Assembly (NCBI GenBank): GCA_045542555.1
Contig: JAZQLH010000029.1
Coordinates: 122-64,121, forward strand
Length of the DNA stretch: 64,000 bases
From: Acetatifactor sp.
GTDB lineage: Bacteria > Bacillota > Clostridia > Lachnospirales > Lachnospiraceae
Direction of reading: 5' to 3'
Shown piece after piece: positions 1 to 64,000 of this stretch (position 1 is the stretch's first letter; every line of letters begins with the position of its first letter). The position numbers were made by a program, and so were the translations under genes. Below the pieces are notes generated by a model. That model did no database searches. It was not told the DNA's origin and was given only the letters and a program-made list of their open reading frames with translations.

Positions 1-2400
1 CCCGCTGTACTACTCTCTCATAATAGTTTCGCACATCTCGGCCATTGCCAAATTTTTCGCCTTTTTCGGCATCCATTCTTGCAAAATGTTCTTTCAGATA
101 AGGAACGGCTTCTTCGGATATTTCATATTGTTCCTTCACGCAATAAGACCTAAATATCTCAAACATTTCATCCGGAATATAGTCAGGGAAGTCAATAAAG
201 TACTTAAATCGACTTTCTAGACCGGGATTGCTGGCAAGAAAATCCTGCATTTCCTTTTTGTATCCCGCCACAATCACAATCAGATTGTCCCTGTTATCCT
301 CCATAGCTTTTAATATAGTGTTGATTGCCTCCCGGCCAAAATCGCGAGGACTATCCTGAGGACTCAATGTATAGGCCTCATCAATAAACAACACACCACC
401 TAATGCACTATCTATAACTGCTTGCGTTTTGGGGGCAGTTTCTCCTATATATTGTCCAACAAGAGAAGCTCTATCACATTCCACCAGCTTATCTGTCGGA
501 ATAACGCCTATTTCATGAAATACTTGTGCAATAATACGTGCTACCGTTGTTTTACCGGTTCCAGGATTACCTGTGAAAACCATATGCATGGATGCATTTT
601 CAACATTTCTTCCCATCTCCCGGAGCTTTTTTTGTGCAATTATCTTCTTTTTCAGATTAAGCACTTCTATCTTTACAGAATCCAGCCCGATCATTCCGTC
701 CAACTCTTCCAGCGCAGATTTTTGGCTTGTCTGCTCTACTCCGGACTCATCTTCATTCTCTTCTTCAGTTTCATCTGCAATGTCCTCTTTCATAATGGTC
801 ATAAAGTCCATTTCCGTTAATCCGTTGATACCCAGACGACTTATTCTCACATTCTGCTTTTTCAATACTTTTTCAAAGAAATTTCTAACATCTCGACCAT
901 TTGCAAAGTTTTCATTCTTACTATTAATCATCTTTGTCATTTCCTTAATCACAGTTTCCCATGAATCATCAGAAACAACATATCCCCTGCTGTCACAGGT
1001 ATACTTGAAAATCTGAACCATTTCCGCCACAGTATAATCTTCAAAATCCATAAACAGGCTAAATCTTGACTGTAACCCGGGGTTAGTATCTATAAAATCT
1101 TTCATTTCTTTTGTATATCCGGCTACGATTACAATCAGATTATCCCTGTTATCCTCCATAGCCTTCAAAAGAGTATTAATTGCCTCCTGACCAAAATCAC
1201 GTGAACTATCTTTGGGACACAATGCATAAGCTTCAACAATAAATAATACACCACCTAATGCACTGTCAATGACCGCTTGCGTTTTGGGGGCTGTATGACC
1301 TACATGTTGTCCTACAAGAGTTGCTCTGTCACATTCCACTAATTTATCTGTAGGAATAATGCCTATTTCGTGAAAAACCTTTGCAATGATACGTGCTACA
1401 GTTGTTTTACCGGTTCCCGGATTACCTGTAAAGACCATATGCATAGATGCGCTCTCTACATTTCTTCCCATATCCCGAAGCTTCTTCTGTGCTATAATCG
1501 TCTTCTTTAAATTATACACTTCTGCCTTCACAGAATCCAATCCAATCATTCGGTCCAATGCTGCCAGTGCAGAATTTTGACTTGACTGCTTTATTTCTTC
1601 CTCTTCTACAATATCTTCCTTAGAAATCGTCATAAAGTCCATTTCTGATAAACTGTTAATATCCAAACGGCTTATTCTGACATTTTGCTTTTTCAAAACT
1701 TTTTCAAAGAAATTTCTTACATCTCGACCATTCGCAAAAGTTTGTGACTTGTTACGATTTATTTTAGTCATTTCATTAATTACTGCTTGCCATGCATCGT
1801 CAGCAACAACATATCCTTTGCTGTCACAGGTTAATTTAAACATCTGAACCATTTCCGGCACAGTATAATCTTCGAACTCCAAAAACATATTGAATCGTGA
1901 CTGCAAGCCGGGATTACTGTCTATGAAATCTCTCATTTCATTCGTATATCCCGCCACAATCACAATCAGATTATCCCTGTTATCCTCCATAGCCTTCAAA
2001 AGAGTATCAATTGCTTCCTGACCAAAATTATCACCCGCTGAACTGAGTGTATAAGCTTCATCAATAAACAGCACGCCACCCAACGCACTTTCAACAACCT
2101 GTAGTGTTTGGGATGCAGTCTGACCCGAATATTTTGCAACAAGGGATGTTCTGTCACATTCTATCAACTTTTCTGTAGGAATAATACCTATTTCATGCAA
2201 TATTCTTGCAATAATTCTTGCCACTGTGGTCTTACCGGTTCCGGGATTACCTGTAAACACCATATGTAATGACATTTTCTGGGTTTCTTTTCCCATTTCC
2301 TTCAATTTCTGCTGCACTTCCACAAAAGACTTTAAGTTATGAACCTCTTCTTTTACCTTCTGGAGACCAATCATCCGGTCCAATTCATCCATTGCAGACT
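1..2400 (-). repeat. Intragenic tandem triplication of the AAA+ module (period about 825-855 nt)
   Basis: The same block recurs three times in frame: MIGL..VK..V..LK, then MHMVFTGNPGTGKTTVARI, then GGVLFI(D/V)EAY, then MEDNRDNLIVIVAGY, then NPGLQSRF. Modules 2 and 3 are also visibly similar at nucleotide level. Confidence 0.85.
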
Positions 2401-4525
2401 TTTGCCCGGGAAAATCTTCAAATACTTCAACCTTAAACTTTTCATACATTATTTGCTTAAAATTTTCCTCATACGCAATTATCTTTTGCGCTATAGACAA
2501 TAACTCGTCATAATCCTCATAAGAAGAACTATCCTCCACAGCTTGCAAAAGTTCAATGGCTTCTCTGGCAACGCTTACACTTCTCTCCTTTGTCAGCTTG
2601 TTCTTGGCAAGTAAAACATATGCCTCCTTTTGACCACCCTCTACAGCCTTGCTAAGCCATTTCTCTGCCTTTTCCAAATCCTTATCTGTTCCTATACCCT
2701 CCTGATAAGCACATCCCAATCGAAGCATTGAATATGCATCTTTCGCATTTACACCCTTTTTATACCATCTCATTGCCTCCTCAAGATCTCGCTCTACTCC
2801 TTCACCATTTCGGAAAATATCACCAAGTCTTCCCATTGCTTCCGCATATTCATTTTCTGCGGCCTTCCTAAACCATGCTGCAGCCTTGGCAAAATCCTGC
2901 TCTACTCCTCTACCTTTATAATACACCAAACCCAGTGTATACATCGTCCTTGCATGTCCACCATCCGCGGCCTTCCTAAACCACGCAATTGCCTCTGAAT
3001 AATTTTGCTCTACGCCGCTTCCTTCCCAATACATTGCGCCAAGATTACCCATAGCTGCAGCGTATCCTGCATCTGCTGCCTTCTTAAACCACGATATCGC
3101 CTCTAAAAAATCCCGTTCCACGCCCTTACCGGAATAATACAACAAACCCACACTATGCAATGCCTGCGCATATCCGGCATCTGCTGCTTTCCTATACCAT
3201 TCTGCAGCCTTGACATAATCATTCTCTACTCCTTCGCCGTAATAATATGCCTGACCATAATGATACATTCCCTCAACATGTCCTTCTTCTGCCGCATTTC
3301 GGAACCAAATTGCTGCTTTTTCATAATCTTTCTCTACTCCCTGTCCATACTCATACGCCAGGCCAAGATTATCCATTGCAGATTGATTTCCCTTTTCCAC
3401 TGCCTTTTGAAACCATTTTACTGCTTTGTCGTAATCTTTCTCTACTCCCCGGCCATACTTATACGCCAAACCAAGGTGATTCATTGCCTCAACATATTCG
3501 TTTTGTGCCGCTTTTTCAAACCATTTTGCCGCTTTGCTATAATTTCGCTGTATGCCATTTCCTTCATAATATGCCAGACCCAAACTGTACATTGCTTCAA
3601 CATGACCATTTTCTGCTGCCTTTTTGAACCAATCGGCTGCTACGGCCAAATCCTGATTTACCCCACTTCCATTGGCATATGCTTTTCCAAGAATATTCAT
3701 AGCCGAACCGCTTCCTGCTTCCGCTCCTTTTATATACCAATCCATTGCCTTGGCAAAATCTTGTTTTACTCCCTGACCATTTGCGTACAATTGACCGAGA
3801 TTGTACATCGCATAGCCATCTCCGCCATCTGCTCCCTTCTTAAACCACTGAATTGCTTTTGCATAATTTTGTTCTACACCTTGGCCATTCATATATAACA
3901 AGCCGAGACCAGTCTTTGCAGAAGAGTCTCCGGCATTCGCGCCCTTTTTATACCACTCCGCAGCCATATTCGCATCCTGCTCTATTCCATTTCCCTGTAG
4001 ATAAGCATCACCCAGATAACACATAGACTCCGTATCTCCGGCTTCAGCTGCTTTTTGAAACCAAGCAGTTGCCTTAACAGCATCTGCTTCTATATTTTCC
4101 ATAAAATCCTTCCTACAATATGCAAATGCCATATATCTCATAGAGGGAATATGTCCGGATTCTGCTGATTTCTCCAGCCAATAGAAAGCTTTATTAAGGT
4201 CCTTATCAACAATCTGACCTTTGTAATGCTTCGCATACATATCAACCATGGCATCTTCATGACCAAGCTCTGCTGCCAGACTCATCCACTTGATACCCTC
4301 TTTTAAATCTACTTTCACACCCAGTCCCTGATAAAATGCGATTGCCATATTGAACGTTGCATCCAGATTACCGGCAGTAGCAGCCTTATAAAACCAATTC
4401 ACACTTTCTGCCAAATCCTTCTCAACACCTGAGCCCTCCCGATAGGCAAGTCCCAGTTTATTCATCGCCACCGCATCTCCGAACTTCGCCTTCATTTGCC
4501 ATGTAGATATCTTAATATCAGCCAT
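1..4525 (-). CDS. Sel1-repeat protein fused to three tandem CbxX/SpoVK-type AAA+ ATPase modules (N-terminus complete, C-terminus beyond window start; at least 1508 aa)
   Basis: Hand translation of the minus strand from ATG 4525-4523 (RBS GGAGGAG 4534-4540) stays open to nt 1. With no stop in the window it is absent from the ORF track. About 17 Sel1 repeats (A..W..KAA..G...A...LG..Y..G.GVE.D) span nt ~4500-2650. Walker A GNPGTGKTT codons start at 2251, 1426 and 571, all in frame with the ATG. Walker B is LFIDEAY in modules 1 and 3 and LFIVEAY in module 2. Confidence 0.85.
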   Translation of the reverse strand, partial: MADIKISTWQMKAKFGDAVAMNKLGLAYREGSGVEKDLAESVNWFYKAATAGNLDATFNMAIAFYQGLGVKVDLKEGIKWMSLAAELGHEDAMVDMYAKHYKGQIVDKDLNKAFYWLEKSAESGHIPSMRYMAFAYCRKDFMENIEADAVKATAWFQKAAEAGDTESMCYLGDAYLQGNGIEQDANMAAEWYKKGANAGDSSAKTGLGLLYMNGQGVEQNYAKAIQWFKKGADGGDGYAMYNLGQLYANGQGVKQDFAKAMDWYIKGAEAGSGSAMNILGKAYANGSGVNQDLAVAADWFKKAAENGHVEAMYSLGLAYYEGNGIQRNYSKAAKWFEKAAQNEYVEAMNHLGLAYKYGRGVEKDYDKAVKWFQKAVEKGNQSAMDNLGLAYEYGQGVEKDYEKAAIWFRNAAEEGHVEGMYHYGQAYYYGEGVENDYVKAAEWYRKAADAGYAQALHSVGLLYYSGKGVERDFLEAISWFKKAADAGYAAAMGNLGAMYWEGSGVEQNYSEAIAWFRKAADGGHARTMYTLGLVYYKGRGVEQDFAKAAAWFRKAAENEYAEAMGRLGDIFRNGEGVERDLEEAMRWYKKGVNAKDAYSMLRLGCAYQEGIGTDKDLEKAEKWLSKAVEGGQKEAYVLLAKNKLTKERSVSVAREAIELLQAVEDSSSYEDYDELLSIAQKIIAYEENFKQIMYEKFKVEVFEDFPGQKSAMDELDRMIGLQKVKEEVHNLKSFVEVQQKLKEMGKETQKMSLHMVFTGNPGTGKTTVARIIARILHEIGIIPTEKLIECDRTSLVAKYSGQTASQTLQVVESALGGVLFIDEAYTLSSAGDNFGQEAIDTLLKAMEDNRDNLIVIVAGYTNEMRDFIDSNPGLQSRFNMFLEFEDYTVPEMVQMFKLTCDSKGYVVADDAWQAVINEMTKINRNKSQTFANGRDVRNFFEKVLKKQNVRISRLDINSLSEMDFMTISKEDIVEEEEIKQSSQNSALAALDRMIGLDSVKAEVYNLKKTIIAQKKLRDMGRNVESASMHMVFTGNPGTGKTTVARIIAKVFHEIGIIPTDKLVECDRATLVGQHVGHTAPKTQAVIDSALGGVLFIVEAYALCPKDSSRDFGQEAINTLLKAMEDNRDNLIVIVAGYTKEMKDFIDTNPGLQSRFSLFMDFEDYTVAEMVQIFKYTCDSRGYVVSDDSWETVIKEMTKMINSKNENFANGRDVRNFFEKVLKKQNVRISRLGINGLTEMDFMTIMKEDIADETEEENEDESGVEQTSQKSALEELDGMIGLDSVKIEVLNLKKKIIAQKKLREMGRNVENASMHMVFTGNPGTGKTTVARIIAQVFHEIGVIPTDKLVECDRASLVGQYIGETAPKTQAVIDSALGGVLFIDEAYTLSPQDSPRDFGREAINTILKAMEDNRDNLIVIVAGYKKEMQDFLASNPGLESRFKYFIDFPDYIPDEMFEIFRSYCVKEQYEISEEAVPYLKEHFARMDAEKGEKFGNGRDVRNYYERVVQR

Positions 4526-4552
4526 TTGTATTTCTCCTCCCAAAAGTATGAT

Positions 4553-4597
4553 GAAAAGCCAAAGTCATAAATACTTTTTTCAAGACTTTGGCTTTTC
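4553..4597 (-). terminator. Intercistronic 14-bp perfect hairpin between the membrane-protein gene and the Sel1/AAA+ gene (attenuator, processing or stabiliser hairpin; no clear U-tract)
   Basis: GAAAAGCCAAAGTC (4553-4566) pairs with GACTTTGGCTTTTC (4584-4597) across a 17-nt loop. On the minus strand it is followed by ATCATACTTTTGGG, not a clean T-run. Confidence 0.4.
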
Positions 4598-4604
4598 GAA
4601 AATG

Positions 4605-5405
4605 CTATTTATTATTCTTTTTTCTAATCTGCTCCATGATGTCAGCATTAAGTGTTACATCACTCTTTTCTGCCACAACACTACCCGTATTACTGCTTTT
4701 TGCAATTACATTAGGCCTTTTTATCTTAATGCCACCCATGAAAAACAAGACAATGCCAACACCATGTATTACAATGTCAAGTACAATAGCAATTACAACA
4801 AATGTGAAATTATCTTCCGTTGGCGGAAAGGAAAAAGTAAGTATTGTACAAAAAGAAATAAATGTATTTATCAAAGACGGAACAATACCTACTACAAGCC
4901 CTAAAATTCTACAATCCGGCGGAATCCATGTGTCCGACGAACGAAATCCCAAGTACACACCCACAAAATGAAATGCCAGTACTAATACAAAAAAGAGTAC
5001 TCTGGGCATTGGGGACGGCCACTGCATTTCTATAAATGATAAAATTGTTGCAGACGTCATAGATGCAACACAACCGTAACTTGCCGCTAAATTCCATATG
5101 GTTAACTGACTGGAACATATCATTAACAGGAAAATGACGAAGAAGATAAAAATATCTATCTCAACCATAAAAAGCGTATCTGCATCCAACTTGGCCAAAA
5201 GCGTTCTTTCTATCGCAAATACGGACATGGAATCGGCAGAGCCTCCTGTGGCGAAATACCAAACCAGATAGGATATTCCTACCAACATTGTCAACACCAT
5301 TTCTCTGGTATGATTTTGAGCAATATAAGTAATTAACTCAATAAGGACCTTAATAGGAAACGTAAAAAGTTTAAATATTAAAAAGACATCCCATCTTACC
5401 CACAC
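4605..5405 (-). CDS. Polytopic membrane protein, unknown family
   Basis: 266-aa track ORF (GTG start) with multiple hydrophobic segments. Same strand as the Sel1/AAA+ gene, and its stop lies 79 nt upstream of that gene's ATG. Confidence 0.6.
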   Translation of the reverse strand: MWVRWDVFLIFKLFTFPIKVLIELITYIAQNHTREMVLTMLVGISYLVWYFATGGSADSMSVFAIERTLLAKLDADTLFMVEIDIFIFFVIFLLMICSSQLTIWNLAASYGCVASMTSATILSFIEMQWPSPMPRVLFFVLVLAFHFVGVYLGFRSSDTWIPPDCRILGLVVGIVPSLINTFISFCTILTFSFPPTEDNFTFVVIAIVLDIVIHGVGIVLFFMGGIKIKRPNVIAKSSNTGSVVAEKSDVTLNADIMEQIRKKNNK

Positions 5406-5449
5406 AGTCTCTCTTATACCTCCTTCTTCTTAAGTACAATAAATACTAC

Positions 5450-7006
5450 CTACTTTTTCTTTTTGCTGCCCAGAACAACCAGGAATACTATCACGCCTAC
5501 AACACCTACAGCTGCAATAGGTATCAGAATACCCATTTTGCCGGCACCGGAATCTGTTGCCTGCTCCTTTTCAACAGCAACCAATTTGATAGGTTCCCCG
5601 TACATTTCGAATGCTTCATGATATACATCTGTTAAATAATTTCCTTCTTCATCGTGCAAAGACTGGTCAACAATCGTTACTTTATCAACGATTTCGAGCT
5701 CTTCCGAACCATTTGATAAAAGAACCTGTACATTATAAGGACATTCTCTACTTATACGAATAGGAACCATTTCACCTTCGTCACCATAAGGTTGAACTGT
5801 AATGTATTCTGCCAGTTTATCATCTATTGTAATTTCGTAGTCCTTTGGTTCATAATAGAAATAAATCGTCGCATCTCCCTTTGGTGTTACAAAAGAATAG
5901 CTGTACTCTCCAAGATTTTCATTCCATTCCACCTGATAAAATGAAAGTCCGGATGCTCTCAAGTTTACAAACCGATAACCAAGCTTGACATTAGAACGTG
6001 TTCCAACGGTGTATCCTTTATAATGGCCACCCATTCCTATAGGATATCCCAAACCATCTACTGCCACATATGTAACAGAACCTACCTCTTCACCTGTATC
6101 TGCATTTGTTACTATTTCCGGCTCTCTTTGAGTATCTTCAATAACCTCATCGTTTTTAATATCTTCATAATGTCTGGGATTTACAGAATAAATAGCTTCC
6201 ATTTCTTTGCTGTTATCTTCTGCCACTACACCAGAGTCTGCTCCTGTTTTATCTGTATCCACAGATGCATTGGGAGTATTTGTATTTTCGTTAGATGCCT
6301 CCGTTTGCACTTCTTGCTCGTTGCTATTTTCGACAATCTTAGAGTCGTACTCTTTTGCCCACTCCTCAAAATATGCAGAAACTTCACTAATCCACTCTAC
6401 TTCTCCAATTAATACATAGATTCTGGGATCTCCTGCCCCTTCTTCTACTTCTACCCAAATCCCGGGATCTTCTGTATATCCTTCTCCTAATTTAAAATCG
6501 GGGCTCAATGTTTGGATACTACATGCAGTATTTGATCCGTATCCCACATAATTTTCATATCCATAATTATGGAAATTATAATATCCCGGATAGATACCAA
6601 ACTGTGCCTGATGTAACACACCGGTCTCATTTCCGAGCTGTACAGTATCAAGTTTGTTGTATTCCATAGGCATACCCAGGTCAAACTCAAACAGATGGGT
6701 TCCATACGTCTCCTCTGAATCAAACTTTCCCTCAAACTGATATCTTTCAAAGTCGTTCTGTTCGACAGTCCATTTGTCCTGTCGAACAAAGTACATGATA
6801 ACATGTTGCTCTGCTCCACAATGATTGTTTAATTCATACAGCGCTTCATATCCCTCACCGACTCTACTACCAATTTTGCTATTCGTAGCATACTTATCCT
6901 CGTACTCCTTTGCGTACGCAACGGAAGAAAATAGTGTACTAAAAGCCATTAAAGTGCCCAATGCAGAAATTAAACATTTCTTTATCAATTCTTTCTTCAC
7001 TATCAT
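5450..7006 (-). CDS. Secreted, C-terminally membrane-anchored protein of unknown function
   Basis: 518-aa track ORF. Signal peptide ends ..FSSVAYA/KE. An acidic low-complexity linker (ENSNEQEVQTEASNENTNTPNASVDTDK) sits mid-protein. The C-terminus is a TM helix followed by KKKK. Confidence 0.65.
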   Translation of the reverse strand: MIVKKELIKKCLISALGTLMAFSTLFSSVAYAKEYEDKYATNSKIGSRVGEGYEALYELNNHCGAEQHVIMYFVRQDKWTVEQNDFERYQFEGKFDSEETYGTHLFEFDLGMPMEYNKLDTVQLGNETGVLHQAQFGIYPGYYNFHNYGYENYVGYGSNTACSIQTLSPDFKLGEGYTEDPGIWVEVEEGAGDPRIYVLIGEVEWISEVSAYFEEWAKEYDSKIVENSNEQEVQTEASNENTNTPNASVDTDKTGADSGVVAEDNSKEMEAIYSVNPRHYEDIKNDEVIEDTQREPEIVTNADTGEEVGSVTYVAVDGLGYPIGMGGHYKGYTVGTRSNVKLGYRFVNLRASGLSFYQVEWNENLGEYSYSFVTPKGDATIYFYYEPKDYEITIDDKLAEYITVQPYGDEGEMVPIRISRECPYNVQVLLSNGSEELEIVDKVTIVDQSLHDEEGNYLTDVYHEAFEMYGEPIKLVAVEKEQATDSGAGKMGILIPIAAVGVVGVIVFLVVLGSKKKK

Positions 7007-7151
7007 TTTCCCCTCTCTTTTTCTTTTGTTTTGAATATATAATGCGTTTTATATTATAGTATATTTTATAATTCAAGTCAACTAACCCAATACTTATTCC
7101 ACCACTCCAAAACCTATTGTGTAGTATTATAAGTGACAAGGAGGGATTGAT

Positions 7152-7436
7152 ATGGTTGACTTTGGAAACGCTCTGAAAACACTGCGTATAAAAGAAGACA
7201 TGACACAAGCACAACTGGCACAAAAGCTGGGTCTTACAAAATCTGTCATCAGTGCTTACGAAACCAGTCTTCGCCTACCTTCTTATGATGTACTGATTCA
7301 CATTGCGAAAATATTCAATGTAAGCACAGACTATCTGTTGGGCTTAGAGCATAAACAGGAAATAGACTTATCCGGTTTAACCCATGAGGAAATAACTGCC
7401 CTCTTAAATTTAATTGAGGCCATGAGACGACGTTAA
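7152..7436 (+). CDS. XRE-family helix-turn-helix transcriptional regulator
   Basis: 94 aa with HTH_3-like MTQAQLAQKLGLTKSVISAYETSLRLPS. Strong RBS AAGGAGGG precedes the start. It is divergent from the 7006-to-1 gene string. Confidence 0.85.
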   Translation: MVDFGNALKTLRIKEDMTQAQLAQKLGLTKSVISAYETSLRLPSYDVLIHIAKIFNVSTDYLLGLEHKQEIDLSGLTHEEITALLNLIEAMRRR

Positions 7437-7486
7437 TTATCCGCCGAGATACCGGCATAACAGCTACTTGATTTACAAAATAAACA

Positions 7487-7520
7487 CAAAAAAAGAGAAG
7501 GTACTTTTACCTTCTCTTTT
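7487..7520. terminator. Bidirectional rho-independent terminator between convergent XRE and CPBP genes
   Basis: GAGAAGGTA (7495-7503) pairs with TACCTTCTC (7508-7516). An A-run lies upstream and a T-run downstream. Confidence 0.6.
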
Positions 7521-7530
7521 ACTTTGCTTT

Positions 7531-8352
7531 CTATTCCTCCAAAAGATTTCCCACATGTTTTGTTTCAAAAAACATCTCTTTGTTGGTAAGTACAATTATT
7601 ATAGCTACAATAACGATAAAAATGGTTTCTATACATTTGGTTTCCGGAGTCATATTAATTTTCTCTTGCATAATATTTATGAATATATGAAAAATAATTG
7701 TCGCCAGCATGCTTCTGTTATTCTTTACATATACCCATGTTTGCAGAAAATCAAGGGGAATCACGCTCACAAGGAAATTAAGTACATAGATAATTCCCAT
7801 CTCTCTAAGACCATACTGGTATGTTCCGGGAACCCAAAATAACGGAATATGCCAGCATGCCCATATTACACCAAAAATAATGGACTCCTTAAACCAGTTG
7901 TAATACGCACCTACAGCATCTTCTCCATATCCTCTCCATCCCAATTCTTCTATGCAGGAAGCCAGTAATATGGTAAGTAACGCAGATGTTCCTCCTATGG
8001 AAAAGGAGAAATCTTCTGTAAAAGAAAATTGTTCTGCGGAACCGCCAAACAATATGGAAGTTCCTATAGATGCCACTACTGCGATTGCAAATAAGCAAAC
8101 AGCAAGAACGATGTATCTTGGCTTTATACGGTAGAAACCTACAATTTTTCTCTTAAAGTCCTGCTTTAATGCATTGCTTTTCGATGTTAAAACAGTCACA
8201 ACCGCCACTATGGCAGGAGTCATCAAGCCCAAAAGCATGAACAAAAATAGCAGGGGACTTTCTTTACATAATATAGCAAGCAACCAGAAAAACCATGTTA
8301 CAGCGAATACAGTAATATAAAACCGAAAAGGCCTGTAAGTATAACGTTCCAT
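7531..8352 (-). CDS. CPBP-family (CAAX/Abi-type) intramembrane glutamic metalloprotease
   Basis: Motifs EELGWRGY (EExxxR), FGVIWACWH and HIFIN in a polytopic protein. I prefer ATG 8352 (GGAGG at 8359-8363, 6-nt spacer) to the track start at 8385. Confidence 0.8.
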   Translation of the reverse strand: MERYTYRPFRFYITVFAVTWFFWLLAILCKESPLLFLFMLLGLMTPAIVAVVTVLTSKSNALKQDFKRKIVGFYRIKPRYIVLAVCLFAIAVVASIGTSILFGGSAEQFSFTEDFSFSIGGTSALLTILLASCIEELGWRGYGEDAVGAYYNWFKESIIFGVIWACWHIPLFWVPGTYQYGLREMGIIYVLNFLVSVIPLDFLQTWVYVKNNRSMLATIIFHIFINIMQEKINMTPETKCIETIFIVIVAIIIVLTNKEMFFETKHVGNLLEE

Positions 8353-8353
8353 C

Positions 8354-9235
8354 TTACGCCTCCTCTCTGGTAATGAATAATTCACTCTTCATACCATTCA
8401 GTTCAATATAATTGTCCGCATTTTCCGAAGAGAAATCCTCTACCCGAGTGCCCTGGTTTTCATAGTATATAGCCGTGCCAATCCCTCTTTTTCTCGCTCT
8501 AAAGGAAAAATCATTGGGTACCTTTATTCTTGATATCGCTGAAATCTGATTGATTTCCAGAGCGCCCTCGTGGGAAACAACTTCCACCGACATATCCAAG
8601 TTGCAGTTTATTTCTACCTCGCCCTTGCTGTCCTTGAGATAGACTTCCGTTACTTTGCCATCAAATTCAATGCTTTTACATTCAATATCTGTTATTTCTA
8701 ATCTCTTAGCATTAACAGCAACTTCAACCTTGCCAATATATTTTTGAGGAATGTCAATCCTTATCACAATACCTTCTTTTGCATGTGCCTCTGTTGCTCC
8801 ATTCATTCTTTGCAAGTCAACGTCAATCCTATTTTTCACATCATCTATTTTAATTTTGTAATCACTTTGAAGCTCTTTTATGATGTTTGACAATAGAGAT
8901 ACCTTTATTTTTTCTCCCACATAAGAAGTAAGAATTACAGTATGTGCGCTGCCTAATTTGATATCATAACCCTTAACGCCGTCGATGTCGTATTCGGTTA
9001 TGCTTTCGTATAAATACTCTGACTGTTCCTTTTCACTTTTCCCATTCAGCAAAAGCTCATCTAATGAAATCTGAAACAACTCCGCTATCGCAACCAAATT
9101 AGCTATGTCCGGTGTTCCGGTTCCGTTTTCCCATTTTGTAACGGCTTGTCTGGATACACCAATCATCTCTGCCATCTTCTCTTGGGATATGCCTGCCTGC
9201 TTTCTACAATTTCTGATTTGTTCTTCTAAAGTCAT
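8354..9235 (-). CDS. XRE HTH domain fused to a DUF4097-like beta-strand-repeat domain
   Basis: N-terminus reads AGISQEKMAEMIGVSRQAVTKWENGTGTPDIANLVAIAELFQISLDELL. The C-terminal ~200 aa carry repetitive V.V/I.I beta-strand patterns typical of DUF4097-type proteins. The stop TAA (8356-8354) lies between the RBS and ATG of the CPBP gene. Confidence 0.65.
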   Translation of the reverse strand: MTLEEQIRNCRKQAGISQEKMAEMIGVSRQAVTKWENGTGTPDIANLVAIAELFQISLDELLLNGKSEKEQSEYLYESITEYDIDGVKGYDIKLGSAHTVILTSYVGEKIKVSLLSNIIKELQSDYKIKIDDVKNRIDVDLQRMNGATEAHAKEGIVIRIDIPQKYIGKVEVAVNAKRLEITDIECKSIEFDGKVTEVYLKDSKGEVEINCNLDMSVEVVSHEGALEINQISAISRIKVPNDFSFRARKRGIGTAIYYENQGTRVEDFSSENADNYIELNGMKSELFITREEA

Positions 9236-9520
9236 TTTTAACCTCCGCTATAAAGTTTTGTGAGCTCTCTTGCTCTCTCATAGAGTAGTAAAACAACCTT
9301 TACCAAACAAGAAACACTTGTTGTCATTTGGGTATTTTTCTGCTACTTTCCGTTGCATTTGCATTTTTAAGCCTATTACAGATAGTTTACGCCCGATGGG
9401 AACATCCGTCAATGAATGGCCATTCTAAAAATATCAAAAAAAGAGGCACGCTTGTAACTGCGTTCCTTTTTAGAAAACTTCATATATGTTGGTATAATAA
9501 CGATACTCACTCTTTATTAA

Positions 9521-10537
9521 TTAATCTAACGCTGGTACACTGCTTGGCAGTTCATCTACTTTATCACATGTTGCTATATAATTTTGCAATACGTTATAAA
9601 TCAAGCTTAGATTAGTTTTATCCCCATTTGGATTGAAGGTATATGAATGATAACGTGTATCAATAATAATTATATTAGAATCACCTTCTTCAGGTACATG
9701 TAATCTAACAATCGCAGATTTCTGCCACTTACCATCAGAGCTTATTTCGCCAAGGCTATCCCATTCATAAAGATAGCCGTCTTCCGTAATAACAAAAGCA
9801 CACTCATGTGTATCGCTACCAGATTCTATAGAAGGAGAATAGTATAATCCGCAAACCTCAGAGAGCATATTTGCGTCCAATTCAGCACCTGTTACCACTT
9901 CGTCAAATGTAGGCACCACACAAGTAGAAGGCATTTCACTCATTATATATTCATCGTAACTATGTACATGATCTGCAGCATATTTAGCATAATAAAAATC
10001 GTCTTCTTCATCATAGCGTTCATTTCTTAGTATACGACCATCTGTATGAATGAAACATTCTTCTCCGTCACTTGCTTTTCCAATTATTTTATATGTAGCA
10101 TCACACAAGCTATCCGGTACATGGAATGTCAATACTGTTTCCAACTCAACAGAAGTAACATCATATATTCTTTCTTTTTTCTCCGGGGCCTCATAAAAAT
10201 CCCAAACTACAATTTTTCCATCATCAGTAATAATAACCCCAACTGAATCAAATGCACTATAATAAAGGCCCGAAAGATTCATTTTTTTCATATCAAACTG
10301 GACAGTTACATCCTCAGAACTTGATTCTGTACTTTCTTCTGTAGTTGATTGCGTAGTATCCTCTACAACATCATCAGGTACTGACTCTGTAGTGGACTCA
10401 GTTGTAGTTTCTTCTGTAGATTCAGTCGTTGATTCTATACTGTTTTCTACGTCAGACACATTTCCTTGATTTCCACAACCTGCTAATAATCCCAACAAAC
10501 ATAGTGAACACAAAATAATACGTAAACTTTTTTTCAT
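9521..10537 (-). CDS. Lipoprotein of unknown function
   Basis: Signal peptide with lipobox LLAGC, followed by a Ser/Thr/Glu-rich linker (TTESTEETTTESTTES). Confidence 0.7.
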   Translation of the reverse strand: MKKSLRIILCSLCLLGLLAGCGNQGNVSDVENSIESTTESTEETTTESTTESVPDDVVEDTTQSTTEESTESSSEDVTVQFDMKKMNLSGLYYSAFDSVGVIITDDGKIVVWDFYEAPEKKERIYDVTSVELETVLTFHVPDSLCDATYKIIGKASDGEECFIHTDGRILRNERYDEEDDFYYAKYAADHVHSYDEYIMSEMPSTCVVPTFDEVVTGAELDANMLSEVCGLYYSPSIESGSDTHECAFVITEDGYLYEWDSLGEISSDGKWQKSAIVRLHVPEEGDSNIIIIDTRYHSYTFNPNGDKTNLSLIYNVLQNYIATCDKVDELPSSVPALD

Positions 10538-10682
10538 TCTTTTTTCTCCTTTTAAGTTAATTCTGCAAAACTATACTACTTCTGCACTTTTCAATTGGAA
10601 TTCCTATTTATTATACATTATCAACACTTCATGGTCAATTAGCACCACTGGCTAAGCCGGTGGTGCTAATTGGTTTCTAAGC

Positions 10683-10720
10683 AAAAAAAAGAGAAATACG
10701 GCATTTCTGCTGTATTTCTC
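10683..10720 (-). terminator. Rho-independent terminator, probably the original terminator of the tRNA-Tyr/tRNA-Leu operon displaced by the insertion
   Basis: On the minus strand, stem GAGAAATAC/GTATTTCTC is followed by TTTTTTTT. It lies just outside the left att repeat. Confidence 0.6.
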
Positions 10721-10729
10721 CTACTTCAA

Positions 10730-10754
10730 TTTACTGCTGGTGGCCGGACTTGAA
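10730..10754. repeat. att core repeat, distal copy (duplicated tRNA-Leu 3' end)
   Basis: Identical 25-mer to 15648-15672. The flanking bases differ (10729 A vs 15647 T; 10755 A vs 15673 C). Confidence 0.9.
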
Positions 10755-10813
10755 AACAAAGTCCGATGGCCGGAACATTGATAGAAAGGAGTTTCCGGCT
10801 CTCTCGCTTGGGT

Positions 10814-10832
10814 GTGTAAACGGAGTGTAAAC
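10814..10832. promoter_or_regulatory. Putative integrase arm-type sites: two direct GTGTAAAC octamers spaced 11 bp (left end)
   Basis: GTGTAAAC at 10814-10821 and 10825-10832. The same pair with the same 11-bp spacing sits at the other end (15591-15598 and 15602-15609). Confidence 0.55.
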
Positions 10833-10837
10833 ATCTT

Positions 10838-11113
10838 TTATAACAAGCTATCGTTGAATAGTCTTTCAATATCTCCGGCCTCAAATTTCATATCCTGAAA
10901 CTGTCTAGCCTGCGTCATGGTAACTAAGATATTTGAAACTACCCTGTGCCATGCCTTGTAACGTTCAAGCGATTCTATAATTCTCCCTAAGTCTTGCTTT
11001 GAAATCATAATCATTTCTCCACCTGAAACCGCAACAACTTCACCTTCAACCGCTAATTCTTTGTAAGATAGTCCCAATTCCGTCAATAGTGTTTCTAATT
11101 CTTTTTCTTTCAT
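10838..11113 (-). CDS. Hypothetical protein (islet cargo)
   Basis: 91-aa track ORF with no recognisable motif. AT-rich. Confidence 0.45.
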   Translation of the reverse strand: MKEKELETLLTELGLSYKELAVEGEVVAVSGGEMIMISKQDLGRIIESLERYKAWHRVVSNILVTMTQARQFQDMKFEAGDIERLFNDSLL

Positions 11114-11376
11114 ACTGCAACCTCCACATCTAATTATTTAATTATCTATATTATAATCTTTCCAACTACTATAAGTCCATTTGTAACCTTCACAATTATA
11201 ACTCTTTAATAGAAATTTGGAGGCATTAGTACAACTACTATTATACGTGTATTAAAATTAAAGACTCCTTTCTCTAACCTGCAAAACTTATTTTTTTATT
11301 GACCTTTATGCAATTTGCACAATAAAAGGCATTACCCTATATGGAGTAAAAGGCTTTGTGTTAATGTCCTTCTATT

Positions 11377-11787
11377 CTATCTCCATTGATTCCATTTATT
11401 TACTCGTTTTACTACGTCTTCAGTATTGATAAAACTAACAGGATATACAGCCTCATTTAATGCTTCGTATGTTCCATCTTCTTGTACTTGCTGCAGCACA
11501 ATTCTCAGTTTATTTCGCAACATTGCGCCAAAGGAATTTTGTGCATCTACTTCTGCATATAGATATATTCTTCCATAATTATCTTTATCTTGAATTTCTA
11601 TTGTTTCAAAGTTTACAGTAGAAGGTGCTTTAAGGTGCTTTTTGATACAATCCTTACATGCTTCGATAATTAACTCGTCCATAGTTTTAGGATTTTCATT
11701 TTGAACACTTTTTTCAACTTTTGCACCACATTGAAAACAGAATAATGCATTATCTGATATTTGCGTACCACACTTACTACAAAACAT
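11377..11787 (-). CDS. Zinc-ribbon domain protein (islet cargo)
   Basis: CSKCG..N..FCFQCG is a double CxxC zinc ribbon at the N-terminus. I prefer ATG 11787 (RBS AAAGGAG) to the track start at 11835. A TATAAT-like box lies upstream. Confidence 0.6.
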   Translation of the reverse strand: MFCSKCGTQISDNALFCFQCGAKVEKSVQNENPKTMDELIIEACKDCIKKHLKAPSTVNFETIEIQDKDNYGRIYLYAEVDAQNSFGAMLRNKLRIVLQQVQEDGTYEALNEAVYPVSFINTEDVVKRVNKWNQWR

Positions 11788-11912
11788 ACTCCACACTCCT
11801 TTTATCTTTTTAAATATTATAACATATTTTACCACAATTAGAAAATAATTAGCATAATATTAAAACAACTTTAGAAACAAAAATTCTAAAAAAGATGTAA
11901 ATAAATATATGT

Positions 11913-13445
11913 CTACATTTTCTTAAACAGTTTCCAAGTATATGTCAGATATTTTTCTTCCAATTCATGACCATCAATAAATTCAATATTTACAAGATGA
12001 AATCTATCGTCTTCATCCAAACAATGCACAAGCCTCGTACCTGGATGAATTGCATAGTACAAATTATCGAATTGCGAATGACAATTGGGGCATAGTACGA
12101 CCATATTACCAATTGTGTCATCTCCCTTGTGTATCTTGTTATATGGTCGAATATGATGTGCTTCGGAATAAGCTTCAAATCTTGTTTTCATCAATCTTGT
12201 TCCACACAATTGACAACAATTATTATATGCCAGTTTTAAATTTTCTGCTAAATAAGTACTTCTGACCAAACGTGACAATTCGATATCTTTACTTTTTTGA
12301 TTGTTTTGACTCATTGAATCATATAATACCACATCATCCATACCGATATCATTCTCCTCAGAATATCTATTACAAACAGTTACCCATTCTGCACCTTCTT
12401 CATTTGCATCATCTTCATCTTCAAGGTCTATATTACTTTCGTAGTAATCAACAGCTTTATCATAACTTTCAACTACGTCTGCAATACTAAGAAGATTTGC
12501 AATGCTATTGGGATTATACACTATTCCGTAGTCTGATGTATATTCCTTAGTAGCATTCTTCAATTGCTCATTTGAAAAACCGACCATTGGCAATATGTCT
12601 GCAACACCTCTGCCTTTTGTAGCAACCAAATAATGATAAATTCTACTATAGTTTAACTGTTGGCTACCTACTGTAAGAAATCCATTACTTTTTAACTTAT
12701 AGTTAGCAAATAGATAATTCTGATAACTATTATCAAATGCTTCGTCCTGTGGTGCTCTAAAAAATAGTTCGTCGGAAAGCATATCAATCTTAAAGTAATC
12801 CACATATGCAATAATATACTTTATTATTTCTTCGCCAAGATGAATCCATTTAAGAAGACCGTCATCCGGCTTGTCATCCATTCTAACATTTCTTATTCTT
12901 TGCTCATTTATTAGCACATCATTACATTTTAATTGGCGTATATGTCTCTGTTCAAATATACAAAAATAACAAATTGCACTCATACATTGGGTTATTATTC
13001 TTTCTTCCGTATTCCGAAACTCTCCATCTTTCCCAAGTATAATATTTTGTATATCAGAAAGTGAAATTACGGATTTGTTATTCTTTTCTTTGTTCCCAAT
13101 ATATACAAATTCAAAATCAAATCTCTTATCTAATTTACCCTGCTTAATAAGAAAATCCTTAAGTTTTCTCAATGCAGAACGTATTACTAAACTTCTTCTA
13201 TAATTCTGTTGAAAATCTATTATTCTATCTTCAGAAAAAATACTTTCATAATCCGCATCATCCACCTGATTACGAACTTCATTAAGCAAATATTCTTTGA
13301 CAATATCTACATATAAATTCTTTGTAGATTCTTTCTTTTCTGCTACAAATTCAGTAAATTCATTGACAATCGTGCTTATTTCTTGATATGTAATAGCCCC
13401 CACAAATTTACCCTCCTTTATTTGCTCTACAGTATTATAAATCAT
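11913..13445 (-). CDS. HNH endonuclease-domain fusion protein; the N-terminal ~330 aa possibly form a degenerate tyrosine-recombinase-like DNA-binding module
   Basis: C-terminal HNH motif: CQLCG..(14)..AHHIRP..(12)..GNMVVLCPNCH. N-terminal segments resemble an integrase SAM-like/core-binding region (YRRSLVIRSALRKLKDFLIKQGKL) and a decayed catalytic fold (FEQRHIRQL, LNYSRIYHYLV). Confidence 0.7.
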   Translation of the reverse strand: MIYNTVEQIKEGKFVGAITYQEISTIVNEFTEFVAEKKESTKNLYVDIVKEYLLNEVRNQVDDADYESIFSEDRIIDFQQNYRRSLVIRSALRKLKDFLIKQGKLDKRFDFEFVYIGNKEKNNKSVISLSDIQNIILGKDGEFRNTEERIITQCMSAICYFCIFEQRHIRQLKCNDVLINEQRIRNVRMDDKPDDGLLKWIHLGEEIIKYIIAYVDYFKIDMLSDELFFRAPQDEAFDNSYQNYLFANYKLKSNGFLTVGSQQLNYSRIYHYLVATKGRGVADILPMVGFSNEQLKNATKEYTSDYGIVYNPNSIANLLSIADVVESYDKAVDYYESNIDLEDEDDANEEGAEWVTVCNRYSEENDIGMDDVVLYDSMSQNNQKSKDIELSRLVRSTYLAENLKLAYNNCCQLCGTRLMKTRFEAYSEAHHIRPYNKIHKGDDTIGNMVVLCPNCHSQFDNLYYAIHPGTRLVHCLDEDDRFHLVNIEFIDGHELEEKYLTYTWKLFKKM

Positions 13446-13586
13446 TGTATCACATCACTTACATTTGTAAAATGAATTTATATTTCCATTCACTTTATAA
13501 AAAGTTTATAATTTTCCCTCTAAATAGATATTCATTTCCCACCGATACCAATATTACACAACAAAATAAAAATAGTTCCTTAAACG

Positions 13587-13634
13587 GCAAGACAATTTAA
13601 GAAGCATTCTGCTTCTGATATGTCTTGCTTTTTT
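13587..13634 (+). terminator. Terminator-like hairpin plus T-run in the islet's divergent control region
   Basis: GCAAGACA (13587-13594) pairs with TGTCTTGC (13621-13628). There is an inner GAAGC/GCTTC stem, and TTTTTT follows. Confidence 0.4.
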
Positions 13635-13823
13635 ATATGCAAAAGTAACCTTGTCATCTTATTACATTACTTTTGATTAATTACTACTTCTGTCTCGGTA
13701 ATTTTTCTAAAAGGACAAAAAAGACACGTTTTCATCTGTTTTGGAAGCAAAAAACAAAGTCAACAAATTAATTTATATTAATTACCGTCAAAATCGGTAA
13801 CTTTCAAGGAGGTATTAATTACT

Positions 13824-14246
13824 ATGGATAATTACGAAAGCAGACCTTTATATTCCATGCCATTTCCCAAACCGCTTAAGGAAATGACGGACGAGGAATT
13901 AAACAATCTTCTTACCGGGAAATTCAATTACAATGTACTAATCCCGGCGTTAATTGAAGCTCACTTGCGGAAAGATGAGCAAATCGCCGTACTTACCAAG
14001 CGAATTGCCTATCTTGAACAAAAGGCTCTCCAAAAGCCCGGACGTCCTCGCAGGGAGTTTTGGATTGACGGCCGGGAACTGACAGACGAGTACCTAATGG
14101 AACTGATTGACTACGGCTATTATGATAGCATCAGCAAACTAGAAAAGGAATTACACGCCGGTAAAAATCAGCTCCGCAATCGCTACAACAAAGCAAAAGA
14201 GAAGCAACTTCTAGAAAGGAAGGTAAAAAGTTATGGGAATAGTTAG
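13824..14246 (+). CDS. Small islet protein upstream of and overlapping the integrase gene (possible excisionase or regulator)
   Basis: 140 aa with RBS AAGGAGG. Contains a basic KPGRPRREF segment. It overlaps the integrase start by 14 nt. Confidence 0.5.
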   Translation: MDNYESRPLYSMPFPKPLKEMTDEELNNLLTGKFNYNVLIPALIEAHLRKDEQIAVLTKRIAYLEQKALQKPGRPRREFWIDGRELTDEYLMELIDYGYYDSISKLEKELHAGKNQLRNRYNKAKEKQLLERKVKSYGNS

Positions 14247-15579
14247 ACCAATCGTGCAGGAGTGGTGCGTACCCCAACAGTACACCTCTTCGCCGGAAGT
14301 AATCAAAAACTGCTTGCAGGAAGTCTTAGAAGATAGTATTCTTAAGCCACAAGCGAGCGAGCCGGATAATGAAGATATGAGAAAAGAAAAAAGAGAACGC
14401 ATTATCAAGGCACACATGGAGAAATATACAACTAAATATTATGAGTCAGACAACAGATGGCATTCTTTCCTGCCGGATGAAACCCTTCCACGAAAAATGC
14501 GACCCATTGCCAAGCGAAAGTTTGAAGACTTAGAAAAGGCCATCCTTGCCTATTATGAGGAGCAGGAGCAGATAAAGAACCGCAAGAAAATGACGCTCCG
14601 CAGACTTTACCCGGAATGGTTTGCCTACAAATGGCAAGACACCAACAATTCCAACTACATGAAGCATATCGAAGGCGAATGGAAACGGCATTATGTGGAT
14701 GACCCCATTATTGACCGCCCTGTTGTAGAATTTACTACTCTAGAGCTCAAAAACTGGGCAAGAAGTAAGATTGTAGCCGGACACATGACCAAGAAGCAGT
14801 ATTACAACATGGCAATCATCATTCGCCAGAGCTTGGACTACCTTGTGGAGCTTGGGGAACTGTCTACCAATCCTTATGCCAACTTCAAGATTAATCCCTC
14901 ACTATTTACGCCTGCCAAGCACAAAGAGGCAGAAGAAAGGGTATTTATTGAAGATGAGGAAAAGCAATTGAAGCAGATTGCTCTAAAGGATTTTGCCGAA
15001 CACCCGGAGCATATCGGTGCGGCAGCGGTGCTTATCAATCTATCCTTGGGACTTCGTGTATCAGAACTTGTTGGTCTTAAGTGGAAAGACCTAAAAGACG
15101 GTTATCTGCATATCCGACGCATGGAGCAGAAGCAATGGGAACGACATGCAGACGGCACTTGGAAATCCTATCTGGCAGTTGTGGAGCATACCAAATCCAC
15201 CGCCGGCGTCAGAACCCTTTATGTGGTTTCCTCTTCTCTTGCCTTATTTGAGCAAGTACGGGAAGCCAACAGACAAAGAGGTTATGGTTGCGAGCCGGAA
15301 GATTATATTTTCCAACATGCCGGAAATCGGATTACAGCTAATTCCATTGACAGCTACTATGAGCGGTACTGTAAACAACTTGGAATTGCCAAGAAGGGGA
15401 ATCACGGTGCAAGAAGAACGGCATTAACTAAGATTGCCGACAATCCCAACATTAACCTAAAGGACGCCATGGAATGGGCAGGACACCGGGATGTAAAGAC
15501 TTTTATAAATCACTACTGCTATTCCCGATACTCTGACGAACAGAAAAGAAATGAACTGGAGAAAACCCTAAATCTCTAG
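14233..15579 (+). CDS. int: Tyrosine-type site-specific integrase
   Basis: Catalytic signature present: GLRVSELVGLKW (Arg), HGARRT (His-x-x-Arg), GHRDVKTFINHYCY (His..Tyr). Adjacent to the att core and tRNA-Leu. Confidence 0.9.
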   Translation: MGIVRPIVQEWCVPQQYTSSPEVIKNCLQEVLEDSILKPQASEPDNEDMRKEKRERIIKAHMEKYTTKYYESDNRWHSFLPDETLPRKMRPIAKRKFEDLEKAILAYYEEQEQIKNRKKMTLRRLYPEWFAYKWQDTNNSNYMKHIEGEWKRHYVDDPIIDRPVVEFTTLELKNWARSKIVAGHMTKKQYYNMAIIIRQSLDYLVELGELSTNPYANFKINPSLFTPAKHKEAEERVFIEDEEKQLKQIALKDFAEHPEHIGAAAVLINLSLGLRVSELVGLKWKDLKDGYLHIRRMEQKQWERHADGTWKSYLAVVEHTKSTAGVRTLYVVSSSLALFEQVREANRQRGYGCEPEDYIFQHAGNRITANSIDSYYERYCKQLGIAKKGNHGARRTALTKIADNPNINLKDAMEWAGHRDVKTFINHYCYSRYSDEQKRNELEKTLNL

Positions 15580-15590
15580 TATTTATCAGC

Positions 15591-15622
15591 GTGTAAACAT
15601 GGTGTAAACAAATTTACACACA
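15591..15622. promoter_or_regulatory. Putative integrase arm-type sites (right end): two direct GTGTAAAC octamers spaced 11 bp plus one inverted GTGTGTAAA copy
   Basis: GTGTAAAC at 15591-15598 and 15602-15609. TTTACACAC (reverse complement GTGTGTAAA) at 15613-15621. Confidence 0.55.
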
Positions 15623-15647
15623 AAAAATCCAGCATTTCTGCTGGATT

Positions 15648-15672
15648 TTTACTGCTGGTGGCCGGACTTGAA
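15648..15672. repeat. att core repeat, tRNA-proximal copy
   Basis: Identical 25-mer to 10730-10754. Positions 15653-15672 are the 3' end of tRNA-Leu. Confidence 0.9.
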
Positions 15673-15736
15673 CCGGCACGGGGTTGCCCCCGAGGGATTT
15701 TAAGTCCCTTGCGTCTGCCTATTCCGCCACACCAGC
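15653..15736 (-). tRNA. tRNA-Leu (anticodon UAA), class II with long variable arm, no encoded CCA
   Basis: Hand fold: acceptor GCTGGTG/CACCAGC, anticodon stem AGGGA/TCCCT with loop CTTAAAA, variable arm CGGGGGCAACCCCGT, T-arm GCCGG-TTCAAGT-CCGGC, discriminator A. Confidence 0.9.
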
Positions 15737-15778
15737 GGACGCTATGGTCTCGGTCCGATGCTTGACATCAGGACCGCG

Positions 15779-15860
15779 TGGATGGAGGTGGATTCGAACC
15801 ACCGAAGCAATTTGCAGCAGATTTACAGTCTGTCCCCTTTGGCCACTCGGGAATCCATCC
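15779..15860 (-). tRNA. tRNA-Tyr (anticodon GUA), class II, no encoded CCA
   Basis: Hand fold: acceptor GGATGGA/TCCATCC, anticodon loop CTGTAAA, variable arm TGCAAATTGC, T-arm GGTGG-TTCGAAT-CCACC. Confidence 0.85.
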
Positions 15861-15902
15861 ATGTAAGGTAACCGCTTTTATACAATTACCTGACAATGTG
15901 AA

Positions 15903-15931
15903 ATTTTATCACAGTTTCACACAAAATGCAA
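15903..15931 (-). promoter_or_regulatory. Predicted sigma-A promoter of the tRNA-Tyr/tRNA-Leu operon
   Basis: On the minus strand, TTGCAT (15931-15926), a 17-nt spacer containing TG, then TAAAAT (15908-15903). This is about 40 nt upstream of the tRNA-Tyr 5' end. Confidence 0.45.
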
Positions 15932-15934
15932 GAG

Positions 15935-17782
15935 CTATTTCGTTCTCTCCATATAATACATTTCAAAAGGATAGACTGCTATTTGTTGAGAACCGAAGGT
16001 TTCTATCGTATATCCCGCATCAGTCAGTTCGCTTATTTCAACATCATTGATGGGTTCCGGCGTATAATACCAGAACTTGTCATACTCCATTCCCTGGTCC
16101 GTACAGTTTCCGGTGACAATCTCATTGTCCGGGTAGTAATAGTACAATACAGTCCATGCCAGATGTCTCACGCCATTACTTACGAAAACCACATCTTCCG
16201 GCGCCTCGCCTACATAACCCAAAGCCTGTTCAGTAGCCACTTTCTCAGCCTTCACCCGTGTATAAACAGTTTTGTAATTTTGCAGACCAATCACAAGCAT
16301 CGCAAGCATAACCAACACAAGAATTGCCTTTGCGGCCCGATGCAACCATTCCTTTTCAAGCTTTTTACTAAGCTTCTGTACCAGTGCCAGGCTACCGCTG
16401 CTTCCGATCACCAGCATAAGAATCGTCACTGCACACAAAGGATACAGGTATCTTTGGTTCAGAATAGGCCCTATAATCAGGCACAAAATATATGCTGCAA
16501 CCAAGGTTCCCACGATAGTTAACGCTCCCACAGCCACACCATAAGCCTCGTTGGACCACATCTTCAAAGAGGGCTTGTGTATGGAAAGCTCTGTTCGGTC
16601 TTTTCTTTTGGTAATCTTGAAAAAGGAAGACTCAGTCAAAAGAATTGCTCCCAAGAATACCAACAACAGTATCAATATAATTTTGCGGTACTCAGGTCCG
16701 CACAACACCATCTGCAAGCTGTTATCCAGACTCTTGATTTCGGTTTCCCACCAGTTGTTGCTAACACTCTCTGTACTGTGGAACAATCTGGGAAGCCAAG
16801 GAGAATAACCGCCGATGAAACCGATGAGTGCAAGTAATGCCTTTACCCAGGTTTTGCCCTTATAGCGAATGGTTGCTGCCACACCGGTAATGAAGACAAG
16901 CAATCCCGCAGCCATCATGGCATAATAGTGGGAATAGGCTGCCACCAGCCCCCAGATAACCATGCCAAACCAGGCTGCCTTACCGCCACTTAAGACTCTG
17001 TATGCACAATAGTAGCACAGTGCCACGCCCATAAATGCCAGAGCGTACATGCGAACCTCCAGATTATACTGCAGACAGGGTGCCGCCAGACCGCTGACAA
17101 TGATAAAGAATGCCGCTGGGATATTACCAAAACGCTTACGAAGAGGAAACAGCGCCAAAACAATACCTACAAAAAACGGAACCAAAGACGCCAGATGATA
17201 CACAGGGCCTGTGTGACCCAAAACCTCTCCAAACAATTTTAACCAAAAATAGTAAAGAGGCGGATGACTGTCCCAGAAGTAATTTACCTGCATAATACCA
17301 GCCAAAGATTTCTGTGCAGTATTGCCGGAAAAGCATTCGTCACCCCAGAGCACATTGTCAAACATCATGCTTACATTCAGTACAATTACAAGAATTGCCA
17401 GCAGATAAATGCTTGCAGGCATCAAAAATCTCTTCATAAATTTGCCAAAAGCCGTGTTCTCAAACTCTTCCCACTCCACTCGGATGGCAAATTTGCCTGT
17501 GACATACATCCATTCTGCCAAAGCTACTCCAAGAGCTGCCGCTGTCTCTACCAGTATAAATTTGATTACAAAGGTAGGCGATGCGTCCATTTTGGCGGCA
17601 AAGGAAGTGCCCTCATCACAGAGAAAATACATAATAACACTTACTAAAACCAATTGTATCAGAGCATAAAGTGCATATCGTATCAGCCATTCTCTTTTGC
17701 TGATAGTTTCCTTTTTGTGATACGCTTTCCAAATCAGCAAGGGAATCACAGGAAACGTAAGTCCAAATATTAAAGCCTGCAT
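15935..17782 (-). CDS. GT39/ArnT-like polytopic membrane glycosyltransferase
   Basis: 615 aa with many TM segments. Early loop acidic motif WGDECFS, then DSHPPLYYFWLKLFG, typical of PMT_2/ArnT-type enzymes. Confidence 0.7.
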   Translation of the reverse strand: MQALIFGLTFPVIPLLIWKAYHKKETISKREWLIRYALYALIQLVLVSVIMYFLCDEGTSFAAKMDASPTFVIKFILVETAAALGVALAEWMYVTGKFAIRVEWEEFENTAFGKFMKRFLMPASIYLLAILVIVLNVSMMFDNVLWGDECFSGNTAQKSLAGIMQVNYFWDSHPPLYYFWLKLFGEVLGHTGPVYHLASLVPFFVGIVLALFPLRKRFGNIPAAFFIIVSGLAAPCLQYNLEVRMYALAFMGVALCYYCAYRVLSGGKAAWFGMVIWGLVAAYSHYYAMMAAGLLVFITGVAATIRYKGKTWVKALLALIGFIGGYSPWLPRLFHSTESVSNNWWETEIKSLDNSLQMVLCGPEYRKIILILLLVFLGAILLTESSFFKITKRKDRTELSIHKPSLKMWSNEAYGVAVGALTIVGTLVAAYILCLIIGPILNQRYLYPLCAVTILMLVIGSSGSLALVQKLSKKLEKEWLHRAAKAILVLVMLAMLVIGLQNYKTVYTRVKAEKVATEQALGYVGEAPEDVVFVSNGVRHLAWTVLYYYYPDNEIVTGNCTDQGMEYDKFWYYTPEPINDVEISELTDAGYTIETFGSQQIAVYPFEMYYMERTK

Positions 17783-17800
17783 CTTAAGTCCTTTCTAAAA

Positions 17801-19903
17801 TCACTCTTCTGCGTATTTCAATATGGTGCCGGATGTGGGGGGCAGCTCAATGGTAATCTTACCCGTATAAATATCATACTCCTGCCCATTCAGAATATAT
17901 CCGTCACAATTACTCTGCATAATTACCTTCATCTTGCCACTCTTGGGCGTGCCCAGCTCCCAGACAGAAAACTCTCTGGTAACGGGATGGTTGTTGTTGT
18001 TAATTGCAATAATACACTGACTTTCACGGTTAAAACGTCCGTATACCAACAAATTGTAATCCGAATCCACCGGTTTGATGGAACCGGTTTTTAATTCTAT
18101 ATTTTCTTTACGCAGACGAATGATGTCCTTGTGGAACTGAATCAACTCCTGATCCTCTCTGCCCCAAGGGTATGTTCTTCGGCTGTCCGGGTCGGTAAAA
18201 CCGCATAATCCAGCCTCATCGCCATAGTAAATGGTAGGTGCGCCAATCCAAGTCATCTGCATGATGACAGCCTCTCTGAATACAGCCTTGTTCACGTCCT
18301 GATTGGCTGCCTCCGCACCCATGGTATTGATACGTCCAACCTTATGGTTCGTACGGGTCAAGAAACGGGAATGATCATGATTGGAAAGCTCGTTCATGGC
18401 CACCTGCCAGCTGGGCATGGCGAAGCTGCCGGTATGGTGGCGCATTGCGCCCCAGAAGCTGTCTGCATTGCCCAATAAATCCTCTCGGAAATCGTCGCTG
18501 TGCTTCTCCATGCCGGTCAAAAACCAGGTCACGGGCTCCATGAAAGCATCGTAATTCATAACGGTGTCCCACTCATCGCCCTGCAGCCAGTCTCTGGTAT
18601 TGCCGTAATGCTCTGCCAAAACGATGGCATCGGGATTGGCTTCCTTCACGGCCTGACGAAAATCATGCCAAAATTGATGGTTAAAGCTTTGGCTGTGGCC
18701 CAAATCTGCTGCCACATCCAGTCTCCAGCCGTCCGCATTGTATGGGGGAGACACCCATTTACGCCCAATTTCCAAAACATAATTGTAAAGCTCCTTGGAG
18801 GCCTCATAATTGAGCTTGGGCAACGTATCATGTCCCCACCAACCGTCGTAGTTGTTATTGTAGGGCCATGCGTTCTCATTTCTGAAATCAAAATATCTGC
18901 GATAGGGGCTGTCACCGCTGACGTAAGCACCCTTCTCATAACCTTTGGCATCCTCATAGATGCGTTCTTTGTCCATCCACTTATTAAAGGAACCACAATG
19001 ATTGAACACGCCGTCCAGAATCACACGCATGCCTCTCTTGTGGGCTTCCTCCACCACCTTGATGAACAGCTGATTGCTGGCCTCCAGATTCTCCTTGTTG
19101 GTCACACGGTTAATATATTTGGAGGCAAATCGATTCTCCTTCTGTCCGTAAGGCAGAAGTTCACCCTTTTCATCCACAATCTTACCAAAATGAGGGTCAA
19201 TATAATCATAGTCCTGGATATCATACTTATGATTGGAGGGCGATACAAACAACGGATTAAAATAAATAACCTCAACGCCCAAATCCTGCAGGTAATCCAT
19301 CTTATCCAGTACGCCCTGCAAATCGCCGCCATAGAAATTGCGCACATCCATCTGGGCAGGATAGGAATACCAATCCTCCACACGATGTACAGGCTCATTG
19401 ATATAGCAGTACTCATCCGTCAAAACATCATTGGAAGGGTCTCCGTTACAGAAACGATCCACATAAATCTGATACATTACCGCACCCTTGGCCCAATCCG
19501 GCGTCTTAAAACCGGGAATAATCACAAAATCATAATACTCGTTGACGTCCTGTACCAGACCCCGCACGTCAAAATAACCCACAATATGCCCTGTACGAAG
19601 CTCGAAATGATAGGTCAGCTTCTCATTATCCAACTCTACTTCATGTGCATAGAAATCAAAATCCTCCGTGCTCTCTTCCTTCATCATAGGGTACCTCTGT
19701 CCCCGATAAATCAGATACACGCTGTCCACATTATTCTTGGCCGTACGGATTCGAATCGTCACAGGCTCATATGCCGCCGGCTCTGCCGGAGTCACATACT
19801 CCGCAGTCGTATCTGTGTAAATCGCCCTACGATTAAACACGGGCCTCATCCCTGCAATGTACGCCTGATTATATTCCGTCTGCCACAAATTCTCAAAACC
19901 CAT
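17801..19903 (-). CDS. Glycoside hydrolase family 13 (neopullulanase/cyclomaltodextrinase-like alpha-glycosidase)
   Basis: GH13 conserved regions DGVFNHCG, GWRLDVAADL, AEHYGN, NHDHSRF. I prefer ATG 19903 (MGFENLW) to the track start at 19984. Confidence 0.85.
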   Translation of the reverse strand: MGFENLWQTEYNQAYIAGMRPVFNRRAIYTDTTAEYVTPAEPAAYEPVTIRIRTAKNNVDSVYLIYRGQRYPMMKEESTEDFDFYAHEVELDNEKLTYHFELRTGHIVGYFDVRGLVQDVNEYYDFVIIPGFKTPDWAKGAVMYQIYVDRFCNGDPSNDVLTDEYCYINEPVHRVEDWYSYPAQMDVRNFYGGDLQGVLDKMDYLQDLGVEVIYFNPLFVSPSNHKYDIQDYDYIDPHFGKIVDEKGELLPYGQKENRFASKYINRVTNKENLEASNQLFIKVVEEAHKRGMRVILDGVFNHCGSFNKWMDKERIYEDAKGYEKGAYVSGDSPYRRYFDFRNENAWPYNNNYDGWWGHDTLPKLNYEASKELYNYVLEIGRKWVSPPYNADGWRLDVAADLGHSQSFNHQFWHDFRQAVKEANPDAIVLAEHYGNTRDWLQGDEWDTVMNYDAFMEPVTWFLTGMEKHSDDFREDLLGNADSFWGAMRHHTGSFAMPSWQVAMNELSNHDHSRFLTRTNHKVGRINTMGAEAANQDVNKAVFREAVIMQMTWIGAPTIYYGDEAGLCGFTDPDSRRTYPWGREDQELIQFHKDIIRLRKENIELKTGSIKPVDSDYNLLVYGRFNRESQCIIAINNNNHPVTREFSVWELGTPKSGKMKVIMQSNCDGYILNGQEYDIYTGKITIELPPTSGTILKYAEE

Positions 19904-20080
19904 GGTTTGCTTCCCTTTCTGACATGTACTTTCAAAGTACACAACCATTACCCCTATTTTACCTAAAAACCCCACCCTTTTCAATACTTTAGTCTCGATT
20001 CTCTTCTTGGAGAGATGTGTATATCTGATTGGGGCACTTTACAGATACCCCCAAGAAGACAATCGAGACATTTGGGCAGT

Positions 20081-20106
20081 AAAAAAGACAGCCGGGTAGC
20101 TGCCTT
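20081..20106 (-). terminator. Rho-independent terminator downstream of ftsH
   Basis: On the minus strand, AGGCAGC-TACCCG-GCTGTCT (one G.U pair) followed by TTTTTT. Confidence 0.5.
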
Positions 20107-20266
20107 TTTCAGAGAAGGTATTTCTTACTTATGGGGTATAGCAAAAAACTATAATGTATTGGGGGGGTTACGCTTATTATAATAGCACCGACCCTACATT
20201 TTTACTAGACTCAAAATTCACAAATATTACAAAAACCCATATCTGTTTTTGTGCATTTTTCACATA

Positions 20267-22078
20267 TTATGCAGGAAATAATGCCTCAAACTCCTTACGG
20301 GTAATCTTTTCTTTCTCCAAAAGAAGCTCTGCACAGGCATGCAGTACATCCATATGCTGAGAAATAATTTCCTTAGCCTTTGCGTAGCAATCATCCACAA
20401 TAGACTTTACTTCCTTGTCAATCTCAGCGGATATTGCCTCGCTGTGACCCTTAGCCTGGGCCAGATCACGACCGATAAACACCTCACCCTGCTCGTCATC
20501 ATAGCAGATTACACCAATATTTTCGGACATACCATAGCGGGTTACCATTCTGCGGGCAACCTTGGTAGCACGCTTGATATCGCTTGATGCGCCGGTGGTA
20601 ATATCACCGAAAATCAGTTCCTCAGCAATTCTACCGCCCAGGGATACCTGAATATCCTGAAGCATTCGGCTCTTAGTAAGGAACATTTCATCTTTCTCAG
20701 GCAGTGGCATGGTATAGCCTGCTGCGCCGGAGCTTGTAGGAACAATAGACACCGTATATACAGGTCCCACATCGGGAAGCACATGGAACAAAATCGCATG
20801 ACCTGCCTCATGATATGCGGTAATTTTTTTCTCCTTGTCAGAAATCACACGGCTCTTCTTCTCGGTTCCGATACCTACCTTAACGAAAGCATCCTGAATA
20901 TCCTTCTGAACTACAAAGCCGCGGCCTTCCTTGGCTGCATTAATAGCGGATTCATTCAAAAGGTTCTCCAGGTCCGCACCGGTAAAGCCTGCAGTAGTCT
21001 GAGCAATCTGCTTTAAATCCACATCCTCTGCCAGGGGTTTATTCTTGGCGTGAACCTGTAAAATCTCTTCACGTCCCTTTACGTCAGGAGGTGAAACAGC
21101 TACCTTACGGTCAAATCGACCGGGACGCATAATTGCAGGGTCCAGAATATCCACACGGTTGGTTGCCGCCAACACGATGATTCCCTCGTTGACACCGAAA
21201 CCATCCATCTCTACCAGCAACTGGTTCAGGGTCTGCTCTCTCTCATCATGGCCACCGCCCATACCGGTACCACGGATACGAGCAACAGCGTCAATCTCAT
21301 CAATAAACACGATACAAGGTGCATTGTGCTTAGCTTCCTCAAACAAATCACGGACACGGGATGCACCCACACCTACAAACATCTCTACAAAATCAGAACC
21401 GGAAATACTAAAGAAAGGAACACCTGCCTCACCTGCTACAGCCTTGGCAAGAAGGGTTTTACCTGTTCCGGGAGGTCCCTCCAAAAGTACACCCTTCGGG
21501 ATTCTTGCTCCCACCTTATTGTACTTGCCGGGATCTTTTAAGAAATCCACGATTTCTGCCAGCTCCTGCTTTTCCTCCTGCATGCCTGCAACCTTGTCAA
21601 AGGTGGTCTCTTTATCACCCATGGACATCTTGGCACGGCTCTTGCCGAAGTTCATCATCTTGCTGTTACCGCCGCCTCCGGCGCTATGAGCGTTCATCAT
21701 CATAAAGAAAAATGCGCCCACTGCGAGTACAATCAAAAGAGGTACCAGGCTGGTCAGTACCCAGCTTTCTCTCTGTACATCCTCTGTGTATGGATCATAT
21801 CCGTATTCACGAACTAATTCCTCCGCCACACGGATATCTGTTACATATAATCGCTTTTCCGCACCGTTTTCAAGTTCAACTGTCAAATAACCGGTAGGGG
21901 TTTCACTATTTGGCTGTATGGTAATTTCCTTGACATTCTGAGCTACCATATCAGCCACTAACTCATTCTGTGTATACCCATCACCCTGATTTTTAAACAC
22001 ATTAAGGCCGATAATCAGTACCAACAGAATAACAAACCAAATAATATAAGAATTAATGCTTCTTCCGTTCTGTTTCAA
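20267..22078 (-). CDS. ftsH: ATP-dependent zinc metalloprotease FtsH
   Basis: N-terminal TM segments, Walker [24 protein letters not shown], zinc motif HEAGHA. Confidence 0.97.
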
Positions 22079-22100
22079 TTTACTTTACTCCTGCTTCGTT

Positions 22101-22625
22101 TTAATCAAATTCTACAACTCCGATATAGGGAAGATTTCGATATTTCTGATCGTAATCCAGACCATATCCCACAACAAACTCATCCGGAATCTGGAATCCT
22201 GTGTAATCCACATCCACATCCACCACTCGTCTGTCGGGCTTATCCAACAGAGTGCACAGTCTCATGGTAGCCGGTCCGCGACCCTGAAGCATCTCCAACA
22301 GATAACTCAGTGTCCGTCCGCTGTCCACAATATCCTCCACCACAATCACATCCTTGTCCTTGATGGACTCATCCAAATCCTTTACAATCTTTACCACGCC
22401 GCTGGACTTCGTATCGCCTCCGTAACTGGAAACGGACATAAAGTCCATGGTTACGGGAACAGTAATGCGCTTCGCCAGCTCACACATAAAAAAGCTGCCG
22501 CCCTTTAACACGCAAATCAAATGAACCTCTCTATCATAATAATCCTTGCTGATTTGTTCACCAATCTGTTTAATACGCGCATCTACTTCCTCTTCCGATA
22601 AAAGCATCTTAATACGTTCCATCAT
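22101..22625 (-). CDS. hpt: Hypoxanthine phosphoribosyltransferase
   Basis: PRPP-binding motif VIVVEDIVDSGRTLSYL. Sits in the conserved tilS-hpt-ftsH order. I prefer ATG 22625 (RBS GGAGGAAG). Confidence 0.93.
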   Translation of the reverse strand: MMERIKMLLSEEEVDARIKQIGEQISKDYYDREVHLICVLKGGSFFMCELAKRITVPVTMDFMSVSSYGGDTKSSGVVKIVKDLDESIKDKDVIVVEDIVDSGRTLSYLLEMLQGRGPATMRLCTLLDKPDRRVVDVDVDYTGFQIPDEFVVGYGLDYDQKYRNLPYIGVVEFD

Positions 22626-24027
22626 TTTCTTCCTCCGTATAATCACTCTTATTGTCTGATATTAATTGTACCTGCAAAATCCGTTTTGTATTCTCATTAA
22701 CCTTGTAATATTCGCTGATACGATATCCCAAAAGCCAAAGCACATGAGAATCTATTGCCAGCAAAGGTACATTATTCCGTTCTCTTGCCGGAATTTTCGC
22801 TGTCACCATGTAATCCTTGATTTTCTTGTGACAAAGCTTTCCCTGACCGTCTCGGATGGTCAGATAATCACCAATCTCCCGGGTTCGTATAACCGGCGAT
22901 TTCTCTATTTTATCATAGTCAAACCATTTCGTATACTGATTTTGTGGAAAAATCAATGTTTTTTCACGATTTCTTGGCAAATCTGATGCATCAAGCACTT
23001 GAAAAACAACCTGAATATTCTCTAGAGGATTAGATAAATTGTCATTCACCGATTCCTGATGTAAGTAAATGGTTTCATATTCTCTGCGAGCCATAATGCC
23101 ACGAGGTAAATTTAGCTGCCGATTTCCCTCCGTAATACATAGCTCATATAACAAATCCACATGTACCCGGGCAAGGTCTTTTGCTCCGGCCATGCATCCA
23201 AGCAGCTTAAAAAGCAACCTTTTTTGAATAGCCGGATGAAGCTTTCCAAAACTGTTACAATCCAGCTCGTACCGCCCTTGCTTCTCTGCGACACACTTCT
23301 CTATGGCGTCTTTTGTCTGTCCCTTTAAATAGTCCTCTGTCTCGGCTAAAATCTCTGCCGTCTGTCCCATACTCTGCACACAGCCCGGTGCAATGTTCAT
23401 CCGGGCATAATCCAAAATATGATGACGAATACGATTCCGTGTATAGTCATCACCTTCATTGGTGACATCGTGGCAGTAATTCTGACCAATTTGTGAAAGA
23501 TACGCTTCTATTTCAGGCCGTTGCACACACAGAAGAGGTCTGATAATTTTGCCTCTTACCGGCGCAATACCCGTAAGACCTTTTAAACCGCTTCCCCGAA
23601 AGAGATTAAAAAGCATGGTCTCTGCAAGGTCATTTTGATTGTGGGCCACTGCAATCTTGGTAGCCCCTGTTTCCTCCGCTACTTCCTCAAAGACCTGATA
23701 GCGGAAATTCCTGCCGGCTTCCTCCTCAGAGCATTTGTGTTCCTTGGCAAGCTTGGGAATATCCGCACATTTCAGATAAAATGGAATATCAAATCTCTTG
23801 CACAGATTTTCCACAAACATAGCATCTTCATCTGCCTTAAGTCGGATTCCATGATTTACATGAACCACTTCAAGCTCAAGACCATATTTTTCCCTCCAAT
23901 TAAGCAACACAAACAAGAGGCAAACAGAGTCTGCCCCTCCGGAAATTCCGGCCACCACCCGCTCTCCGGGCAGTAGCATTTGATGTTCCTCCATGTAGGT
24001 AAAAATTTTGCTCTCTAATGCTTTCAT
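22609..24027 (-). CDS. tilS: tRNA(Ile)-lysidine synthase
   Basis: PP-loop motif SGGADSVCL near the N-terminus. 472 aa. Synteny with hpt and ftsH. Confidence 0.93.
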   Translation of the reverse strand: MKALESKIFTYMEEHQMLLPGERVVAGISGGADSVCLLFVLLNWREKYGLELEVVHVNHGIRLKADEDAMFVENLCKRFDIPFYLKCADIPKLAKEHKCSEEEAGRNFRYQVFEEVAEETGATKIAVAHNQNDLAETMLFNLFRGSGLKGLTGIAPVRGKIIRPLLCVQRPEIEAYLSQIGQNYCHDVTNEGDDYTRNRIRHHILDYARMNIAPGCVQSMGQTAEILAETEDYLKGQTKDAIEKCVAEKQGRYELDCNSFGKLHPAIQKRLLFKLLGCMAGAKDLARVHVDLLYELCITEGNRQLNLPRGIMARREYETIYLHQESVNDNLSNPLENIQVVFQVLDASDLPRNREKTLIFPQNQYTKWFDYDKIEKSPVIRTREIGDYLTIRDGQGKLCHKKIKDYMVTAKIPARERNNVPLLAIDSHVLWLLGYRISEYYKVNENTKRILQVQLISDNKSDYTEEENDGTY

Positions 24028-24065
24028 ATACAGTAAATTTATCGTAATTTAGAATAAAAAGCAAG

Positions 24066-25271
24066 CTAAACTGCCGCATTTTCCCAGATTCCGGCCACAA
24101 GTATGGTCATATCATCCAAAATGTGACCTCCGCAGGACATAAGTGCTACCTCCATAAGCTTTTCCGCAATTTCGCCCGGACATACATCCTTCATGTCACC
24201 GATGGCATAGGAAAGTACATCCTCAAAATTCTCCTCACCAAAAGCCTCCAGCACACCGTCTGTCATCATAATTACATAATCTCCGTCGCAAAGCTGCCTC
24301 TCTATTCCTTGGGCATCAATACTTCTGAATATACCCAAAGGGAGGCTTCCCTGACTGACCGACTCCACCTTCTCATCATGTTTGATAAAGGAAACTGCTC
24401 CGCCCACCTTACAGAAGCTACAACTGCCGTCATACAAATTCAAATCGCATATATCCAACGTTGGATGGCTGTACTCCCTGTCTCCTGCAAAAAAAGCCAC
24501 ATTTACCATATCTATGGCTGCTTCCCGTTCATAGCCTGCCTCTAAAAGCTTTTCTAACAAATCCAACACACGTTCACTATCCTTGCTGGCCTGCTCTCCT
24601 GAACCCGTGCCGTCGGACAAAATCAAGGACAATCGCCCTTTTTCAGATTCCAAAATGGAATAATGGTCCCCGGATATTGTCTCGTTTTCCTTCACCACCT
24701 TGCAAAACCCGGTAAGGGCCACATATTTAGGCTCCTCCACAAAGACAAAACTGCGGGGCGTTTCATCTATTGTATACGGGCTCGTGGCGGAGAGCTGGAG
24801 TTTTCTGTCCAAAAGCACAGATAACATATTTACCACCTGTGTGGCCGGATATCCGCCCGTCTTGTCCGTATGTAAAATCATACTAATGGCACGGATATCT
24901 TCTATTTTTTCATCCAGATAACAAAACTGCTCCGCATAAATACTTTCCGCCCGCAGTGCATGTATCAACAGCTTACGGTATCGCTCCTCTATGGGCCGAC
25001 AATTAGAAAGCTCTCTGGCAAGCCCCGCCATAATCCGGGCCACTTCGCTTAAATTATGGCTAATTAGCAGTCTGTTCTCCACTGCCCTTTGTTCCTCCAA
25101 AACCTTTTGTCTGTCCATACTCTCCCGCTCCACAGGCTCCGTATCCTCCAGACTTTTGGCTAATTCCCGAAAGCTTTCCGCATAATGCAAAAGCTTTTCC
25201 CGATAAAGCTGAGGAATCCGGATACTATCCGCTGCCTCTGGTTTATTCCATCGATTTAATGCTGTAATCAT
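24066..25271 (-). CDS. SpoIIE-family PP2C phosphatase lacking the N-terminal multi-TM domain
   Basis: PP2C motifs ISGDHYSI and LSDGTGSGEQAS. It occupies the spoIIE position upstream of tilS, but is only 401 aa with no hydrophobic N-terminal region. Confidence 0.8.
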   Translation of the reverse strand: MITALNRWNKPEAADSIRIPQLYREKLLHYAESFRELAKSLEDTEPVERESMDRQKVLEEQRAVENRLLISHNLSEVARIMAGLARELSNCRPIEERYRKLLIHALRAESIYAEQFCYLDEKIEDIRAISMILHTDKTGGYPATQVVNMLSVLLDRKLQLSATSPYTIDETPRSFVFVEEPKYVALTGFCKVVKENETISGDHYSILESEKGRLSLILSDGTGSGEQASKDSERVLDLLEKLLEAGYEREAAIDMVNVAFFAGDREYSHPTLDICDLNLYDGSCSFCKVGGAVSFIKHDEKVESVSQGSLPLGIFRSIDAQGIERQLCDGDYVIMMTDGVLEAFGEENFEDVLSYAIGDMKDVCPGEIAEKLMEVALMSCGGHILDDMTILVAGIWENAAV

Positions 25272-25370
25272 ACCTTGCTCCTTCCCTTTTTTCGTCGTGA
25301 AGTCTAGTATAATCAGCCCTGTCCACGGTTTTTGTCAAAAGATAGACCGTCTTCCTTAAGATTTTGCGAC

Positions 25371-25400
25371 AAAAAAACCGGAGCCCTCTTCATGCTCCGG
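25371..25400 (-). terminator. Rho-independent terminator after divIC
   Basis: On the minus strand, CCGGAGC-atgaagagg-GCTCCGG followed by TTTTTTT. Confidence 0.7.
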
Positions 25401-25718
25401 TTAATCCTCTTCTTGAAATACAATCTCACCTTCATACACAAGTCCCAGCTTTTCCATAGCAATTTCCTCAATATAGCCCGCTGTCTGTGTGTATTTACGA
25501 AATACCTCTATCTCCTCGGCCCGTTTCTCCTCATCGGCAATCTGTTGCTTTAACTGTGCTTCTTTAGTCTTGTACTCGTCCAGCCGTTGATTCAGCTCCA
25601 CACTTCGAATTGCCACCACTACGGTTATCAACGAAATCACTATAATAACCAAAACCATGCTGAAACGGTTCTGATTCGGCTTACGATATGCCGCTTTCTT
25701 TCTTGTCTCTTTGGCCAT
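25401..25718 (-). CDS. divIC: Septum formation initiator (FtsB/DivIC family)
   Basis: 105 aa with a basic N-terminus, one TM segment, a coiled coil, and C-terminal EKLGLVYEGEIVF. Confidence 0.8.
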   Translation of the reverse strand: MAKETRKKAAYRKPNQNRFSMVLVIIVISLITVVVAIRSVELNQRLDEYKTKEAQLKQQIADEEKRAEEIEVFRKYTQTAGYIEEIAMEKLGLVYEGEIVFQEED

Positions 25719-26145
25719 TGTGACACCTTCCTTTTATGTTCATTTTAAGTACTTTCCCAAGGAACGTCAACTTTTTTTTCAGCCTCCGCAATACCTTAAG
25801 CACAGGACGTAACAAAATGAAAAGGATTTTAATCAATATTTCCAACAATTTCCCAAGTAGCAGGGAAGCATACTTAATCAAAATAGGACTGACCAGCTTT
25901 AAATAAAGAAACATACCGCCAAGTGCGCCACATATGGCAAACCACCGAAGCGTTCCGTTACTTTCATGATACATCAAAAGAAATACTTCCACAGCACAAT
26001 AAATCCAGAATCCCATATCCTCCAAGGATGTCAGAAAATCCTTATGAGGAATTACCCTGCGGATAACCCTGAGAATATCATACACAAAGGTAATGTAAAT
26101 GCCCATGTAAAAAGCATGGAGCATAAATCCGGTCTCCGTAGTCAT
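25681..26145 (-). CDS. yabQ: Spore cortex biosynthesis protein YabQ
   Basis: Membrane protein with FYMGIYITFVYDILRVIRRVIP, a YabQ-type motif. Synteny with yabP and divIC. Confidence 0.75.
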   Translation of the reverse strand: MTTETGFMLHAFYMGIYITFVYDILRVIRRVIPHKDFLTSLEDMGFWIYCAVEVFLLMYHESNGTLRWFAICGALGGMFLYLKLVSPILIKYASLLLGKLLEILIKILFILLRPVLKVLRRLKKKLTFLGKVLKMNIKGRCHNGQRDKKESGIS

Positions 26146-26156
26146 CTGCTGCCCTC

Positions 26157-26447
26157 CTACCTAAACAGCTTGGCAAGCAATGACTCTCCCTTATGACCCG
26201 GCCCCCCGGATACATCGGAATAGGTAAAACTGTCTATTTTGCCGTCTACATCCACTTCTCCCTTATCTAGTGTCAGTCTGCTGACATGCAAATCGTCACC
26301 TCGAATCATTAGCATTCCCTGCTCCGTCTCAAGCAAAACCTCATGAATATCAAAGGATAACACATCATTAACCCCGGTAAGAGTACAATTCCTGCGATTG
26401 GTCATTGTAACCTTATGCATACGGGCTGTAGCATGTAAATCTTCCAT
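26157..26447 (-). CDS. yabP: Sporulation protein YabP
   Basis: 96 aa. HKVTMTNRRNCTLTGVNDVLSFDIHEVLLETEQGMLMIRGDDLHVSRL matches the YabP family pattern. Confidence 0.85.
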   Translation of the reverse strand: MEDLHATARMHKVTMTNRRNCTLTGVNDVLSFDIHEVLLETEQGMLMIRGDDLHVSRLTLDKGEVDVDGKIDSFTYSDVSGGPGHKGESLLAKLFR

Positions 26448-26471
26448 AGCGGCACCTCCAAACTTTTGGCA

Positions 26472-26688
26472 GGTTCCAATTGGTTTGTTTGTGGTAGGGC
26501 ATTCTATCTTATCGATTGAGGCGCTTTATATCCTATCACGGAACGTTCCCACTCCGTGAAAAACGCAGCGGTACATAGGGTTGCAAAGTACGCAACCCAA
26601 ATACCGGCGTTTTTCAAGGTCCCGTGAGTAGGACATAAAGCGCCTAATCGATGACATATATACTCAGCACAAATAAACCAATTGGAAC
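26472..26688. repeat. Long intergenic hairpin element, copy A (about 217 bp, nested inverted repeats)
   Basis: Outer arms 26472-26493 and 26668-26688. Inner arms start at ATCGATTGAGGCGCTTTA (26511) and end at TAAAGCGCCTAATCGAT (26652). Central hairpin GGGTTGC-aaagtac-GCAACCC. The 142-bp core is about 90 percent identical to 48435-48576. Confidence 0.85.
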
Positions 26689-26733
26689 TTTAATAAAGTA
26701 TATGAAGGCCGCTTGAAAATAGACCTAAACAAA

Positions 26734-26973
26734 TTATATATACCGGAAGAGTTCTTTGGCTTCTTCTTTGCGGACTGTTTCTTGGACGTCAAGGACTTCA
26801 ACCTTTACTTCTTTGTTGCCGAAGGAGATGGTGATGATGTCTCCTTCTTTTACATTTGTGGAAGCCTTAGCCGGCTTGTCGTTAATCATGACTCTGCCGC
26901 TGTCGCAGGCCTCGTTAGCCACGGTACGGCGCTTAATTAATCTTGATACCTTTAAATATTTATCTAATCTCAT
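26734..26973 (-). CDS. S4-domain RNA-binding protein (YabO/Hsp15-like)
   Basis: MRLDKYLKVSRLIKRRTVANEACDSGRVMINDKPAK is an S4 domain. I prefer ATG 26973 (RBS GAGGAGAG) to the track start at 27078. Confidence 0.85.
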   Translation of the reverse strand: MRLDKYLKVSRLIKRRTVANEACDSGRVMINDKPAKASTNVKEGDIITISFGNKEVKVEVLDVQETVRKEEAKELFRYI

Positions 26974-27029
26974 GTTTTCTCTCCTCATATGAATTGGAAT
27001 TTGAGCATTCATATCGCATAGCTTAAAAG

Positions 27030-27701
27030 CTATTTTATGGCGACAATTACTGAAAACTTCTGATAAGAATACACACATTTAATCGTCTTAAATTTACTCT
27101 TACGAAGCATTTCGATTTCTTCATCAACAGAACATTCTCTATCTAATTTTTTTCGCTCTTTCCATAATTCTATATCATGTTCGGTCAATCCGCTCTTTGC
27201 CAATTGATTTTCCCAATACGAATTAAACCATTCATTCATTTCATCCTGTCCGGCACAAAACTGGTCATAGTTTACAAATAAACCACCACTCGGCAATTTA
27301 TCATAAATTTGTGTAAATAGTTTCTGCTTATCCTCATTCTCCAAGTGATGAATTGACAAAGCAGAAGCAATTACATCAAAATCTCCGTTCGGAAGTCCTT
27401 TGGAATAATCCAACACTTGATAAGATATACTGTCTATACCAGCAAATCTCTTACGAGCAACATTCAACATTTCATCTGCTATATCTGCTAGTACATATTC
27501 TGCCGATGAACACTGTTGATACCAAAAATAAGACAATAATCCTGTTCCGGCACCCAAATCTAAAACTCGTTTTGGTTTTTCAATATTTGAAACAATAAAC
27601 TTTGTTGTATTTTCGTAATAATCATCAAAACAAGGTATAAATTTCTTTCGATTAGCATCATATTCTTGTGCCACGAAATTGAATTGTTCTTTTATATTCA
27701 T
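27030..27701 (-). CDS. Class I SAM-dependent methyltransferase
   Basis: SAM-binding motif VLDLGAGTGLLS. I prefer ATG 27701 (RBS AAGGAG). Confidence 0.8.
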   Translation of the reverse strand: MNIKEQFNFVAQEYDANRKKFIPCFDDYYENTTKFIVSNIEKPKRVLDLGAGTGLLSYFWYQQCSSAEYVLADIADEMLNVARKRFAGIDSISYQVLDYSKGLPNGDFDVIASALSIHHLENEDKQKLFTQIYDKLPSGGLFVNYDQFCAGQDEMNEWFNSYWENQLAKSGLTEHDIELWKERKKLDRECSVDEEIEMLRKSKFKTIKCVYSYQKFSVIVAIK

Positions 27702-27925
27702 TTTTAACCGCTCCTTACCACAAAGAAAACATAATAATCTAACATACAAATTGAAATTCGTCTATATTATATCTTTTCCACATTAGAAACACAATTCCCA
27801 AAAAGGGGTTAGCTACAAACCTTTGCCATTTCACCTTGAAAATAAGACTATATCTTCTTTTTTCCCATTTTAGTCCTACTTTTTAGCTCCTGCCGCAATT
27901 AAAGGCTTCCTGAATCTTGCAAATC

Positions 27926-27956
27926 AAAAAGGAGAACCTTATTACAGGTTCTCCTT
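27926..27956 (-). terminator. Rho-independent terminator after the HU gene
   Basis: On the minus strand, AAGGAGAACC-tgtaataa-GGTTCTCCTT followed by TTTTGATTT. Confidence 0.7.
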
Positions 27957-27978
27957 GTCATGTGTAAGCTTAAAGCAA

Positions 27979-28254
27979 TTATGCGTTCAGCATATCCTTC
28001 AGAGCCTTACCGCCCTTGAACTTGGGAGACTTAGAAGCTGCAATCTTCATAGCCTTACCGGTCTGGGGATTTCTGCCCTCTCTAGCTGCTCTCTCGGATA
28101 CCTCGAAAGTACCGAAACCAACAAGCTGAACCTTGCCACCCTTCTTCAACTCATCTGCTACTACATCAGTGAAAGCCTTCAGAGCCTTCTCTGCGTCCTT
28201 CTTGGAAAGACCAGCCTGGTCAGCCATAGCTGCAATCAATTCTGTCTTGTTCAT
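27979..28254 (-). CDS. hup: DNA-binding protein HU
   Basis: MNKTELIAAMADQAGLSKKDAEKALKAF...GFGTFEVSERAAREGRNPQTGKAMKI. Start ATG 28254. Confidence 0.95.
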   Translation of the reverse strand: MNKTELIAAMADQAGLSKKDAEKALKAFTDVVADELKKGGKVQLVGFGTFEVSERAAREGRNPQTGKAMKIAASKSPKFKGGKALKDMLNA

Positions 28255-28391
28255 TTTGAACTCCTCCTGTATAGGTTTTTTCTTTTTTGCGTTACATATG
28301 TTGTATTGCATAGTAGATGTCTCTTTTGAAACGTCTATACATATATATATCCGTTTTTTAGCGGTTTGTCAAGGATTTCCGCTATTTTTTC

Positions 28392-29099
28392 CTAATTTGT
28401 GGCCTCGTAATACTCTATTATAGCTTCTATTCTGTCTGTAAGAATTTGTTCCGGGTATAATTTGCATGTTCGAGACACCCCGGCAAGCGCTAGCAAAGCA
28501 TCTCCTACCTGCTTGGAAATGTCCTGACTATAGTCGCAGGGTTCACAACCCTTCAAGGCTTGGCAGGCTGTCTCCAAAGCCGCCACACAGGTTTTATAAT
28601 CCTGCCCGGGTTCATAATGCTTGTCCGCTTTTTTTAACACCTTCGTTGCTCTTGCCAGCGACGGAAGCTCCGCAGGAATCTCCCGAAGAGGCGTTACAGG
28701 CTGTGTTTTTCCGGACTTTTCTTTTTTCTTAATCTCTTCCCAGTTCTCAAGCACCTGTCCGGATCCGCTTACCTTAAGCTCTCCAAATACATGGGGATGT
28801 CGGCGGACCATTTTGGCTGCTACCTCGTCAATCACGTCTTCTATGGTAAAAAGGCCTTCTTCCTTAGCAATCTGGGCATGCATTACCACCTGAAGCAGCA
28901 CATCTCCCAGTTCCTCCCGCAAATTGGTATAATCTCCTGTTTCGTCATAGAGGCGGATGCCGGCCATAACCTCTGCCGCCTCTTCCATCATACAGGGACG
29001 CAGACTCATATGGGTCTGCTCCTTGTCCCAAGGGCACCCGTTTTCACTGCGAAGTGTGGCTATTATTTCCAAAAAATCTTCATATGAGTATTTTTTCAT
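28392..29099 (-). CDS. mazG: MazG-family nucleoside triphosphate pyrophosphohydrolase
   Basis: CPWDKEQTHMSLRPCMMEEAAEV and EELGDVLLQV are MazG motifs. It occupies the yabN position in the conserved cluster. Confidence 0.85.
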   Translation of the reverse strand: MKKYSYEDFLEIIATLRSENGCPWDKEQTHMSLRPCMMEEAAEVMAGIRLYDETGDYTNLREELGDVLLQVVMHAQIAKEEGLFTIEDVIDEVAAKMVRRHPHVFGELKVSGSGQVLENWEEIKKKEKSGKTQPVTPLREIPAELPSLARATKVLKKADKHYEPGQDYKTCVAALETACQALKGCEPCDYSQDISKQVGDALLALAGVSRTCKLYPEQILTDRIEAIIEYYEATN

Positions 29100-29101
29100 C
29101 C

Positions 29102-30430
29102 TTAATCCTCCGAAACGTCTCCCGAGGAGACCTCCTCTCCACTCTCCGGCACAAGCTCTGTAAAAGAGAAGCTGATGTCCTTTTCTTCACTGTCCACCTG
29201 AATGGTATAACTTCGGGTGGTATAACCGGACTTTCTAAGGGTTACCACATGGGCCCCCGCAGTCTTCTTAAAGGAACAGGGCGCAATGCCCACATAATTA
29301 CCATTCAAGTACACTTCTGCACCTTCTGGTGAATCAATATGAACCTTGTAGGAATTGGAAGATACGTCCGTTATTTCTTCATCCTTATCCTCTTCATCAG
29401 CATCTGTTGCCTTCTCTAACACCACATTCACGCCTGCAGAAGCCTGTCCCACACGAATGTATTGCGTGATAGACTTGTAACCGTCAGCCTTTACAATCAA
29501 TTGATGAATACCGTACTCCAGCGTCACAGGACCGGAAGGATCCGTCTGTGTTCCGTCCACATATAAGGTAGCATCGGAAGGACTTAAAGAGAACAGTACC
29601 ATACCTGTCTGAACCTCCGCCACCTCCAAATCTCCAATGTCCAAAGAAGCTTCCTCATTGCGGTTGATAACTACATCCTTCACTCCACCGCCTCCCCGGT
29701 GGCTGATGGTCACCTGATAGCTGCCCTCCGGCACAACCAGAAGCATATCCTCAGTGATACGCTGTATTGCCAGCTGGCCGATTTCAATCCAGCCACCCAC
29801 AAAATTTTCATCATTAATAAGACGCAGATATCCGTGCCCCTTATCCACACTGACGCTAAGTATCTGATTATCAATCCCCTGAAAACTGAGCACATCCAAG
29901 GCATTAATATCCATAGCTTCAATGGGTTGTCCGTCAGACAAATAACGGGTATTCTCCGTAAGCGTGTAAACATCCTCACCAATGATAACCTCGCCCTTTG
30001 CATGATTCATCTCATAGCGGGCCACCTCTTCATTTTTCCAGGCCTGTTTTGACAGCATCATATTGGTAAGATGCTTGGTATCCTTTAAGAAGGTCACATC
30101 TACAATGTCCCCTGCCGCAATCTGCTTTAAGGAAATACTCTCACCATATTTGTCGGCAAACCCGGTGGTACCGTCATAGGAAAGAGTATATTCCCTTCCT
30201 CTGTTAAGATTTAGAAGTGTGACCGTCTTGGCTGTTTCATCAGTTTTTACCACCACTGCCGTATCTGCAGAGTCATAGCTGTCAGGTCCGGGCGCCTCAT
30301 ATCCGATATCAGGCTTGGTCTCCTTACTTTGACTCTCCTGTGCGCTCTCCGGCATACAGGCAATCAAGCCCAAAATTGCCGGAAGCAACAGACTCATTAT
30401 TAAAAACTTTTTGTCTCTTGTAGTTTTCAC
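29102..30430 (-). CDS. PEGA-domain lipoprotein
   Basis: Lipobox LIAC. Two C-terminal PEGA-like units (SPSDATLYVDG.., SPEGAEVYLNGNYVGIAP). Confidence 0.7.
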   Translation of the reverse strand: MKTTRDKKFLIMSLLLPAILGLIACMPESAQESQSKETKPDIGYEAPGPDSYDSADTAVVVKTDETAKTVTLLNLNRGREYTLSYDGTTGFADKYGESISLKQIAAGDIVDVTFLKDTKHLTNMMLSKQAWKNEEVARYEMNHAKGEVIIGEDVYTLTENTRYLSDGQPIEAMDINALDVLSFQGIDNQILSVSVDKGHGYLRLINDENFVGGWIEIGQLAIQRITEDMLLVVPEGSYQVTISHRGGGGVKDVVINRNEEASLDIGDLEVAEVQTGMVLFSLSPSDATLYVDGTQTDPSGPVTLEYGIHQLIVKADGYKSITQYIRVGQASAGVNVVLEKATDADEEDKDEEITDVSSNSYKVHIDSPEGAEVYLNGNYVGIAPCSFKKTAGAHVVTLRKSGYTTRSYTIQVDSEEKDISFSFTELVPESGEEVSSGDVSED

Positions 30431-30446
30431 TGAAATTCCTCATCCT

Positions 30447-31469
30447 TTACATAGTACGAAACAATTCATCTAACAATTGTTGCTTGACAGGCTCCTGTTC
30501 CACCAGCTTCTCCAACTTTTCCAGATTACGCCCGGGTATCCACGCCTTACCTGAATTATAATAGAAATTAGCGATTTTCCAGAATTTCTCAGGATATGCC
30601 AAACGATAATACAGGTCAATTCTACTGACGGCTGAAAGCGGCCGCTGCATCTCATAAGCTGTAAGCAAATCTCTGCCCAACGCTACGGACCAATTGCTCT
30701 TTTCCAAAAGCTTTCGCATGAACAGATACAAATCCCGCACCGGATCGTCCTGAACACATTTTTCAAAATTAATAATAAACCAGCCCTGATTGGTCTTAAG
30801 AAGATTGTGATACTGATAATCTCCGTGACAATATGTAATTTGGGGGTTCTTAGACTCTCTTTCAAGACGAATCCGCTCATATTCTTCCCATTGTGCAGTC
30901 ACATCTAAAGCCTGCTCCAGAAAAAAATCAAAATACTGCTGAAGCTGAATCTCAAACCAACTCTTTTGACTGCGTTGCTTTAAAAACTTACGGACTTTTT
31001 TTAGTTCCCGGTTGCGTTTCTCATACTCCTTGCCGGGAGAATTTATATAGCTCATCCCTCCGCATACAGCATCTGTGGAAAACGCCTTGGGTATCTTTTC
31101 AAACTCCATACAAGAATGGAGTTTTGCCAGAAGTTTTACCGCCTCCAGACACTCCGCACAGTCGTTGATATTACACTCTCTGCCTTCGACATAAGTTTTT
31201 AAAAGATACTTTACACCATCATAATCCTTTACATACAAGTTGCCTTCCTTGGTGGGCAAAATGCATTCCGCCTGCACACGGTCTGTCTGTTGAAGGTGTG
31301 TAAGCAGCATGTTTGTGGCGGTAAGCTTCTCCTCATTTCCCGCATATTCCTTAAAAATCAGGCATCCCCGGGATGTCTCGCAGAGAATCGCTCCTCTCCC
31401 CTTACGGGTTTTATACACCTCTACATCATACTGTTCCAGTAAATTAACTGCTCTGTCATTCACCCTCAT
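30447..31469 (-). CDS. CotS-family spore coat protein / phosphotransferase-fold kinase
   Basis: 340 aa with kinase-like catalytic motif CHGDYQYHNLL. CotS/YtaA-type N-terminus. Confidence 0.7.
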   Translation of the reverse strand: MRVNDRAVNLLEQYDVEVYKTRKGRGAILCETSRGCLIFKEYAGNEEKLTATNMLLTHLQQTDRVQAECILPTKEGNLYVKDYDGVKYLLKTYVEGRECNINDCAECLEAVKLLAKLHSCMEFEKIPKAFSTDAVCGGMSYINSPGKEYEKRNRELKKVRKFLKQRSQKSWFEIQLQQYFDFFLEQALDVTAQWEEYERIRLERESKNPQITYCHGDYQYHNLLKTNQGWFIINFEKCVQDDPVRDLYLFMRKLLEKSNWSVALGRDLLTAYEMQRPLSAVSRIDLYYRLAYPEKFWKIANFYYNSGKAWIPGRNLEKLEKLVEQEPVKQQLLDELFRTM

Positions 31470-31526
31470 ATCCTCCTGACATCAATGCTAATCTACTTTA
31501 TGAAACAGCTTTTGAAATTATGCACT

Positions 31527-32876
31527 TTATCTCAATTGAAGCTCCTGCAAAAGATATTCTTTAGTATTGCACTCCGGATTTTCCAAAACTATGGCCAAAA
31601 GTTCATTTAATATCTGACCTAACTGGGGCCCGGGTTTATACCCTTCCGCAATCAAATCCTTACCGGTAATGGCCAAATCTTTTAAAGATACACACTGCTT
31701 CTTGTCCATAACCTCATGGTAAATCTGTTCCCACGCATCTACCTGATCAAGCTTTTCCTGACGCATATAATCACTCTGGGCCAGCACGTCCGCACGCTTT
31801 ACAGGGAACAGGAAAGGAAACATTTCCTCCCCCACACGATTGATGGCGCGGCGCACAATACGCATGTCAGGAACAACAGAATTACCGTAATCGTGATACA
31901 TTACCAGCTTACAAACTTTATTGATGGTATCATTGTCAAAACGAAGTCTGCGCAAAATTTTTGCAGTCATCTCCTCGCCCACCACATGATGGTCATAGAA
32001 ATGATTAATACCTTCCGCATCGGTAGATATGGTGGCAGGCTTACCAATATCATGAAAGAGCATGGTAAGGCGTAAAATCCTGTCAGGCTCTATCTTGTCC
32101 AACGAATGCAGGACATGCTCACCCACACTATACATATGATGAGGATGGTTCTGAGGGGTCTCCATACACATGTCAAATTCCGGCAAAATCACCTTGGTAA
32201 TGCCCATCTCATAGGCATAACGCAGATAATCCGGATTGGGAGACACCAAAAGCTTTTCAAGTTCCACTCGGATACGCTCTGCACTAATGGCCTCCAAGGT
32301 AGGTGCAAGCTCCTTAATCGCCTCGCAGGTCTCCTCCTCAATGGTATAGCCAAGCTGCGCAGAAAAACGGATTGCACGCATAATACGCAGGGCATCCTCC
32401 CCGAAACGCTCTCTTGCATTGCCCACACAGCGGATCATTTTCCGCTCAATATCCTCCAGACCGCCAAACACATCCACAAGACCTGTCTCATTATTGTAGG
32501 CCATGGCATTGATGGTAAAGTCTCTGCGGCGCAAATCCTCTGTCAGATTGGGTGTGAAGGTAACCTCCTTGGGATGACGGCTATCCTCATACTTACCGTC
32601 AATACGATAGGTAGTCACCTCAAAGCCCTCTTTTTCCAACATAACTGTCACAGTTCCATGCTGAATGCCGGTGTCAATGGTGCGGGCAAAAAGTGCTTTC
32701 ACCTGCTCAGGCTTGGCTGAAGTGGTAATGTCCCAGTCCTCCGGCTCTCTTCCCAGAATGGAATCGCGCACGCAGCCGCCCACCACATAGGCTTCAAAGC
32801 CTGCTGCCATGATAGTTTTGATGATGTATTCTGCTTTCTTGGGTATGATAATCTGTACTCTATTTGCTTCTCTCAC
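31527..32876 (-). CDS. cca: CCA-adding tRNA nucleotidyltransferase with HD domain
   Basis: GGCVRDSILGREPEDWDITT is a Pol-beta head motif. Also contains RRDFTINA, and an HD motif LFHDIGK. Confidence 0.9.
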   Translation of the reverse strand: MREANRVQIIIPKKAEYIIKTIMAAGFEAYVVGGCVRDSILGREPEDWDITTSAKPEQVKALFARTIDTGIQHGTVTVMLEKEGFEVTTYRIDGKYEDSRHPKEVTFTPNLTEDLRRRDFTINAMAYNNETGLVDVFGGLEDIERKMIRCVGNARERFGEDALRIMRAIRFSAQLGYTIEEETCEAIKELAPTLEAISAERIRVELEKLLVSPNPDYLRYAYEMGITKVILPEFDMCMETPQNHPHHMYSVGEHVLHSLDKIEPDRILRLTMLFHDIGKPATISTDAEGINHFYDHHVVGEEMTAKILRRLRFDNDTINKVCKLVMYHDYGNSVVPDMRIVRRAINRVGEEMFPFLFPVKRADVLAQSDYMRQEKLDQVDAWEQIYHEVMDKKQCVSLKDLAITGKDLIAEGYKPGPQLGQILNELLAIVLENPECNTKEYLLQELQLR

Positions 32877-32891
32877 ACAAAATCTCCTGCA

Positions 32892-33719
32892 TTATCTCCA
32901 AATAAACGCCTCCATCACCTCTACCAGACCGTCTTCGTCATTGGTACCGGTGATATAATCGGCCACTTCCTTCACTGCCGGCTGGGCATTGCCCATGGCC
33001 ACACCCACCCCTGCATATTTTATCATGGAAATGTCATTAAATCCATCCCCACAACAAATGGCATTTTCACGAGTCAGACCCACGCTTTCCAGCATCCTGT
33101 CCAGAGAACTGGCCTTGTCCACATTCTGAGGCATAATCTCGATAAAAAAGGGTTCCGAACGATATACGCTCAAAACATCGCCGTATTTGGCTGCAAGCTC
33201 CTTCTCAAGCGCTTCTGCACGCTCAGGTGGTGCAGTCACAATACATTTATTGATATCAAAATCCACATAATCTTTGAAATTATTTACAACCTTAACATCC
33301 ATGCCGTTGATACGGGATTCCAGCTCCACATACTCATCAGGCTCAAAAGCTGAGATGATTCTGTCTCCAAAATAAGTCACAAGACCACACTGATTGTCTC
33401 TGGCAAAAGCATAGAGACCGGGAATGATGTTCAAAGGCAAAGTCCTTTGATAAACAATCTCACCGGTTCGGCATTCAATAATACGTCCCCCGTTAAAGGA
33501 CAAAAGATACCCACCATATTTTTCAAGCTCCAGCTCCTTTTCATAACGACGCATACCCGGCGTAGGGCGGCCGGAAGCCAGAATTACCTTGTGACCTCTT
33601 TTTAAAGTCTCCTGAATGCCCTTTTTGGTTTCAGGGGTTATCTCTTTTTGGGAATTGGTTAAAGTTCCATCTATATCCAGAACAAGCACTTTTTCATCCA
33701 TTTTTCTCTCCTGCAACAA
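32892..33719 (-). CDS. Cof-type HAD-IIB phosphatase
   Basis: HAD motif I LDIDGTL and motif IV GDGFNDISM. Confidence 0.85.
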   Translation of the reverse strand: MLQERKMDEKVLVLDIDGTLTNSQKEITPETKKGIQETLKRGHKVILASGRPTPGMRRYEKELELEKYGGYLLSFNGGRIIECRTGEIVYQRTLPLNIIPGLYAFARDNQCGLVTYFGDRIISAFEPDEYVELESRINGMDVKVVNNFKDYVDFDINKCIVTAPPERAEALEKELAAKYGDVLSVYRSEPFFIEIMPQNVDKASSLDRMLESVGLTRENAICCGDGFNDISMIKYAGVGVAMGNAQPAVKEVADYITGTNDEDGLVEVMEAFIWR

Positions 33720-33782
33720 AGACCATCGGAATAACCGATGGTCTCTGTAATTATTTCATTCATTGAATCCGGCAAACCAAGA

Positions 33783-35225
33783 TTACTCGGCAACATCTCC
33801 ACCGGATACGGCAGCTTCTGCTTCAAGCCCCGCTTTAACCTTCAAATAATTCAATTTGCCGTTTGTGTCCTCAACAGTCACATTCTCAGTGAGTGCCTTG
33901 ATATACTCTGCCTGCTTCTGAGAAAGCAAAACATACTCAATATCAGCCTTCCATTCAGGATCACCCTCACCTACATAATACAACACATAAGTGATGCCAT
34001 CCTCAAGCATCATGGAAGTAACATCTCCTGCTACTCTATCCTCGGCAAAAATCCATGCCGACAATTCTTCGCTTAGACCGGATGAAGAAACACCCTCTGT
34101 AAGACCTCCGGTTACAGCTGCGGCACTGTTGATGGTATATGTTTTACAAAGCTCTGCAAAACTCTCCTCTGTTGCTGCACCTGCCTTCCACTCATCCAAA
34201 ATAGCCTGTCCGTTGTCTTCCTGCGTAATAATTACTCTTACATCTGCAGTGGGAGCCTCATTGCGGTAACGCTTGATAAACTCTGCAGCATAACAGGTAT
34301 TGTTGGTCTCATCCACAAGAACAGTGGTATCACCCTGTTTTCTGGCGGTATCAAACAACCAGTCGCCAAGAGCAGATTCAGTCTCATAATAAGTCAGCCC
34401 AATTTTCTCCTCGCCATCCTTACCTAAATCAGCCTCTGCTGCCTCAGCCAGCTTCTTAGCCTCTTCCAGTGCCTTAGCGGTCTCCTCTTCGGTGGGTGCC
34501 TCAGAAGCAAGCTCTGCAGGGAAAGCAGCTACATAATAATCTACACAATCATAATTTTCCTTATTTTCCTCATAGTAAGCGTTAATCTCGTCATCGCCTA
34601 CAGTCATTCCTGCGGAAACCTGCTGGAAATAAGCATTTACACGGGCATTCTCTGCAACAAATACGGAGATTTTTTCCACTGTTGCATAAGGTCCGTAAAC
34701 CTGCTGCACATAAGCCTTGGTGGTAATTCCTGCCGCCTTAGCTGCTTCATCCATGGCAGCCTTGAACTCCTCAACATCAGAGGTGGTGTCAAACTCAAAG
34801 CCTGCTGCATCAGCCTCTGCCTTAAGAGCTTTTGTCTGCTTTAAGTTGTTCACGGTCTCCTCTTCAAAGAAATCCTTCCAGGTTAAATTCTCAGTATACA
34901 TCTGTGTGGACAAATCCTGGGCCGTATTTACACCCATAAGTCCCAGATAACTACTGTACTCATTCACAACATTTCCGTAGTTATAATCAAACTCGACCTG
35001 CGTAATCTCCTCGCCGTTAATGGTTACATAAGCCTCATTACGGCCAAGATAAGAGCGAATGGGGAATGATGCGATAAATGCAACCACTGCCAGCACCATC
35101 AAAACCATAATGGTATTAGTAGTCAGCATCTGCTTTTTTGCTTTCGCCTTTTCTTCCTCACGACGCTGCATTTTTCTATCATACTTGGTCATGACTTTAT
35201 CGTTTTTTACTTCTTTATCAGACAT
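33783..35225 (-). CDS. Membrane-anchored SurA/PrsA-N-terminal-like chaperone-domain protein
   Basis: 480 aa with a basic N-terminus and a single TM segment. Long helical extracytoplasmic region. I saw no clear parvulin signature by eye. Confidence 0.45.
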   Translation of the reverse strand: MSDKEVKNDKVMTKYDRKMQRREEEKAKAKKQMLTTNTIMVLMVLAVVAFIASFPIRSYLGRNEAYVTINGEEITQVEFDYNYGNVVNEYSSYLGLMGVNTAQDLSTQMYTENLTWKDFFEEETVNNLKQTKALKAEADAAGFEFDTTSDVEEFKAAMDEAAKAAGITTKAYVQQVYGPYATVEKISVFVAENARVNAYFQQVSAGMTVGDDEINAYYEENKENYDCVDYYVAAFPAELASEAPTEEETAKALEEAKKLAEAAEADLGKDGEEKIGLTYYETESALGDWLFDTARKQGDTTVLVDETNNTCYAAEFIKRYRNEAPTADVRVIITQEDNGQAILDEWKAGAATEESFAELCKTYTINSAAAVTGGLTEGVSSSGLSEELSAWIFAEDRVAGDVTSMMLEDGITYVLYYVGEGDPEWKADIEYVLLSQKQAEYIKALTENVTVEDTNGKLNYLKVKAGLEAEAAVSGGDVAE

Positions 35226-35322
35226 TTTATTACTTTCTCCTTCCTAAAACTGCTCTGTCAGAGCACGGTATTTTATATTTTATCTTATTTTTTCAGAATT
35301 GAAAAGCTATTTCACACATTTT

Positions 35323-35832
35323 TCAGCATTTCTTTGGAATTCGATGCCCTACAGCCTTGGCACACAACCCTGTAAACAGTCCCGCAATACATCCTGTAAC
35401 CAATAAAATGGGCAGATATACCACTACCCGCACATCCCGCATTACATAGATTGCCACAAGAATCTGGCCGATATTGTGCAAAATAGCTCCCAGCACACTA
35501 CAAAGGGGAATATATTTTTCAGCTAATATTTTCTTCAAAAATAGCATACCTGTCAGGCATAAAAGTGCCCCTGCGCCACTAAACAGTAACGCAGACATGG
35601 TTCCTGCAAAAAAGCTTCCCAAAAGAAGTCTCGCCACCACCAAAGCAGTGACCTCCCCGGGCCTGAAACGATACACACAAACCACTGTAATGATGTTTGC
35701 AAGACCAAGCTTTACCCCGGGAATGGGTACAGGCACCGGCAACCAGGACTCCACCACATATAAAATTAATGCAACCGCCGTTAAAAACGACAGTTCTGTC
35801 ATTTTTCTGACTGTCATTTTCTCACTCCGCAA
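35323..35832 (-). CDS. Gx transporter family membrane protein (Hpre_diP_synt_I-like)
   Basis: 169 aa with 5 TM segments. Motif PGVKLGLANIITV. Clustered with NusG_II and ApbE genes. Confidence 0.65.
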   Translation of the reverse strand: MRSEKMTVRKMTELSFLTAVALILYVVESWLPVPVPIPGVKLGLANIITVVCVYRFRPGEVTALVVARLLLGSFFAGTMSALLFSGAGALLCLTGMLFLKKILAEKYIPLCSVLGAILHNIGQILVAIYVMRDVRVVVYLPILLVTGCIAGLFTGLCAKAVGHRIPKKC

Positions 35833-36217
35833 AACGTATAATCAGTCGGTTAGGCAAACATATTATAGGCATACTCTCCGAATGAAGCTTCCCCATATTT
35901 ACACAGGTTTGGTCAGGACACTGCGCCTCCTGCACCCAAATTTCACCATTTTGAATTTGAATGGTGTTACTGCTGCCATTATATTCTATAGTAAACTCTG
36001 TATCCTTCTCCTTGGATAAATCAATGCTATAAAGCACTTCCCCGTCAGACACAATCTCCACCAATTGATTATCCGAAGGTTTCAAAAGCCATATGCTTAA
36101 GAGCAGTGAAATCAGGAAAATGGTAACCACTACCGCTATCAGCACTTTAGGCGTTTTATTCAGTTCTTCCTCACTATCTTTTGATAATCTCCGCATTCCA
36201 TCCCTCACTGCATACAA
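35822..36217 (-). CDS. NusG domain II-containing (DUF1312-type) protein
   Basis: One TM segment followed by IQNGEIWVQEAQCPDQTCVNMG..PIICLPNRL, typical of this family. Confidence 0.7.
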   Translation of the reverse strand: MYAVRDGMRRLSKDSEEELNKTPKVLIAVVVTIFLISLLLSIWLLKPSDNQLVEIVSDGEVLYSIDLSKEKDTEFTIEYNGSSNTIQIQNGEIWVQEAQCPDQTCVNMGKLHSESMPIICLPNRLIIRFAE

Positions 36218-37232
36218 AGCTTTCCTGCAAACCTTCCGTGATATAAAGTACTCCGCCCTCTGTCACCAGAATCATCTCAAAATCGCTGTTCTTCCGCCAA
36301 AAATCTACAGCCCTTTCCTTACCCATAACAAAAAGTGCCGTAGACAGGCCATCACATCTGACACCGCTATCCCCCACAACCGTCACCGACACAAGACCAC
36401 CATCCGCCGGATACCCGTCTACAGGGTCCAAAATATGCCAATATTTCTCGCCGTTTTCTTCAAAATAGCGCTCATAACTGCCTGAGGTTATGACACATTT
36501 GTCAATTACTTCCATCACACCGATTTCCGTTGTATGATTGCTTTTTCCCGTGGAAATAAAAGGATTCCGAACCGCAACCTTCCACGGCGAGCCGTCAGGC
36601 TTACTTCCAAGCGTCTGCACATTACCGCCCAAATCCAGCATAGCTGAGGTAACACCATTTTCTCTCAAAATTTGAACCAGACAGTCTCCTGTATAACCCT
36701 TGGCCACTGCCCCCAAGTCAAGCTCTGTGCCCTCCGGCACTTGAATGGATTGACCTTCTGCGATTACATTCCTATAATCCACTTTTTTCAAAAGGATTTC
36801 CAACTCCTGTGCTTTGGGTACCCGGTAGGCATCTGTGGTAAAACCCCAAGCCCGCAAAACCGGATACAGCGTAATATCCAAGGCTCCATTTGTCTCCTCA
36901 CACAGCTCTAAAGCCTGTTTAACCAGTAAGTACATATCCTCATTGACGGTTTCACAAGTGCTTTCATTAATCTTGCTGACATCACTGTCACTTCTGGTCA
37001 CGGACAATATCCCTTCCAGCTCCAAAACCTTATTTTCACACTGCTTAAGAGCAGCTTCTCCCTCCGGCCCGTAGGCACTCATAATAAAGTACGTGTCCAT
37101 GGCAAACAAATACTTCGTATATACGGCCTCATTTTGCTGCGACGTCTGTTGCCCCCGTAGCAGACCAATTACCACTGCAGTTACCGCAAGCACTGCTACC
37201 ACCGCTAAAATTCTCTTCCCTACACTTTTCAT
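36174..37232 (-). CDS. apbE: FAD:protein FMN transferase ApbE
   Basis: N-terminal FAMDT motif and DLGAVAKGY motif. I prefer ATG 37232 (RBS AGGAG). Confidence 0.85.
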   Translation of the reverse strand: MKSVGKRILAVVAVLAVTAVVIGLLRGQQTSQQNEAVYTKYLFAMDTYFIMSAYGPEGEAALKQCENKVLELEGILSVTRSDSDVSKINESTCETVNEDMYLLVKQALELCEETNGALDITLYPVLRAWGFTTDAYRVPKAQELEILLKKVDYRNVIAEGQSIQVPEGTELDLGAVAKGYTGDCLVQILRENGVTSAMLDLGGNVQTLGSKPDGSPWKVAVRNPFISTGKSNHTTEIGVMEVIDKCVITSGSYERYFEENGEKYWHILDPVDGYPADGGLVSVTVVGDSGVRCDGLSTALFVMGKERAVDFWRKNSDFEMILVTEGGVLYITEGLQESFVCSEGWNAEIIKR

Positions 37233-37297
37233 CCAAACTCCTAAAAAGGGCTGCATCCCAAACCCGAAATGCAACCCTTTCATATTTGCTGACTCAA

Positions 37298-37783
37298 TTA
37301 GATGAGTTCCACTCTCTCAAAATATTTTTTCATGATTTCTGCACAGTTTTCAATGCCAAGCTTCGTGGTGTCCAATATCATGTGATAGTTGTTCACATCA
37401 CCCCAAAGCTTCCCGGTATGTTCATTATAATAGGCTGCTCTGGCCTTGTCATTCTGCTCAAGCATGACCTTAGCCTCCTCATAGGACAGGCTCTCCTTGG
37501 CCATAATACGCTGAACGCGATCTTCCTTGTCAGCCACCACATACACATTAAATACATTGGGCTGTCCTGCCAAAATCTCCGAAGCGCAACGACCCAGAAT
37601 AATACAGGGATTCTCTGCAAGCTTTTTGATTGCCTCTGTCTCAGATGCAAAAGTATTCTCCTGCAGCTCATGCTCAATATATGCCTTATCGTACACAGGG
37701 ATATTCAATTTTTCGGACAACTCTTCGGCAATGAGACTTGCTCCGGTTCCGAACCTACGGCTCATGGTAATTACCAAATTCAT
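37298..37783 (-). CDS. Cytidylate kinase-like family protein
   Basis: 161 aa beginning ITMSRRFGTGASLIAEELSEKLNIPVYD. Confidence 0.65.
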   Translation of the reverse strand: MNLVITMSRRFGTGASLIAEELSEKLNIPVYDKAYIEHELQENTFASETEAIKKLAENPCIILGRCASEILAGQPNVFNVYVVADKEDRVQRIMAKESLSYEEAKVMLEQNDKARAAYYNEHTGKLWGDVNNYHMILDTTKLGIENCAEIMKKYFERVELI

Positions 37784-37886
37784 AAAAATCCCCTCCTCCT
37801 ATGTGCATTACATCTTATTCTTCGCCTATCATACCATAGATTTTAGAGTGGTACAAGTAAACCTTAACAAACAAATTTTTCCTGCT

Positions 37887-39254
37887 TTACGTCTCTTTTA
37901 CGGGAAATAATTTCTTACGACCCTTGGCAGAAATCACCGGAAGTGCCAAAAGCAGAGCTTTACATACATTATCTGCAATCATACAGTACCATACTTCGGT
38001 AAGCCCAAGCTGCCAGATTTCCACACATATCCAGGTAAACAGGATTCGTACACCCCACATGCTAAGCGTGGTGACCCAGAATGTATACTTGGTACGCCCA
38101 AGTCCGTAATAAATACCCTCCATTACCACCATCAGACCAAAGAAAGGCTCTGAAAACGCCACCAATCGAAGCATTCCTGCACCAATCCTTGCCACCTCCG
38201 TGCTGTTGGTAAACACACACATCAAAGGATACGCTATCAAATAAAGCACAACGCCGCTTAATACCATCATACCCATGGTAAGTAATACGCTTATGAAACT
38301 TGTATTTTCAAATTTTGTGCGATTGCCCTCTCCCATAGAAATGCCCACCAACGTGGATGTAGCCGTACGAAGTCCATAACCTGGTATGTAGAAAATAGTC
38401 TCCGCCGTCACCGCAATGGAATGAGCCGCAAAAATCGTGGTTCCCATACCTGTCACAAGACTAGCAAACACCACATAGCCCAGACAGGAGGTTACATTGG
38501 TAGCCAGCACCGGAATACTCAGCTTGGCACAATCCGTTAAAATGTCCCTATCCACCTTAAAACACTTCCACTCCCAGTGTAGCAATACGTTCTTACGATA
38601 CGCAATGAACATGAGGCAGCCTGACAGCGTATAGGAAATAGCGGAAGCGATGGCCGCACCGGCCACACCCAGACCAGCAGAATAAATCAATACATAATTG
38701 AGCACCACATTCAATAGGTTGGCACCCAGATTGATAAACATGGGAGTTTTCGTGTCCTTGGTAGCCCGGATAGAAGCCCCCAGAATAGAAGTACAAGCAC
38801 GGAATACCATAGGAATACTAATGATGAAAAAGTAAATGGACGCATCTTTTTGGATTTCTTCCTCTGCACCCATCCATATAGGAATATAGGGACTTAGCAC
38901 CATGGACAGGCAACCCACAATCGCACCGCACCCTACCGCCAGCATCAGCACCTGACTGGAAATCCGTCGAATACGCGCCTTGTCACCGCTGCCCACCGCC
39001 TTGGAGATCATGGATAGTGTGGCAATGCCAAGTGCCGAGCAGATACTGCCCACAAGCCAGGTTATGGTGGTGGTCACGCTGACTGCTGCCGTAGCATTTT
39101 CCCCTAATTTACCTACCATAGCCGTGTCCACATACTGAAGCAGTGTAGCCAACATTTCTTCTAATATCGTAGGTATTGATAAAGTTACCAATGCCTTAAA
39201 AATATGTAGTTTTGTTTCTTGATTTGTATTTTGCATAAACCCATCATAGCACAT
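37887..39254 (-). CDS. MATE-family efflux transporter
   Basis: 455 aa, 12-TM pattern. N-terminus ..PTILEEMLATLLQYVDTAMVGKLG. Confidence 0.85.
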   Translation of the reverse strand: MCYDGFMQNTNQETKLHIFKALVTLSIPTILEEMLATLLQYVDTAMVGKLGENATAAVSVTTTITWLVGSICSALGIATLSMISKAVGSGDKARIRRISSQVLMLAVGCGAIVGCLSMVLSPYIPIWMGAEEEIQKDASIYFFIISIPMVFRACTSILGASIRATKDTKTPMFINLGANLLNVVLNYVLIYSAGLGVAGAAIASAISYTLSGCLMFIAYRKNVLLHWEWKCFKVDRDILTDCAKLSIPVLATNVTSCLGYVVFASLVTGMGTTIFAAHSIAVTAETIFYIPGYGLRTATSTLVGISMGEGNRTKFENTSFISVLLTMGMMVLSGVVLYLIAYPLMCVFTNSTEVARIGAGMLRLVAFSEPFFGLMVVMEGIYYGLGRTKYTFWVTTLSMWGVRILFTWICVEIWQLGLTEVWYCMIADNVCKALLLALPVISAKGRKKLFPVKET

Positions 39255-39300
39255 ATTGGAAATTTTGTGTTATAATTTGATACATAATTGAATTATTTGT

Positions 39301-39412
39301 GTCCGCCGGTGTCCTCTGAGGAGTAGGGCCCTATATAGCCTATCGAGAGACCTTGAAAAACGTTCCGAGATAGGCTATATAGGGCCCTACTCCTCAGAGG
39401 ACACCAGCAGAC
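39301..39412. repeat. Intergenic 44-bp-stem hairpin element, copy C (related to copies A and B through its apical motif)
   Basis: Perfect 37-bp inverted repeat 39308-39344 / 39369-39405, extended to 39301/39412 with two C.A mismatches. The 24-nt loop GAGAGACCTTGAAAAACGTTCCGA contains the reverse complement of GGAACGTT..TTTTCAAGGTC from copies A and B. Confidence 0.85.
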
Positions 39413-39460
39413 CCAAAGAAATAAATTAGGAAAAATTTTACAGAAAGGTCGAATTATCAA

Positions 39461-40840
39461 TTGAGCAAAGCAATCACCAAATCACAAATCAAAGATTTTA
39501 CACAGGGTAATATCCCGAAACAGCTTGTAGTCTTCGCATGTCCTCTGTTTTTATCAAACCTTTTACAGGTAGTATACAATATGGTGGACATGGTTATTGT
39601 GGGTAATCAACTGGGTAAGGTAGGTATTTCCTCCATATCCGTAGGCGGTGATGTATCTCACCTTCTGACCTTTATCGCCATGGGTTTTTCCAGTGCCGGG
39701 CAGGTAATTATTGCGCGACTTATCGGTGCCAAAGAGCGCCACAAAATCGGCACTTTCGTTGGTACCATGGGCGGATTTCTCATGGTCTGTGCCATTATCT
39801 TAAGTGTGTTGGGCCTGATTTTTCAAAATCAGCTTTTAACACTTATGAATACACCTGCTGAAGCCTATGCCGGTGCAGCTGCTTACTCCGCAATCTGCAT
39901 GTGCGGTCTGGTGTTTATCTATGGTTATAATGTTGTCAGTGCCATCATGCGCGGCATGGGCGACTCTAAACATCCCTTTGTTTTTATTAGTATAGCCGCT
40001 GTTTTAAACCTGATTCTGGATGTGGTATTTGTAATAGGAATGGACATGGGTGCCGGCGGCGCCGCCTTGGCGACAGTTATCAGTCAGGCAGTAAGCTTTA
40101 TCTCCTGCACTATCTTTTTGATAAAGAATTCCGAACAATTTGATTTGAATATAAAGTTTGTACAATTTATTAAATGGGACAACGAACTTTTAGGAGACCT
40201 GTTAAAGCTGGGCACGCCCATGGCAATTAAGTCCGCCGCCATTATGTTCTCCAAACTGTTTGTAAACTCTTGGATTAACTCCTACGGTGTGGCGGTTTCT
40301 GCCTTTGCAGGAATTGCCAATAAGCTGTCCTCTATTGCAAACTTAATCTCCAACGCAATGAATACCGCCGGCTCCACCATGGTGGGACAAAACATCGCCG
40401 CCGGAGAATTCGGACGTGTAAAGAAAATTTTGAAAACATTGGCAGTTATCACTCTGGGCGTTGCTACCTTACTTTCTTTGATTATTTGTATCTTTCCGGA
40501 CCAGATTTTCGGACTCTTTATCACAGATGGAGATGCAGATGTACTGGCTATTGCCGGCGGTTACCTGCCCATCGCAGTACTTTTGTTCTTCGGAGCTGCT
40601 CTTCGTGCAGTAATGAATGCCCTGATTAACGGCAGCGGCAACCACCGAATTAACTTTGTCACCGCCATTTTAGATGGCATCATCCTGCGAATCGGCCTGG
40701 CACTGCTCTTTGGTCTGGCGCTTGATATGAAGCATTACGGCTTCTGGCTGGGCGACGCCGTAGCCGGATTTACACCCTTCTGGATCGGTGTGGTGTTCTA
40801 TTTTACGGGATTGTGGAAAAAAGGCAAAAAGGTTATCTGA
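39461..40840 (+). CDS. MATE-family efflux transporter
   Basis: 459 aa (TTG start in track), 12-TM pattern. N-terminus PLFLSNLLQVVYNMVDMVIVG. Confidence 0.85.
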   Translation: MSKAITKSQIKDFTQGNIPKQLVVFACPLFLSNLLQVVYNMVDMVIVGNQLGKVGISSISVGGDVSHLLTFIAMGFSSAGQVIIARLIGAKERHKIGTFVGTMGGFLMVCAIILSVLGLIFQNQLLTLMNTPAEAYAGAAAYSAICMCGLVFIYGYNVVSAIMRGMGDSKHPFVFISIAAVLNLILDVVFVIGMDMGAGGAALATVISQAVSFISCTIFLIKNSEQFDLNIKFVQFIKWDNELLGDLLKLGTPMAIKSAAIMFSKLFVNSWINSYGVAVSAFAGIANKLSSIANLISNAMNTAGSTMVGQNIAAGEFGRVKKILKTLAVITLGVATLLSLIICIFPDQIFGLFITDGDADVLAIAGGYLPIAVLLFFGAALRAVMNALINGSGNHRINFVTAILDGIILRIGLALLFGLALDMKHYGFWLGDAVAGFTPFWIGVVFYFTGLWKKGKKVI

Positions 40841-40841
40841 C

Positions 40842-40881
40842 AAAAAAGGCTATGGCACCTACTGTGTGCCATAGCCTTTTT
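40842..40881. terminator. Bidirectional terminator between convergent MATE and lipoprotein genes
   Basis: AAAAAAGGCTATGGCAC-ctactgt-GTGCCATAGCCTTTTT. Confidence 0.75.
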
Positions 40882-40902
40882 ATCATCATTCATCTTTATA
40901 AA

Positions 40903-42486
40903 TTATCGTCCGTACATATATTTTACTTCTTCAATTCTATTTTCATCACTACTCATATTGATGTATAACAGACAAGGTTCAACTTCACTATAATAATCAG
41001 CATCATTATAGAAGCATTTAGAGCTGCTGTTATAGCTAAAGGAATCTGTTATAACTGCTTCTACATCTTCCTTTGTTGAATTATAGGTAAGGCCACCGGG
41101 GAATACTGCAGATACTCCGCTTGTAGCAGTAATCGTCAGTCTCACTACCTCGCCCTGCTCTATAGGCATGTCATCTGTATCAGATGTACTGGTGATGTTC
41201 ACGATAATTGCCCTTTCATCCTTTACCATGGTTGCAAAGGACAGACCTTGGTGAATCGCTACTTTGTCAGAGTCCTCTGTCAATGTCCAACCATTCGCTG
41301 TAAGGTCAGAAACCAACATGGGGAACTGATACTCCACACCGTCAATCTGAATATAATCGGAACTCCACTGCGTTGGAACAGGTGCTTGAGATGAAGGATC
41401 TGTATTGCCTGCTGTCACAGTTTCATCCATTTCTCCGCCAAGTACTAATGCCAACGCATTCTGTACGGAAAATGGATTATCATAATTATGCGCATAATAT
41501 TCACCACGTATTGCATATCCATCCTTCATCGGAATAAAGAACAATGCCTGGTCCTTCCATTCATTCGTAGAAACCATAATGTCCGTTCCATTTACATTAA
41601 TCTGTTCCGTAGATGCATTCGGATCCCATTCCTCAGCCTTCGCATATTCCTCCATAGAGCCATAATTCTTGGTTATATATGCTTGTATATCAAACTCATC
41701 ATAATATTTTTCATCCAGAAAATCAAAATAGAGAACACTTCCGGATGTGGAAACATTTACATCTGTCACTGTTTCATCATAATCCAGTTCAAATTGTTCC
41801 CCTGAAGGAAAACATACAGTAAGGACATCTCCATCCGTCTCTGCGGTATAATCATGAGTCGGACGTATCTTGGTTCCATCCCCTTCTTCCAAGCCTACAA
41901 AAACGTATCCAAGCATCTCTTCAAAATCTGCATTTCCGTTATAGCCATTACTACGTCCATTATACAAACATAAGCCATTTTCAAGCTCGATAATAAAGTA
42001 ATAGTCTCTGATTTCACCATTAAGCATCACTTCAAAAGCCTTATATTCTATATCACCAACGGTAGCATCTCTCATCTGCGTTACACTGAATTCTTCACCA
42101 TGGTAGCCGTCCATGGTTTCATCATACAACTCCTGTACGGAAGCTGTTTCGCAACTCATTTCCAAAATGGAACCCGGATCGCCGATTAATTCAAAATCTG
42201 CATAAGATGAATTACCGGAATCCTCATCAGACATTTGAATTTTATCCGCATCAAAAGTAATTACTGCAGAGCGAGCTTGTTCATCCTTTCTTCCAAGCAA
42301 GGCAACTACATTGTCAAGACTATCTTTTTCCTCTTTTGTGTCAGTATTTGCTTTGGACGTGTCCTCATTTTTCGTTGCTTTACTACTCTTGCCGTCTGCG
42401 TCTTCCCTATCCGGAGTCTCCGTGCTGCCACATGCCACAAGACCCATCGTTAAAACCAAAAGTGCAATCATTAGTTTCTTTTTCAT
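40903..42486 (-). CDS. Lipoprotein of unknown function
   Basis: Lipobox LVAC, followed by a Lys/Asp/Glu-rich linker. Confidence 0.65.
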   Translation of the reverse strand: MKKKLMIALLVLTMGLVACGSTETPDREDADGKSSKATKNEDTSKANTDTKEEKDSLDNVVALLGRKDEQARSAVITFDADKIQMSDEDSGNSSYADFELIGDPGSILEMSCETASVQELYDETMDGYHGEEFSVTQMRDATVGDIEYKAFEVMLNGEIRDYYFIIELENGLCLYNGRSNGYNGNADFEEMLGYVFVGLEEGDGTKIRPTHDYTAETDGDVLTVCFPSGEQFELDYDETVTDVNVSTSGSVLYFDFLDEKYYDEFDIQAYITKNYGSMEEYAKAEEWDPNASTEQINVNGTDIMVSTNEWKDQALFFIPMKDGYAIRGEYYAHNYDNPFSVQNALALVLGGEMDETVTAGNTDPSSQAPVPTQWSSDYIQIDGVEYQFPMLVSDLTANGWTLTEDSDKVAIHQGLSFATMVKDERAIIVNITSTSDTDDMPIEQGEVVRLTITATSGVSAVFPGGLTYNSTKEDVEAVITDSFSYNSSSKCFYNDADYYSEVEPCLLYINMSSDENRIEEVKYMYGR

Positions 42487-42599
42487 AGGCTTCTCCTTTG
42501 CAAATAATTTTATTAAATTATACTACAAAATGTCCTATTATTCAACGAAATTGTTATTTTTTTATCAAAAAAGGAACCCTATAAAGGGTTCCTCAATTC

Positions 42600-42869
42600 C
42601 TACAAACTTGCCGTTGTAAACTGGCTCTTTACCTGGGCCACTTCCTGCTCAGTCGCCTTGGCTGCAGGCACATAATACTGCTTATCCTTGGCAATCTGAT
42701 AAATCTCCTCCTGAGACTGCTCGCAAGCATTACGAAACTGCTTCAAAGTCTGCTTAAGCTCCTTGTTTTCACACTGAGTAATCATTTCCGCATAGCGGGT
42801 CAACTCGCTGTTGATACCTGCCAAAGTGTCGGAAACCATAGTCTTTTCCTGCATCTGCATAACTTTCAC
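42600..42869 (-). CDS. Coat F-like spore coat protein
   Basis: 89 aa. DTLAGINSELTRYAEMITQCENKELKQTLKQFRNACEQSQEEIYQIA resembles the Coat_F helical pattern. Confidence 0.6.
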   Translation of the reverse strand: MKVMQMQEKTMVSDTLAGINSELTRYAEMITQCENKELKQTLKQFRNACEQSQEEIYQIAKDKQYYVPAAKATEQEVAQVKSQFTTASL

Positions 42870-42883
42870 CTCTCACCTTCTGA

Positions 42884-43069
42884 TTAATCCAAAAACTTCA
42901 TAAGCTGCTGCTTATTTTCCATTGCGGACTTGGCACCCTTCTCAAAAAACTGCTTTACCTGGGTGTCAGTTGCCTCCTTGGCATACTCCTGCATCTTGCA
43001 ATGGGAAGTATCAAAGCCGCCGATGAGATGACGAATGTTCTGCAATTCAAGCTCTGAAATATTGCTCAT
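42884..43069 (-). CDS. Small helical protein paired with the Coat F-like gene
   Basis: I prefer ATG 43069 (RBS GGAGGG), giving MSNISELELQNIRHLIGGFD.. The gene is immediately upstream of the Coat F-like gene. Confidence 0.5.
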   Translation of the reverse strand: MSNISELELQNIRHLIGGFDTSHCKMQEYAKEATDTQVKQFFEKGAKSAMENKQQLMKFLD

Positions 43070-43294
43070 ATTCCCTCCGTTTCTGAAGTCCGACAAAGTT
43101 GCCGACTTCCTGGTTTGCGTTATTTTACGAAGGTATTATTTGCAGAAAATGAAATTTTTACTCTAAAAAAGCAAGATAACTTTTTCCTTTTGCCACTTTT
43201 TATCCGATTCCATGGACAACCACCTGATTTAAAGCTATAATATTAAGGATTAACGGACAACTCATAGTTCATTGGCCGGAGGACTTATTATTTC

Positions 43295-44872
43295 ATGAAA
43301 AAAACAAAACTTACCTTTTGGATTATATTACTTGCAGCCTTTGCTGTCAGAATCATAGGAATCGCCACAGTTCCGGCGGGTATCAATCAGGACGAAGCCA
43401 TGGGAGCGGTGGATGCCTGGGCACTTTCTATGTATGGCACTGACCGCTACGGTACTTTTTTGCCGGTGCATTTTACAGCCTGGCGCTACAGCCAGATGAG
43501 TGTACTACTGGCATATCTTATGATTCCTTTTATCAAGCTTTTGGGCTTCAATATCTATGCCATCCGCCTGCCGATGGTACTTATGAGCACCATGGGAATT
43601 GCACTGATTTACCTGATTTCCAAGAAATTTTTCTCTGAAAAAACAAGTCTTTTTATTATGGCACTGGCAGCCATTAACCCTTGGCACTTTATGCAGAGTC
43701 GTTGGGCGTTAGACTGTAATCTGTTCCCCCATGTGTTCCTACTGGCATTCTACTTGTTACTCTTGGGACTGGAGAAAAAGCGCTATCTGTATTTGTCTAT
43801 GATAGCCTTTGGCCTGACCTTTTACTGTTACGGAATTGCGGTGTACAGCGTACCTGTATTCTTGTTTGTGTATGCCGGCTGGTGTCTTTGGAAGAAACAA
43901 CTACCTTTCAAAGATATCTTAATTAGTATTGTGATTTTCCTGGCTGTAGCTCTGCCGGAAATTATTACCATGGCACTGAATGTACTTCATCGTCCCAGTA
44001 TTGAAACGCCTCTCTTTACTATGCCTTACTTCCCGGCAAGCACCAGAGGAAATGATATTCTGTTTATGAATTTTTCCTTTGCACAGCTGGGAAAAAATGT
44101 TATGGCAATGATAAAGCAGGTATTTATACAGATGCCGGATTCCTTGTTTAATACACTGCCGGCTTTCGGCCCTCTGTACCATATATCCATTCCTTTTATT
44201 CTCATCGGAATTGTACAGTTTACCAGAAGGCTCTTTACCGAAAAGGATATTAAGAAGCAGACGGTCGACCTGGCACTCTGGGGATTTCTGATTACCGGCA
44301 TCTGGGTTGGCATTATCACTTATGAAGTAAACGTAAACCGCATTAATATTATCTTTTATCCGCTAATTATATTGTGCGGATACGGTGTATGGCAGACCGT
44401 AAAATGGTGCGGCAAACATGGTCAGAAGTTAAGAAACATTTTGATTATTGCTTACAGCGTGTTCGGAATCGGGTTTTTCACACAGTATTTTACGGATTTT
44501 GCAGAAGATATTCAGATGTATTTCAATGTGGATTTTCTGGAAATCACCGAGACTGCTGATCAGATGGCAGAATATGACTCTCTCTACATCACCAGCAACA
44601 TGGGCTGGCAAACCAACCCCGACATGGCAGAGATTCTGACACAGTACAGTTGTAAAATTGATGCACAATATTATCAGGAAAAATCCTCCATTACACAGGG
44701 ACGGGAGTTGCTTCCCTACACAGAAAGATACCACTTTGTACACATGAAAGACCAGACCTTTGAAGATAAGGATAGTATCTATGTGATTCATCAAAGCGAG
44801 ACAGCGTATCTGCCCGCAGATTATAAGGTTCTTGATGAAAACGATTCCTTTATGATTATAAAAATATCTTAA
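43295..44872 (+). CDS. GT39/ArnT-like polytopic membrane glycosyltransferase (second copy)
   Basis: 525 aa with many TM segments. First-loop acidic motif GINQDEAMGAVDAW. Confidence 0.7.
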   Translation: MKKTKLTFWIILLAAFAVRIIGIATVPAGINQDEAMGAVDAWALSMYGTDRYGTFLPVHFTAWRYSQMSVLLAYLMIPFIKLLGFNIYAIRLPMVLMSTMGIALIYLISKKFFSEKTSLFIMALAAINPWHFMQSRWALDCNLFPHVFLLAFYLLLLGLEKKRYLYLSMIAFGLTFYCYGIAVYSVPVFLFVYAGWCLWKKQLPFKDILISIVIFLAVALPEIITMALNVLHRPSIETPLFTMPYFPASTRGNDILFMNFSFAQLGKNVMAMIKQVFIQMPDSLFNTLPAFGPLYHISIPFILIGIVQFTRRLFTEKDIKKQTVDLALWGFLITGIWVGIITYEVNVNRINIIFYPLIILCGYGVWQTVKWCGKHGQKLRNILIIAYSVFGIGFFTQYFTDFAEDIQMYFNVDFLEITETADQMAEYDSLYITSNMGWQTNPDMAEILTQYSCKIDAQYYQEKSSITQGRELLPYTERYHFVHMKDQTFEDKDSIYVIHQSETAYLPADYKVLDENDSFMIIKIS

Positions 44873-44949
44873 CTCAAGTAATACACAAAAAGCACCTGGA
44901 AATTGGCGGTTATCCACCAAATCCCGGTGCTTTCTTATTCTATCCTCTT

Positions 44950-47151
44950 TTATTCTGCTCTCTTTTTCAGTTCTGCGAATCGCCTGTCAATCTCCACCTG
45001 CATGCGCTCCACCACATCTGCATATTCTTCCTTCTGCAAATGTTTCGTGCGACCCATCATGGAAAGCCAGTCAAGCACAGGAATCTTCTTGCCGGTTTTC
45101 TCCGGGTCATAAGAAAGCCTGGTAACACCCTGCTCCACATCATAAAGCGGGAAATAACAGCTATTTACCGCAGCTTCAATGACCTTACGCTCCGTGGCTG
45201 GCTTGTCGTTCCAGTTCAAAGGACAGGCAGAAATAGCCTTCACATAGGCTGTACCCGTAGTCTTTGCATAGTATGCCGCCTTAGCCGCCTTTTTGATAAA
45301 GTCCGTGGGGTTTGATTCTGCCACAGTTGCCACATAAGGAATTCCTGTAGCTGCCATAATCTGAGGCATATCCTTGTTAAAAAAGGTCTTACCGTACTGC
45401 TCTTTACCCACATGGGAAGTGGAGCTTCGGGCACCCATGGGCGTAGAATAGGACAATTGGTAACCTGTGTTCATATAGCCGCCATTGTCATACTCAAAGA
45501 TAAGCAGCCTATGGCCGCGAAGAGCCGTTCCGATAGCAGAGCCCATACCAATATCCATGCCGCCGTCACCGCTGACCATGACAAAAATAATGTCTCCGGG
45601 CGGGATTTCGCCCTTCTTTTGCTTGCGGTAACAGATTTCTGCCACACCACTTAAGGTCGCCGCACCGTTTTGAAATAAATTATGCAGATATGGCACCTTA
45701 AAGCTGGTTCTGGGGTAAGCTGTGGTCACAATCATGCCACAACCTGTCTGGAACAGAAAGACTACAGGATCTTCTATTCCACGAAGCAACAGGTTCAAAT
45801 TCACAGGAATACCACAACCGGGACAGGCGCCATGTCCGGGTGCGATTCGTCCCGGCATGGCAGTAACCGCATTTAAAGTACCTCCCGTAACTTTACCATT
45901 CTCCACCTTAGTAGCCCCGATATTGGTGCGCCCGGCAGTCACAGGTTCAAATAAAGGCTCACCCTCTGCCTTATTATCCTCTCCGGGTGTAATTCCGTAA
46001 TAATCAAAATCCGACTTGGTGTGGTCTGCTGCCCAAGCCAGCATGGTCTTGGCATCCTCCTTGAAGAAATCCTTGCCGCCCAGACCGTAAACCAGACTTT
46101 TTACTTTGGCATTACTGCCCGTCTTTTGCAAAGCTGCACGCACTTCCAAAGACAGATTACCGCCTCCTGCACCATAGCTGTCCTGTCTGTCCGCCACCAA
46201 AATATTGGTACTGTGGCCAATCATCTCCGCCAGCTCATTACCGGGAAAAGGTCTGAGCACATGTAAAGTAGCTACGCCTACTTTTGCACCGTCAGCCCTC
46301 ATTTCCGCCACGGCATCAATGGACGTATCATAGGAGGAACCCAACAGCACCAGCAAATCCTCGGCATCCTCGCAGTGTGTTCCCTCCACTTTTCCATAAT
46401 TTCTTCCGGAAAGCTCCCCATAGGAGTCAAAAAGCTCCGGTAGCAGTTTGTCTGCCTGCTCCATGGCCAGATGTAACTGATATCTGTTATTGATGATATC
46501 CGGTTCATTCATATAGGAGCCCACCGTAATGGGATGTTCCAAATCCAAGAAAGGATATTCTTCTGTCTTGGGGCCAATATAGTTTTTTACAATATTATCA
46601 TCCTCAAAGCGCAGACAACGACCCTTTTGATGGCTTGTAAAAAATCCATCATAGGCCACTACTACAGGAAGACGTACCTGCTCCGCAAGCTTCAATGCAA
46701 TAATGTTAAAATCATAGACCTGCTGCACAGTACTGGCAAATAGAATAGGCCAGCCGGCATTCAAGATATACATAAGATCACTGTGGTCGCCCTTGATAGA
46801 CAAGGGACCGGAAACGGTTCTGCACACCACATTCATCACCATAGGATATCTGGTGCCGGACTGCACCGGAAATTGCTCAATGGCATAGAGAAGTCCGTTG
46901 GCACTGGTGGCATTGATTACACGGCCACCTGCCACAGACGCACCATAGCAGATACCTGCTGCACTGTGTTCACCTTCTGCTGCTACCATGACCAAATCCG
47001 TCTTACCGTTTGCCCGCATGATATCCAGATTTTCCGCAATCTGAGTGGAGGGAGTAATGGGATAATAACCCATAAGATCATATCCGATTTGTTTGATTGC
47101 GATAGCCGCCATCTCGTTACCGGAAGCATATTCCAAAACCTGATTTTCCAT
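44950..47151 (-). CDS. 2-oxoacid:ferredoxin oxidoreductase, fused alpha-beta subunit
   Basis: N-terminal POR-alpha-like GYYPITPSTQIAE. C-terminal TPP-binding beta part CPGCG.. and SGDGGMDIGM. Confidence 0.85.
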   Translation of the reverse strand: MENQVLEYASGNEMAAIAIKQIGYDLMGYYPITPSTQIAENLDIMRANGKTDLVMVAAEGEHSAAGICYGASVAGGRVINATSANGLLYAIEQFPVQSGTRYPMVMNVVCRTVSGPLSIKGDHSDLMYILNAGWPILFASTVQQVYDFNIIALKLAEQVRLPVVVAYDGFFTSHQKGRCLRFEDDNIVKNYIGPKTEEYPFLDLEHPITVGSYMNEPDIINNRYQLHLAMEQADKLLPELFDSYGELSGRNYGKVEGTHCEDAEDLLVLLGSSYDTSIDAVAEMRADGAKVGVATLHVLRPFPGNELAEMIGHSTNILVADRQDSYGAGGGNLSLEVRAALQKTGSNAKVKSLVYGLGGKDFFKEDAKTMLAWAADHTKSDFDYYGITPGEDNKAEGEPLFEPVTAGRTNIGATKVENGKVTGGTLNAVTAMPGRIAPGHGACPGCGIPVNLNLLLRGIEDPVVFLFQTGCGMIVTTAYPRTSFKVPYLHNLFQNGAATLSGVAEICYRKQKKGEIPPGDIIFVMVSGDGGMDIGMGSAIGTALRGHRLLIFEYDNGGYMNTGYQLSYSTPMGARSSTSHVGKEQYGKTFFNKDMPQIMAATGIPYVATVAESNPTDFIKKAAKAAYYAKTTGTAYVKAISACPLNWNDKPATERKVIEAAVNSCYFPLYDVEQGVTRLSYDPEKTGKKIPVLDWLSMMGRTKHLQKEEYADVVERMQVEIDRRFAELKKRAE

Positions 47152-48212
47152 TAAACTTCTCCTCCTTCCATTCGTTTCTCTGTAAGATAGGACTCCGATG
47201 TGATGTAACCGTCCGGACCGGCCTCTTCATAATATTTTGGCATACGCACAAGCTCCTGATTGGGAATAAAATAGTCCTTATTCGGATGCTCTGCCTCCAC
47301 GCCTCGAACCAGTGCATTTACCGGACACACATCTACACAACGAAGACAGCCTTTACAGTGATAATAGTCCAGACCTTGATTGACCATCATTTCCCTGCCC
47401 TTGTACTCACCCTTGGCAAACTGGAACACCATGTCGGGACAAGTGGAATGGCACAAACCACAATTAATACAACGTTCCTTGATAAAAAGTGGAATGTAAC
47501 CCTGACGGGAAGGGGATAAATCCGCAACTACCGTGCTTCCAAACCTGGGATTGATGCCACCGACAGGCGCCGTTTCATAGCCCCATTCCTGAGAAGTAGT
47601 GCCGCCACAGGTACAGTCGGCTTTTGCCGTCACATCCAATTTTTGTACCTCCTCAAATCCCCTACGGATACCTTGCAAATTGGCCTCCAGCGCATCAGGA
47701 TATTTTTTACCAAGGGTATCTTTGCAAATCTGCTCGCCCACCTTGGGATTTTCAAGGCCCATTACTTTTAAAACAGCACCCAGCATCACCACATTGATGC
47801 GGGAATGAGTTTCCATGGCAATACGCTGAGCCTCCAACCCATAGAAAATACCGCAACATCCGGTGTTTTCAGTAAGCTTCTCCATAGGCTGTCCGGGCTC
47901 CAAGGAAATAATTACCTTGGTGTCCTGATTGCAGCCCTTCCAAACAGAATTATCCCGTAGAAGTGCCTGATGAAACACCACCAACAAATCCGGTTCCACA
48001 ACCGGAGAATGGACTCTGATTTCCTTTTCCTTATCACAATACCTGATGAAAGCCTTCACAGGTGTACCTGTTTTCTCAGAGCCGTAACTGGAAAAACTGC
48101 TGCTGTTTACATCCAGATATTTTACACCCAGTTCACCCAACATCTTGCCGCACAGATTTGCACCCAAACCACCGATGCTTTCCAGTCGGATTTCATAATA
48201 CTCCTTATTCAC
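47151..48212 (-). CDS. 2-oxoacid:ferredoxin oxidoreductase, fused gamma-delta (2x[4Fe-4S]) subunit
   Basis: Gamma-type IGGLGANLCGKMLG. Two ferredoxin motifs, CINCGLCHSTCP and CKGCLRCVDVCP. GTG start overlaps the rubredoxin stop by 1 nt. Confidence 0.85.
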   Translation of the reverse strand: MNKEYYEIRLESIGGLGANLCGKMLGELGVKYLDVNSSSFSSYGSEKTGTPVKAFIRYCDKEKEIRVHSPVVEPDLLVVFHQALLRDNSVWKGCNQDTKVIISLEPGQPMEKLTENTGCCGIFYGLEAQRIAMETHSRINVVMLGAVLKVMGLENPKVGEQICKDTLGKKYPDALEANLQGIRRGFEEVQKLDVTAKADCTCGGTTSQEWGYETAPVGGINPRFGSTVVADLSPSRQGYIPLFIKERCINCGLCHSTCPDMVFQFAKGEYKGREMMVNQGLDYYHCKGCLRCVDVCPVNALVRGVEAEHPNKDYFIPNQELVRMPKYYEEAGPDGYITSESYLTEKRMEGGEV

Positions 48213-48373
48213 TATTCACTTACCTCGCTGAAAAACTGCTTGCCCATCTGGCACAAGGGACAAATGAAATCCTCAGGAAGGTCCTCAAACTTGGTACCGG
48301 GTGCAATACCACCCTCCGGGTATCCGGCCTCCTCATCATAAACCCATCCGCATACATCACATACATACTTCAT
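48212..48373 (-). CDS. Rubredoxin
   Basis: MKYVCDVCGWVYDEE...FICPLCQMGK has two CxxC pairs. True ATG is at 48373 (RBS AGGAGG). The track ORF (to 48520) is over-extended into hairpin element B. Confidence 0.9.
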   Translation of the reverse strand: MKYVCDVCGWVYDEEAGYPEGGIAPGTKFEDLPEDFICPLCQMGKQFFSEVSE

Positions 48374-48400
48374 TGCTTCTACCTCCTTTTTGATAACCCT

Positions 48401-48609
48401 AGTTTTCTTATTTGTGTTCTTATGGTATTTGGATATCGATTGAGACGCTTTAGGTCCTACCACGGAACGTTCCCACTCCGTGAAAAACTGCAGCGGTACA
48501 TAAGGTTGCAAAGTACGCAACCTAAGTACCGGCGTTTTTCAAGGTCCCGTGGTAGAACCTAAAGCGCCTAATCGATAATTCAGATGCCAAAAACACAAAT
48601 AAGAAAACT
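48401..48609. repeat. Long intergenic hairpin element, copy B
   Basis: Outer arms AGTTTTCTTATTTGTGTT (48401-48418) and AACACAAATAAGAAAACT (48592-48609). Core 48435-48576 aligns with 26511-26652. Confidence 0.85.
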
Positions 48610-48629
48610 AAGATTTCCAAATAAACCAA

Positions 48630-49781
48630 CTACTTACATAACTCCTCCGCAAGCGCTTCCAGCTGAGCGGTGCTTTCCTCATCGAGTGCTGAAAGGATAC
48701 TGACTGTATTTTCTGCAAAAGTGATTCCCTTGCTTCGTTCAAACGTGTCTTTCATCAGTCTTGCCACGATGGGCATCCAAGTGCCGTTTTCCATAAATGC
48801 AACTGTACGGTTTGCAAAATTTCTCTCTGTCAGGCAGTTGATAAACTCCCGCATAGGCGGGAAAATCTGTGTGTTATAGGTGGTTGTAGCCAGAACAAGC
48901 TTACTATAGCGAAAGGCTTCGGCCACCGCCTCCGACATATCACATCTGGCAAGGTCTCTCACCTCCACCTTGGCACAACCTTTCTCTTTTAATCTCTCTG
49001 AAAGCAATAAAGCAGCCCTTCTAGTGTTGCCATAAATGGATGTGTAGGCAATAAGGCACCCCTCTTCTTCCGGCTGATAGGTGGACCATGTATGATAAAG
49101 TCCGATATAGTACCCCAGATTTTCTTTGAGCACCGGCCCATGCAGAGGACAAATCATCTGAATATCCCAACCAGCCACCTTAGCAAGAAGTTTTTGCACA
49201 TAAACACCATATTTTCCAACGATTCCGATATAATAGCGTCTGGCCTCATCTACCCAGTTTTCCGTATCCAAAGCACCGAACTTACCGAAGGCATCCGCCG
49301 AAAACAAAACCTTATCTGTAGCATCATAGGTCACGACAACCTCCGGCCAATGAACCATGGGCGCTGTGGCAAACAACAACTTATGCCTGCCCAAAGACAG
49401 CTCATATCCATCCGTCACAATTATCTGATTGTCCATAAAATCCGCACCATAATAATTTTTCATCATGCCAAAAGCCTTGGCTGAAGCCACTATTTTTGCA
49501 GATGGATACCTTTTGACAAAATGTAAAATACTGGCGGAATGGTCCGGCTCCATGTGTTGAACAATCAGATAATCCGGCTTGCGGTCACCCAGTACATTCT
49601 CCACATTTTGCAACCACTGCCCGGTAAATCCCACATCCACCGAATCCATAACGGCAATCTGCTCGTCCACTATGACATAGGAATTGTAAGAAATTCCCTC
49701 CGGCACCCGATACAATCCTTCGAATAAATCGATCGCCGTGTCCATTACACCGATGTAATTAATATCGTTGGTGATGTGCAT
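48630..49781 (-). CDS. fprA: Flavodiiron protein (FprA-type; metallo-beta-lactamase plus flavodoxin domains)
   Basis: Di-iron motif HMEPDH. C-terminal flavodoxin-like IAYTSIYGNTRRAA. Confidence 0.85.
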   Translation of the reverse strand: MHITNDINYIGVMDTAIDLFEGLYRVPEGISYNSYVIVDEQIAVMDSVDVGFTGQWLQNVENVLGDRKPDYLIVQHMEPDHSASILHFVKRYPSAKIVASAKAFGMMKNYYGADFMDNQIIVTDGYELSLGRHKLLFATAPMVHWPEVVVTYDATDKVLFSADAFGKFGALDTENWVDEARRYYIGIVGKYGVYVQKLLAKVAGWDIQMICPLHGPVLKENLGYYIGLYHTWSTYQPEEEGCLIAYTSIYGNTRRAALLLSERLKEKGCAKVEVRDLARCDMSEAVAEAFRYSKLVLATTTYNTQIFPPMREFINCLTERNFANRTVAFMENGTWMPIVARLMKDTFERSKGITFAENTVSILSALDEESTAQLEALAEELCK

Positions 49782-49848
49782 GATTGTCCTCCATAGAATT
49801 TGTCGTTGTTATAATATATGCAAAGTTCAAGATAAAAATACTGACAAA

Positions 49849-49882
49849 GAAAAAAGTCCCGGAAACTTAAAGTTTCCGAGAC
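49849..49882 (-). terminator. Rho-independent terminator after the hybrid kinase gene
   Basis: On the minus strand, GTCTCGGAAACTT/AAGTTTCCGGGAC followed by TTTTTTC. Confidence 0.7.
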
Positions 49883-49898
49883 TTCTATTTGTTGTCTG

Positions 49899-52532
49899 CT
49901 AGGAATTATTTTTAGAAAATAAAGGTTTTAATTGTTCTTTTAAAGCTTTGTAAGATGCAACAAAGGCATCGTAATTTTGATGGATAAAATCAAATCGTCC
50001 TTCTCTGCCTGCCATTTCCAAAGCTCTTGCATCCTCAGCCAGTAATAGATATCCAATATTTAGTAACTGTGCTTTCAGACTATGTATCAGAACAATATAG
50101 TTGGGATAATCCTTTTGCTTCCAAAATGACTGTAACTGCTCTAATTGCTGGTCGGCATCTTCATAAAGAATACGCAAAACATCCAGATAGAAAGACATAT
50201 CTTCATTACAGTTTTTCAGACCTGCTGCCACATTAATTTGAGGAAGCAAATCTTCCAACCCATCGATATCCACGGAATGGGATACCTCTTTTACTTTTTC
50301 GCCCTCAACGAATTTGCTTTTGGGAATAAAATGCTTCAAAATGCGCTCTAATTCCGTAAACTGAATAGGCTTGCTCAAATATTCATCAAAGCCTTTTTCT
50401 ATCAGTTCCTTCCGTACACCCAAAATGGCATTGGCAGTAAGTACAATGATTTTGCCTGCCCCTTCCTTAGCATAATGAGCAGAAAGATTGCGGATTTGCT
50501 GCATGGCCTCAATTCCATTCATCCCCGGCATCATTTGGTCCATAAAGACCAAATCATAGTTGATCATCTGACAACGGTCTATGGCCTCTGCACCGCTGGT
50601 AGCAGTATCTACTATCAGTCCGTAATGCTCTAATGTATTTTTGATGACCTTCAGGTTAATCTTATTATCATCCGTAACCAGTACCCGTGTATCACGGATT
50701 TGCAGATTGTCATTGTTTAGAGATTCCGTTTCCTCTGCTGTGGTCTTTGTGAAATTCAGGGGCGAATCATCCACGATTCCCTGCTTTAAAACCACCGTAA
50801 ATGTGGTGCCTCTTCCATAGATACTGTCTACTTTTATAGTACCACCCATTAAATTTACATATCCGTTTACAATGGACAATCCAAGTCCGGTACCTTCCAC
50901 ACCGGAATTACGGTTCATATCAAAACGTGCGAAACTGTCAAACAAATGTGCTATGGATTCTTCCTTCAAACCAATACCGGTATCCGTTACCGCATACTCC
51001 AAAGTAGCTGTTTCTTCTTCCACACGCAACAATCGAATATGAAAAACCACGCCTCCTTTTTCCGTATACTTTACTGCATTATTTAACAAATTAATCAAAA
51101 TTCCCCGTATGCGGGTCATATCTCCATACAACTCATTGGGAATTCTGGGGTCGATATTCATTTCAAAATAAAGCCCCTTCTTTTTGGCCTGTATATCAAT
51201 CATATGACAAATTTCCTGCAACAGAAATGCCGTGTGATAATTACTGCAGGATAATTCCATTTTACCGGAGTCCAATTTGGATATATCCAAAATATCATTA
51301 ATCACTGTCAAAAGATTTAAACAGGAGGTCTTAATATCCGAAGCATATTCATGAACCGTGTCCGAAGTATCCATTTTTAAAATCAATTCCGAAAATCCTA
51401 AAATGGCATTCATCGGTGTGCGGATTTCATGAGACATATTCGCCAAAAAGAGGGATTTTGACTGGTTGGCAGCCTCCGCTTCCTTTTTTGCTTCCTCCAG
51501 GCGCTGCATTGTTTTAATTCTTTCAGACAAATCTGTCACAACAATTATGTAGCCGATGATATCATCATAACGGTCCTTTATTTTGTTAATAGCCAGGTTG
51601 CAGTATATTTGGTTATTCTTACAATAAGAATCAATATTACTGCTACTTTCTTCAAAGTCAAACACGCTATCATTGTCTACTTCAAATAACTTGCTTAACC
51701 CAATTTTTTGTTGAGAAAAAGTATTCCTGTCAATATCAAAAAAGGTTGCTGCCGCATCATTGGCAATCTGCAGATTTTTTTCAGAATTATATACCAAAAC
51801 AGGTTCTGACAAGGAATAATATATAAATTCTGACATATTAGCTATATTTATTTTGGATCGGTTGTTCGCACGAATTGCTACAAATACCACAACCATCCCA
51901 AAAAACTGGGTTAAAGTACTGCCGGGAATTGCTTTGAAACCTAATAACGGAAGTACCGTATCCAATATGGTACCAAGAAGCATGGCCGCAACTGTTCCCA
52001 TAAAAATTTTGCCAAAAAACCGGATACGTTTTACTTTTGAAAAACACATATACAGGCTGATACAAAACATCAATATAGCCAGAATCAGACTATAGGCGGT
52101 ATAAATTGTATTAGCAGGACCGGCTTTAAAGGAATAGGTCATTCCGCTGGCATCTAACTGATAAATGGTTTGTCCCCGTTCCACGGTAAGAAAATACACA
52201 AATACACCCAGCGCGGCAAACCCATTAAAAATATTGGTCCAGCGCTTTTTGATACCGGACAGATAAGAAACCAGAATTTGGCCGATAATAAGATACAAAA
52301 TCGTGCCAATCATGCCAAATACCCGACATCGATATGCCCACTCCGTATCTGTTTGAAGAATTAAAGCACCAAATCCGATACTCCAGATTGCACTACTTAC
52401 ACAAAATACAATCAGTAGCTTATTCTCCGTATCCTTCCGTTCCTCCGACCACATAATGACAGCCGCAAAAACAAGTGCCAGAATACAAAATATAAACAAA
52501 ATAATGGGACAGGCATATTTGATAATTTCCAT
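49899..52532 (-). CDS. Hybrid sensor histidine kinase / response regulator with C-terminal Hpt domain
   Basis: About 7 N-terminal TM segments. H-box MSHEIRTPMNAILGFSEL. HATPase G-boxes (GTGLGLSIV). REC domain VLVTDDNKINL..DLVFMDQMMPGMNG. Hpt-like tail. Confidence 0.9.
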   Translation of the reverse strand: MEIIKYACPIILFIFCILALVFAAVIMWSEERKDTENKLLIVFCVSSAIWSIGFGALILQTDTEWAYRCRVFGMIGTILYLIIGQILVSYLSGIKKRWTNIFNGFAALGVFVYFLTVERGQTIYQLDASGMTYSFKAGPANTIYTAYSLILAILMFCISLYMCFSKVKRIRFFGKIFMGTVAAMLLGTILDTVLPLLGFKAIPGSTLTQFFGMVVVFVAIRANNRSKINIANMSEFIYYSLSEPVLVYNSEKNLQIANDAAATFFDIDRNTFSQQKIGLSKLFEVDNDSVFDFEESSSNIDSYCKNNQIYCNLAINKIKDRYDDIIGYIIVVTDLSERIKTMQRLEEAKKEAEAANQSKSLFLANMSHEIRTPMNAILGFSELILKMDTSDTVHEYASDIKTSCLNLLTVINDILDISKLDSGKMELSCSNYHTAFLLQEICHMIDIQAKKKGLYFEMNIDPRIPNELYGDMTRIRGILINLLNNAVKYTEKGGVVFHIRLLRVEEETATLEYAVTDTGIGLKEESIAHLFDSFARFDMNRNSGVEGTGLGLSIVNGYVNLMGGTIKVDSIYGRGTTFTVVLKQGIVDDSPLNFTKTTAEETESLNNDNLQIRDTRVLVTDDNKINLKVIKNTLEHYGLIVDTATSGAEAIDRCQMINYDLVFMDQMMPGMNGIEAMQQIRNLSAHYAKEGAGKIIVLTANAILGVRKELIEKGFDEYLSKPIQFTELERILKHFIPKSKFVEGEKVKEVSHSVDIDGLEDLLPQINVAAGLKNCNEDMSFYLDVLRILYEDADQQLEQLQSFWKQKDYPNYIVLIHSLKAQLLNIGYLLLAEDARALEMAGREGRFDFIHQNYDAFVASYKALKEQLKPLFSKNNS

Positions 52533-52553
52533 AATCGTTACCCCTGCTGTATT

Positions 52554-53144
52554 TTATTCTGTAATAACAACCTTCTCCAAAGTCTCGGCCACATCCACTA
52601 TTTCCGGACCATTAGAAAAAGCCTCCGTATTGTCTGCAACCTCCATGGGATCCTCCGGTATCTGCTCCTCTTCCTCTTCATCCCAGAGTGACTCATGCTC
52701 TTCGCGCTCTTTTTGTTTGACCAAAGCTCCCATATTTTTGGCCGCCTGATACATCTCCATACTGAATTCCATCAGCTTCTTCTCATCAGAAGCAGGCACA
52801 ATATCCCCCTTCATAAGACGCCTTGCTACTTCCATTAACTTACCCAGGTCCTCTACATATTCCTCCATAGCTTCGCCCTGCTGCTTGGCAGAAACCATAT
52901 TGGCTGTGGCCGACCACTGCTCAAGAAGTTTGTCCATATAATCCCTGTACTCATTTTGCTTCTCATCCACAGCCTTTATGGAAAGCTCCAGTATGGCAGC
53001 CTCATTCGCATAAAGTTCCTTTCCGTCGGGAGTGGTATTTATCTTATTCTCCAGTTCCTTCTTTTGCCTGGTGAGAATCACCTGTTGCTCCCGATACGCC
53101 TTTATCTGCGAATTATAAAGTTGTCTCGCCTCTGCTATCTTCAT
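52554..53144 (-). CDS. Hypothetical acidic coiled-coil protein
   Basis: 196-aa track ORF with heptad-like charged sequence and a poly-Glu tract WDEEEEEQIPEDP. No family recognised. Confidence 0.5.
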   Translation of the reverse strand: MKIAEARQLYNSQIKAYREQQVILTRQKKELENKINTTPDGKELYANEAAILELSIKAVDEKQNEYRDYMDKLLEQWSATANMVSAKQQGEAMEEYVEDLGKLMEVARRLMKGDIVPASDEKKLMEFSMEMYQAAKNMGALVKQKEREEHESLWDEEEEEQIPEDPMEVADNTEAFSNGPEIVDVAETLEKVVITE

Positions 53145-53286
53145 TTTATCACATCCTTATGATTTATAAAATACTTCCCTGTATCTAATAAATGTATCGG
53201 CGAATTTATGCAGAAATATAATAAGTCCATTTCTGCCTGCTTTAAAATTATAAACCGATTGTAAGTTATTTTTTATCCACAGCAAG

Positions 53287-54921
53287 CTACAAACTTACTA
53301 CTCGATCAAATTCATTTGCTGCCCCACTCCTATGAGTAACCATAATTACCACCTTTTCTTTCATCAACTCCCCTATTGCTCTATTTACCATCATCTCGCT
53401 GTGAACATCCAGTGCCGACGAAGGCTCATCCATCAAAAGAATTGGCGAATCCTTTAAAAAGGCTCTGGCAATGGCAATGCGCTGTCTTTGTCCCACAGAA
53501 AGATTGCTGCCACCGGCATCCAAAACCGTATCATACCCCTTAGGAAACGTCCGAATAAATTCATCTGCATAGGCCAGTCGGGCAGCCTGCACAATCTCTT
53601 CTTCCGGCACGCTTCCCTCTCGACTACTGCCAATTGCAATATTTTCCCGAATTGTCCCTTCAAACAAATAGCTTCTCTGCGGTATATAGGTAATAAGCTG
53701 TCTTAACTGAAAAAGGGAATATTCGCTTGCCTCCCGGCCATACAGCCTGATGGACCCGGAGCCTTGATAAAATCTCATAATCAGCTTTAACAATGTACTC
53801 TTACCACAACCCGATTCTCCCATAAGCATTACCTTTTCCCCATCTGATAAACAAAGAGAAAAATCCTGAAGCACCGACTTTTCTCCATCATAGGAAAAGG
53901 TGATGTTCTCCACCTCTATCGGGACAGCTTCTTTTTTAAGCTCTATCATAGCTTCCCCCTGAGCTTCTTCGCAGTCTAATTCAAGAAAGTCGAACACTCT
54001 TCCGGCTTTCACCAACGATGCAGAGAATGTGGAAAGCGCAGAACCAAAGCTTTGCACCATGGCACTGACGCCCATCTGAAGAGACACAATGGCCATGACG
54101 GTTCCATAATCCAGCTGTCCGCAGGATACCAGATATGCACCCACGCCAATGGTTCCAAAGCTTGCAAGAATCCCTAAAAGAAATGCCACCATTTCAAGCA
54201 TTGCAGCCTTTTTTGACCTTTTCTTTTCATCCTTTAATACCTTTTCATTCTCCATATGAAAATTATCATAAACGATAGATGCGCCGCTATACATCTTAAG
54301 CTCTGTAAAGCCTGATAAAATATCACTTAGCCGGGTGGTAAGGCGGGAAACCTTATTCTGAATCCCTTTGTCCATTTCTTTTATCTGCTTGTTGATTACT
54401 ACGGAAATATATACGGTCACAAGGCAAAAGCTCACCGACACCACCGTCAACAACGGACTGTAGACAAGCATGGCAATCATGGAGGTCACACCATTCACCA
54501 AGCGTCCCAACACCCAGAAAATATGAGAAAAATAGGAGTCCTTTAGGGAATTGGCATCCCAATTCAAGGTCTTAAGAGCCTCTCCGCTGTGATGGGTTTC
54601 ATAGTAATTTATATCCAGCTTCATAAGCTTTTTAAAAAGCCGGATTTTAATGTCAAATACAATTTTTCGCACAATTTTTATCTGAAAATATCTTCTGTAA
54701 GGTGCCAGACAGTTTAACACAACCAAGCTGACACAGATGACCACCGCTTTCTTGAATAACCTATCGTCCCTATATTCCATAGCATTAAAAATCAACTTAT
54801 TCATATAGGGATACATAAGGTTTAACACAACAGAAGTAAGAAGTGTCATGATAAAAACAGACCAATAAGCCACTTTATATTTACCGATATAAGAAAAATA
54901 TCTCTTCAACTCTCCCATCAC
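53287..54921 (-). CDS. ABC exporter, fused permease/ATPase (half transporter)
   Basis: Walker A GESGCGKSTLLKL, signature LSVGQRQRIAIARA, Walker B ILLMDEP. Confidence 0.9.
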   Translation of the reverse strand: MMGELKRYFSYIGKYKVAYWSVFIMTLLTSVVLNLMYPYMNKLIFNAMEYRDDRLFKKAVVICVSLVVLNCLAPYRRYFQIKIVRKIVFDIKIRLFKKLMKLDINYYETHHSGEALKTLNWDANSLKDSYFSHIFWVLGRLVNGVTSMIAMLVYSPLLTVVSVSFCLVTVYISVVINKQIKEMDKGIQNKVSRLTTRLSDILSGFTELKMYSGASIVYDNFHMENEKVLKDEKKRSKKAAMLEMVAFLLGILASFGTIGVGAYLVSCGQLDYGTVMAIVSLQMGVSAMVQSFGSALSTFSASLVKAGRVFDFLELDCEEAQGEAMIELKKEAVPIEVENITFSYDGEKSVLQDFSLCLSDGEKVMLMGESGCGKSTLLKLIMRFYQGSGSIRLYGREASEYSLFQLRQLITYIPQRSYLFEGTIRENIAIGSSREGSVPEEEIVQAARLAYADEFIRTFPKGYDTVLDAGGSNLSVGQRQRIAIARAFLKDSPILLMDEPSSALDVHSEMMVNRAIGELMKEKVVIMVTHRSGAANEFDRVVSL

Positions 54922-56654
54922 ACCGCACCTCCTGACATCCTATATTCATTATACATTTTGCAATATTTTCCCTCTGCGCTCATAAGCTCCTCATGAGTTC
55001 CGGTCTCCACAATCCGTCCTTCCTCCAACACAATGATTTCATCGTAATTCACAATAGTGTTCAGACGATGAGCCACATTAATCATAGTCTTGTCGGCGGA
55101 AATTGCAAGCAATGTTTCGTTCACATGCTTTTCTGTCTCTGTATCTAAAGCAGACGTGGGTTCATCCAGCAAAATAATAGGCGCATCCTTTAAAATTGCT
55201 CTGGCTATGGCAATTCTTTGCCGCTGTCCACCGGACAGATTATTGCCCCGCTCTTCCAGCAGCGTATCATATCCCTCCGGCAATTTTGCAATAAACTCAT
55301 GACAACCCGCCTTTCTTGCGGCATCCAAAATTTCCTCCTCACAGGCATCCGGCTTTCCAATGCGAATATTGTCCCGTACGCTCATGGGAAAAATCACGGA
55401 TTCCTGGGAAATTAAGGCTATCCTGCTTCTTACCTCCTTCGGATTCATATCTGCAAACCGATTGCCATAGAAATAAATTTCACCTTCATCGGCTTCATAT
55501 TGTCTGCACAATAATTTCACAATGGTGCTCTTACCACTGCCGCTTCGTCCAACCAAAGCAACCCTTTTGCCCTCCCCAACGGATAAATTGAATTGCTCTA
55601 AAATATTTGAATTACCCTCTTCCTGATTGGAATAGCCAAAGGAAACATCTTCGAATGTAAAGACCTTTTCGGAGACTTTTGTAAATGTTGACGCCTGCTT
55701 TTTTTCACACTCCACAGGCATATCCATTATTTCAAATACACGTCTTGCAGATATCATTGCCATTTGGGTTCTGACCACCAACTGATACGCATACACAAGG
55801 GGCTCATTAATTTTCTCAATTCCACTGACGAATGCCACCAATATTCCCAGTGATACCTCTCCTTGTAATGCCAGATATCCACCTACACATAGCGCAATGG
55901 CGGTGGGCGCTTCCCGAATCAGAGCGGACAACGGCTCAATATTGTACTGCCATAAATCGTTTTTGTTGGAGATATCCAATGTCTCCTTCAATGCCCCATA
56001 ATACTTGCTCTGCATTTTCTTCTGCAAATTGTAAGATTTAATCACATCCGCTCCGTCAAAGGCCTCCTGTATATGATTATTGGTCAGCCCCAGCCGCTTG
56101 ACATACTCGGTCTGAGCCATTTTCACCGGTTTAAGCAGCTTAATACTTAGAGGAACCATGACAAGAAGAGGTCCCAGACACAATACTGCAAGCATCGGAT
56201 TCATGGAAACCAGATACACAGCAAATACCATCACCACAATGGGTACATACAAACAATCCTTAAAATAAGTCTGCATATAACCGGCAATGGTGGCCACATC
56301 AGAGGATGACCGCTCCATGATATCCCCGAAATTCTGCTTCTCCATAACATTTGGTGCAACATTCATAATATGACTTACCAGGTCCCTACGCATATCCCGC
56401 AAAATATTTGCGCCAAAGCTTCCCGTGAACCGAACCACCAGATAATTGCCCAACATACCCATCACAACCACTACAACTACTTTTATCAACGTTTCCGGCA
56501 AAAATGAAAGAATTTCCCCGGAAAGAGATCTGTCAATTATCTGTTTTAAAAGATCAACAATCCACACATTAGCTACGGAGCATCCCAAACCGGACAATAC
56601 AATCAACAATATCTGCATCCAATAGGGTTTGGCATATCTGATAATCTTTTTCAT
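54918..56654 (-). CDS. ABC exporter, fused permease/ATPase (half transporter)
   Basis: Walker A GRSGSGKSTIVKL, signature LSGGQRQRIAIARA, Walker B IILLDEP. A 4-nt overlap with the downstream partner suggests a heterodimer. Confidence 0.9.
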   Translation of the reverse strand: MKKIIRYAKPYWMQILLIVLSGLGCSVANVWIVDLLKQIIDRSLSGEILSFLPETLIKVVVVVVMGMLGNYLVVRFTGSFGANILRDMRRDLVSHIMNVAPNVMEKQNFGDIMERSSSDVATIAGYMQTYFKDCLYVPIVVMVFAVYLVSMNPMLAVLCLGPLLVMVPLSIKLLKPVKMAQTEYVKRLGLTNNHIQEAFDGADVIKSYNLQKKMQSKYYGALKETLDISNKNDLWQYNIEPLSALIREAPTAIALCVGGYLALQGEVSLGILVAFVSGIEKINEPLVYAYQLVVRTQMAMISARRVFEIMDMPVECEKKQASTFTKVSEKVFTFEDVSFGYSNQEEGNSNILEQFNLSVGEGKRVALVGRSGSGKSTIVKLLCRQYEADEGEIYFYGNRFADMNPKEVRSRIALISQESVIFPMSVRDNIRIGKPDACEEEILDAARKAGCHEFIAKLPEGYDTLLEERGNNLSGGQRQRIAIARAILKDAPIILLDEPTSALDTETEKHVNETLLAISADKTMINVAHRLNTIVNYDEIIVLEEGRIVETGTHEELMSAEGKYCKMYNEYRMSGGAV

Positions 56655-56815
56655 ACTTTACAGTTCCTCCTTTGTTTGCTATACTTTTTACAGTTTATCA
56701 ATTCTATAAAGCTACAACAATTGCAGATATGCACGATTTTTATATACTATTTGCAATATTGCTGACCCGTAATTGCAAATTGTTTCATGATTTTCTGCGA
56801 AAAGGAGAATGCTAT

Positions 56816-57736
56816 ATGCCACAACAAGACCGTCACAAAGAACGCATTATTCCCATTGAATTTGATTTTTACGATAAACTGGAGAGTCTGCCGGTGAAGG
56901 AACGTTGCTCTGTCGTTTTGCTTACCTGTGGCTCCGCCACCATCAAAATAAACAGCCACATTCGCAGACTGGATTCTCCCTGCGCACTGTGCCTGTCCCC
57001 ATATGATACCTTTGAACTCATTCAATGCGAAAATCTCAGTGCCAAGTCCTTTCACTTTGATCCCTGGTACATCAAGGCATGCCTTTGCTTTGACAATCTG
57101 GAAGATTCTGTGGAAATTGACCCGCAGTACACCTATGACCGCATTAAGCTTTACATGTTTACCAAGCATACGGACCACTTTCAGGGGATTATTACACTTA
57201 CCCCTCAAAGCTATATTCACATAAATGAGCTGATGTTGATGATTGGTGCAGAAACCTTTTCTCAAAGTGATGGCTTCTGGACCTGCAGAATCCGCAGAAT
57301 GCTCTTGCAGCTTTTGAACAGTCTTTATGATATTTTTGTGGACCAGCGGAAGCTGAAATTCTTTGAATCCGCAGAGAGCCACAATCCGGCCACCCTTTGC
57401 GCAGAGTACATTCACAATCACTATGCTGAAAATATTACTCTTGGCATGTTATGTGAGCTTGTGAATCTGAACCGAACCTCCTTAAATCAGAAATTTAAGG
57501 AACAATTTTCCTTTACCTGCATGGAATACCTGTTAAACTATCGATTAAAAATATCCCAGGAGCTTTTGTCCAATACCAATATGAAAATCCACGAAATTGC
57601 TGAGAACTGCGGTTTTAAGTACGATACCTATTTTATAAAGCAATTTACCCAAAAGCTTGGGATATCACCTGCCATGTATAGGAAAAATCCGCTGGGATAT
57701 TCAGCGTATGAAGGGAAGAAGATACGGAAATTGTAG
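56816..57736 (+). CDS. AraC-family transcriptional regulator
   Basis: C-terminal double HTH (LCELVNLNRTSLNQKFKEQF.., IHEIAENCGFKYDTYFIKQFTQKLGISPAMYRK). I prefer ATG 56816 (RBS AAAGGAG) to the track start at 56672. Confidence 0.85.
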   Translation: MPQQDRHKERIIPIEFDFYDKLESLPVKERCSVVLLTCGSATIKINSHIRRLDSPCALCLSPYDTFELIQCENLSAKSFHFDPWYIKACLCFDNLEDSVEIDPQYTYDRIKLYMFTKHTDHFQGIITLTPQSYIHINELMLMIGAETFSQSDGFWTCRIRRMLLQLLNSLYDIFVDQRKLKFFESAESHNPATLCAEYIHNHYAENITLGMLCELVNLNRTSLNQKFKEQFSFTCMEYLLNYRLKISQELLSNTNMKIHEIAENCGFKYDTYFIKQFTQKLGISPAMYRKNPLGYSAYEGKKIRKL

Positions 57737-57745
57737 AATGATTTC

Positions 57746-58012
57746 TTATTTTGTGTCGCCATAATGATATCTGCAAGCAAGGATATATACATTTTTTCCA
57801 TCAGTCTTGTATATAAGCCTATCTTTGTCATTAATACGCCTGCTCCAGAATCCGGCCAGATTCCCAATCAGTGGTTCTGGCTTTCCAATTCCTTCATTAC
57901 CGTTTCGGCAGATATCTTCAATCAGATTGTTTATTTTTCTTAGCGTCTTTCTATCCTCTGTCTGCCAGTAAATGTAGTCTTTCCATCCATTCTCGGTGAA
58001 TACTTTATTCAT
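57746..58012 (-). CDS. yoeB: YoeB/Txe-family toxin (mRNA interferase)
   Basis: FTENGWKDYIYWQTEDRKTLRKINNLIEDI..GIGKPEPL..LAGFWSRRI..DRLIY..ACRYHY. Confidence 0.9.
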   Translation of the reverse strand: MNKVFTENGWKDYIYWQTEDRKTLRKINNLIEDICRNGNEGIGKPEPLIGNLAGFWSRRINDKDRLIYKTDGKNVYILACRYHYGDTK

Positions 58013-58271
58013 CTGCTTCTACCTCTGCAAGATTATGTGTTGAGAAGTTTCCTTTTTCCAACTGTACCTTAGATTCCATTAACCAATCATAATTTGCCTT
58101 GTTATCCATTACATAAACATTTTCCATCAAATTATTGTAGGATTCCTCAGACATCATGACCACATTCTTGTTCTCTTTTCTTGTGACAATCATTGTTTCA
58201 TAGTCATCTGTAACTTTATCCATATAGGTTTTCATATTATCACGAAGATTTGTATAATTCACAGCTAACAT
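58005..58271 (-). CDS. yefM: YefM/Phd-family antitoxin
   Basis: NYTNLRDNMKTYMDKVTDDYETMIVTRKENKNVVMMSEESYNSLMEN-like sequence. An 8-nt overlap with yoeB. Confidence 0.9.
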   Translation of the reverse strand: MLAVNYTNLRDNMKTYMDKVTDDYETMIVTRKENKNVVMMSEESYNNLMENVYVMDNKANYDWLMESKVQLEKGNFSTHNLAEVEADE

Positions 58272-58290
58272 AATATTCGCCTCCCAATAA

Positions 58291-58338
58291 ACGTACGGTT
58301 TTCTGTACTTTTATTATAACGTACAGTTTTTTGTACGT
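58291..58338. promoter_or_regulatory. Putative YefM-YoeB operator: two GTAC-core palindromes upstream of yefM
   Basis: ACGTACA-gttttt-TGTACGT (58319-58338, perfect 7-bp inverted repeat) and ACGTAC-ggttttc-TGTAC (58291-58308). Confidence 0.6.
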
Positions 58339-58455
58339 CAAGTAATCATAATATTATATGCATTTTATTAGGCTTTCATTTTTCTAATTTGAAAGATTGG
58401 ATATATGATTTATTTGATTTTTATATAGAATTGATAAATCAGTAAAAATGACTTT

Positions 58456-58493
58456 AAAACCCTATTCATTGGTGAAATTGAATAGGGTTTTTT
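58456..58493. terminator. Bidirectional terminator hairpin
   Basis: AAAACCCTATTCA-ttggtgaaat-TGAATAGGGTTTT. Confidence 0.7.
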
Positions 58494-58501
58494 AAACATA
58501 C

Positions 58502-58927
58502 TCATGAACAATACTTATTATAGCAGACCTCTGCCTCATCCGGCGACAATGAAAAAATCTTTGTAAGCTTTGCAATAATACGGTCTTTAGGGACATTTTC
58601 CTCCACATTATCTAAAATATAAGCTTCTATACCCTGACTAAGACCCTCTGCACGACCCTCTGCACGACCCTCTGCACGACCCTCTGCCAGACCTTCTGCG
58701 TGACCTTCCTTGCGTGCTTCTTCTCGCACTTCTTCTCGAATATAATCTTTAAGACCCTCTGCACTCTGCCAAAATATCATATATTTTAAAGACACCTCCT
58801 CGTCATGCTTCACATGCTCCACCATGTTATGAATTTCCTGTAAAAACTCACTGGTTACATTTTCCTTGGAACTGTCCTCCATATAAGTAAGAAGCTGCTT
58901 AATTTCTTCGGTACGTACATGATTCAT
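58502..58927 (-). CDS. Rpn/transposase_31-family C-terminal-only protein (lacks the PD-(D/E)XK nuclease part; possible remnant)
   Basis: 141 aa with own RBS AAGGAGG. EG-repeat tract GHAEGLAEGRAEGRAEGRAEGLSQG is followed by a helical tail, as in C-termini of Rpn-type putative transposases. Confidence 0.4.
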   Translation of the reverse strand: MNHVRTEEIKQLLTYMEDSSKENVTSEFLQEIHNMVEHVKHDEEVSLKYMIFWQSAEGLKDYIREEVREEARKEGHAEGLAEGRAEGRAEGRAEGLSQGIEAYILDNVEENVPKDRIIAKLTKIFSLSPDEAEVCYNKYCS

Positions 58928-59100
58928 ATTTCCTCCTTTTTCGTAGGCGAAATAAAGAAGAAATATACAATAATCCTGTTACTGTTACTCTTCCTGTGCA
59001 ACTTCGCCATATTCAAATATAATTTATGGGAATTTGCAACCGAATGGTCTAGACAGTCCCAGATTTGTTATGTTTAACATATCATATCAGACGCATCGTG

Positions 59101-60444
59101 TCAATATTGTTTTTTAATTTTTTTCCACGTCCTCACCAGCATAACTGCTGCCAGTACTGCCACAAGCACCGATGTGCCAAACATATTCAACCACAGCCCG
59201 TTTAATCCAAAGGGCCAAAACGCCACAATGACAATCAGTGGAAATACAAGCGCACTTGTGACGGAGAGAATAGAAGCCTGCAAGGGTTTTTCAATTGCGC
59301 TGTAAAATCCTTGGGCACAAAAACTAAACCACCGAATCAAGTAAGCAATACAGAAAATTTTCAGTGCATCTTTGGCCATCACTAAAAGCTCCGGCTCATT
59401 TACATCCACAAAAAGAGAGGCCAAAGGCTTAGACAGAAAATACATAACTGCCGTACCGATACAGGAAACAACCGCACTTGCTGCAAACACGCATTTAGCA
59501 ATACCCTTGACGCGGTCATAGGCCTTGGCACCCCAATTAAATCCAATGGCAGGCTGTAAAGAATCATTCATACCATACAAAAAGGGCTGAATAATATCAC
59601 TTGCATACATGAGCACGCCGTAAGTAGCCACTGCCATCTCACCGCCCACTCTCAAAAGCACCACATTCATCACAACTGACGTAAGACGACCTGCCATATT
59701 GTTAAGAAATGTAGGTGAACCGCACGCCACAATTTTTCTGATTACTTCACCGGAAAACCGGGGCCTGCAGAATTTTAACAACGCTTTTCCCCGCACAAAA
59801 GGTATCATTGCAAGTAACGCACAAAAAGACATGGAAGCGCAAACGGCCAGCGCCGAACCTACCACACCCTTTTGCAATATCACTACAAAAACAAACAACA
59901 GCACAATATTGAGAACTGACATCAGGATATTTAAAAGCATACTGCTTCGGATAAAGCCGCTGATTCTAAGAAAATTATCCATAGCAAATACCAGCGTAAT
60001 AAAAGGTCCGCACAAAGCATAGGTACGAATATATTTTACCGCCAGCACAGCTACTTCACCCTCTGCTCCCATCCATCGTATGATTATGGGAGATGCAAAA
60101 AACATAAAAATTCCCATCAAAAGTGCGGCCAGAAAAATCAAAATAAGGGAACAGGAAAAAATATTATTCGCCCTCTTCTCATTTTTCTCACCTAAGGATA
60201 TGGAAATAGGTACGGAGGAACCCACACCAATCATATCTGCCAGGGAAAAATTAATTAACACCAATGGCATGGCAAGATTCACCGCAGCAAAAGCCGTACC
60301 ACCCACATAACGCCCAATAAAGCTACCTTCCAAAATGCTGTAAGCCGATGCCGCAAACATGCTGACCATGCCGGGAATCGCTGCTATGAAAAATAACTTA
60401 ACAGGTGATGTTTTTGTAAACAAAGTCTTTGAGTCCATACTCAT
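59101..60444 (-). CDS. MATE-family efflux transporter (third copy)
   Basis: 447 aa with a 12-TM pattern. Confidence 0.85.
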   Translation of the reverse strand: MSMDSKTLFTKTSPVKLFFIAAIPGMVSMFAASAYSILEGSFIGRYVGGTAFAAVNLAMPLVLINFSLADMIGVGSSVPISISLGEKNEKRANNIFSCSLILIFLAALLMGIFMFFASPIIIRWMGAEGEVAVLAVKYIRTYALCGPFITLVFAMDNFLRISGFIRSSMLLNILMSVLNIVLLFVFVVILQKGVVGSALAVCASMSFCALLAMIPFVRGKALLKFCRPRFSGEVIRKIVACGSPTFLNNMAGRLTSVVMNVVLLRVGGEMAVATYGVLMYASDIIQPFLYGMNDSLQPAIGFNWGAKAYDRVKGIAKCVFAASAVVSCIGTAVMYFLSKPLASLFVDVNEPELLVMAKDALKIFCIAYLIRWFSFCAQGFYSAIEKPLQASILSVTSALVFPLIVIVAFWPFGLNGLWLNMFGTSVLVAVLAAVMLVRTWKKIKKQY

Positions 60445-60570
60445 TTATCTGAAATACTCCTTTTCCCAAGTATTCTTAACTATATAAAGACGAGTCTGTA
60501 TTATAGTCCGAATTTATATCATTGTCAATAGAAACAGCCGGGCTACACACCCGACTGCTTCATCATTCCC

Positions 60571-60876
60571 TTATATGTTAATCGCTATTCTCATACATGT
60601 ATCCACCACAGCAATTCCCATAGTAAAAAAGGTCATCATCACCATCAAAAATACTGCTGCCTTATCATACACAATCCGCTTTTTTATAAAATTGGAAAGT
60701 AAAATTTCCAGTCCTAATGTAATCAGCATAACAGGCCAAAGGGAGAAAATAAAATCATAGCTTACCAGATGACCTAAGGTATGCAATAAAAACAATATTC
60801 CAAAACCCATCATGCTAAGGCCTGCCGTAATAGAACCCACCCGATGGGTATGAATTGTTTGTATATTATTCTCCAT
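60571..60876 (-). CDS. Small membrane protein (last gene of the ECF sigma operon)
   Basis: 3-4 TM segments. I prefer ATG 60876 (RBS GGAGGAG). Confidence 0.5.
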   Translation of the reverse strand: MENNIQTIHTHRVGSITAGLSMMGFGILFLLHTLGHLVSYDFIFSLWPVMLITLGLEILLSNFIKKRIVYDKAAVFLMVMMTFFTMGIAVVDTCMRIAINI

Positions 60877-61390
60877 CGAGCTCCTCCTTCTTACCTTGTA
60901 TGAGCTTGATACCAAGAATAATAATTATAATGGCAATCACCAACTGAGGAATAGTGTCAATTAACGGAGCCAGTTGATTCCACAAATGTTCCGGTATCAT
61001 CCAATATATTACAGAAGATAAATTCTCCCACAGCATGACTACACCAAGTGTAATAAGAATGTAGGCACCCCATTTTTTTAGTGTAGGATTAGAAACCGAA
61101 ATCTGCTTTCCCTCCAAAAATTCTGTCCAAACATACTCATCCGTCAATATCTGAAACTGCTCAATAGGACAAGTAGACAAGCTTCTCGCATGAAAAAAGC
61201 TGTAAAACCAGATTAAAATGCCTACAAAAGAAAATGCATCACTAAGCCTTAAAACGGAAGGAATCAAAATACTTGCAAAAAACAGTGCCATCAGGCTGAC
61301 TCCGTTTTTCATAAATCCCATATACATCTCCGCCGCTCCGGGCATAAAAGAAAATACAAATCTAAAAAAACCATTCTTTTTTTGTCTCAT
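60866..61390 (-). CDS. Membrane protein (ECF sigma operon)
   Basis: I prefer ATG 61390 (RBS GGAGGA), 2 nt after the anti-sigma stop. Several TM segments. Confidence 0.55.
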   Translation of the reverse strand: MRQKKNGFFRFVFSFMPGAAEMYMGFMKNGVSLMALFFASILIPSVLRLSDAFSFVGILIWFYSFFHARSLSTCPIEQFQILTDEYVWTEFLEGKQISVSNPTLKKWGAYILITLGVVMLWENLSSVIYWMIPEHLWNQLAPLIDTIPQLVIAIIIIILGIKLIQGKKEELDGE

Positions 61391-61391
61391 T

Positions 61392-61802
61392 TTATCGTCC
61401 TCCATTTCTTCCGGTAAAAATACCCAATTCTCTCTCACCACTGAAAATATTCGTTCCACCAAATTTCTCTGTAAAGTAACCTTGATTATTTAGAAACTCC
61501 TCCCTGGTAGCAAACCTGCTCTCCTTGCCAGAGCATTCTCGTTCCGGTTCTTGTAATGTCAAATTTTCAGACATAGACGGCAAAGCAAAAACTAAAATAA
61601 CTGCTGCTGCCACCGATGCACATACCTTCAGACAATACATCCTAAATTCTCGTATATTACTTTTTGGTTTGGTTACCAAATCCACCCGTTTTAAAATCTC
61701 TTCCAACATATCAGGAGGTGCCAAAACCAGCTCTTTTTGTTCCACGTCTGCAATCAACAGCTCCAATTCTTCATCCGACAAATAATTCCTATTCTGTGTC
61801 AT
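61392..61802 (-). CDS. Putative anti-sigma factor (single-pass membrane protein)
   Basis: 136 aa with a cytoplasmic N-terminus and one TM segment (VCASVAAAVILVFALP). A 4-nt overlap with the sigma factor gene. Confidence 0.6.
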   Translation of the reverse strand: MTQNRNYLSDEELELLIADVEQKELVLAPPDMLEEILKRVDLVTKPKSNIREFRMYCLKVCASVAAAVILVFALPSMSENLTLQEPERECSGKESRFATREEFLNNQGYFTEKFGGTNIFSGERELGIFTGRNGGR

Positions 61803-62365
61803 TCTATCAGCATCTCCTTTCTAAAAGATTTCTTCAACATATCTTTAGCCCGGTAAATTTGTGTCTTCACCGTATTTAAGCCAACTCCCGACTGCCTTGC
61901 AATTTCTCCGGCAGGTTTCCCCTCCAGAAAATGTTCTCTGGCAATCCGGTCATAGGGCGGTGATAAGGCTTTACAACTTTTTTCCAATTCCCTCAGAACT
62001 TCATGGTTCATTGTCTGCTTAAGGGGGTCATCTTTTTGTATCAAAGCTTCCGTCGGCATATCCTCTTCCAGAGTAGGAACCTGACGTCTGGCCGCTTCCC
62101 TGCAATAATCAATACTTTTATTGCTTGCAATTCTGCAAAGCCATGCCTTTTCAGCCTGTCCATTAAATTCTTCCCAGTGCTTATAAGCAGAAAGAAAGGT
62201 CTCTTGCGTCAGATCCTCCGACGCAAAATAATCACCGGTGATTTTCAGACAGATGGAAAAAATCAAATTCTGATACTGATTCACAAGCCTTGTTAAATTT
62301 TCTTTCGAATCGATTTTTTCCACCTCCCTTCTGCTTTCAATAGATATAACGTAACACAATTTCAA
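61799..62365 (-). CDS. ECF-type RNA polymerase sigma-70 factor
   Basis: Region 2 reads DLTQETFLSAYKHWEEF..WLCRIASNKSIDY. Region 4 HTH reads GKPAGEIARQSGVGLNTVKTQIYRAK. The start codon is uncertain. Confidence 0.85.
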   Translation of the reverse strand: MKLCYVISIESRREVEKIDSKENLTRLVNQYQNLIFSICLKITGDYFASEDLTQETFLSAYKHWEEFNGQAEKAWLCRIASNKSIDYCREAARRQVPTLEEDMPTEALIQKDDPLKQTMNHEVLRELEKSCKALSPPYDRIAREHFLEGKPAGEIARQSGVGLNTVKTQIYRAKDMLKKSFRKEMLIE

Positions 62366-62428
62366 AAAGATTCAAAAAAATAAAAAACCGAAAACCTTTG
62401 GCTCTTCAAAGATTTCCGGCATTGTATC

Positions 62429-62503
62429 TGGCACCGCCTGGGGGAATCGAACCCTCAACTAGCCCTTAGGAGGGGCTTGTTATATCCATTTAACTAAGGC
62501 GGC
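62429..62503 (-). tRNA. tRNA-Arg (anticodon CCU), CCA encoded
   Basis: Hand fold: acceptor GCCGCCT/AGGCGGT (G1.U72), D-stem GTTA/TAAC, anticodon stem AGCCC/GGGCT with loop CTCCTAA, T-arm GAGGG-TTCGATT-CCCCC (one A.C mismatch), then G-CCA. Confidence 0.8.
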
Positions 62504-62512
62504 ATTTAGGTT

Positions 62513-63409
62513 TTAGAGCTCCTCCGGGAAATTAATATATCCCTGAAGCCAGATGACACCCTTGAAGCGTCGGCCTACCTGAGGTTCTCCAAACAAATCT
62601 ATTATATTGATACAAACGTCAAATGTCAATTCATTACAGGTAATTGTAAGAACATAAATTTCTTCCCCTGTAATTTGGTTCCTGGTGCGATGAACATTTT
62701 CAATCTCCCCCAAAACAGAGTATTGGTCACATTCCACACCATAAGGCATAAAGTAAGTATCCACCAGACTAAACACATCTTCCTTATGAATTCTGCGGGA
62801 AATGGTAGTATACATATCCATCTCTTCCAAAGTCAATGTTTCGATGGCATCCTCGTCACCCTTTCTGGCAGCGGCAATCAAATTACTACGGTTCTGAGAA
62901 TCCTTTTTTACCTTCTCTTTCTGCATCTCATCTTTCATAATGGGCAACATGATTGTACCACTGGTAGAAAGTGCAGAGAGTGTCAATGTCGTTCCCCGAA
63001 TGGGAAGCTTACCCAAAGACTGGGCCTTTACATAAGGAATCATATTTCTCAAATAAAAAATCAGAGAAATGCCCACTTTCACATCGTCACAAACTCCCGC
63101 ATAGGAATATTTTGCGGCATGACGCTCCACCGACACATCCTCGTAGGAAGTAATACCGGTGCCCTCCAAATAAGGGTAATAATAATCATAAATAAATTTA
63201 TCATCGTCATCGAACTCGCCACACACCGCAATGCCCATGTTTCCGGCAAAATTTTTGCGAAATTCTCCCAACATCACGTCTTCATTATTGGTAGTATACG
63301 CTCTGGTGTCCGAATTCATAACAACTTCCGTCAGAAGCTCTTTGGTCTTCTTGCGGTCAGTCAAAGAACTAAAGCCGATGGCTCGAAGATATCTATGCAA
63401 AAATTTCAC
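62513..63409 (-). CDS. Conserved hypothetical protein (DUF3881-like)
   Basis: 298 aa. The N-terminus MKFLHRYLRAIGFS.. resembles Clostridial DUF3881 proteins as I recall them. That is a weak basis. Confidence 0.4.
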   Translation of the reverse strand: MKFLHRYLRAIGFSSLTDRKKTKELLTEVVMNSDTRAYTTNNEDVMLGEFRKNFAGNMGIAVCGEFDDDDKFIYDYYYPYLEGTGITSYEDVSVERHAAKYSYAGVCDDVKVGISLIFYLRNMIPYVKAQSLGKLPIRGTTLTLSALSTSGTIMLPIMKDEMQKEKVKKDSQNRSNLIAAARKGDEDAIETLTLEEMDMYTTISRRIHKEDVFSLVDTYFMPYGVECDQYSVLGEIENVHRTRNQITGEEIYVLTITCNELTFDVCINIIDLFGEPQVGRRFKGVIWLQGYINFPEEL

Positions 63410-63435
63410 CTTCTTTCTTGGTTCATTTCACAAAA

Positions 63436-64000
63436 TTATTTCTCACGGACATTTACAAAATACTTACTATAATCCTCCGGATTAACCACTACTTCAATGG
63501 TATCTCCTACCTGATACATGGAAGGAATGTCGCTCCACAAATTTTCACTCTGAAAAGTATAACTACCATAAGAGCAAACAATTCGATAAGGATGCACATC
63601 ATTAAAGGAAAAAGAAGTATTTAAATCAATAGATTGTATTAAGGCATAAATTGTATTACCCTTTGATAGCAAACTTTTCTTTTTCACATTGTTGGCCAGA
63701 GATTTTGAAGCAGGCACGGCACCTATCAGGAAAAATATGAGACCAAAAGCAATTAACATTGCTCCACTTGAATCAAAAGCTTCCTTTTGCTTAATCTTTC
63801 TGGGATTTTCCGGATCACAAAGAATATCTATTGTAATTCCTTCCCGCATACTGCTCTTATAGTGACCAAAACTAACATGCTCATAAGTAACATCATCAAA
63901 TGTGTAGGTTACATATACATCATGTCTTGTTACATAATCTCCGTCAGAATCTTTTTCTCTATAGGTATCTATTTCTACAATTTCAGCTTTTATTGTCTCT
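63436..64000 (-). CDS. DUF3592-like membrane protein, partial (N-terminus beyond window end)
   Basis: The reading frame stays open upstream of the track Met (63849) to nt 64000 (..ETIKAEIVEIDTYREKDSDGDYVTRHDVYVTYTFDDVTYEHVSFGHYKSSMREG..). Two beta-rich units are separated by a TM segment. Confidence 0.55.
   Translation of the reverse strand, partial: ETIKAEIVEIDTYREKDSDGDYVTRHDVYVTYTFDDVTYEHVSFGHYKSSMREGITIDILCDPENPRKIKQKEAFDSSGAMLIAFGLIFFLIGAVPASKSLANNVKKKSLLSKGNTIYALIQSIDLNTSFSFNDVHPYRIVCSYGSYTFQSENLWSDIPSMYQVGDTIEVVVNPEDYSKYFVNVREK

Follow-up and report, generated by a model that had tools for sequence, protein, structure and literature searches.

The window, a 64,000-nt stretch of a gut Lachnospiraceae genome, raises the question of what an HNH nuclease gains from being joined to a recombinase fold. 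From the sequence evidence collected here, the fusion protein is understood as a stand-alone, single-polypeptide DNA endonuclease of restriction or defence type, carried as swappable cargo of mobile elements and aimed by a dead-recombinase clamp; we would put the probability of this reading at roughly 0.55. The gene forms the cargo of a 4.9-kb integrase islet at tRNA-Leu (Table 1). Its open reading frame is present exactly as the first-pass annotation had described it, but the 510-aa length does not carry over to the protein. The actual product is probably 496 aa (CDS 11913..13403, minus strand, GTG start), because an AAGGAGG lies ahead of the GTG, the start codons of all homologues and of the 496-aa database entry for the fusion protein are equivalent to residue 15, and a -10-like hexamer (TACAAT, 13449-13444) runs into the upstream ATG at 13445.

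Table 1. Features of the tRNA-Leu islet and of the fusion gene (window coordinates; aa numbers refer to the longest reading frame)
Feature	Position	Strand	Basis and remarks
attL	10730..10754	.	exact 25-nt direct repeat of the tRNA-Leu 3' end (TTTACTGCTGGTGGCCGGACTTGAA); left boundary of the islet
Zinc-ribbon protein, 152 aa	11377..11835	-	islet cargo downstream of the fusion gene, same strand
Fusion gene, longest ORF	11913..13445	-	510 aa; probable CDS 11913..13403
C-terminal nuclease cassette, aa 357-510 and stop	11913..12377	-	conservation, profiles
HNH / beta-beta-alpha-Me core, aa 411-466	12048..12215	-	Pfam, conservation, TagI
Inter-module linker, aa 321-395	12261..12485	-	family alignment, AlphaFold, charge
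CAT-like domain, aa 125-320	12486..13073	-	Pfam in homologues, profiles, alignments, Foldseek
Core-binding (SAM-like) helical domain, aa 15-118	13092..13403	-	profile match, AlphaFold model, Foldseek
RBS AAGGAGG (13418-13412) and probable GTG start (13403-13401)	13401..13418	-	sequence, homologue N-termini
Putative promoter	13444..13471	-	TTTACA -35 at 13471-13466; extended -10 TG-n-TACAAT to 13444; consensus match only
140-aa protein, overlaps integrase start	13824..14246	+	core module; conserved with the integrase in the islet family
Active-type tyrosine integrase of the islet, 448 aa	14233..15579	+	family match, homologues
attR	15648..15672	.	second 25-nt repeat copy; overlaps 3' end of tRNA-Leu(taa), 15653-15736 (-)

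The N-terminal ~320 aa constitute a complete two-domain tyrosine-recombinase fold of Xer-like descent, with a core-binding domain followed by a catalytic domain. A decayed recombinase had been called here by eye, and profile and structure searches agree with that call, assigning the region to no unrelated fold. The profile built from the N-terminal 335 aa of the family matches XerA in the PDB (5hxy) at 5.6e-8, with both domains covered, and the full-length profile does so at 6.8e-7. Pfam Phage_integrase (PF00589) is matched by 9 of the 41 family members, at least two of which (P0044, P0054) exceed its gathering score, as do the later-retrieved homologues P0088 and P0104. Searched against 1.8 billion proteins, the N-terminal profile retrieves genuine Xer-like recombinases at ~1e-12 to 1e-6, among them P0128, whose own PF00589 match is 7e-39. 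For two AlphaFold models (pLDDT 83 and 88) compared with PDB and BFVD by Foldseek, the significant N-terminal matches are all tyrosine recombinases or SroF, the sole other significant match being TagI, to the HNH part. Whole-molecule TM-scores are modest (0.35-0.52) and the rmsd is high, because the core-binding (CB) and CAT domains hinge; the fold call is based on probabilities, E-values and the unanimity of the matches. Pfam hits to DosC_2nd, RpoY and Arg_decarbox_C at aa 14-86 score far under their cut-offs and were disregarded.

Alignment with genuine recombinases identifies the three landmarks of the first-pass annotation as true motif counterparts, with FEQRHIRQL corresponding to box I (Arg-I), LNYSRIYHYLV to the HxxR box and MVGFSNE to the LLGH box. 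At the Arg-I position stands E165 of the FEQ, a charge reversal; alignments with intact recombinases place Q262 at His-II, N265 at Arg-II and F290 at His-III, and a beta-hairpin IRNxR (R185, N186, R188) replaces the catalytic Lys, whose position is M189. The nucleophile Tyr is retained as Y302 and is at least 90% conserved in the family, an assignment taken from the alignment with genuine recombinases, as a MAFFT alignment of sequences cut at 345 aa misplaced the Tyr column. The earlier view that both His and Tyr had been lost thus holds for His and fails for Tyr, and both Arg are replaced in addition. In no fusion of the family do the alignments with intact recombinases show the full catalytic set R-K-H-R-H/W-Y. 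With both active-site Arg and both His lost and only the Tyr left, the N-module is predicted to be unable to recombine DNA.

The C-terminal ~155 aa are an intact Cys4 HNH cassette of the TagI/McrA clade, composed of a YSEENDI lead-in, an RLVRS segment, the Cys4 HNH itself and a C-terminal extension (H493, Y499, W504). The HNH assignment made at first reading stands on every count: the motifs CQLCG, AHHIRP and GNMVVLCPNCH are all found, aa 411-466 match Pfam HNH (PF01844, 1.3e-8, 35.3 bits) and HNH_2 (PF13391, 2.7e-8, 34.0 bits) over the curated cut-offs, and the Cys4/HNH residues (C411-x2-C414, H430-H431, N447, C452-x2-C455-H456, D460) show no variation across 41 homologues (30-86% identity). 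Profile matches of the cassette are to TagI (6ghs, 1e-17), its nearest relative of solved structure, and to EcoKMcrA (4e-5); H431, N447, H456 and D460 are the counterparts of the catalytic His, Asn245, His254 and Asp258 in TagI. The linker, 50-84 aa long across the family, comprises a long helix (321-344) and then a disordered, strongly acidic stretch, for a net charge of -16. The acidic run that had been noted between the two modules, DLEDEDDANEEGAE, is found there at aa 340-353 (12387-12428), in a region of low AlphaFold confidence (pLDDT <50 at 343-360).

Modular nucleases that combine a recognition domain with an HNH or PD-(D/E)XK cutter are well known and have been a source of restriction enzymes and genome-engineering scaffolds. 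In the fusion protein, an entire tyrosine recombinase that is catalytically dead fills the recognition slot. By analogy with the MrpR/SroF repressors and the Tn7 selector TnsF, we infer that the dead recombinase acts as a C-shaped clamp selecting DNA for cutting by sequence and/or shape, so that the N-module would retarget the nuclease through DNA recognition. With no methyltransferase as partner, the enzyme would have to leave self DNA uncut by one of two routes. What it recognises in the DNA of invading phages or plasmids, be it a sequence, a structure or a modification, may be absent from the host; alternatively, the acidic linker together with the N-module may keep the nuclease inactive until the correct DNA has been engaged. 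Were the clamp to read a long site as SroF does, the family would consist of nucleases that are rare cutters by nature and whose specificity domain evolves fast.

The cassette raises the stricter reading of a type IV enzyme, in which the pseudo-recombinase reads a modified base or backbone and cleavage by the HNH is confined to modified phage DNA. It is a special case of the preferred explanation and does not contradict it; we consider it unlikely, though deserving of some weight. Membership of the HNH cassette in the TagI/EcoKMcrA clade points that way, as do a PADLOC mREase_IV match at 3e-5 and an NCBIfam match to a PT-DNA restriction endonuclease at 5e-6, the latter far below its cut-off. 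A methyltransferase is adjacent in none of the examined contexts, GmrSD (type IV) genes lie in two of the islands that carry homologues, and one sister islet holds an Mrr-type nuclease (Mrr_cat) in the cargo slot. SRA domains occur on more distant HNH_2 relatives. Modification readers of the SRA, EVE, SBD and winged-helix kinds occur in TagI, VcaM4I, ScoMcrA and HhiV4I, whereas aa 1-400 of the fusion protein show no such domain in Pfam, NCBIfam, PADLOC or the PDB (SRA, EVE/PUA, SBD, winged helix or McrA-NTD). No modification-reading tyrosine-recombinase fold was found in the literature searched, and the known exapted representatives MrpR/SroF and TnsF read sequence and shape.

The family is modular, and its two halves evolve at different rates. 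Mean identity is 36% in the N-module and 57% in the nuclease, the former thus evolving about twice as fast. The same C-terminal cassette (53% identity, hhalign 1e-49) is found on an unrelated ~150-aa N-terminus in P0060-64 and behind an MrpR_N_CB-type N-terminus in P0065. A speculative version of guidance, to which we assign a low probability, has the N-module descend from prophage integrase-fold binders and still read DNA that marks one lineage of temperate phages or integrative elements, such as its operator or att. The protein would then be a lineage-specific "guided" nuclease with which mobile elements destroy rivals that share the ancestral site, built as a SroF-like clamp of ~20-26 bp with a tethered HNH. 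If this were true, the fast-evolving N-module would offer a natural, re-targetable long-site reader for nucleases.

The distribution of the family agrees with the defence-type endonuclease proposed here, in that homologues stand alone on varied mobile elements and in defence-type islands, an association based on about ten neighbourhoods and not on statistics. One homologue adjoins Tn916-type xis/int, and another, in an ICE-like element, has a HEPN gene on one side and a NOV_C gene on the other. Further ones have three recombinase genes as neighbours, are flanked by serine recombinases with GmrSD_N in the vicinity or, in Peribacillus, lie close to GmrSD. No recurring partner (immunity protein, methyltransferase, antitoxin) occurs in about ten neighbourhoods, and the zinc-ribbon and 91-aa neighbours of the fusion gene in the window are not conserved at homologue loci. 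The family is sporadic and rare, with ~60 clusters in 5.8 billion proteins and a presence in ~10 of 185,579 species genomes. By tblastn, 50,697 phage records gave no match and 72,556 plasmid records matched the HNH part alone; the family is therefore known solely from chromosomal or integrated elements. PADLOC-DB v2 gives no full-length match, only weak partial matches to the HNH part (the mREase_IV match and ZorE); none of its models matches the N-module, and the stand-alone relatives have no match there either. The first impression that the architecture is foreign to described systems is borne out, as neither the literature searched nor PADLOC nor the phage and plasmid records yielded the pseudo-recombinase-HNH combination.

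Rarity of this kind would also befit a selfish, homing-type endonuclease, whose pseudo-recombinase gives long-site specificity and whose HNH cuts empty alleles so that repair copies the gene or element. The constant association with mobile DNA is in keeping with it, as are two insertions among housekeeping genes: in one, a Fic gene precedes the fusion gene in a two-gene insert, and in the other P0065 lies alone between polA/coaE and other housekeeping genes. The setting of a homing endonuclease is nonetheless not the one observed. The gene lies in no intron, intein or phage genome and is cargo within several unrelated classes of integrative element that have their own integrases; relatives at 82% identity sit in entirely different neighbourhoods, which argues against a fixed homing site. 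We regard homing as improbable.

For a DNA clamp, the charge of the fused N-module is unexpected. It is acidic (median pI 5.4, net charge -6) compared with the stand-alone relatives (pI 8.9) and active recombinases (pI 9.6), which could mean a non-DNA ligand or weak DNA binding. The N-module might accordingly be imagined as a protein-binding, sensor or autoinhibitory domain, for example a decoy for a phage recombinase, an antirepressor or another trigger, from which the HNH is freed as a non-specific DNase and abortive-infection toxin. The strongly negative linker could mimic DNA, SroF is bound by the DNA-mimicking antirepressor Sar, and stand-alone pseudo-recombinases adjoin Thoeris, a PycTM-like gene and PD-T7-5. 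We nevertheless find this explanation hard to favour. Basic residues are conserved at the canonical elements where recombinases contact DNA, namely R83, R84 and R89 in the basic helix RRSLVIRSALRKL of the core-binding domain and R185 and R188 in the beta-hairpin; all characterised exapted recombinase folds bind DNA; and a conserved antitoxin or partner gene is missing from the neighbourhoods.

The islet itself belongs to a 3-9 kb tRNA-Leu family of gut Lachnospiraceae in which the integrase module stays constant and the cargo slot, with nucleases among its contents, is exchangeable; such islets would be a convenient place to seek further defence genes. Sister Acetatifactor species have, at this tRNA, an integrase 98-99% identical to that of the islet, and its 140-aa companion is without a family match. 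Sister islets with an integrase 67-99% identical plus the 140-aa gene carry wholly different cargo between intact att repeats. The closest species (L101, L102, L167) offer no empty tRNA-Leu site, each having an element there: L101 and L102 share the integrase, with cargo that is different or truncated and an ORF that we take, by reading of the sequence alone, to be ISLre2-like, and L167 has a different element. Comparison of the N-module with the islet's own integrase by hhalign showed no similarity (probability 0.1); given this result and the variable cargo of the sister islets, borrowed integrase specificity and service to islet recombination were both dropped as explanations. That the protein serves to maintain or mobilise the islet instead of being cargo, for example as a nickase or a site-binding accessory for excision, replication or transfer, is very improbable: the recombinase-like DNA-binding fold and the divergent orientation to the integrase module on a 4.9-kb element would fit, but other genes fill the slot in sister islets, the N-module does not resemble the integrase, some homologues have no integrase nearby, and GC is 30% in the cargo segment as against 44-46% in the integrase module.

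Among known systems, the type IV enzymes TagI, EcoKMcrA and ScoMcrA share with the fusion protein a homologous Cys-rich HNH cassette with equivalent catalytic His, Asn, His and Asp (for TagI, 29% structural-alignment identity, rmsd 3.9 Å over 118 columns). They share also the general layout of N-terminal recognition domain, flexible linker and C-terminal nuclease, encoded by a single gene without a methyltransferase. TagI nuclease domains dimerise into a joint DNA site. The difference lies in the recognition module, which in the fusion protein is a ~320-aa pseudo-tyrosine-recombinase and not an SRA, EVE, SBD, winged-helix or McrA-NTD domain. Xer-type recombinases (XerA, XerC/D, XerH) are the closest active relatives by profile and fold, of the same length and CB plus CAT layout; the fusion protein differs from them in the absence of at least four of the six catalytic residues, a 3-residue insertion before the Tyr, an acidic instead of basic character and the fused nuclease.

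The nearest relatives of the N-module are stand-alone ~305-aa pseudo-recombinases from prophages and defence islands (P0089-P0116, 1e-56 to 1e-35), which have no nuclease and are basic. Because they share with the fusion the FEQ at the Arg-I position and the Q...L-x-R-S signature at the HxxR box, recombinase inactivation probably preceded the fusion. Their genes follow the lysis genes of prophages, point away from HTH_17/Bro-N genes or adjoin Thoeris and PD-T7-5; the one divergent from an HTH_17/Bro-N pair is repressor-like in its setting. In concept, a parallel exists in the ICP1 Odn, a chimeric nuclease on a mobile element that is aimed at the DNA of a rival element. The PLE nickase NixI is likewise a mobile-element nuclease directed against a rival element's DNA (PMC9410903); neither of the two has any sequence or fold relationship to the fusion protein.

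The closest functional analogies come from recombinase folds that have become DNA readers. MrpR (YopR) has kept the Tyr, has lost Arg and His, and is a DNA-binding repressor of SPbeta (PMC10516654). SroF is a monomeric C-clamp that reads 24/26 bp, with positive charge on the inside of the clamp and an outside that is neutral to negative (bioRxiv 10.1101/2025.11.27.690993). As in the fusion protein, MrpR/SroF, the master repressors of SPbeta-like phages, have a two-domain fold with Arg and His replaced and the Tyr retained, and the N-module has one of its best structural matches in SroF-DNA (9rd5, TM 0.45-0.47). MrpR/SroF are, however, purely DNA-binding, whereas the fusion protein carries a nuclease and sits outside a lysis-lysogeny switch. 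We do not file the N-module under MrpR: the fusion protein matches neither MrpR Pfam family (PF22822, PF22823) at E<=1, and hhalign against the P0065 N-terminus, which is basic and a true MrpR_N_CB where the N-module of the fusion is acidic, gives a probability of 0.1. TnsF, an inactivated tyrosine recombinase, is the target selector of Tn6022-like Tn7 transposons, a dead recombinase domain recruited to choose where on the DNA another catalytic machinery acts (PMC10293859). It has zinc-finger extensions and works in trans with TnsABC, whereas in the fusion protein the effector is a covalently joined HNH. After the MrpR/SroF repressors and TnsF, the pseudo-recombinase nuclease would be the third independent use of exapted recombinase folds. 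Supported by a second fusion, in which an MrpR-type module precedes this nuclease cassette, this suggests the tyrosine-recombinase fold as a recurrent source of DNA-targeting modules in the conflicts of mobile elements.

The N-terminus of the fusion protein is identified by profile comparison and structure prediction as a tyrosine-recombinase fold. The first-pass annotation had proposed this by eye, and the call was right, since Pfam, profile and Foldseek evidence all point to tyrosine recombinases. Although Pfam returned no credible match to residues 1-400 of the protein itself, 9 of the 41 family members matched Phage_integrase, and four homologues exceeded its gathering score of 27.1 (P0044, 32.4 bits; P0054, 27.4 bits; and the later-found P0088 and P0104). 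Thermoplasma XerA recombinase (5hxy) was matched by the family profile at 6.8e-7 and by a profile of the N-terminal 335 residues at 5.6e-8, in an alignment extending from the core-binding (CB) to the catalytic domain. From 1.84 billion representative proteins, the N-terminal profile recovered the fusions first, stand-alone relatives of ~305 aa next, and then ordinary Xer-like recombinases with intact Pfam signatures (1e-12 to 1e-6; e.g., P0128, PF00589 at 7e-39 plus Phage_int_SAM_1). Structure prediction and Foldseek, suggested earlier as a check, were run with a full-length model (pLDDT 83) and an N-terminal model (pLDDT 88.5, pTM 0.61) as queries. For the N-terminal part they gave no unrelated fold, only tyrosine recombinases (XerA, IntI, Tn1549 Int, Cre, lambda Int, XerH and XerD included) and the integrase-fold repressor SroF, all at probability 1.0, and integrases alone in the viral library. 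All three recombinase landmarks named at first pass (FEQRHIRQL, LNYSRIYHYLV, MVGFSNE) are correct; the description of the fold as decayed is not. The region is conserved, with Y45, Q166, D176, Y214 and A298 invariant in the 41-member alignment, and AlphaFold pLDDT exceeds 90 across most of residues 20-330, which is not the character of a decaying remnant.

The recombinase active site, by contrast with the fold, appears dead from alignment with intact recombinases. Arg-I is replaced by E165, next to Q166 in a family-wide FEQ motif; the β-hairpin Lys by M189, within a conserved I-R-N-x-R motif; His-II by Q262; Arg-II by N265 (an Arg follows one position later in many relatives, Y266 in the window clade); and His/Trp-III by F290. 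The Tyr nucleophile is kept, as Y302 here and by at least 90% of the family. None of the aligned fusions has a complete catalytic set. The earlier impression that both His and Tyr positions were lost thus holds for His and fails for Tyr, and both arginines are replaced as well. The same pattern has been described in MrpR, which retains Tyr304 but has substitutions at the arginines and histidines, and whose authors concluded that recombinase function had given way to DNA binding (PMC10516654). The stand-alone relatives, which match nothing in Pfam or PADLOC, have the FEQ and Q...L-x-R-S signatures in common with the fusions and are therefore inactive too, so that inactivation probably predates the fusion event. 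Their settings include a position after prophage lysis genes and followed by PD-T7-5 (PADLOC 3.9e-114), one adjoining Thoeris ThsB/ThsA and a PycTM-like gene, one alongside a helicase-DUF2726 gene and, in a prophage with a Dam methylase alongside (L014), one divergent from an HTH_17/Bro-N pair, a layout like that of a repressor in a genetic switch. Examples (L010:6001-6936, L012:6001-6927, L014:6001-6918, L015:6001-6915) lie in prophage accessory regions and beside Thoeris, PD-T7-5 and the PycTM-like gene. The N-module appears to have been drawn from prophage or defence-island DNA binders.

The C-terminal HNH nuclease had been recognised correctly at first pass: the quoted motifs are present, and PF01844 (1.3e-8) and PF13391 (HNH_2, 2.7e-8) both exceed Pfam cut-offs at residues 411-466. 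NCBIfam and PADLOC gave sub-threshold matches only, all to this part (PT-DNA restriction endonuclease, IscB, mREase_IV, ZorE). The ~155-aa cassette (YSEENDI ... RLVRS ... HNH ... YTWKLF) has as its closest solved relative the SRA-HNH type IV enzyme TagI (profile match 1e-17; Foldseek rmsd 3.9 Å over 118 columns), followed by EcoKMcrA. The catalytic His, Asn245, His254 and metal-binding Asp258 of TagI align with H431, N447, H456 and D460, which are invariant among the 41 members together with C411, C414, H430, C452 and C455; judged by these residues, the TagI-clade nuclease is intact. The same cassette (53% identity, hhalign 1e-49) stands behind an unrelated ~150-aa N-terminus in homologues P0060-64 and behind a genuine MrpR_N_CB domain (PF22822, 2.3e-9) in P0065, and the longer matches of the N-module profile, very distant ones included, all end in HNH_2. 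Pseudo-recombinase plus this HNH is therefore, as far as these comparisons reach, a recurrent and modular arrangement. P0065 (L011:5982-7568) represents a second fusion type, its integrase-fold N-terminus being basic with Arg-I kept.

The open reading frame of 510 codons described at first pass is present (residue numbers follow it), but the product is most likely 496 aa, because the upstream ATG at 13445 coincides with a -10-like TACAAT, a GTG at 13403 is preceded by AAGGAGG at 8-nt spacing, and the N-termini of all homologues, and of the database copy of the same protein (496 aa), correspond to residue 15. Among 5.8 billion protein clusters there were 76 matches, with ~59 full-length relatives (480-530 aa, 30-90% identity), which databases label 'HNH endonuclease' and once 'integrase'. 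The pace of evolution in the N-module is ~2 times that in the cassette (mean pairwise identity 36% and 57%, respectively). The full-length fusion occurs in ~10 of 185,579 species (one genome each), all Bacillota; the phage records searched held none, and the plasmid records searched matched the HNH part alone.

Features of the islet in the window
Feature	Coordinates	Strand	Remarks
Islet	10730-15672		4.9 kb, five ORFs, at tRNA-Leu(taa); exact 25-nt direct repeat at ends
Left repeat copy	10730-10754		25 nt, exact direct repeat
91-aa ORF	10838-11113		downstream of zinc-ribbon gene
Zinc-ribbon protein	11377-11835	-	152 aa; directly downstream of fusion gene, same strand
Fusion ORF	11913-13445	-	510 aa
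140-aa ORF	13824-14246	+	integrase start overlapped by 14 nt
Right repeat copy	15648-15672		overlaps tRNA-Leu(taa) 3' end

The islet's tyrosine integrase is intact (PF00589 3e-14, PHROG integrase 1.8e-31). The cargo part has ~30% GC compared to 44-46% in the integrase module and the flanks of the host, an Acetatifactor-like Lachnospiraceae. At the same tRNA, two sister species have the 140-aa gene and an integrase of 98-99% identity, whereas their flanking host gene is only ~90% identical; where assembled (L101/L182), their cargo differs from the window's. The 140-aa protein is kept together with the integrase in sister islets; Pfam, NCBIfam, PADLOC and PHROGs gave no match to it, and it may serve in excision or regulation. 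Among ~20 related loci, islets with recognisable att repeats (21-32 nt) measure 3-9 kb and have among their cargo an Mrr_cat nuclease (552 aa), a DUF4379 protein and a glycosyltransferase, besides several proteins without family match. Since the sister and related islets hold other cargo, the fusion gene is optional cargo, outside the islet's own machinery. The Lachnospiraceae tRNA-Leu islets of L181-L200 (e.g., L186:6408-11500, L188, L189, L195, L200), with fixed integrase and ~140-aa gene and a swappable slot (DUF4379 x5 protein, UDPGT/EryCIII-like glycosyltransferase, 466-aa zinc-ribbon protein), look like a small 'cargo carrier' element. In the sister cargo, a 493-aa ORF (L101:12581-14062 = L182:7690-9171) resembles, by eye, transposases of the ISLre2 type (motif DKYHLMKY). 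In a third Acetatifactor genome this tRNA-Leu is occupied by an unlike element that also bears an integrase (L167:10268-10859), so that the tRNA is an insertion hot spot. Within the window, the zinc-ribbon protein matches PHROGs of unknown function (phrog_13160 1.8e-11, phrog_2320 1.2e-9), an imperfect repeat lies just beyond the core repeat (10694-10725 and 15625-15656, 81% identical, 13-nt indel offset), and a second G+C dip at 26500-28500 (0.33-0.38 compared to ~0.45 around) may be another acquired segment.

Elsewhere, homologues adjoin a Tn916-type xis/int (P0014) or a recombinase trio with an AAA_5 gene following (P0029); they are flanked by serine recombinases with GmrSD_N close by (P0035), or lie in a Peribacillus island with IS110, resolvase, kinases and GmrSD (P0051) or, at 82% identity, in an ICE-like element between HEPN_Cthe2314 and NOV_C genes (P0005). 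P0020 follows a Fic gene in a two-gene insert between housekeeping genes; P0065 stands alone, with the housekeeping genes polA/coaE/SLT/SBP on one side and an acyltransferase gene on the other. Neither a partner gene nor a methyltransferase recurs in the neighbourhoods examined. Directly upstream of one fusion homologue, L099:2483-7042 encodes a recombinase-in-trio of consecutive tyrosine recombinases (312, 610 and 598 aa, the first with a weak MrpR_C_cat match) with DUF6262 and MarR genes.

Established, then, are a complete dead recombinase fold and an intact TagI-clade nuclease with a linker between them that is acidic and flexible, the solitary position of the gene on mobile DNA, and N-termini exchanged in modular fashion on one cassette. 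In TagI and relatives, the nuclease domains dimerise to form a joint DNA site and the recognition domains are mobile, with cutting at variable distance. By analogy, the dead recombinase would act as targeting module, recognising a sequence, DNA shape, branched structure or modification as candidate features, and the HNH cassettes would dimerise and cleave nearby. SroF is a monomeric C-clamp closing round 26 bp, of which 24 are read, with a positive inner and neutral-to-negative outer surface (bioRxiv 10.1101/2025.11.27.690993), and TnsF selects the Tn7 target site (PMC10293859). The canonical contact elements keep conserved basic residues (R83, R84 and R89 of the CB helix; R185 and R188 of the β-hairpin). 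While the architecture itself is secure, we place such a DNA clamp only slightly above even odds (about 0.55), because the fused N-module and linker are acidic: the median pI is 5.4 (net charge -6) compared to 8.9 in stand-alone relatives and 9.6 in active Xer-like enzymes, and the linker of the window protein, noted as acidic from the outset, has a net charge of -16. Possible reasons for the acidity are selection to keep a dangerous enzyme from binding DNA non-specifically, an autoinhibitory DNA-mimicking linker, or a switch to a non-DNA ligand.

Consistent with the initial remark that such an architecture was not familiar from described restriction or defence systems, a fusion of tyrosine-recombinase-like domain and HNH nuclease is undescribed in the literature searched, comprising work on His-Me finger classification, TagI and restriction-enzyme domain screens and the Domainator, DefensePredictor, MrpR, SroF and TnsF papers. 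The protein belongs with the known modular recognition-plus-HNH nucleases and is not categorically new: their plan was already known, and what the fusion adds to it is the joining of a tyrosine-recombinase-like domain to the HNH nuclease.

Follow-up and report, generated by a model that had tools for sequence, protein, structure and literature searches.

An apparently undescribed family of dispersed palindromic repeats with a conserved asymmetric core in uncultured ruminant-gut Clostridia

Introduction

The spacer between yabP and an S4-domain gene in an Acetatifactor sp. contig holds a long imperfect palindrome, and the locus raises the question of what such an element is: a structured RNA, a dispersed DNA repeat, a recombination site or a palindrome that arose independently. 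A reading of this DNA by eye (the original prediction) had proposed that it is one of two copies of a family of long intergenic hairpins with substitutions compensated across the stem, that the outer arms of the copies are self-complementary yet unrelated to each other and that this pattern reflects selection on structure. Dispersed repeats of the hairpin type have been documented thoroughly in Proteobacteria, Neisseria and streptococci; the present repeat family is new and comes from an understudied group.

Materials and methods

The window is the whole stretch of DNA that was analysed, 64,000 nucleotides in length (positions 122 to 64,121 of contig JAZQLH010000029.1, assembly GCA_045542555.1). 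Related contigs were gathered by exact-protein look-up of yabP, rubredoxin, S4 and HU. Look-ups of large neighbouring proteins found none on record, and that of hpt returned one 943-bp contig, so that no comparison allele was obtained for copy C (see below). A covariance model, R1, was made from eight copies. Between about nine and 11 copies were available for comparison; these are partly independent and none is from a complete genome. The term element-sense denotes the strand reading GGACCTTGAAAAACGCC, which is the window minus strand for copies A and B.

Results

Copies in the window

The window contains three copies (A, B and C), with the following features.

26472-26688, minus strand: copy A, the entire imperfect palindrome, which folds (inverted repeat I4)
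26511-26652, minus strand: core of copy A, bounded by ATCGAT...ATCGAT; the part conserved family-wide
26472-26493, unstranded: one outer arm of copy A, plus-strand sequence GGTTCCAATTGG TTTGTTTGTG
26668-26688, unstranded: the other outer arm of copy A, plus-strand sequence CACAAATAAA CCAATTGGAAC
26697-26725, minus strand: conserved block GGTCTATTTTCAAGCGGCCTTCATATACT, context outside the element, just upstream of copy A
39285-39428, plus strand: copy C, a palindromic family member of 144 bp that carries an internal deletion (find_repeats, I1)
48401-48609, minus strand: copy B, the entire palindrome, with its core at 48435-48576

The core of copy A (26510-26652) aligns with that of copy B (48434-48576) in the same orientation at 92.4% identity over 144 columns (blastn and alignment), which bears out the shared 142-nt core that had been put at about 90%. 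One 25-mer taken from the core has exactly two occurrences in the window, where zero would be expected. R1 scores the core of A at 162.8 bits, copy B at 154.8 bits and copy C at 41.3 bits (E = 1e-8), and it finds these three copies only, also with filters off. Copy C had been overlooked earlier; together with about six further sites outside the window it establishes that the proposed hairpin family is real.

The outer arms of copy A form inverted repeat I4 (26462-26493 / 26668-26699, 81%) and those of copy B form inverted repeat I3 (48389-48421 / 48589-48621, 85%), so that their self-complementarity stands. They are only in part unrelated between the copies: A and B both carry TTATTTGTG ... 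CACAAATAA just inside an outermost stretch of about 10 bp, and it is this stretch alone that is copy-specific, which weakens the argument that had been built on unrelated arms. Arm 26472-26493 of copy A is accordingly composed of a copy-specific outermost part and the sub-terminal motif of the family. The arms of copy C (60 nt, 90% complementary) show the sub-terminal motif TTATTTGTG on one side and a degenerate form, CCCAAAGAAATAA, on the other. This copy retains GAGACCTTGAAAAACG directly adjoining TTCCGAG and lacks helices P2a and P3 and the 12-nt segment described below, a pattern that fits a deletion between two AACG repeats visible in copy A.

Copy A is flanked by the S4-domain gene (26734-26973) and yabP (26157-26447), and copy B by a flavoprotein (Lactamase_B/ODP) gene (48630-49781) and a rubredoxin gene (48212-48373); all four lie on the minus strand, as the original prediction had stated. 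Copy C lies between two divergent ORFs of 455 and 459 amino acids, which we read as putative MATE-type transporters from a Pfam match on the syntenic gene in two related contigs (L055 and L058). Copies A and B are opposite in orientation to C within a 64-kb stretch whose genes are mostly on the minus strand. The block GGTCTATTTTCAAGCGGCCTTCATATACT beside copy A is kept in all relatives, whether they carry the element or, like L051 and L046, lack it. By its likeness to sigma-E/K -10 boxes (CATAnnnT) it probably represents the promoter of yabP, and copy A would then be situated in the yabP 5' UTR. Elsewhere in the window, a phage-integrase-family protein is encoded at 14233-15579, beside tRNA genes as in an ordinary island.

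Fold and anatomy

Both strands of copy A fold into one hairpin of about 215 nt with free energies of -111.8 and -113.6 kcal/mol, compared with about -54 kcal/mol for shuffled sequences (z = -11.2 and -13.5); copy B folds likewise on both strands. The copies are imperfect palindromes of 140-230 bp that are built in layers. From the outside inwards these are the copy-specific outermost 10 bp or so, the sub-terminal motif TTTATTTGTG/CACAAATAAA, a poorly paired spacer and the ATCGAT-bounded core. The core consists of a long stem, an inner hairpin with a variable tip that is flanked by A5 and T5 runs, and a one-sided segment of 12 nt. Two of these parts are placed in copy A as follows.

26557-26616, minus strand: inner hairpin with helices P2 (UGAAAAACGC/GCGUUUUUCA), P2a (CGGUA/UACCG) and P3 (GGGUUGC/GCAACCC, loop GUACUUU)
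26545-26556, minus strand: 12-nt segment CGGAGTGGGAAC, with the mini-hairpin GT-GGGA-AC (2 bp, GNRA-type loop)

The sub-terminal motif is common to A, B, C (on one arm), the shells-only copy S and, for D, the copy in L042. In E, in K and in the L025 copy of D the motif has degenerated. Copy-specific paired bases are present further out. In full copies the outer stem P0/P1 varies in sequence by subfamily and its pairing stays. The inner hairpin is preceded by the A5 run and followed by the T5 run whichever strand is read. Its P2a and P3 helices contain pairs altered on both sides, and copies E, F, G and H differ in the length and sequence of its apex.

The stem differences between A and B that had been noted as paired were found as described, GGGTTGC/GCAACCC versus AGGTTGC/GCAACCT among them. 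In an alignment of eight core sequences, 94.8% of the cells are paired and both partners have changed in 13 pairs, which none of 500 shuffles equals; slid controls pair at 35-44%. With 11 sequences, 87.2% are paired and 12 pairs are changed on both sides. Ten of the 11 sequences have in P1 a G.U pair that keeps to one strand and would be an A.C mismatch on the opposite strand, and the core also contains conserved unpaired nucleotides (CU and CACGGA). The compensatory changes of the original prediction are therefore present, in the shuffle comparison as well as between species at the same site (see below); the conclusion drawn from covariation alone, selection on structure, is not secure. Arm-to-arm template switching can preserve the complementarity of inverted repeats without any RNA (PMC5941160), and since it keeps the arms complementary, an RNA and a DNA palindrome cannot be told apart by covariation.

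The one-sided 12-nt segment

The 12-nt segment is present on the 3' side only in element-sense, the other arm being without a partner. It conforms to CGGA-[G/A]-Y-GNRA-R-[C/T] in all 11 sequences. Seven variants were found (GTGGGAAC, GCGGAAGC, GCGAAAGC, GTGGAAAC, GCGAGAGC, GCGGGAGC and ACGAAAGT), every one of which has a GNRA-type loop closed by two base pairs. The mini-hairpin reads G[C/T]-GNRA-[G/A]C or, in one copy, AC-GAAA-GT; both closing pairs covary (G-C to A-U and C-G to U-A), and 100% of the cells pair across the 11 sequences. Two other registers, GGAGYG/CGUUCC and GGRA-NCG-UYCC, were considered for the segment and each fits several copies; they were rejected, the GNRA register being the only one that accommodates all 11. 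Of the seven variants of the mini-hairpin, four are exact matches to GCGNNAGC, a motif that gives extraordinarily stable mini-hairpins in DNA (PMC13037366).

Copies in related organisms

Full or decayed copies were found at about six further sites in related metagenome contigs and metagenome-assembled genomes (MAGs) and in more distant organisms. The sources are ruminant-gut metagenomes and two NCBI MAGs in which copies are present (GCA_045543175.1 and GCA_964403595.1). The site of copy A is occupied in L032/L039, L030 and L049/L053, the last of these being copy K. Copy D lies in the HU-S4 spacer, copy E adjoins the A copy in L030 and L034, and copy I is downstream of ftsH in L035 and L057; D, S and I share one 20-kb stretch of a relative. 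Copies G and J are 1.6 kb apart in the distant metagenome contig L023, and H is in L021. Decayed forms are represented by S, L050, the D copy of L049 and the I copy of L056.

R1 scores full copies at 46-163 bits, with E-values from 1e-9 to 1e-41. Core identity is 67-95% among window-clade copies at unrelated sites and 51-62% against G and J, which are distant. Independent assemblies from ENA, JGI, Logan and NCBI yielded the same copies. The sites are many and intergenic, the orientation relative to neighbouring genes can be either, and the genes next to the copies (yabP, rubredoxin, the transporter-like ORFs, those of the HU-S4 spacer and ftsH upstream of copy I) are unrelated. A scan of metagenome contigs with GGACCTTGAAAAACGCCGG returned 14 loci, of which 12 were chance matches and two were the real distant relatives G and H. 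Scanning of a genome collection with the 19-mer GGAACGTTCCCACTCCGTG, which spans the variable mini-hairpin, gave two chance matches only, and scans of viral contigs gave no real match.

Searches for known families and for enzymes

That the element could not be matched to a named RNA family agrees with the searches: at the gathering threshold, Rfam 15 reports only three tRNAs in the window, and at E <= 10 it adds snoRNA and sRNA noise of 12-19 bits against thresholds of 40-100. BLAST searches of plasmid and phage collections gave no match, and the literature searched contained no description of this family and none of a dispersed hairpin repeat in gut Clostridia. None of the copies has a gene called within it; a protein search with three copies translated in six frames gave zero matches, in accordance with which gene callers call no ORFs in these elements. 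No transposase or candidate mobilizing gene was present among ten scanned neighbouring proteins and in the gene tables of the examined loci.

In all of the copies that were read, no GTAG or CGTC tag is conserved at a fixed position; no fixed tetranucleotide or short motif was found at the element flanks, and RYYYAAC/GTTRRRY boxes are absent from the copy ends. A promoter scan gave no sigma-70-like promoter in or beside the window copies, and a terminator scan gave zero terminator-like sites in all three of them. Comparison of the core by eye with parS, Noc, Spo0A, cre and DnaA boxes gave no spacing match.

Constraint on the core

Between copies A and K, which occupy the same site, the core is 85% identical, the shells are 50-62% identical and the third codon positions of the S4 gene are 66% identical; 14 of the 21 core differences fall into seven compensated pairs. 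The core of the L039 copy is 95% identical to that of A, the third positions being 82% identical. In the outer arms at this site, other species have TCTTCG/CGAAGG where A has AATTGG/CCAATT, and a further compensation between species at the same site is that of TTTGTG/CACAAA with GGGTG/CACCC. Change in the core is thus slower than in the shells around it and at neighbouring third codon positions, which points to constraint, and since it is slower than silent codon positions it probably does something functional. Copies within a genome remain distinct (D versus I, 69%; the A copy of L030 versus E, 70%), so that gene conversion between copies does not explain the conservation of the core.

The copies at the yabO-yabP site are old. 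There the insertion lies between the promoter-like block and the yabP ribosome-binding site in relatives whose S4 third positions are 56-66% identical to those of the window.

Decay, loss and gain

The elements are dispensable and are decaying. Decay has proceeded by internal or one-sided deletions (C, S, L049, L050, L031 and L056): S has kept its shells only, C has lost its centre, L050 has lost the 5' half of the core, L049 has half of D left and L056 has a remnant of I. Several lineages, such as those of S and L050, have deleted the core at the yabP site and kept the site.

Most of the documented polymorphisms are losses, and A, D and I have long occupied conserved sites. Copy B is found in L008 and L009 and is missing from L005, L006 and L007; L005, the rubredoxin gene of which is 98% identical, retains exactly the right outer arm, GAAAACCAGG. 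Element-less alleles that keep exactly one outer arm (B in L005 and D in L031) prompted a fold-back model, in which a nascent strand, having copied the core of a donor, would fold back on itself and go on to copy its own flank, so that the second arm would be an inverted copy of the target flank. At D this model was refuted. The 'arm' retained at this site is ordinary family shell, as seen from TTTTATTTGTG-N17-TCGATT in the L042 copy. With L049 as an intermediate from which half has been deleted, L031 is a deletion relic and no empty site.

Copy E, which occurs in L030 and L034 only of about ten relatives compared at that spacer, is the best candidate for a gain and the only likely one; it is accompanied by a possible duplication, TTAATTCC/TTAATCC. 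No clean direct repeat was seen at the flanks of B and C. At copy A, CCAATTGG is present on both sides as a perfect match of 8 bp, yet it is itself a palindrome, so that its duplication alone would lengthen the hairpin. Such a duplicated palindrome may explain part of the outer-arm pattern ('unrelated but self-complementary') that had been described originally.

Discussion

Nature of the element

Copy A belongs to what is apparently an undescribed family of dispersed, non-coding palindromic DNA repeats, the hosts of which are uncultured ruminant-gut Clostridia. The family goes beyond two copies, is conserved in relatives and matches no named family. We lean, on balance, towards reading it as a dispersed repeat with a functional folded core. 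The conserved, lopsided core would work as a folded single strand and might be the handle recognized by whatever enzyme copied the element; alternatively, it could act in transcripts, such as the leaders of yabP and rubredoxin, as a stable hairpin or a module resembling a terminator. The complementarity of the arms would then be upheld by selection on the fold, aided by templated repair from arm to arm. Three observations count against a dispersed repeat: individual copies have been conserved for long, unlike what a purely selfish repeat predicts; losses make up most of the polymorphisms, E being the sole likely gain; and no mobilizing gene was found among the neighbouring proteins scanned and the gene tables of the examined loci. 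We suggest tentatively, and with some doubt, that the core is a folded module of a new class, made up of a long-stem junction, a GNRA mini-hairpin and the A5/T5-flanked hairpin, which would serve as a mobile riboregulator, terminator or insulator or as a single-stranded DNA signal and would have been under purifying selection in the clostridial hosts, for example in the yabP leader, since before the species split. Junk repeats do not usually have a slow core that keeps a GNRA-type mini-hairpin and a G.U pair specific to one strand, and this suggests a function at the level of the host or of the element.

A cis-acting RNA

It is possible, if less than probable, that the element is primarily a cis-acting structured RNA that has spread or been domesticated, with the hairpin and core, when transcribed as part of leaders and intercistronic regions, controlling the fate of the mRNA. 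Selection would then act on an RNA fold in which P1, a terminator-like P2-P3 with its U5 run and the GNRA mini-hairpin form a three-way core, and possible roles are termination or attenuation, RNase III processing or stabilization of the 5' end. The GNRA-type loop in 11 of 11 sequences with its covarying closing pairs, the P1 G.U pair on one strand in ten of the 11, the conserved unpaired CU and CACGGA nucleotides and the apparent purifying selection on the core between species all agree with this account, as does the placement of A and B in sense just upstream of the yabP and rubredoxin ribosome-binding sites. With each event counted once on the strand in mRNA sense, there are about 13 wobble pairs to 5 A.C mismatches; however, this G.U excess is marginal (p of about 0.05) and strand-biased C-to-T mutation would give the same result.

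Other observations tell against an RNA. At D, E and I, three of the roughly nine sites, the element runs antisense to the genes beside it, the genes neighbouring the copies are unrelated to one another and a sigma-70-like promoter was found neither in nor beside the window copies. The core has been deleted at the yabP site in several lineages with the site kept. Choice of a strand by minimum free energy fails, as the differences between the strands have no consistent direction. The simple terminator scan also misses the inner hairpin. This hairpin resembles a bidirectional intrinsic terminator in having an A5 run, a G+C-containing hairpin and a T5 run on both strands; it differs in that its stem has a 2-nt bulge and an internal loop and is enclosed by a stem of about 35 bp. 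The stem before the T5 run is interrupted when inspected by eye, and zero sites were returned by the scan, so the element was not classed as an intrinsic terminator. The one-sided segment matches both GNRA tetraloops in RNA and GCGNNAGC mini-hairpins in DNA; these are structural motifs, here embedded in a larger repeat. More generally, the case advises caution with sequence scans, as covariation in a DNA palindrome, taken alone, is no evidence for an RNA.

Relation to known repeats and mobile elements

As a dispersed repeat, which is the reading we prefer, the family would by analogy have its closest counterparts, in terms of behaviour, in MITEs and REPINs; its general kind is familiar and the family itself is new. 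Palindromic MITEs (Correia/NEMIS in Neisseria, ERIC/RU-1 in enterobacteria and RUP/BOX in Streptococcus) are likewise imperfect palindromes of 100-200 bp that are intergenic and often transcribed. The present element, with copies of 144-230 bp and so less than about 500 bp, non-coding and with three window copies and about six further sites, falls within the size and copy range of a MITE. Palindromic MITEs also occur in both orientations, are strain-variable and can be RNA hairpins or terminators (PMC3184786, PMC2759123). The present family differs in having no sequence similarity to them, in that its conservation peaks in the centre and not at the termini, and in that its core outlasts silent codon positions between species.

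REPINs are best described in Proteobacteria. With the REPIN/RAYT system the present family shares its dispersed, non-coding and intergenic nature, the long single-strand hairpin with complementary arms and long persistence (PMC3337134). It differs in its size of 140-230 bp, its layered build and asymmetric core with a mini-hairpin, the lack of a GTAG/CGTC tag, the lack of a RAYT gene at the examined loci and its Clostridia host. REP units are 20-40 bp in length and carry GTAG or CGTC at one end (PMC3733652), whereas the unit here is a single palindrome of at least 140 bp with no tag, and it was not accepted as a REP sequence.

A partnership with a single-stranded DNA transposase of the REPIN/RAYT type or of the type of the palindrome-associated IS200/IS605 elements, in which an HUH enzyme encoded elsewhere in the genome would bind and cut the folded top strand at the mark set by the one-sided mini-hairpin, appears unlikely. 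IS608 and REP/RAYT enzymes recognize hairpins with a strand-specific irregularity, and a hairpin with a conserved irregularity of this kind is what is observed here. A clean direct target duplication is seen at neither B nor C, and four of seven mini-hairpin variants fit the GCGNNAGC motif that is stable in DNA (PMC13037366). Against it, the element has five to ten times the length of a REP sequence, has no GTAG/CGTC tag and no fixed tetranucleotide by its ends (the criterion of PMC3733652), and no Y1/HUH gene was found at the examined loci. The mixed orientation of A and B versus C within 64 kb argues against strictly strand-specific insertion, and neither one orientation per replichore nor a fixed flank motif, as for IS200/IS605, was observed.

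Folded recombination sites of the integron attC kind, served by a tyrosine recombinase, are a very improbable reading. One-sided extrahelical features are typical of attC. Like attC sites, the copies are hairpins with structure conserved above sequence and with one-sided irregularities of the sort that are functionally important there, and the window does encode a phage-integrase-family protein. That protein is encoded beside tRNA genes in the style of an ordinary island, however, and no integron integrase adjoins the copies; their ends are without RYYYAAC/GTTRRRY boxes, the presence or absence of B involves no cassette ORF, and the copies are scattered among housekeeping genes and form no array. 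With core sites and cassettes absent, the attC reading is largely refuted.

That there is no real family, only independent template-switch palindromes or assembly artefacts, is hardly credible: template switching can make hairpins de novo (PMC10710096) and the data are all metagenome assemblies, but an asymmetric 142-nt core is shared at unrelated sites, which refutes this reading, and the same copies are present in independent assemblies with R1 E-values of 1e-9 to 1e-41.

In ruminant-gut MAGs, members of the family could serve as markers of assembly breakpoints, of hot spots of recombination and of differences between strains; copy F, which is cut off by a rearrangement in L031, sits at the rearrangement junction.

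Variable spacers and rearranged copies

The spacer between the S4 and yabP genes, which is the site of copy A of the family of dispersed intergenic hairpin repeats, is occupied at ~1950–2050 of the related contig L050 by another, different hairpin with 18 bp arms and a loop of ~55 nt (GGGCATATACAGAAAAAA ... TTTTTTCTGTATATGCCC); palindromic insertions seem to favour this spacer. The slot between HU and S4 holds the following gene in the window.

27030–27749, minus strand: methyltransferase gene

In some relatives this gene is replaced by an unrelated 266-aa gene and in others by nothing; the slot thus carries variable cargo.

Copy F of the family (L031 1537–1767) ends abruptly just past its one-sided segment, a 12 nt piece of the core without a partner on the other arm; beyond that point come unrelated DNA and, in place of yabP, a different gene. 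The end of copy F is a rearrangement breakpoint within an element. When L031 was compared with L025, ~150 nt of the flanks of the HU–S4 spacer were found to be identical, whereas the adjoining S4 gene differed at 8% of positions. This disparity between the aligned sequences points to recombination mosaicism among the species concerned.

On the metagenome contig L023, a YprB-like RNase_H_2 gene lies between the distant copies G and J, which have the same orientation. Direct repeats, ATATAC[C/T]GAGTGCAAT, lie on both sides of copy J (11143–11280; L023 11086–11351).

Region downstream of ftsH

Two features were located in the window beside ftsH (20267–22078).

19992–20069: 78 bp palindrome, 30 nt arms, 83% complementary
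~20085–20266, minus strand: non-coding block of ~190 nt downstream of ftsH

The palindrome occupies the position at which family copy I is found in L035 and L057 and a decayed remnant of it in L056; this palindrome may belong to the same hairpin family, as a relic with only the shells left. The non-coding block is closed by a strong terminator (AAAAAGGCAGCTACCCGGCTGTCTTTTTT) and gave no match in Rfam. It is nearly identical between the window and the relative L035 despite silent-site differences between the species; possible identities are an sRNA and a 3′-UTR element.

Left end of the window

A phage-integrase-family gene directly adjoins two tRNA genes.

14233–15579, plus strand: phage-integrase-family gene
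15653–15736, minus strand: tRNA gene
15779–15860, minus strand: tRNA gene

The ORFs upstream of the integrase gene at 3155–3898, 4605–5405 and 13824–14246 had no Pfam match. The left ~15 kb may represent an integrated island or a prophage remnant.
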